Shown here: one piece after another, positions 1 to 16,169 of the stretch
Position numbering within the stretch: position 1 is the stretch's first letter
How the letters are laid out: each line of letters starts with the position of its first letter
Assembly: GCA_048939765.1 (NCBI GenBank)
Contig: JBHLPF010000034.1
Span: forward strand, 24,905 to 41,073
Length of the DNA: 16,169 bases
Direction: 5' to 3'
Source of the DNA: Promethearchaeota archaeon
GTDB taxonomy: Archaea; Asgardarchaeota; Thorarchaeia; Thorarchaeales; Thorarchaeaceae
The notes under the pieces: generated by a model
The model's database searches: none
The model's input: the letters and a program-made list of their open reading frames with translations, nothing else
What the model was told of the DNA's origin: nothing
Program-made: the position numbers and the translations under genes

Positions 1-63
1 TGGAATCTTGCGATAGCTCTGATGACGTGAAGATAATTGCAGGTCACAAGGCCAGGACTGAAT

Positions 64-225
64 ATGCCGTTTCTACTGCTTGTGTTTATCACAGATATCT
101 TCGAATCCAAAGTTTCCCGATGTTCCGATTGCGACACCATGTTGCCACGATTTAATCGAGTACTCAATGCTGGAAGAAACTGGATTTGCGTTGACTGTAT
201 AATTGGCAGAATCCATGGTGTCTAG
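64..225 (+). CDS. Putative small zinc-finger protein (53 aa, CxxC-x~18-CxxC)
   Basis: From ATG at 64 within ORF 37..225: ...RCSDCDTMLPRFNRVLNAGRNWICVDCII. Two CxxC pairs are typical of archaeal micro Zn-finger proteins. Co-oriented with the downstream genes. Confidence 0.45.
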   Translation: MPFLLLVFITDIFESKVSRCSDCDTMLPRFNRVLNAGRNWICVDCIIGRIHGV

Positions 226-290
226 TCTATCGGTGGAATTACTGAGCCTAACAGTGAAAAGCAGGTTATGCATCAAGTAACTGGTGTCAG

Positions 291-1061
291 GTGAGTTCTT
301 TGAAGCGTAGAATACAACCACATCTGAGAGTAGGCGAAGGCGACGTCGAAAAGGTAGTGCTGATCGCTGGGAATCCAGACAGAATCCCAGTGATGGCGTC
401 CAAGATGAAGGATCCGCAGGAAGTAGCACGGTATCGTGGATTCGTCACATATCGTGCATATACTCCAAAGGGAGTTGCAGTAACAATGGCTGGCACTGGA
501 ATAGGCACTCCCTCGACTCACATCTGTGTTGAAGAACTGTCGAGGCTTGGTCCTGAAGTTATCATAAGGATTGGCTCATGTGGTGGTATTGAACTCTCTG
601 TGAAGACTGGCGACGTAGTTGTACCAACGGGGGCAATTCGAGACGAGCGAACTGGCCTTAACTATGCACCTATGGAATACCCTGCTGTGGCATCTCCCAA
701 ATGGGCAACTGCATTGCATGACGAGATCTCAAAGCTATTGCCTGCTGACAGGGTGCATCAAGGCATCTGCTGGACTAGTGACGTCTACTATGTACGTCCT
801 GAAAACGATCCACTGGACATGTGGACTCGAGCTAGGGTCAAATGTGTTGAGATGGAGAGCTCATTCCTATTTGTATTTGCCACCACTCAAGGACTAGAAG
901 CAGCATCCATTCTAGCTGTTGACGGGAACTTGCATGGAGCCCAAAAGACCGAGCAGACTGATGAGTCTGAGAAATCAGGCGAGCAAAATCCTCTGCTGGT
1001 TGAAGCAGTAGAGAAAGAAATAGAGGCGACAGTCAAGGCTATAGATCGATTCTATGGTTGA
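291..1061 (+). CDS. udp: Nucleoside phosphorylase (uridine/purine nucleoside phosphorylase, PNP_UDP_1 family)
   Basis: Family motifs QPHL, GNPDR, GIGTPS..VEEL, IRIGSCG, AIRDE, YPAVA, TSDVYY, VEMES. Substrate specificity is not certain. Confidence 0.88.
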   Translation: MSSLKRRIQPHLRVGEGDVEKVVLIAGNPDRIPVMASKMKDPQEVARYRGFVTYRAYTPKGVAVTMAGTGIGTPSTHICVEELSRLGPEVIIRIGSCGGIELSVKTGDVVVPTGAIRDERTGLNYAPMEYPAVASPKWATALHDEISKLLPADRVHQGICWTSDVYYVRPENDPLDMWTRARVKCVEMESSFLFVFATTQGLEAASILAVDGNLHGAQKTEQTDESEKSGEQNPLLVEAVEKEIEATVKAIDRFYG

Positions 1062-1093
1062 GTATCTATCTCGTTCATCAAATCATGCTATTG

Positions 1094-1120
1094 CACACCT
1101 TTTTAGAGCATCAAATGATA
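1094..1120 (+). promoter_or_regulatory. Putative TATA-containing promoter of the methyltransferase pair
   Basis: CACACCTTTTTAGAG...AAATGATA. The T-rich box lies ~27-30 nt before ATG 1132 (leaderless spacing). A near-identical motif occurs at 5401-5423. Confidence 0.4.
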
Positions 1121-1131
1121 CCTCTCTCACC

Positions 1132-2226
1132 ATGCAGGAAGCTAGGGCGACAGATTGCAGACCTACTGGCATCAATCAGACCGTCACTCTAAGGAGCTTT
1201 GAGAGGGTCAGCAACCCGAAATCAATTCACGGTATATACCCCTACCGCGGCAAGATGTCTGCCATTGATGCAGCTCATGTCATAGGCCAACTCAGCTCTG
1301 CTGGCACTCTTCTGGATCCATTCTGCGGAACTGGAACGATTGTCTATGAGGCTCAGGCAAGAGGGATGGACGCTATTGGTGTGGACAACAACCCAGTTGC
1401 GTGCGAAATAGCTCGTGGCAAGACCGAACCGCTCGATGTAGATTCGACCATCTGTAATCTTGAATCCGCTCTAGAGGAAGCAAAGCGATGCAAGTCGCAC
1501 CTCTCAATGTCATCTGAGCCATCCCGCTATTTTCATCCAGAAACTGCAGATCAGATAATGCGGATGCTAGCTGCTTCTAGGAGTTTTTCTGCATACGAGA
1601 AGTCCGTCCTATACGGCTCTATCTGTGTCGCCGCACGTGCGTGCAATGGTTGGATTTGGACATCAACATCAATCGGGAAACTCAATCCTCCTCTTCGTCA
1701 AGTAGACTTCTACAAGATTGTTATGCGCAAAGCTCGCAAACACATCATCTATGTCAGAGGCCAGCCAAATGCGACAATCCATCAGTATGATACCCGTCGA
1801 GTCTATGACATCATTCCTGAGCACTCTATTGACATCGTCTATAGTAGCCCGCCATATTTCGATGCGCTTGATTACACTGGGTACTACACAAAGATAGTAA
1901 TGGAGGTCCTTGGAATGGACCGCGGGGGCATCCGTGACGGACTCATTCAAAGATACTCGACCTACACAGATGACATGAAACTGGCTCTGAAGGCGATCGA
2001 CAGAGTCGTCAGGGAGGACGCCATCATCATATTTGTTGTTGGTGACAGAATGGTTCATAGAGAACTCATTCGTGGTTCCGAGTTCTTTACAGAGATTGCA
2101 CCATGGAGCGAACCATACATCGTTGAAAGATCGTATACCAATACCCCGAGCAAAATGTGGGACAAGATCAACAAGACGCATCGAAAGGAGCAGGTCATTG
2201 TTTGGGACCTAGGTCGGAGCAGATGA
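1132..2226 (+). CDS. DNA amino-methyltransferase, alpha motif order, probably N4-cytosine
   Basis: IHGIYPYRGK, then motif I LLDPFCGTGT, then catalytic motif IV SSPPY. The ORF track starts at 1054; ATG 1132 is preferred because of the promoter-like motif upstream. Confidence 0.85.
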   Translation: MQEARATDCRPTGINQTVTLRSFERVSNPKSIHGIYPYRGKMSAIDAAHVIGQLSSAGTLLDPFCGTGTIVYEAQARGMDAIGVDNNPVACEIARGKTEPLDVDSTICNLESALEEAKRCKSHLSMSSEPSRYFHPETADQIMRMLAASRSFSAYEKSVLYGSICVAARACNGWIWTSTSIGKLNPPLRQVDFYKIVMRKARKHIIYVRGQPNATIHQYDTRRVYDIIPEHSIDIVYSSPPYFDALDYTGYYTKIVMEVLGMDRGGIRDGLIQRYSTYTDDMKLALKAIDRVVREDAIIIFVVGDRMVHRELIRGSEFFTEIAPWSEPYIVERSYTNTPSKMWDKINKTHRKEQVIVWDLGRSR

Positions 2227-2230
2227 CACT

Positions 2231-3073
2231 ATGACCGAACACCTGGTTGTCATTGGGGACAGTCGAGCAATGGACCATGTGAAGGATGCATCTGTTCATC
2301 TCGTTGTGACATCTCCGCCGTATTGGCGTCTAAAGGACTATGGCAATGGAGTGGAGATAGGTCAAGGTTCCACGTCCTATGAAGAATACCTGTCAGAGAT
2401 TTGTCTGGTGTTTAAGGAGTGTGTGAAGAAATTAGTACCCGATGGCAAGCTAATCATAAACATCATGCCATTATTCCTGACTGGGAAGAACTCCAAGTTC
2501 AAGCGACGCGTCACAAAGACGGTCATTACGGACTTGGAAGCCTTCATGGACTCACTAGGCAACATGTATTTTCACTCCCTCTTTGTATGGGACAAGCGCA
2601 AGGCGGCACGATTCAGTTCCTGGGGATCTTATCCCTATCCCCCAAACATTCTGGCATCCTATCCCTATGAGTGGATTGTAGTTTTCTCAAAGGAAGGCAG
2701 GCGACCTTCAGTGAGTAGTGAGGTCAAGGAATCATCAGTAATCAGTCATGATGAGTTTACGAATTGGGCTCAAAACTCAATCTGGGAATTTCAGCCTGCA
2801 TCAGCAAAACAGGAGGGCCACCCAGCTCCATTTCCAGAGGAACTACCTCATAGATGCATCCGTCTATACTCTTTTGTCGGAGACACAGTTCTTGATCCAT
2901 TTGCAGGGACTGGGACTACTATGGCTGTGGCGAGGAAACTGGGACGAAATTCCATCGGTTACGAAATCAACCCCGATTATGAGCCTCTTATACGTAGAAA
3001 ACTGGGAATTGGGGCAGATTGGAGCGATGATGCGGTCTTCGAAGTTGTGTGGCAGAACAGTAAGTCTAAATGA
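2231..3073 (+). CDS. DNA amino-methyltransferase, beta motif order (N6_N4_Mtase), probably N4-cytosine
   Basis: Motif IV VTSPPY near the N-terminus, HPAPFPEELP, motif I VLDPFAGTGTT, GYEINPDY. Starts 4 nt after the previous gene. Confidence 0.92.
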   Translation: MTEHLVVIGDSRAMDHVKDASVHLVVTSPPYWRLKDYGNGVEIGQGSTSYEEYLSEICLVFKECVKKLVPDGKLIINIMPLFLTGKNSKFKRRVTKTVITDLEAFMDSLGNMYFHSLFVWDKRKAARFSSWGSYPYPPNILASYPYEWIVVFSKEGRRPSVSSEVKESSVISHDEFTNWAQNSIWEFQPASAKQEGHPAPFPEELPHRCIRLYSFVGDTVLDPFAGTGTTMAVARKLGRNSIGYEINPDYEPLIRRKLGIGADWSDDAVFEVVWQNSKSK

Positions 3074-3127
3074 TAACACTAATCAAAGGCCACTAGCGAA
3101 CCCCTGAGTGGGAGGAACCTCGGAAAA

Positions 3128-4348
3128 TTGCCCTATGACGTAATAGTTGTGGGTGCAGGTCCAGCTGGCTCTATTACTGCCCATGATTGTGCTAAAGCTG
3201 GCCTCAAGACGCTTCTATTAGAGAAGTCGAAGCATCCCAGAGAGAAGCCTTGCGGTGGGGCTGTTATGTACAGAGGGCTTCATATCTTGCGGGGTGAGTT
3301 GCCTGTATGTATTGTCGAACAACGTATCACTGGTCTTAGGTTCGTTCTTCCAAGTGGTGATGTAGCTGAATTCTCCTCTGAGAAGATGATTGGAATAACG
3401 GTGTTCAGAAACCGATTTGACGAGTTTCTTGCGAAGAGAGCCGTGGATGCAGGCGCAGAGATAAAGGAATTGACAAAGGTTAAACATGCATCCACTGGGC
3501 CAGAGAATGCAGTAGTTCACACAGCAGATGGTAAGGAAATCAGGGCTCGCTATCTTGTCGGTGCAGATGGAGTCAATTCTATAGTGGCCAAATCCTTGGG
3601 TCTCAGGCCAGCAAGGAAAAACCTCAATCGTGTTGGTCTTGGAATGGAGAGCGACTTCCATGTGGGCGAAGAAGGGGTCCTGACTGCTACGAATGGCAAA
3701 CCATCCATTCTTGAGATTATACCAGTGGAAGGCCGAGTGGCCTATGGATGGATGTTTCCGAAACGGGAACACCTCTGTATCGGAATCGCTGGGGCTGCAG
3801 TGCATATGTATCCACTTCGTCCAGCATTTGACAGATTCTGGAAGAAACTAGAGCAAAGAATCGGAGTCCCACTCAATCTGGAGCGACGTCGGGTGCATTT
3901 CCTTGGTGCCGACGGTGTATCAAGTAGAAACGTCACGGACCGAGCTCTTCTTGTTGGAGATGCTGCCGGCTTTGTGGATCCAATGATGGGTGAAGGCATT
4001 GCTTATGCTATGAAGTCAGGTGTCCATGCAGCAGACGTTATTGCTGGAGCTGCAGAGTCTGGTCGTTATGATAGCCACTATCTTGAGCAATACCATCACC
4101 TATGCAAGAAGGAGTTCGAAGCAAACTTTGCAATGGCTGAATGGGCCGGACTTAGGGGGACATCTTTTGCTGAAACCGTGCTTAAAGCAGCGGCATCGTA
4201 TCATCCCGCTTCAGATATTCTGGCGAAGCTTGCTAGAGGCGAAATTGGCTACTCGGCAATTCCATATACTATACTCAAAGATTTGCCACGAGAGCTGCCC
4301 AGATTTCTTAAACGACAGGTGGTGTCGAGGATGAATCATTCCTCCTGA
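3128..4348 (+). CDS. Geranylgeranyl reductase family flavoprotein (DGGR-like)
   Basis: VIVVGAGPAG FAD-binding motif, REKPCGG, R..FD..L, GADG, YGWMFPK, GDAAGFVDP..GEGI. Confidence 0.9.
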   Translation: MPYDVIVVGAGPAGSITAHDCAKAGLKTLLLEKSKHPREKPCGGAVMYRGLHILRGELPVCIVEQRITGLRFVLPSGDVAEFSSEKMIGITVFRNRFDEFLAKRAVDAGAEIKELTKVKHASTGPENAVVHTADGKEIRARYLVGADGVNSIVAKSLGLRPARKNLNRVGLGMESDFHVGEEGVLTATNGKPSILEIIPVEGRVAYGWMFPKREHLCIGIAGAAVHMYPLRPAFDRFWKKLEQRIGVPLNLERRRVHFLGADGVSSRNVTDRALLVGDAAGFVDPMMGEGIAYAMKSGVHAADVIAGAAESGRYDSHYLEQYHHLCKKEFEANFAMAEWAGLRGTSFAETVLKAAASYHPASDILAKLARGEIGYSAIPYTILKDLPRELPRFLKRQVVSRMNHSS

Positions 4349-4396
4349 AAAGGTTCATAGGGCCGGAAGGACGGCAGGGTGTTGGACTGTGGAAGA

Positions 4397-5395
4397 ATGA
4401 GAGTCACTTGGGCCATTCTGATACTTCTGATAATACCTCTCTCAATTAGAAGCCAGCAGGTCACTTACATTCCTGAATTCGATGGGACGAATGCTATGGC
4501 CCATTTAATAGCACAATGTGACTTTGGGCCTAGACCGCCCGGTTCAGATAATCTCTCTCGATGTAGAGAGTACATTGTTGATATTTTGGAGAGTCATGGA
4601 TGGAATACAACACTCCAGAACTTCACCTACCGGGATGTGTCGTGTGCCAACATTATCGCATGGTACGGTCCCATACGGAATGCCACAGTGATTCTAGGTG
4701 CACATTATGATACTCGCCCTTTTGCAGACAATGACCCAGACCCTGCGAATCGGAGCAGACCTGTCTTGGGAGCCAATGATGGTGCCAGTGGGACCGCAGT
4801 GCTTCTTGAGATGGCTCGTGTATTGCCAATCGAGGTCAGAGATGACATAGAACTAGTCTTCTTTGACGCTGAGGACTCAGGTTACATAGATGGGTGGGAA
4901 TGGATTGTTGGTTCTACCTACTATGTCGATCAATTAACTCCTAGCCGTGTGTCCTACATCAGCTCTATGATTCTTCTCGATATGATTGGGGACAGTGATC
5001 TTCGCCTTCAACGTGAAAGCAGTTCGACAAGCTCTCTTCAAGATTTAATTTGGTCACTGGCAGCAGAAATGGGCTATCAGGATACGTTCCTAGATTCACC
5101 TGGAGCATCAATCCTTGATGACCACAAACCATTCCTTGATGCTGGCATCCCTTCTGTGGATATTATTCATCACAATCCCTTCCCCGCAACTTGGCATACG
5201 GTTGATGATATTCCTGAGAGATGCAGCGCAGAGAGCCTGCAGATAGTAGGGGAAGTTGTGGAAACACATTTAGTGATTCACTCTGGAATGACTATTCCCT
5301 TCTCCCCTAATTTTCCAATCAGCTACTATGTTTTAATCTTGGGCGTTGTTGGGGTTGCAGCTCTATTAGTATATGGTCGCTTGAAGAAAGGATGA
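4397..5395 (+). CDS. M28-family zinc metalloenzyme, glutaminyl-cyclase-like, with signal peptide and C-terminal membrane anchor
   Basis: FGPRPPGS, GAHYDTR, GANDGASG, FFDAEDSG, LLDMIG, DDHKPF, WHTVDD. Hydrophobic N-terminus (MRVTWAILILLIIPL) and C-terminal TM helix plus RLKKG. The ORF track starts at 4379. Confidence 0.85.
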   Translation: MRVTWAILILLIIPLSIRSQQVTYIPEFDGTNAMAHLIAQCDFGPRPPGSDNLSRCREYIVDILESHGWNTTLQNFTYRDVSCANIIAWYGPIRNATVILGAHYDTRPFADNDPDPANRSRPVLGANDGASGTAVLLEMARVLPIEVRDDIELVFFDAEDSGYIDGWEWIVGSTYYVDQLTPSRVSYISSMILLDMIGDSDLRLQRESSSTSSLQDLIWSLAAEMGYQDTFLDSPGASILDDHKPFLDAGIPSVDIIHHNPFPATWHTVDDIPERCSAESLQIVGEVVETHLVIHSGMTIPFSPNFPISYYVLILGVVGVAALLVYGRLKKG

Positions 5396-5400
5396 TGTTA

Positions 5401-5423
5401 CACACCTTTTAGAGGAAATGATA
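5401..5423 (+). promoter_or_regulatory. Putative promoter of the WD40 gene
   Basis: CACACCTTTTAGAGGAAATGATA, matching 1094-1120. An SD-like AGGGTGA lies at ~5449-5455 before TTG 5462. Confidence 0.4.
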
Positions 5424-5461
5424 GAATGACCCTCTGAAAGTCCTCCTCAGGGTGAATAAGG

Positions 5462-6352
5462 TTGAAGAAGACCATTATTTTCAGGCCTGCTGAAACTCAA
5501 ATTCCACCACTTACGTGCATGGCAGTGGACCCTCGAGGAAAGCGGATTGCTTGCGGCACAATGGACTCGCAGATCTTCATTATTGATTCAGTATCCAGAA
5601 CTCAGAAACGAGTACTGAAGGGACATGACGCTGCTGTTTCTGCTGTAGCTTTCATTGATGGAGGAAAGGGACTGGTATCAACTAGCTGGGACTGCACAAC
5701 ACGTAGATGGACCTCGACTGGACCTGCCAAAGATATACCCGTCCTTCGACACAATTCCGAGGTCAAGGCTCTAACTGTTGGATCTGAGAAAGCCAGAGGT
5801 GCTGCTGGCTCACGAGATGGAGAGGTCAAGGTGTTTTATACTAGCAGCATGAAGAACTACAGGAACATCCAGGCTCACAGAACCGACGTTTCAGGTCTTG
5901 TGTTCGCACGTGAAGAGTCTGTGCTAGTGACAGCTTCTTGGGACGGAGAATGTAATCTCTTTGACCTCAGCAGTTTTGATATTCTGGCCACCCTAACAAG
6001 ACAGAAAGAAAGAATCAGGTCAATAGCCGTGACAAATGATAGCTCGAAAGTCTTTCTCGGATTGCACAATGGCATCATTCTTTCAATAGACCCTGAGCGT
6101 CCAAAAGATGTCCTCGAAATGACGGGCCACTCGGACATCGTGACTTCTCTCGCAATTGACCCATCCAATACATACCTTGCATCTGGAAGTTGGGATCGGT
6201 CCGTTAAGGTTTGGTCAATCAAAAGACGAAAGGTGAAGAATCAGGATCGCTTGCTCACCGGAATCTCATCGATAGGATGGAATCCCAAAGGCTCAGGGTT
6301 CTACACAACTGACTACTCAGGCGCATTGAGATTTTGGGACTATGAGGCATAG
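5462..6352 (+). CDS. WD40-repeat beta-propeller protein (~7 blades)
   Basis: Repeating ~42 aa units: GHDAAVSAVAF..STSWD, AHRTDVSGL..TASWD, GHSDIVTSL..SGSWDRSVKVW, terminal LRFWD. Confidence 0.93.
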   Translation: MKKTIIFRPAETQIPPLTCMAVDPRGKRIACGTMDSQIFIIDSVSRTQKRVLKGHDAAVSAVAFIDGGKGLVSTSWDCTTRRWTSTGPAKDIPVLRHNSEVKALTVGSEKARGAAGSRDGEVKVFYTSSMKNYRNIQAHRTDVSGLVFAREESVLVTASWDGECNLFDLSSFDILATLTRQKERIRSIAVTNDSSKVFLGLHNGIILSIDPERPKDVLEMTGHSDIVTSLAIDPSNTYLASGSWDRSVKVWSIKRRKVKNQDRLLTGISSIGWNPKGSGFYTTDYSGALRFWDYEA

Positions 6353-6369
6353 GGGGTAAATCAAGGACT

Positions 6370-6912
6370 TCAGTTCTCAATTCGAATGTCGATGTCCATG
6401 TATCCTTCTTTGTTCCATGCAAATCTGACTCTTCCATATACTGTCTTTCCACGAGCAATTGACTCGAGATCCTCTACCAACCGATTCCGGCTTCTCTTGT
6501 CGAATGGTATTGGCACCTTCTCCCTTTCCATTGTTTGCAGATGCACTCCTTTCTCGTTGACTGACACAATTGGTTGAGAGAAAATCATCCTTCCTTCTCT
6601 GAAGACAGGAGCTTTATCACGCATACTCCTGACTGTCTGGGCCAATCTCCGATGCTCTCTGACTTCCCCCCATGCAGTCTTGACGACATCTCTCAAATAC
6701 TGAGATCTTCGGTCAAATTGGCTGGAGAGTTCTTCTTCGAGAATTTCGAAAGCTCTCCTACCTGATGAGATGTGATTCTTTAAGATGGCTCTAATGACAT
6801 AGTTGACTGCCTTCGAATACCTCTCGAATTCCAAGTCAATCTTATCTTGCTTCTCCCTACTCAATGTGACACTGGTGAGCTTCAGAATCATGGATATCGA
6901 GTCAGATGTCAT
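6370..6912 (-). CDS. TnpB/Cas12f-like N-terminal (WED+REC) protein lacking the RuvC/TNB half
   Basis: Pattern LKL..REKQ...ERYSKAVNYV...EEL...SQYL..VVKTA...PVFR..MIF..VSV..V.L.T...KVPIPF...YGRVR...EGY..DI.I resembles the TnpB N-terminal lobe. It ends before any GVDLG RuvC-I motif. Recognised by eye only. Confidence 0.6.
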   Translation of the reverse strand: MTSDSISMILKLTSVTLSREKQDKIDLEFERYSKAVNYVIRAILKNHISSGRRAFEILEEELSSQFDRRSQYLRDVVKTAWGEVREHRRLAQTVRSMRDKAPVFREGRMIFSQPIVSVNEKGVHLQTMEREKVPIPFDKRSRNRLVEDLESIARGKTVYGRVRFAWNKEGYMDIDIRIEN

Positions 6913-6968
6913 TTTGACACGAATTGGATGAACTGTTTCTCACCTAATCAATCTAACCTGAAATGGTC

Positions 6969-7991
6969 TTACAGTCGTTGGGCTATGAACTGTGCCTCTC
7001 CGATGCTCCTTTGAACTCCCTTCATTGTGAACTCGAATGCACCGTAGCGTACAAGGATGTTCTCATAGAAGACTGGTTCGTTCTCCTTGAGATCTTGAAC
7101 AAAGCTCGTCTGGTCAACCTCAAACTTGCCTGCAAGCGCCATTAATGCTCGTCCAATGCTATCCACGGCTCTACGCATCTCAAGTACGGCGAGTTCGTAG
7201 TCCCCGGCCAGTGTGCAATTCATTGCACCATGATACTCCCGTTGAGCCCTTGTTATCAGGTCTGTTGCATACTCATCGACAGTTCCCTCACCAAAGCGTC
7301 CCTCTGCTATTGCAATCCATTCCTCAAGCTCTCCTAGGGTTTCCATGAGATCATCCTCTTCCATACCCTTCAGCTTGAAGGTCCGGAGAAAGAGTGGATA
7401 TGCCAGTGGGTCCAAGAGTCGTATCTCTGTGAGAACCTCTGAAGGCTTCATTATTGAGAAGTAGTTGTTCTTCATCACAATGACCCTGCCAAGGTCGAAG
7501 AGTGCACCACGTAGCTCATGGATTGCACTGATTGTATCTTCCGCCTCTGCTGATTTTGTAGCATTGTTCAATGACAGCATAGCCCGTTGCTTCATATTGT
7601 CAATTGCATCTTCAGACCACACGAAGTTCGCCGCTGTCTTCTGCCACTTCTTCAGCATCCCTTTCTTATCATGAACTACCTTGGCATTTCTCAACATAGA
7701 AACAATCTGCGCCACATGCAACGCATCACTTGTCTTCCCTTCAAGTACTTCTTCGATTCTCGTGGGAGTGATGAACGTCATATCCACACGTATGCCTTTG
7801 TGCTCAGCAAGTAGCGGCGCTGGAGACTCCGCTTCATCCCAGATTACTCCGATATTCAGATCTGAGTTGGTGGTTATTGTACCGCGTGCAAAGGAACCAT
7901 AGACAAAGATTCCTTTTACACTGTCGTGTTTCTTCCACTCATCCACTGTGTCGTTCAGTGCTGTATTGAACTTCTTGTGTAGGTCGAACAC
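6969..7991 (-). CDS. Pol-beta-superfamily (MNT/KNTase-like) nucleotidyltransferase domain fused to two HEPN-like helical bundles
   Basis: VYGSFARG...SDLNI, IRVDM. The C-terminal half has two similar helical units (LNNATKSAEAEDTISAIHELRGAL and YHGAMNCTLAGDYELAVLEMRRAV). SD-like GAGGAGGAGAGG precedes the GTG. Confidence 0.75.
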   Translation of the reverse strand: MFDLHKKFNTALNDTVDEWKKHDSVKGIFVYGSFARGTITTNSDLNIGVIWDEAESPAPLLAEHKGIRVDMTFITPTRIEEVLEGKTSDALHVAQIVSMLRNAKVVHDKKGMLKKWQKTAANFVWSEDAIDNMKQRAMLSLNNATKSAEAEDTISAIHELRGALFDLGRVIVMKNNYFSIMKPSEVLTEIRLLDPLAYPLFLRTFKLKGMEEDDLMETLGELEEWIAIAEGRFGEGTVDEYATDLITRAQREYHGAMNCTLAGDYELAVLEMRRAVDSIGRALMALAGKFEVDQTSFVQDLKENEPVFYENILVRYGAFEFTMKGVQRSIGEAQFIAQRL

Positions 7992-8102
7992 GACCTCTCC
8001 TCCTCGCTGTGTATGCTGTTTCGACTTGGGTCAGTATTTGAAAATGCTTGTCAATAAAGCTATCTAGTGGAAGTATTCGCCCGTGGGAAATAATAGGAAG
8101 GG

Positions 8103-8837
8103 ATGCGACCAGTGAAATCGGAGTTGCACTCAGTGACCCGATTAGATGGACGTGCAAATGACGCTCTCAGGCCCGTGGAGATTGTACGTGACTTTCTCAA
8201 ATATCCTGAGGGTTCTGTACTGATAAGCACTGGAGAAACCAGAGTGATATGCACTGCCACTGTGGAAGAAGGCGTTCCAGGTTGGCTCAATCATCAAGGG
8301 CAGGGGTGGGTAACAGCAGAATATGCGATGCTCCCAAGAGCCACAGAAGATCGTACCAATAGAAATAGGATGAGCGGTCGAGGCGCTGAGATTCAGCGAC
8401 TCATTGGTCGGTCTCTGCGTAGTGCTATAGACATGAAAAGATTAGGCGAGAACACCATTAGGATAGATTGTGATGTGATTCAAGCAGATGGAGGCACAAG
8501 AACCTCTTCGATAACCGGAGCATATGTGGCTCTCTGCGATGCCCTTCAGTATATGATTGATATGGACATGATCCAAGAAGCTCCAATCCTTGGCCATGTT
8601 GCTGCAGTGAGTGTGGGCATTGTGAAGGGTGAACTGCTTCTCGACCTCTGCTATGAGGAAGATGCCCACGCAGATGTTGACATGAACATAGTCATGCGCG
8701 ACGATGAGTTCGTTGAGGTACAGGGGACAGGTGAGAGTGCGACTTTTGCCCGAGGAGACCTAAACAGATTGCTTGACCTTGCATCCCAGGGCATTCGAGA
8801 ACTGATAGAGTATCAGAAGAACGCGCTCTCTGGATAG
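8103..8837 (+). CDS. rph: Ribonuclease PH (bacterial type)
   Basis: RLDGR...LRP, EGSVL...[68 protein letters not shown]. The true start may be GTG 8133. Confidence 0.93.
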
Positions 8838-8867
8838 ATAGAAGCTTCGCAGTCAATCCAAGACATA

Positions 8868-9509
8868 TCAGTCCTCTATCTTGTATATCTCGTCAAGTTC
8901 TTCCATTGTGATGAAGAGCTTCCCAACACAGGTCTCTTCGATTTCTTCTTCATTAAACCATGACTCATCTTTCTCTGGATTTGTCCATGGAGTTACCAGT
9001 TCTGGAGCATGGAAATGGTACAAAATGAACAGTCCTACTGCAATCTGAATAGGAATGGGACCGTAATATGGTCCAAACACGATTGTGGGATTGAACAGGT
9101 ATTCTATCATATATACGAATAGTGCAAGGACAGGAATGAGTAATGCAGCACATGCCCATCTTAGGACACTGTCTTTGCTGGCCCTGCCCTGATAGTACTT
9201 CACGACTTTCAAAGCAAAGATGATGTTGCATATGCTGAGTGGAAACGTTGCCCAGAGGAGAGCAGGGTTGAAGAACACAAAGCTTTGAAGCCCCGCATTC
9301 CCGACACGGGAGTCAAACGCCCAGAGGAGGGAGTACATGAAGTCATGCTCCGGGTATACAGAAGGGTACCCAAGAACCCCAAGAATCAACCAACTAGGCA
9401 GAATAGCATATGGTGTCAATAGAGTCAAGACACCCATCACGGCAGCTATGACTCCTGGGCTCACGCCATATAAATCGTGGTAGATATCATCGGTAGTCAT
9501 AGCAGCCAA
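8868..9509 (-). CDS. Uncharacterised multi-pass membrane protein, paralogue A
   Basis: About 4 hydrophobic segments, YYQG, GPIPIQI, TPW, acidic tail. Closely similar to 10220..10870. Start is TTG 9509 or ATG 9500. Confidence 0.8.
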   Translation of the reverse strand: MAAMTTDDIYHDLYGVSPGVIAAVMGVLTLLTPYAILPSWLILGVLGYPSVYPEHDFMYSLLWAFDSRVGNAGLQSFVFFNPALLWATFPLSICNIIFALKVVKYYQGRASKDSVLRWACAALLIPVLALFVYMIEYLFNPTIVFGPYYGPIPIQIAVGLFILYHFHAPELVTPWTNPEKDESWFNEEEIEETCVGKLFITMEELDEIYKIED

Positions 9510-9650
9510 GCCGCCCTCAGAAAGAATCTATAGACGATATTTGTGATAAATGGCTCGTTGGAGTGAAAATCGTACCTACGGACAACAAAACCGGTGCATT
9601 GAGTATTGTACGTCACTGAAACAATGCAGCATGCTCATGTTGAGCTGAGT

Positions 9651-10172
9651 CTATCTTCTTTTTATGAGTATCACTGCAACGATGACGACAAACGCGCCGC
9701 TTGTTCCAACTATCAATGGGATTGGAAGTTCTGTTGCTGCAGCTGGTTCTGGAGTGGTTGTTGGGGTAGTTCCTGTAGTGATTGCTGGACCAGTAGACGG
9801 AGAAATTGTTGAAGAAGTGCACTCTGAGTGATAATAGAGCAGATGCTACGCATCCATATGGGGAAATTGTGATATTACTCCCATTTCTTGACATATCAAA
9901 GTTGTCTAATACTGAGCCCATTGTATCGGGCATCTGCGCCATTTGAGCTTGAAATCTTTGCTCATCAACAATATTGCGAATATTGATCTCTTTTGTAGAT
10001 TTGATATTGATTCCAAAGTTGTCGTTCAAACTCTGAGTGTTAAAGAATACACTTGCCGCGGCTCCACCATCCCCGCTTCACATTCCACTTGGACCAAAGT
10101 GTAAATCTCACTCAATTCATTTGCTCTTTGTTCTGCTGCTTCTAAGGGATTCAAGAGATAATAGAGTTCCAA
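9651..10172 (-). pseudogene. Frameshifted remnant of a cell-surface protein with C-terminal membrane anchor
   Basis: The frame 9824->9651 reads ECTSSTISPSTGPAITTGTTPTTTPEPAAATELPIPLIVGTSGAFVVIVAVILIKRR* (Thr/Pro linker, TM helix, basic tail) but has no start. The upstream coding-like sequence lies in other frames (ORF 9613..10029 and a segment near 10172). Confidence 0.6.
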
Positions 10173-10219
10173 CGGAAAGCGCACTTTTCATGGACGTCAT
10201 CTCAATTGACTGCCCATGA

Positions 10220-10870
10220 CTACTCCCAACTCTGGTACATCTCATCGAGCTCTTCAATTGTGATGAACAGCTTCCCCACATATGATTCTTCAAAATCCTC
10301 CTCAATCCACCATGACTCATCTCTCTCTGGGTCTGTCCACGGTGTGACGAGTTCTGGGGCTCGGATACGGTACACAATGAATAGTCCTACTGCAATTTGA
10401 ATTGGAATGGGACCGAAATATGGGTGAAAACCTGTTCCAAACACCATGGTGGGGTCGAACAGGAATCCAATTAGTGTCCAGACTGTCCCCTGGAAGAACA
10501 GAGCAAGGATAGGTACGATAAATGCAGCACATGCCCATCTTAGGACACTGTCTTTGCTAGTTCTGTCCTGATAGTACCTCACGACTTTCAGACCAAAGAT
10601 AACATTGCATATGCTGAGAGGAAGCGTGGCCCAGAGGAGAGCAGGATTGTAGAACACATAGTTATGAAGTCCGATTCCCCCGGCATGGGAGCTAAACGCC
10701 CAGAGGAAAGAGTATATGAAATCCATTTCTGGATTTACAAACGGGTACCCTAGAACCCACCAACTAGGCAGAATACCATATGGTGTCAATATGGTGAAGA
10801 GGCCCATTATCGCAGCTATGACGCCTGGGCTTACACCGTAGAGATCATTTTTGATATCATCGCTAGTCAT
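10220..10870 (-). CDS. Uncharacterised multi-pass membrane protein, paralogue B
   Basis: Aligns end-to-end with paralogue A from MTSDD (ATG 10870), including 38 identical nt at 9142-9179 / 10521-10558. The ORF-track extension to 10936 corresponds to the conserved upstream region. Confidence 0.8.
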   Translation of the reverse strand: MTSDDIKNDLYGVSPGVIAAIMGLFTILTPYGILPSWWVLGYPFVNPEMDFIYSFLWAFSSHAGGIGLHNYVFYNPALLWATLPLSICNVIFGLKVVRYYQDRTSKDSVLRWACAAFIVPILALFFQGTVWTLIGFLFDPTMVFGTGFHPYFGPIPIQIAVGLFIVYRIRAPELVTPWTDPERDESWWIEEDFEESYVGKLFITIEELDEMYQSWE

Positions 10871-10977
10871 CGTAGTCAGGCCGCCCTCAGTTTCAATCCA
10901 AAAGGAAGATTCGTGATAAATGCGCCTTCTGGACAATACACGTACTAGAAAGACGGCAAAGGTTCTGCATCGGGCGT

Positions 10978-11102
10978 AAGCTTTATCTTAGATTGATGGA
11001 CAGATAGTGTGCTTTCGTCGAGTAGAGAAGGCGTTGTCTAGCGGCTATAGAAGGTCGCTATGAGCCGTTCTGGCGAACCTCGGCGTACAGCAAGCTTTAA
11101 AA
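10978..11102 (+). promoter_or_regulatory. Putative tandem rRNA promoters (TATA boxes at ~10982 and ~11096)
   Basis: AAGCTTTATC (10978) and AAGCTTTAAAA (11092), both preceded by GGCGTA, upstream of the structured 23S leader. Confidence 0.5.
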
Positions 11103-11350
11103 CGTCAGTCTTGACGGCTGACTGAGCGCACCCCATAAACATAGTGGAGCGTGCGTGTGAGGTCCGGACTCCGTGGTTAGCATGGAGAAAGGCCCATCGG
11201 GACCAGACCATAGGAAGGAGTCATTCCCGATGGAGGACCGTCGAAGCATATGATTCATTGATGTGCTGTGCACTGAGGATCGATGTGCAGAGATTGCAGA
11301 GGATGAAGGCATACGTACACGATTAGGGTTACATATGTAATCAACCGATG

Positions 11351-11383
11351 GTTACAACTCCTTGACAACAGGTAATACTGTGC
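11351..11383 (+). other. 5' strand of the pre-23S processing stem with bulge-helix-bulge motif
   Basis: CCTTGACAAC-AGGT-AAT(bulge)-ACTGTGC pairs with GCACAGT-ACCT-AGA(bulge)-GTTGTCAAGG at 14498-14521, giving a canonical 3-4-3 BHB. GTTACAACT pairs with AGTTGTAAC. Confidence 0.88.
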
Positions 11384-11398
11384 CGGTCACAAGAGTAA

Positions 11399-14300
11399 GA
11401 CTACAATATGCTGTACGGTTGCTGGTGGATGACTTGGTTGGCTAGCCGATGAAGGGCGTCACGAGCTGCGAAACGCCTGGGGTAGGCGCATGAAGCCTTT
11501 GATCCCAGGATCCCCGAATTGGACTTCCTGGCTGGGGCTAATACCCCCTGTCATTCCAGTGTCACAACTGGAAGGGGAACGCTCGGAACTGAAGCATCTT
11601 AGTACGGGCAGGAAAAGAAAACAATAGTGATCTCCTTAGTAACAGCGAGCGAAAGGGAGAAAGGCCAAACCGAATCCTCACGCGAAGAGTGTGAGGGGAT
11701 GTGGTGTGTGGGCTCTGAACTTATTGCCGACGTGTCCAAGCTGAAGTCGTCTGGAACGATGCGACATAGAGGGTGATATCCCCGTAGGCGTAAACCACGG
11801 GCATGTTTAGAGATCCTGAGTAGCGCGGGTTGGTTTTCTCGCGTGAAAGTCGCAGGTGCAATCTGCGAAGCCTAAATACTCAGCCAAACCGATAGTAAAC
11901 TATGTAGCGCGAGCGAAAGTTGAAAAGTGCCGCGGAAGCGGGGTGAAAAGCACCTGAAACCAGCAATCTATACAAAGGATGCCGATTAAAAGGGTAGATA
12001 CTCGAGGAACGAAACAGGAGCAATCCTGCAGTAGGACTCGAGTGGACCGCATCGGCGTCATCCGTCTTGAAACACGGGCCAGGGAGTTCATGGGCGTGGC
12101 GAGGATAAGGCATTAAGCCGTAAACGAAGCGAAAGCGACAAGCCCGCAGCTGCTTGCAGTGAGGGGCGACGTGTGATAAGTGCGTGAAGTCACTCCCGTG
12201 ACACGAGAAACCAGTCGATCTTGGCGTGGGCAGGGTGAAGCCGGGCGAAAGCTCGGTGGAGGCCCGAAAGGGTTCTGACGTGCAACTCGCTCCGTTGACC
12301 TGCGCGAAGGGGTAAAAGGCTTATCTAGACTGGTGATTGCTCGTTCTCCGCGAAGTTGGTCGCAGCCAAGCCCTGCTTGAGGTATCATGTGGTGTAGAGC
12401 ACTTTCGGATGTGCCCGGGGGTCGACAAGACCTTCACCATCCTGAAAACTCCGAAGCTGCATGAACTGTAGACGGCAGGAGACGGGTGCCCGGGGTAAGC
12501 CCGGCAGGCCGAGATGGGGAGAACCGAGAGAATGGTTAAGGTCCCTAAGTACCAGATAAGTGCGGTGAAGAAGGGCGTCGAGAGCCCAAGACAGTCTGGG
12601 GGTGAGCTTAGAAGCAGCTATCCCCGAACGAAAGCGTAACAGCTCACAGACCGAGGCTCTCGGCCTTGAAAATGGACGGGGCTAAATCTGGTTACCGAGA
12701 CCATTCAGCACATGGGTAATTCCGTGTGATCTGGTAGCGGAGCGATCCGGTCGGGTAGAAGTGGGGCTGTGAGGTCCCGTGGACCGTCCGGATTTGATGA
12801 TCCTGGCAGTAGTAACAGCAAAGCATGGTGAGAATCCATGTCACCGAAAGGGAAAGGGTTCTTCGGCAATGCGTCGTCAGCCGAAGCTTAGTCGATCCTA
12901 AGTGGCGTCGTAATTCGAGCGTCACGAAAGGGAATCAGGTTAATATTCCTGAACCTCGGAAGTACGATTCGCGGCAACGCAAAGCCGGACTTGTGACTCA
13001 TCTGGACAAGCCGAGCGCAGCTCTCGCTGCGCTTAACACTATAAGGGTGCCGAGTACCGTAATGGTGAGAAGCAGTCGAAAGGTGGAATAGCGAGTGGTC
13101 GGACACTCGTTCGGCTCATTCCTGGTGACCATGAAAAGCGAGTCCGGAAGGATCTTCCGAGTCCGTACCCAGAACTGACACAGGTTCCCTGGCTGAGAAG
13201 GCCAAGGTGTATCGGAGTCACCCCTCCTGAGGGAAATCGGCCAATTAGCAGCGTAACTTCGGGATATGCTGTGCCTGGGTTAGTGCAAGCTTTCCCAGGT
13301 CTTAGTAACTAAGGGGTCCCAACTGTTTAATACAAACATAGCTGACTGCGAGCGCGAAAGCGTTAGTACAGTCAGTGAATCCTGGTCTGTGCCTGTCAGT
13401 CAAAGCTCAGGAAGGGGTCTAAGCTCAGGTTAACGCCGGGACTAACTATGAGTCTCTTAAGGTAGCCAAATGCCTTGTCGGTTAAATGCCGACGTGCATG
13501 AAGGGAGCAATGAGGTCCCCACTGTCCCCAGGAGGGCTCCGGTGAACCTACACCGTACCGAACAGTGTACGTAGCGCCAATGGGAAGAGAAGTCCCTGCG
13601 GAGGTTTACTACGCAGTCTGTCATTGCCATCCCGGGCATCGTGCAGAGCATAGTCAGGAGCGTTGAACCATTCTCTCTGGGGAGTGGGAATGCAATCGTG
13701 TAATACTGACCATGTTGTCTGAGATGGCTAACCTAAACCAAGCGAGTCTAGGGACACTGGCAGATAGGCAGTTGGGCTGGGGCGGCACACGGCTGACAAG
13801 AGATCAGCCGTGACCAATACTGAGCTCAGAGGCGACGGAAACGTCTCGTTGAGATTAAGGGCAGAAGCTCGGTTGACAGGATCCCGCACAATGACGGATC
13901 CTGGGTGGAAACACTGGCCTAGCGAACCACTTCATAGCTAATTGCATGCGGAAGTGATGACAAAAAACTTACCCCAGGGGTAACAGAGTTGTCGCGTGCA
14001 AGAGTTCATATCGACCACGCGGCTTGCTTCCTCGATGTCGGCTCTTGGTATCCTGGCGTTGCATAATGCGCCAAGGGTGCGGGTGCTCACCGATTAAAAC
14101 CGAACGTGAGCTGGGTTTAGACCGTTGCGAGACAGGTTGGTTTCTATCTATTGGCGCTGTTGGATGTCTGATGGCAAGGGGAAGCCGGTACGAGAGGAAC
14201 GCTTCGCCGCGACCTATGGTGTACCAATTGTCTGAGAAGGCACTGTTGGGTAGCTAAGTCGTAACGAATAAACGCTGAATGCATCTAAGCGTGAAGTCAG

Positions 14301-14483
14301 ACCAGAAAATAGACATCCACTTGCTGAACGTCAACACCGAAGTTGGCACGGGACTGGTGACAGTAACGTGTAGTTCAGGAACGAGGGCTCTGGTAGAAGA
14401 CCAGGTAAATAGGGCAGGGATGTAAGTACCAAGGTTCGCCGAGGTATTCAGTCTACTGCTACTAATGCCCGAGGCGTGTAGTC
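11399..14483 (+). rRNA. rrl: 23S ribosomal RNA (archaeal), ends approximate
   Basis: GAACTGAAGCATCTTAGTA, CCGTCTTGAAACACGG, TTAGAAGCAGC, CTCTTAAGGTAGCCAAATGCC, P-loop GGGGCGGC, CTCGATGTCGG, GAGCTGGGTTTAGACCG, SRL GTACGAGAGGAAC. Terminal helix GACTACA (11399) / TGTAGTC (14477). Confidence 0.98.
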
Positions 14484-14497
14484 AGAAACGGTGGCTC

Positions 14498-14536
14498 GCA
14501 CAGTACCTAGAGTTGTCAAGGTTCAGAAGTTGTAAC
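14498..14536 (+). other. 3' strand of the pre-23S processing stem (BHB)
   Basis: Complementary to 11351-11383 as described. Confidence 0.88.
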
Positions 14537-14567
14537 GAATGTCTTCATCCTTTGTAGGTCAACCTCA
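14510..14567 (+). repeat. Direct repeat copy 1 (23S 3' trailer)
   Basis: 57 of 58 nt identical to 15902-15959. Looser similarity spans ~14491-14580 vs ~15884-15970. Confidence 0.95.
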
Positions 14568-14806
14568 ATCGTGTTTTCATTCTTAGATTGAATGGTGAAA
14601 TGAACTAATCGACTCGCAGTATGCGCTCCAATAGACCAACCGCTCTTGTCACAATTTTGGCGAGAAGTCTGGACCATAATCCTGCATCTCCTCATCACAG
14701 CCTTGAGAGGGTCATCGGAGTTCAAGTCATCATCGTAAAATCTTCTAGGAGGTCACCACGGCATGAGGTCTTCATGAAATCTTCAAACGGTAAAACCCAT
14801 GAACGA

Positions 14807-15544
14807 TCATCCTTCCCATCGAATCCCACACGTCTTGCAGGAATAGACAAAACGGGCTCTAGCCCCAAAGGCACCCAGATACATCTCCATACCAATCTCT
14901 TTGCTGCCGCATCCTGGACATTTCAGTCTGCTTTCTGGACGAGCCCGGTATTTCCTTTTCCGCAGTTCAATTGGTTGTTCGACTGGAGAATCAGATTCCT
15001 CTTGCCACCACTGGTCTGGCTCAGCCTGGTCATCAAATGGAGTCTTGGGGACTGGATATGGTGTCTTCCACATGAACACTAGTCCTGCAAAGAGCATCAA
15101 GGGAGTCGGGAAGGTCACGCCCGGGTCCCAGAGACTCATTGTGGGGGGCGAAGTGGCTCTCAGGATGAAATCTACTAGAAAGAAAGGCAGTTCAGCGAAG
15201 ATGCCTAGAAGAACCGTTCCAATTCGTGTGCTTCTCCCCTGATAATAACGGACCATCTGATAGACGAACACCAGTCGCCATACTGTGAAAGGAAAAGGAG
15301 CAATGATGTAAATGATGTAAAGGATGTTAGGATCCATTATCATCCAGTGAATGTAGCCTCCAATTTTATCAAGCCTCCATGTCATGGCCATTATTGTCAG
15401 CATGTCATAGTTCGGATTTATCCAGACGTAGTTGGGAGCTAGGAGAGCGAGCGTTCCAATGATAAGCCACACCACTCTGAGATCAACCGGACTGTCAGCA
15501 GATGCAGCCCGTGCGTTGTAATATGACTGCCTACTTGATGTCAT
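14807..15544 (-). CDS. Multi-pass membrane protein, distant paralogue C, with C-terminal zinc ribbon
   Basis: Shares VRYYQGR, FPTPL..F.GL, P.TPF.D..E..WW with paralogues A/B. Ends in CPGCGS...YSCKTCG.RW. Confidence 0.8.
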   Translation of the reverse strand: MTSSRQSYYNARAASADSPVDLRVVWLIIGTLALLAPNYVWINPNYDMLTIMAMTWRLDKIGGYIHWMIMDPNILYIIYIIAPFPFTVWRLVFVYQMVRYYQGRSTRIGTVLLGIFAELPFFLVDFILRATSPPTMSLWDPGVTFPTPLMLFAGLVFMWKTPYPVPKTPFDDQAEPDQWWQEESDSPVEQPIELRKRKYRARPESRLKCPGCGSKEIGMEMYLGAFGARARFVYSCKTCGIRWEG

Positions 15545-15747
15545 TGTCTCTCACCACAAGCAGCCCAATTGCCAGCAAGACAGGTAGCGGTCCTTATTCT
15601 AGTCCACATAGAAACAAGAGTGGTTGTCGGTAATGTAGTGCCAGGAATTAACAGATTTGAAGCAAGTGCAGTAATTCCAGCAATACTGGCTATGGTGGCC
15701 ACCGGGAATGTGGCCAGAACCTTTTGCCTGTACTCAGAACCTACCAC
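15541..15747 (-). CDS. Short hydrophobic ORF, possibly a truncated paralogue; translationally coupled to the next gene
   Basis: ATGA stop/start overlap at 15541-15544. PVATIASIAGITALASNLLIP loosely resembles the first TM of paralogues A/B. Confidence 0.3.
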   Translation of the reverse strand: MVGSEYRQKVLATFPVATIASIAGITALASNLLIPGTTLPTTTLVSMWTRIRTATCLAGNWAACGERQ

Positions 15748-15901
15748 TGTGTGCCACCTCGCTAAAACACCTATTCTCTAGTAACCAGAAATTATCTCTA
15801 ATCCTATTATGAGGTCAAACTGAGATAGGTCTTATTATGCATAAAGGCACACAGTCGAATCAATCAGTTTGCAGTCATGGATGATGGCTTGACAATACTT
15901 G

Positions 15902-15959
15902 GAGTTGTCAAGGTTCAGAAGTTGTAACGAATGTCTTCATCCTTTGTAAGTCAACCTCA
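15902..15959 (+). repeat. Direct repeat copy 2 of the 23S 3' trailer
   Basis: Offset 1392 nt from copy 1, with one mismatch (14557 G vs 15949 A). Confidence 0.95.
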
Positions 15960-16058
15960 TTGGTTTTCATGCCTTCATCTTGGAGAGAGAAGAAGAGGTA
16001 ATTAGCAAAACAACTGCCGCTATTGATTTCAGTTATTTCACTTGTAGGGCCAAGAGGG

Positions 16059-16169
16059 CTATTTATTTAATCTGGAAACATGTGATTTCCGCTTCATCAG
16101 ATAGACTCCATAGCCAGGAGGAAATCGTGAGAAGTCAGGACTCTTGGTTCCGGAAATTCGATCAATCTC
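16059..16169 (-). CDS. Possible 3' end of a gene entering from beyond the window
   Basis: Open frame from the edge: EIDRISGTKSPDFSRFPPGYGVYLMKRKSHVSRLNK*. No recognisable motif. Confidence 0.3.
   Translation of the reverse strand, partial: EIDRISGTKSPDFSRFPPGYGVYLMKRKSHVSRLNK

Follow-up and report, generated by a model that had tools for sequence, protein, structure and literature searches.

Introduction

TldR proteins and the flagellin-associated truncated TnpBs have lost cleavage, are immobile and are fixed next to host genes (PMC10705468, PMC10691335). Both groups keep the RuvC fold with its catalytic residues replaced, having lost RuvC-III at most, the one part missing from the flagellin-associated TnpBs (PMC10691335), and they retain a long guide RNA in the 3' UTR (PMC10705468, PMC10691335). 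In dCas12f, an exapted nuclease-dead homologue of Cas12f that takes part in RNA-guided transcription with an adjacently encoded partner, a sigma factor, the C-terminus alone is truncated, and that only partially; the fold is Cas12f-like and the guide CRISPR-derived (PMC13472631). The described domesticated descendants, namely Cas12k, Cas12m, TldR, dCas12f-sigmaE and Fanzor, all keep a bilobed body together with an RNA guide. As a reference for the undiminished architecture we use ISDra2 TnpB, in which the WED domain occupies residues 1-12 and 117-176, the REC domain residues 13-116, and RuvC starts at residue 185; the TAM of ISDra2 is TTGAT (PMC10097598).

Here we analyse a gene, named X180 in this work, in a window of 16,169 nucleotides (the whole stretch of DNA that was analysed) from an Asgard archaeon. 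A previous, sequence-only reading of the window proposed that the gene encodes a RuvC-less TnpB/Cas12f derivative, and set this against described dead derivatives, which it stated to keep an inactivated RuvC fold; the literature bears this out for TldR (PMC10705468, PMC10691335). Like TldR, dCas12f, Cas12k and Cas12m, X180 is immobilised, lies in conserved synteny with host genes and is under purifying selection. Unlike TldR, it retains nothing of the NUC lobe or of the guide region, and it is Asgard archaeal whereas TldR is bacterial. It also has neither the retained Cas12f fold of dCas12f nor the guide or the sigma partner, and the neighbour that it does have is NTase-HEPN-like. Our literature searches found no paper on a conserved TnpB derivative devoid of the NUC lobe, or on TnpB in Thorarchaeota.

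Results

Position, limits and surroundings of X180

The features of the locus, in window coordinates, are the following.

5462..6352, plus strand: convergent WD40-repeat gene, regarded as mere context; missing at the loci of the most divergent orthologues
6353..6369, no strand: gap of 17 nt between the X180 stop and the WD40 stop, which can accommodate neither a RuvC remnant nor an omegaRNA at the 3' end
6370..6912, minus strand: X180, gene for a predicted REC-lobe-only protein, stop codon included; intact ORF with ATG start, 180 codons and TGA stop
6943..6958, minus strand: conserved 16-nt element GGtTAgATTGATTAGG, 31 nt before the X180 ATG; putative promoter
6969..7991, minus strand: upstream neighbour, a 340-aa protein with an NTase domain, a HEPN-like helical domain and a second helical bundle (Pfam Polbeta/NTP_transf_2; MntA)
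8103..8837, plus strand: RNase PH gene, transcribed away from the NTase gene; part of the conserved context
11401-14484: 23S rRNA gene (Rfam)

Other genes in the window encode an M28 peptidase, an FAD oxidoreductase, two DNA methyltransferases and a purine/uridine phosphorylase.

The sequence-only reading had claimed an intact ORF of 180 aa that ends 17 nt before a convergent WD40 gene, with no RuvC remnant past its stop, no room for a free-standing 3' omegaRNA, no tnpA and no obvious IS ends, and the locus agrees with it on each point. The ORF runs from its ATG to its TGA within 6370..6912 on the minus strand, and the gap to the WD40 gene is 6353-6369. A RuvC/TNB remnant after X180 is impossible, since what follows is the convergent WD40 gene itself. 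Most of the family likewise has little or no space for an omegaRNA: in other genomes the 3' ends of X180 and of the WD40 gene lie 0-61 nt apart or overlap by up to 26 nt, with the exception of one locus where 185 nt separate them and where the WD40 match is only partial. An Rfam scan of the window returned no RNA besides the 23S rRNA and none near X180, and thus a guide RNA at or next to the 3' end of X180 is absent (17-nt gap, no Rfam RNA nearby). Y1 transposase (PF01797) was found nowhere in the assembly, which is 88.5% complete, and no IS-like terminal repeats or other end-like repeats flank X180. The usual signs of mobility, that is several or variable copies, tnpA and terminal hairpins, are consequently missing from a gene that occurs as one copy at one conserved locus. 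The family has a median pI of 9.99, making X180 a basic protein.

Predicted fold and domain boundary

An AlphaFold2 model of X180, built on an alignment of 32 sequences, reached a pLDDT of 90.5 and a pTM of 0.84. The modelled chain starts with a strand (beta1, 7-14), continues through long helices (19-46, 51-65 and 70-93) and closes with a beta-barrel and a short helix (108-179), its C-terminus being the last WED strand. Projected onto the gene, the parts of the model are as follows.

6868..6912, minus strand: residues 1-15, first WED strand (beta1, 7-14, from the model); K11, S14 and V15 invariant
6613..6867, minus strand: residues 16-100, REC helical insertion (helices 19-46, 51-65 and 70-93, from the model), including the N-terminal OrfB-like motif
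6373..6612, minus strand: residues 101-180, remainder of the WED beta-barrel, carrying an invariant basic patch of P136, D138, K139, S141, R142, N143, R161 and R163

In total, 28 alignment columns are invariant, and the invariant K/R residues cluster in WED. S112 and P114 are also among the invariant residues, as are Y72, D75, T79, A80, E83 and H87 of helix 3. The placement of the conserved residues relative to the TAM cleft of TnpB is approximate.

When the model was compared with the PDB by Foldseek, all 35 of the 35 matches at E<=0.001 were Cas12f, TnpB, Cas12k, Cas12g or Cas-lambda, with TM values of up to 0.69 (normalised to the query) and sequence identities of 5-15% to the Cas12f and TnpB structures. 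The best of these matches was the dCas12f of dCas12f-sigmaE (PDB 9n9c, E 9e-7). A VIA-align scan of 48,161 chains, which is independent of Foldseek, placed AsCas12f first (its residues 0-209, Z 14.5, 167 aligned, rmsd 3.3) and the exapted dCas12f second (Z 14.1), and aligned residues 4-180 of X180 with residues 1-175 of ISDra2 TnpB at Z 11.8. The best 33 rows of that scan were all Cas12, TnpB or Fanzor relatives (Z 5.2-14.5), and the next, unrelated fold followed at Z 4.9. According to the model, then, X180 is a REC lobe of the TnpB/Cas12f type, consisting of a WED OB-barrel with a REC helical bundle inserted after the first strand. It is the complete lobe, because the end of the model aligns to TnpB residue 175, WED ends at residue 176 and RuvC starts at residue 185. 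The earlier reading had described a WED-REC-WED pattern that stops where RuvC-I would start, and had named a structural match to the TnpB/Cas12f WED-REC part as the way to check it; the match obtained from the AlphaFold model with Foldseek and VIA-align was both strong and exclusive.

X180 shares with TnpB (ISDra2; PDB 8h1j, 8exa) and Cas12f (AsCas12f, PDB 8dzj) the WED OB-barrel split by a REC bundle and a weak OrfB motif. Unlike them, it has no RuvC, TNB zinc ribbon, C-terminal domain, adjacent omegaRNA, IS ends or tnpA; within the ORF itself, neither a RuvC domain (RNase H-fold, D-E-D triad) nor a TNB/zinc-ribbon domain was found. It further differs from TnpB in being single-copy, immobile and below every sequence-family threshold. 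The Pfam scan matched X180 to 0 families, and the 32 aligned relatives gave nothing relevant. Sub-threshold NCBIfam matches were located at residues 16-50, where TIGR01765 (OrfB N-terminal) scored 16 bits against a cut-off of 47 (E 0.009) and Cas12f2 scored 13.6 against 450 (E 0.022); each of the two models matched the N-terminal motif in 8 of the 32 relatives, with a best E of 7.6e-5. Searches of the PDB by sequence (phmmer and profile search) gave chance matches alone (E>0.4), and hhalign of the family profile against the full-length TnpB of the same genome returned a probability of 0.2%. Since no sequence search reaches TnpB at family thresholds, the homology of X180 rests on structure and on the weak motif matches.

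Distribution, synteny and selection

A word-indexed search recovered 137 relatives of 173-203 aa with 47-89% identity, which come from MAGs mostly labelled Candidatus Thorarchaeota by NCBI. An exhaustive phmmer search over 1.84 billion cluster representatives found relatives in 19 clusters, just one of which, at 377 aa, was longer, its tail consisting of helical repeats that show no RuvC signature; apart from this protein the relatives measure 173-257 aa overall. A profile search among proteins of 357-2000 aa detected no longer relatives, which is weak evidence.

We then ran the family profile on 400 genomes of the phylum, covering the GTDB family of the window and 32 other families. X180 was present in 79 of the 85 other genomes of its own family and in all 16 genera, one copy each, and the six genomes without a match are 65-88% complete. 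The 315 genomes of the 32 other Asgard families, the sister family included, gave no match. In five genera X180 measures about 230-257 aa and has an insertion in REC, which in P0122 lies between helices 2 and 3. X180 is single-copy in its own genome, and none of the family matches has an internal stop.

An identical gene order was observed in 20 loci from 12 genera: the M28 peptidase and WD40 genes point towards X180 and the NTase gene, which converge on them, and RNase PH diverges from the NTase gene. The two most divergent orthologues (33-38% identity) are without the WD40 gene but retain RNase PH divergent from the NTase gene, followed by X180 and a convergent M28 gene. In all loci examined, including three loci of the two divergent orthologues, the NTase gene and X180 are adjacent and co-directional. 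Pairwise dN/dS (Nei-Gojobori, 37 pairs with dS between 0.05 and 1.5) had a median of 0.14 and a range of 0.06-0.30. In the maximum-likelihood tree of X180 all genera represented by at least two rows are monophyletic, and the number of label changes, 12, is the lowest that can be reached, whereas shuffled labels need 26.9 on average; judged on these sequences, the pattern fits vertical descent. With 137 homologues of the same length and a dN/dS of about 0.14, X180 is far from chance.

The sequence-only reading had looked to same-length Asgard orthologues with conserved synteny and dN/dS below 1, and the 137 relatives, the 20 loci of the same order and the dN/dS of about 0.14 are of this kind. 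X180 is not a recent strain-specific truncation, given that its closest homologues are not full-length TnpBs and that it is family-wide and syntenic. That a clean truncation at a domain boundary reflects domestication, as was also suggested, gains support from the single copy, the synteny and the purifying selection across the family.

A conserved element upstream of X180

The spacer between the NTase gene and X180 is 56 nt long here and 37-155 nt long across loci, and it is unconserved save for a sharply bounded element of 16 nt. The element was found in 50 of 50 loci; in 49 it ends 22-35 nt upstream of the called start, and in the other (L038) it ends 61 nt upstream of an X180 start that is probably miscalled. 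Positions flanking the element carry almost no information. Its own genome contains one exact copy, and allowing up to two mismatches yields 2 sites versus 2.1 expected; the 9-mer of the element occurs 26 times versus 34 expected. A search for a regulon found the 16-mer and the 9-mer no commoner than chance, and of two intergenic 9-mer sites (C25 and C77) the one inspected, at C25, was unremarkable. Being unique in the genome, the element cannot be a general promoter word, nor is it the motif of a regulon.

The element occupies the position at which an archaeal BRE/TATA is expected for a leaderless or short-leader mRNA. One divergent X180 orthologue has a canonical TTTATAG where the element would be, and the promoter regions of the neighbouring RNase PH and NTase genes are conserved to a similar extent (e.g. 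AGATAGCTTTATTGA). On account of these three observations we read the element as a promoter, probably X180's own, and it possibly doubles as an operator. A crude k-mer enrichment upstream of ORFs, aimed at a general promoter consensus, was uninformative, and a sigma-70/terminator scan is inapplicable to archaea. The TTGAT core of the element equals the ISDra2 TAM, a 5-mer with 12,998 occurrences in the genome; we treat the identity as a hint rather than as evidence. The reading of this core as a relic TAM or operator was downgraded, as the neighbouring promoters are similarly conserved and the divergent orthologue has a plain TATA box.

The NTase-HEPN-like neighbour

In the AF2 model of the upstream neighbour (pLDDT 89.6), residues 1-120 form an NTase core, which is followed by a HEPN-like four-helix domain and by another helical bundle. 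The structures that it matched best were the NTase-like 3c18 (Z 16.0), ANT(4') (Z 14.4) and the HEPN protein AF_0298 (Z 14.3). The protein resembles kanamycin nucleotidyltransferase and the NTases of MNT-HEPN systems in having an NTase core, whose G-S...D-x-D...D signature is complete in most but not all orthologues, followed by a HEPN-like four-helix domain. It differs from them in its extra C-terminal helical bundle, in the lack of a conserved Rx4-6H and, in this genus, in the replacement of the second Asp; moreover, it is a conserved chromosomal gene, whereas the MNT-HEPN and KNTase types are toxin-antitoxin or resistance genes. The NTase signature hG[GS]...[DE]h[DE]...[DE] is intact (GS-D-D-D) in 33 of 43 distinct orthologues. 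The second catalytic Asp is Asn in the genus of this genome, and two others are without the first Asp. As for the HEPN motif, the sequence RAQREYH is present here, but R248 and H254 recur in only 3 and 6 of 22 sequences, while R251 is conserved.

In the sister family an NTase orthologue of 31% identity occurs without X180; a diverged X180 was sought downstream of it, and a membrane ORF of 102 aa and profilin were found there instead. Distant relatives with 20-28% identity are present in another Asgard family. The NTase gene is older than X180. Since the NTase exists elsewhere without X180, it does not depend on it. The NTase gene and X180 each have a promoter-like element of their own, so that the two may belong to separate operons. 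The Asn in place of the second NTase Asp weakens the case for an enzymatic partnership in this genus.

Full-length TnpB in the same genomes

Genomes of the X180-carrying family contain from 0 to 19 or more TnpB matches (NF040570), many of them fragments or with stop codons, and several genomes that carry X180 and are at least 91% complete have zero. The genome of the window has one full-length TnpB, on contig C12, whereas X180 is on C41. No other RuvC/TNB domains were found in this genome: matches to PF01385 and above-cut-off matches to PF07282 fall at C12 alone. In these genomes TnpB behaves like a mobile element, unlike X180.

Discussion

Our results favor the view that X180 is a domesticated, nuclease-less REC lobe of a TnpB or Cas12f, ancient and kept by selection, for which we propose a binding role together with its NTase neighbour. 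We hold this to be probable, with room for doubt. The reading builds on the fold and its boundary, the distribution, the synteny, the selection, the basic charge and the gene-specific conserved upstream element. The RuvC and TNB lobe and the 3' omegaRNA region were removed before the radiation of the Thorarchaeota-labelled family, and since then X180 has been single-copy, immobile, vertically inherited and under purifying selection. We infer that nucleic-acid binding has been retained, by way of the conserved basic face of WED and the cleft between WED and REC, and that the protein cannot cut. As to its specific task, the suggestion that we place first, although with less than even confidence, is that X180 would act as a guide-independent nucleic-acid-binding partner of the NTase-HEPN-like protein, for which it would bring or hold a DNA or RNA substrate. 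A bolder version of this partnership, in which the two proteins form one machine, seems unlikely to us: the NTase module would replace the lost RuvC/TNB lobe in trans, so that WED-REC selects the target and the partner modifies or senses it, and X180 would possibly still use a trans-encoded guide.

Other functions and origins have to be weighed against this reading. Next in rank after partnership with the NTase comes a guide-independent DNA-binding regulator, whose WED/REC cleft would read a fixed motif and perhaps autoregulate at the ATTGATTAG element upstream of X180. TnpB contacts its TAM duplex through WED and REC alone (PMC10097598), the X180 protein is basic, and the 16-nt element with its TAM-like TTGAT core is kept in 50 of 50 loci. 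However, the element is unique in its genome and reveals no regulon, its position fits an ordinary BRE/TATA, the neighbouring promoters are similarly conserved, the divergent orthologue has TTTATAG, and the identity of the core is that of a 5-mer with 12,998 genomic copies; we therefore regard a regulator as a minority option, rather improbable. It is less probable again that X180 remains RNA-guided and binds its target without cutting by means of a guide encoded in trans, as the sequence-only reading had suggested. All known exapted relatives (TldR, dCas12f-sigmaE, Cas12k and Cas12m) did stay RNA-guided, and in TnpB the WED domain contributes to omegaRNA binding while REC lines the heteroduplex channel (PMC10097598). 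On the other hand, the TnpB scaffold is held by WED plus RuvC and the heteroduplex by REC plus RuvC (PMC10097598), and both RuvC surfaces are gone from X180. Nor is there adjacent space for an RNA gene, with 17 nt downstream and 56 nt upstream that are mostly promoter-like element, Rfam reports only the 23S rRNA in the window, and no candidate guide emerged from these analyses. Since TnpB holds much of its omegaRNA scaffold on a RuvC surface that X180 has lost (PMC10097598), we judge trans guiding to be less likely than guide-independent binding.

The descent of X180 from TnpB or Cas12f may itself be questioned, insofar as 5-15% identity to the known structures and the lack of any family-level sequence match would also be expected of a look-alike, either a convergent OB-barrel with a helical bundle or an ancestral free-standing module older than TnpB. 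We consider this very improbable. The structural match spans 157-174 of the 180 residues and includes the unusual insertion of REC behind the first WED strand, the top 33 among 48,161 chains all belong to the same superfamily before the step from about Z 5 to Z 4.9, and weak OrfB-N/Cas12f2 matches recur at the homologous N-terminal motif; an ancestral module is moreover unlikely because X180 is confined to one family of one phylum whereas TnpB is ubiquitous. Several of the best-matching chains are second Cas12f protomers resolved for about 175-200 residues (TM 0.59-0.67, target-normalised), and the genome does encode a full-length TnpB, so that X180 could be pictured as a helper protomer for a complete TnpB/Cas12f, like the second Cas12f subunit that contributes mainly WED-REC. 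We give this idea hardly any weight, since TnpB is absent from several X180 genomes of at least 91% completeness, its copy number ranges from 0 to at least 19 whereas X180 never occurs in more than one copy, and the two are unlinked here (C41 versus C12). Finally, some sources call the relatives "predicted transposase", and look-alikes found with a language model include "Transposase (Fragment)" clusters, as a decaying IS fragment or an annotation artefact would lead one to expect; this reading is refuted by the conservation data, namely dN/dS values of 0.06-0.30, 28 invariant columns, the same locus in at least 16 genera and the absence of internal stops.

The nuclease-less REC lobe that we favor adds to the range of domesticated descendants insofar as it shows that the recognition lobe alone, cut at a domain boundary, can be retained over very long periods as a protein of use to the cell. 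It raises the question of what a WED-REC lobe does by itself, whether reading TAM-like DNA, binding RNA or recruiting proteins. At 180 residues X180 would be a naturally minimised, stable scaffold of the Cas12 type for nucleic-acid binding. Its family-wide presence beside an NTase-HEPN-like gene and RNase PH offers a testable way into the lineage-specific nucleic-acid biology of Asgard archaea, and the two-protein machine, if true, would represent a system derived from Cas12 whose effector is not a nuclease, and one native to an archaeal lineage related to eukaryotes. X180 also raises the question of whether other short "transposase fragment" families hide similar exaptations. We found no paper mentioning MJ0013, one of the families returned by a language-model search; the short archaeal and bacterial families found in this way ("transposase fragment", MJ0013, Aq_aa04 and SSO2105_N) may be pseudogene fragments.

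Conservation of the X180 neighbourhood

The chromosomal neighbourhood of X180, the 180-aa REC-lobe-only TnpB/Cas12f-type protein without RuvC, is stable as a whole region, because a 23S rRNA gene recurs beyond RNase PH in 14/20 orthologous loci, within flanks of about 6 kb. The paired methyltransferase genes are present at only some orthologous loci and are elsewhere replaced or absent. In G311, a genome of the sister family, a small membrane ORF occupies the place that X180 holds in the window's family, and past this ORF, two genes downstream of the orthologue of the NTase gene (the NTase-HEPN-like upstream neighbour of X180), lies a profilin-domain gene.

Features of the X180 region and of the sister-family locus
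Window 11401-14484, + strand: complete 23S rRNA gene of archaeal type (2505 bits against Rfam RF02540)
Window 1054-3073, + strand: two adjacent DNA methyltransferase genes (N6_N4_Mtase)
L052:4111-4497, + strand: profilin-domain gene of G311 (PF00235, E 1.4e-5)

The spacer between the divergent RNase PH and NTase genes carries two elements conserved across genera.

Conserved elements of the divergent spacer
Window 8050-8067, - strand: AGATAGCTTTATTGA(C), facing the NTase gene
RNase PH side of the spacer 7992-8102: CTATTAAT, facing RNase PH

By appearance, these elements look like the core promoters of the two genes, and they provide a local view of promoter shape in the window's family.

The NTase itself, encoded at window 6969-7991 on the - strand, may have lost catalysis repeatedly, judging from its motif in 43 distinct orthologues. 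The full signature is kept by 33 of them. In the window's genome residue 46 is Asn rather than the second catalytic Asp of D-x-D, and the resulting GSDND pattern is shared with four more distinct orthologues; three others display GSDNN, and the first Asp is missing from two.

Variant forms of X180

A long form of X180 (about 230-257 aa) was found in genera g3, g4, g7, g9 and g10, examples being L046:5995-6708 and P0122. Its REC domain contains an insertion of about 50 residues, placed between helices 2 and 3 in P0122, that is reminiscent of the REC expansion during Cas12 evolution. In the most divergent orthologue, P0136 (377 aa; L062:5001-6134), the C-terminus is extended by roughly three helical repeats of 40 residues with an RPWE...I.N motif, for which a Pfam match was not found. 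The metagenome-assembled genome G328 holds two X180 copies, one short and one long, together with two NTase copies, on contigs C82 and C67. Since its contamination is given as 6%, the doubling probably reflects a mixed bin rather than duplication.

TnpB in the same and other genomes

Per genome, the window's family shows between 0 and at least 19 full-length TnpB matches, and fragments and in-frame stops are numerous. The window's own genome has a single intact TnpB (C12:28632-29711, locus L002), despite which no Y1 transposase was found in that assembly.

In G075, a genome of another Asgard family, a split TnpB lies directly downstream of a distant homologue of the NTase gene.

Split TnpB of G075
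L056:3179-4459, - strand: 176-aa HTH_OrfB_IS605 ORF and 203-aa TNB ORF

G075 was the only one of the four genomes looked at in its family with this arrangement, which is probably a chance IS insertion, and which shows a possible starting point for the arrangement of X180.

Follow-up and report, generated by a model that had tools for sequence, protein, structure and literature searches.

Reiterated 23S rRNA trailers separate accessory genes downstream of the 23S rRNA gene in a Thorarchaeaceae genome

The window that we analyzed is a stretch of 16,169 nt from a Promethearchaeota archaeon (Thorarchaeia; Thorarchaeaceae), corresponding to positions 24,905-41,073 on the forward strand of contig JBHLPF010000034.1 in assembly GCA_048939765.1. 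This assembly, which we call G000, is a MAG of 3.4 Mb that is 88.5% complete with 4.3% contamination; the contig containing the window is referred to as C41. The window contains a 23S rRNA gene (11401-14484, + strand) that matches the Rfam model LSU_rRNA_archaea over the full model length (2505 bits). The 16S rRNA gene is unlinked to it (G000:C94:64272-65773). Upstream of the 23S gene, cofolding places the leader (5') strand of a processing stem at 11294-11390 (+ strand). The leader includes the 5' half of a BHB and contains an outer helix (11360-11369), a central helix AGGT (11370-11373), a bulge AAT (11374-11376), and an inner helix (11377-11383). Adjoining the 23S gene at its other end is the working trailer, copy 1 (R1; 14478-14580, + strand), delimited by repeat alignment and cofolding. 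It is comprised of the last 23S nucleotides, the 3' half of the BHB, and the 3' outer-stem strand (14512-14556), and it finishes in a T-rich tract that is probably the rRNA terminator. Cofolding the leader with copy 1 gave 58 intermolecular base pairs at -83.1 kcal/mol (z = -7.7), including a BHB with a 4-bp helix (AGGT/ACCT), a trailer bulge AGA at 14509-14511, and 3-4-3 geometry. The same stem and BHB architecture is predicted in five genomes, G000 and four relatives, from at least three genera, and the distal stem carries compensatory changes between genera. The leader and copy 1 are thus predicted to form an ordinary archaeal BHB processing stem, in agreement with the original prediction, which had paired copy 1 with the leader and recognized the duplicated sequence as the 3' strand of this stem. 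Archaeal pre-rRNA BHB stems described previously (PMC7038931, PMC10351888, PMC7714728) share the long leader/trailer helix and a 3-4-3 BHB that is conserved and covaries across genera. The locus described here differs from them in that spare copies of the 3' strand recur downstream and separate genes, for which we found no description in these papers or elsewhere in the literature searched.

The second copy (R2; 15873-15967, + strand) was delimited by the same two approaches and is a displaced spare with a decayed BHB strand. Positions 14500-14575 and 15892-15967 are 91% identical over 76 nt at an offset of 1392 nt, confirming the direct repeat with a 57/58-nt core that had been noted around a membrane-protein gene. 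When one gap is allowed, the homology extends left to approximately 14478 and 15873, and a search with copy 2 against the whole 3.4-Mb genome gave E = 3e-25. Differences between the two copies are concentrated left of 14512, the part containing the 23S end and the BHB strand, with 11 mismatches in 34 positions as compared to 2 in 58 in the core at 14512-14569 (Fisher p = 2e-4). Copy 2 cofolded with the leader at -73 kcal/mol and the BHB was gone, which bears out the earlier view that this copy has decayed at the BHB. In cofolds, copies 2 and 3 both retain the capacity for 56-58 bp with the leader.

A genome-wide search with the repeat recovered two further copies on contig C84, copy 3 (R3; C84:736-809, 85% identity) and a decayed copy 4 (R4; about C84:2463-2558), with no integrase on the array contigs. 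Contig C41 terminates at the end of the window and continues into C84 and C42 through exact 77-nt overlaps; one join is supported by an ORF that is intact across it and the other by synteny. The contig breaks are placed inside or at the edge of the arrays of trailer copies. The order of the locus is 23S gene, R1, a membrane-protein gene, R2, a methyltransferase gene, R3, a gene for a pterin enzyme, R4, and an aminotransferase gene followed by conserved genes. The 1.39-kb islet that had been proposed between copies 1 and 2 is therefore a real insert, but it is the first of three stacked cassettes rather than a single one, and the locus is a four-copy array of a design found across the genus and family rather than one trailer split in two.

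Cassette 1, the body of the islet, occupies 14581-15872 between R1 and R2 and has no strand of its own. Hydropathy and alignment of paralogues identify its cargo as a gene for a 245-aa membrane protein (14807-15544, - strand) that contains roughly four hydrophobic segments and, at its C terminus, a CxxC...CxxC zinc ribbon; the only Pfam match was a weak one to Zn_ribbon_PaaD. This protein family is multi-copy in the genus, with 11 matches in G000. A 68-aa hydrophobic ORF (15541-15747, - strand) is also present and shares 4 nt with the start of the 245-aa gene. Most of the islet body (14627-15871) has a 92% identical DNA copy elsewhere in the genome (G000:C53:6692-7920), in which the 68-aa ORF is kept and which has no trailer repeats at its flanks. 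The match between the two has a sharp right junction, and its left junction contains approximately 25-45 nt of filler without a match. The lack of repeats around the C53 twin indicates that the repeats do not delimit a self-contained mobile element and that trailer homology cannot account for the first arrival of the cassette 1 cargo. The other cassettes of the 23S array in G000 have no DNA-level paralogue in the genome. Cassette 2 enters the window with the 3' part of its gene (16059-16169, - strand), which is predicted to encode a SAM-dependent methyltransferase of 212 aa (Pfam Methyltransf_25/31/11); the gene crosses the contig join into C84, where R3 is then reached.

Copy 2 is followed by the 11-mer ATGCCTTCATC and TTGGAG (15969-15985, + strand). 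The 11-mer (15969-15979) is, as reported, the exact complement of leader positions 11302-11312, and the original prediction took it to be the place where the undivided trailer had continued. The folding results contradict this. The true partner of leader positions 11297-11316 is found within each copy of the repeat (in copy 1, at 14535-14554) and covaries with the leader in other genera, the leader/repeat pairs being GGATGAAGGC/GYCTTCATCC in G000, GGATGGAGGC/GCCTCCATCC in G011 and G018, and GATGATGA/TCATCATC in G024, and the 11-mer is unused in the cofold. Positions 15969-15985 can be aligned with core positions 59-78 of the unit consensus (shuffle p = 0.03) and are possibly the stub of a further truncated trailer copy, or a chance resemblance.

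Across the genus, the repeat is present in 15 of 16 genomes, mostly as arrays of 2-5 copies at spacings of 0.4-1.8 kb, all oriented in the same direction as the 23S gene. The intervals between copies measure 0.4-4.6 kb and bear genes; most cassettes are single genes of 0.4-1.8 kb, the rest small groups, with ORFs on either strand. In loci with an assembled 23S end the copy adjoining the 23S gene is the working trailer. Cassette content varies between relatives, even in comparison with the closest one, G002. This genome is 98% identical to G000 at the 23S end, yet wholly different cassettes flank a pterin gene that the two share, and the position of cassette 1 is taken by an unrelated cassette with a 256-aa BPL_N-like gene. 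The segment between copies 1 and 2 is thus an inserted cassette, as had been proposed, that is missing from the closest relatives, and these hold other cassettes at this position rather than all carrying both copies around the same gene. Genes encoding MarR-GNAT proteins, BPL_N-like proteins, and the pterin enzyme occur at different array positions and with different neighbors among species. A precise difference involves G015. In G000, a flank of 138 nt leads into R3, the pterin gene, R4, and the aminotransferase gene; after the same stretch in G015 comes a single repeat and then the aminotransferase gene. The two genomes differ by the gain or loss of exactly one cassette and one repeat. At the junctions of the MarR-GNAT cassette, the exchange falls roughly within unit positions 47-68, a placement of low resolution given the few informative differences. 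The repeat behaves like an attachment or recombination site, in keeping with the earlier suggestion that an rRNA processing stem rather than a tRNA serves as the site of attachment.

Arrays are also found in other genera of the family, each built from its own 23S tails, and they are not confined to the 23S gene. The 16S gene of G000 is accompanied by five additional copies of its trailer, all in the same orientation. The 16S trailer unit has no similarity to the 23S unit, suggesting that homology to the resident gene is used rather than a shared motif. Within an array, all copies share core variants that are specific to their genome, indicating concerted evolution, yet some spare copies bear the core variant of another species, which indicates import with donor DNA. 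Two metagenome contigs show further variants of the arrays. A search of metagenome contigs with the core pattern recovered four contigs with array variants and no episome, and an exact search for an empty site with the right flank of copy 2 gave no match. The trailer core had no match in a collection of viral contigs. No circular intermediate, read across an empty site, or very recent event was seen.

The left edge of the repeat unit varies between positions -67 and +47 counted from the 23S end, so that some displaced fragments include 30-67 nt of 23S sequence. The right edge is mostly near the T-rich end, and some copies are truncated on one side or the other. Nearly all copies have in common a minimal core at approximately 14535-14552. 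The outer-stem core is as conserved in spare copies as in working copies, and the part with the 23S end and BHB decays. Spare copies are at most 93% identical to their own working copy. Identity to the working copy falls with distance from the 23S gene in G000 (100, 90, and 85%). As a test of insertion next to the 23S gene this pattern holds in G000 and two other genomes and fails in G005 and G016, and we therefore dropped it as evidence. Folding three copies as DNA on both strands gave no attC-like hairpin (z = -0.02 to -1.27), and inspection of the unit by eye found no GTTRRRY-type end. The unit contained no terminator-like hairpin or stable self-structure. Scans for promoter and terminator consensus sequences gave nothing above shuffles; the patterns were of bacterial type, giving this result little meaning either way.

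We examined the arrays and genomes for genes that could mobilize the cassettes. About 55 array ORFs were scanned, covering some 20 loci from three genera, and none contained a recombinase domain; no integrase, IS110, Cas1, or TnpB was detected within any array. The tyrosine recombinase domain PF00589 had no match in G000, confirming the lack of an integrase noted earlier; it was detected in 4 of 17 genomes of the genus and never on an array contig. These genomes are all incomplete MAGs (62-92% complete), and a recombinase that acts in trans may therefore have escaped detection.

The differing cassettes of relatives together with the lack of an integrase suggest that the tail of the rRNA gene acts as a gene-swapping site. 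The explanation that we favor, to which we give roughly an even chance, is that the islet is one cassette of an rRNA-anchored array without an integrase, driven by host homologous recombination at the trailer copies. In this model, the repeat unit is the 3' flank of the 23S gene itself, made up of the 23S end (a few to approximately 67 nt), the 3' strand of the stem with its BHB half, and the T-rich end. The copy adjoining the 23S gene is the working trailer and those downstream are displaced spares, with accessory genes in either orientation between them, and cassettes are gained, lost, and swapped at the repeats. Host homologous recombination may act on any DNA that contains the flank sequence. 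A single crossover with a circular or circularized molecule carrying a copy of the 23S end and trailer would result in an insertion that leaves an intact trailer beside the 23S gene and a second copy displaced downstream. Crossovers between copies would excise or delete cassettes, and gene conversion would keep the cores of approximately 60 nt alike, although a function or a site-specific enzyme could instead conserve the core in spare copies. A variable left edge combined with a right edge near the T-rich end is what would be expected from fragments with random ends and homology that ends with the conserved flank. Bringing a new gene between copies for the first time would be a separate step of non-homologous or replicative repair, needed because the islet body has a repeat-less twin on C53. 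A broader proposal, which we make tentatively and think possible rather than probable, is that Thorarchaeota use the 3' flanks of stable RNAs (23S and 16S) as integrase-free pads for gene capture, where the outer-stem core of approximately 60 nt may be the recombination site of undescribed machinery or of specialized host recombination.

An alternative is serial site-specific integration as it occurs at tRNA genes, with an attachment site that copies the 23S 3' end and trailer and with integrases that were lost or act in trans from elsewhere in the genome, a virus, or a plasmid. The layout matches tandem islands at tRNA and tmRNA 3' ends, which restore the end of the gene and leave displaced 3' fragments farther downstream; the fragments that retain 23S sequence fit this, and the nearly universal minimal core could be the crossover site. 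We consider this alternative unlikely given the distribution of tyrosine recombinases, the array ORFs lacking recombinase domains, and the core having no viral match. In addition, single-gene cassettes of 0.4-1.8 kb are far below the size of integrative elements, and the unrelated sequence of the 16S array means that a site-specific model requires another enzyme that is just as invisible.

Tandem accretion of integrative elements at tRNA and tmRNA 3' ends was reportedly described by Williams in 2002. Additive flexible genomic islands in Alteromonas likewise grow by accretion at the 3' ends of tRNA and tmRNA genes (PMC4898812). These islands share with the arrays direct repeats that are the 3' part of a stable-RNA gene, an intact proximal end with displaced copies downstream, and an accessory gene content that varies among close relatives. 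In the arrays, units start within the final 7-67 nt of the 23S gene. By contrast, the target here is the trailer of an rRNA processing stem, the units are mostly single genes with repeat edges that vary, and there is no integrase in or near the arrays or in most genomes of the genus.

Templated insertion during the repair of breaks at a fragile rRNA 3' end could also produce such a locus. Replication forks or transcription complexes would fail at this heavily transcribed end, and the broken end would copy sequence from another locus through a microhomology-mediated template switch before re-engaging upstream, so that the trailer is copied twice, once on each side of the insert. Host enzymes suffice for this. 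The repeat-less C53 locus that the islet body copies, with its sharp right junction and left filler, agrees with it, as do left edges that vary while the right edge is mostly near the T-rich end of the transcript, and the same phenomenon at the 16S gene. Other array cassettes, however, have no DNA-level paralogue to serve as a template, the signature of other species in spare copies points to imported DNA, and the recurrence of the same cassettes and flanks across species needs transfer or long inheritance besides. We regard break repair as quite unlikely; it may account for capture but not for shuffling.

Spare copies might be retained for a function in RNA or DNA, such as pairing with the leader in read-through transcripts, termination between cassettes, or binding of biogenesis factors. 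This would be an addition compatible with the other readings. The equal conservation of the outer-stem core in spare and working copies, set against the decay of the 23S-end and BHB part, the capacity of copies 2 and 3 to pair with the leader, and the T-rich tract at the end of the unit are consistent with such a role. It is nonetheless improbable, since many copies are truncated at either side, the genome-specific variants in all copies fit gene conversion, and the unit has neither a terminator-like hairpin nor stable self-structure.

It is highly improbable that an RNA-guided or programmable element, such as TnpB, a Cas1-like protein, or an IS110 bridge recombinase, cuts or recombines at the rRNA end and that repair then builds the array. 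A guide could explain why the 16S and 23S arrays have different sequences, G011 has one IS110 transposase 1.4 kb behind the trailer, and 12 of 17 genomes of the genus contain TnpB genes. However, TnpB was never found on an array contig, five repeat-bearing genomes have no TnpB match, Cas1 was detected in 0 of 17 genomes, and IS110 in 1 of 17, where it is an ordinary multi-copy IS. The single TnpB locus of G000 has no word of at least 10 nt in common with the 23S end or trailer, and a search of the rest of G000 for guide seeds of at least 14 nt matching these sequences found none beyond chance. Even with the locus spread over three contigs of an incomplete MAG with some contamination, there is hardly any chance of an assembly or binning artefact, given that the copies differ by 9-15%, the flanks are unique, the joins are exact 77-mers backed by an intact ORF and synteny, and independent MAGs and metagenome contigs have the same design.

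Integrase-less clusters of attC sites (CALINs) have been reported in Archaea (Ghaly et al. 2022, PMC9668308). Like integrons and CALINs, the arrays consist mostly of one-gene cassettes between repeats of approximately 100 nt, with varying order and content and diverse accessory cargo. They differ from integrons in having no IntI, although CALINs may also be without it, and from both in that the repeat is not an imperfect palindrome, forms no single-stranded DNA hairpin, has no GTTRRRY-type ends, and copies the flank of the neighboring rRNA gene, with cassette genes facing both ways. CRISPR arrays have uniform repeats of 24-48 nt, short spacers, cas1/cas2, and a fixed anchor. The analogy with them lies in co-oriented repeats with new material between them, a fixed anchor, and, in some of the arrays described here, more decayed copies farther from the anchor. 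Here, however, the repeats are approximately 100 nt long with variable edges, the "spacers" are whole genes, and Cas1 is missing from the 17 genomes of the genus.

We found no description of rRNA-trailer arrays in the literature searched. rRNA genes are held to be the most stable landmarks of a genome, but in this family the tail of the 23S gene punctuates a fast-changing array of accessory genes without an integrase. If host recombination alone is responsible, this would be a simple route of gene exchange for diverged lineages that uses the most conserved sequences as the homology anchor; if an enzyme not yet known is involved, the arrays would point to a new recombination system. The arrays also have practical consequences. 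Contig breaks in or at them may worsen the assembly of rRNA loci in these MAGs, and there is a risk of taking spare rRNA ends for additional or partial rRNA genes.

The window contains a complete archaeal 23S rRNA gene (Rfam; 11401-14484, plus strand) and neither a 16S gene nor a tRNA. Processing of rRNA at bulge-helix-bulge (BHB) motifs has been described (PMC7038931, PMC10351888). A long processing stem is predicted between the leader and the first copy of the trailer repeat; its 3-4-3 BHB consists of a leader bulge AAT at 11374-11376, a central helix AGGT/ACCT, and a trailer bulge AGA at 14509-14511. This duplex has 58 intermolecular pairs and a predicted energy of -83 kcal/mol, compared to -53.5 ± 3.9 for shuffled trailers, and the same architecture is predicted for four relatives that belong to other genera. 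In the distal stem, leader positions 11297-11316 pair with 14535-14554 within the repeat, and relatives from other genera have compensatory changes there. Copy 1 is the predicted working trailer. In the 23S genes of relatives we also observed a group I intron (L047:12054-12384 in G018:C46, another genus; Rfam Intron_gpI, 114 bits) and, in G011 (L038), an unaligned insertion of approximately 216 nt between the positions equivalent to 14131 and 14132 of the window.

The direct repeat behind the 23S gene is real. Positions 14500-14575 and 15892-15967 are 91% identical over 76 nt and lie 1392 nt apart, and with one gap allowed the homology extends to the last 23S nucleotides (to about 14478 and 15873). 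The original prediction was that the segment between copies 1 and 2, the islet, had split the trailer, which then continued as the 11-mer at 15969-15979. The observation was confirmed and the interpretation stands in part; the role given to the 11-mer does not. The segment that pairs with the leader is inside every copy (genus consensus ATGCCTTCATC; in the present genome, G000, copies 1 and 2 carry a T there, producing a G·U pair) and the fold leaves the 11-mer unused, which settles the question. The match of the 11-mer to the unit core is weak (p about 0.03), so the 11-mer is either a stub of another truncated trailer copy or a chance match.

The window and its contig, C41, end at the same position. 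The last 77 nt of C41 are the first 77 nt of contig C84, whose last 77 nt are in turn the first 77 nt of C42. A 212-aa methyltransferase open reading frame (ORF) runs uninterrupted across the first join, and synteny with G002, the closest relative (23S end 98% identical), spans the second. A third copy of the repeat is located at C84:736-809 (85% identity), and a decayed fourth at approximately C84:2463-2558 was recognized through its G002 orthologue. The joined order is 23S, copy 1, a membrane-protein cassette (the islet), copy 2, the methyltransferase, copy 3, a DUF6513/pterin-binding enzyme, copy 4, an aminotransferase, and then genes conserved in relatives. It is nearly certain that this locus is an array. 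One contig break falls in the methyltransferase cassette and the other shortly after the array, among the conserved genes; comparable breaks occur at repeats in relatives (C141/C13 of G015), suggesting strain-level heterogeneity in arrays.

Of the 16 other genomes in the genus, 15 contain the repeat, and most of these 15 have arrays of two to five copies on a single contig, spaced 0.4-1.8 kb apart. The relatives sharing the repeat have been deposited as Candidatus Thorarchaeota MAGs. All copies in an array are co-oriented with the 23S gene, the ORFs between them lie on both strands, and the first copy adjoins the 23S gene wherever its end is assembled. The cassettes carry ordinary accessory functions: a BPL_N-like protein, a MarR-GNAT acetyltransferase, a nitroreductase, a solute-binding protein, DUF4760, an ABC-2 permease, a radical SAM enzyme, a uracil-DNA glycosylase, methyltransferases, and unknown membrane proteins. 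A single cassette type can be found at differing array positions with differing neighbors across species; G002 and G000 have only the pterin-enzyme cassette in common, with unrelated cassettes on either side. In G000 a 138-nt flank is followed by copy 3, the pterin gene, copy 4, and the aminotransferase gene, and in G015 the same flank leads into a single repeat and then the aminotransferase gene. The two loci are a clean occupied-versus-empty pair. Metagenome contigs contain more array variants, including one with a repeat and, about 560 nt on, the conserved downstream genes. The apparent lone copy in G004, a single-contig relative (L026, G004:C1:1721300-1741200), was rejected as a clean empty site because just 289 nt of 23S are readable beside the trailer and 300 N fall within the stretch; 3.5 kb further downstream there is another copy, which has decayed. 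Arrays also occur in other genera of the family, each made from the 23S end and trailer of the genome itself. When 151 genomes of the phylum were searched with a conserved 23S-end query, whose sensitivity drops with divergence, multiple nearby copies were found in this family only.

We defined the repeat unit, about 100 nt long, by aligning about 40 copies. Its left edge varies: some copies reach 30-67 nt into the 23S 3' end, many take in just its last 7 nt, and others begin up to 47 nt inside the trailer. The right edge is mostly at a T-rich tract, with a few copies ending about 27 nt sooner. Spare copies equal working copies in the conservation of the outer-stem core (14512-14569), while their 23S-end and BHB part is decayed; copies 1 and 2 of G000 differ at 11 of 34 positions left of 14512 and at 2 of the 58 core positions (p = 2e-4). 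Every copy within a genome has the same core variants, as in all five of G016, a pattern that indicates gene conversion among the copies or recombination between them. In contrast, a few of the spares bear a variant typical of the working trailer of another species, suggesting that they arrived with donor DNA.

The most telling result on the driving process is a second array in the same genome. The 16S gene (C94:64272-65773, minus strand) has its own 3' trailer repeated in five additional, co-oriented copies (C94, approximately 62676, 61206, 59544, 56651, and 37392; array span 37313-64301). These are 77-94% identical to the working trailer, one takes in the 16S 3' end, and the repeat has no similarity to the 23S unit. 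This indicates that the process uses identity to the end of the resident gene, not a shared recognition motif, which points to homologous recombination; we give about even chances that this drives the arrays. Circular or circularized DNA with a copy of the 23S end and trailer would integrate by one crossover, recombination between copies would delete cassettes, and conversion would make the cores alike. Such a model accounts for co-orientation, genes facing either way, variable left and usual right edges, donor-type spares, the precise insertion or deletion, and the lack of an integrase.

A scan of about 55 array ORFs from three genera found no recombinase. Tyrosine recombinases are absent from G000 (88.5% complete); in the genus, only 4 of 17 genomes have them, and none is on an array contig. 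IS110 was found in only one of these genomes, G011, in several copies, one of which is a transposase gene 1.4 kb behind the 23S trailer (L038:10865-12001, G011:C53). Integrons are known in Archaea (PMC9668308), and the array is like an integron in layout but fails the tests for one; the unit has no hairpin fold and is therefore not an attC site. The unit core was not found in a viral contig collection. A Cas1 or TnpB mechanism has no support in the genus, with Cas1 in 0 of 17 genomes, TnpB genes never on array contigs, and no word of at least 10 nt in common between the single TnpB locus of G000 and the 23S end or trailer. The literature describes mobile elements of Asgard archaea at tRNA genes (PMC8813620) and additive genomic islands (PMC4898812), and a full-text search of it found no account of rRNA-trailer cassette arrays. 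The array represents a new form of the accretion seen at 3' ends of stable-RNA genes.

Homologous recombination does not explain the first capture of a cassette. A 92% identical copy of the islet body (14627-15871), with both ORFs, lies at C53:6692-7920 of G000 and has no trailer repeats; the junction on the right is sharp, and 25-45 nt are unmatched at the left. Some non-homologous or template-switching repair step must thus supply the array with new material. The C53 copy has other surroundings and adjoins two ORFs of about 1000 aa. The protein differences between the copies are concentrated in residues 56-80, including a 6-aa deletion. At the start of this contig (C53:4-71) an 18-nt tRNA-like 5' end, ATGGGYCGGTGGTCTAGC, occurs twice, 50 nt apart, where Rfam calls no tRNA. 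Upstream of the 23S gene, window positions 8879-9552 and 10231-10922 are a tandem duplication of about 690 nt (about 80% identity) that gives a pair of paralogous genes (8868-9509 and 10220-10936, minus strand). They encode unknown membrane proteins, which are distantly related (about 28%) to the islet cargo protein. A metagenome relative (L073) is about 760 nt shorter in this interval.
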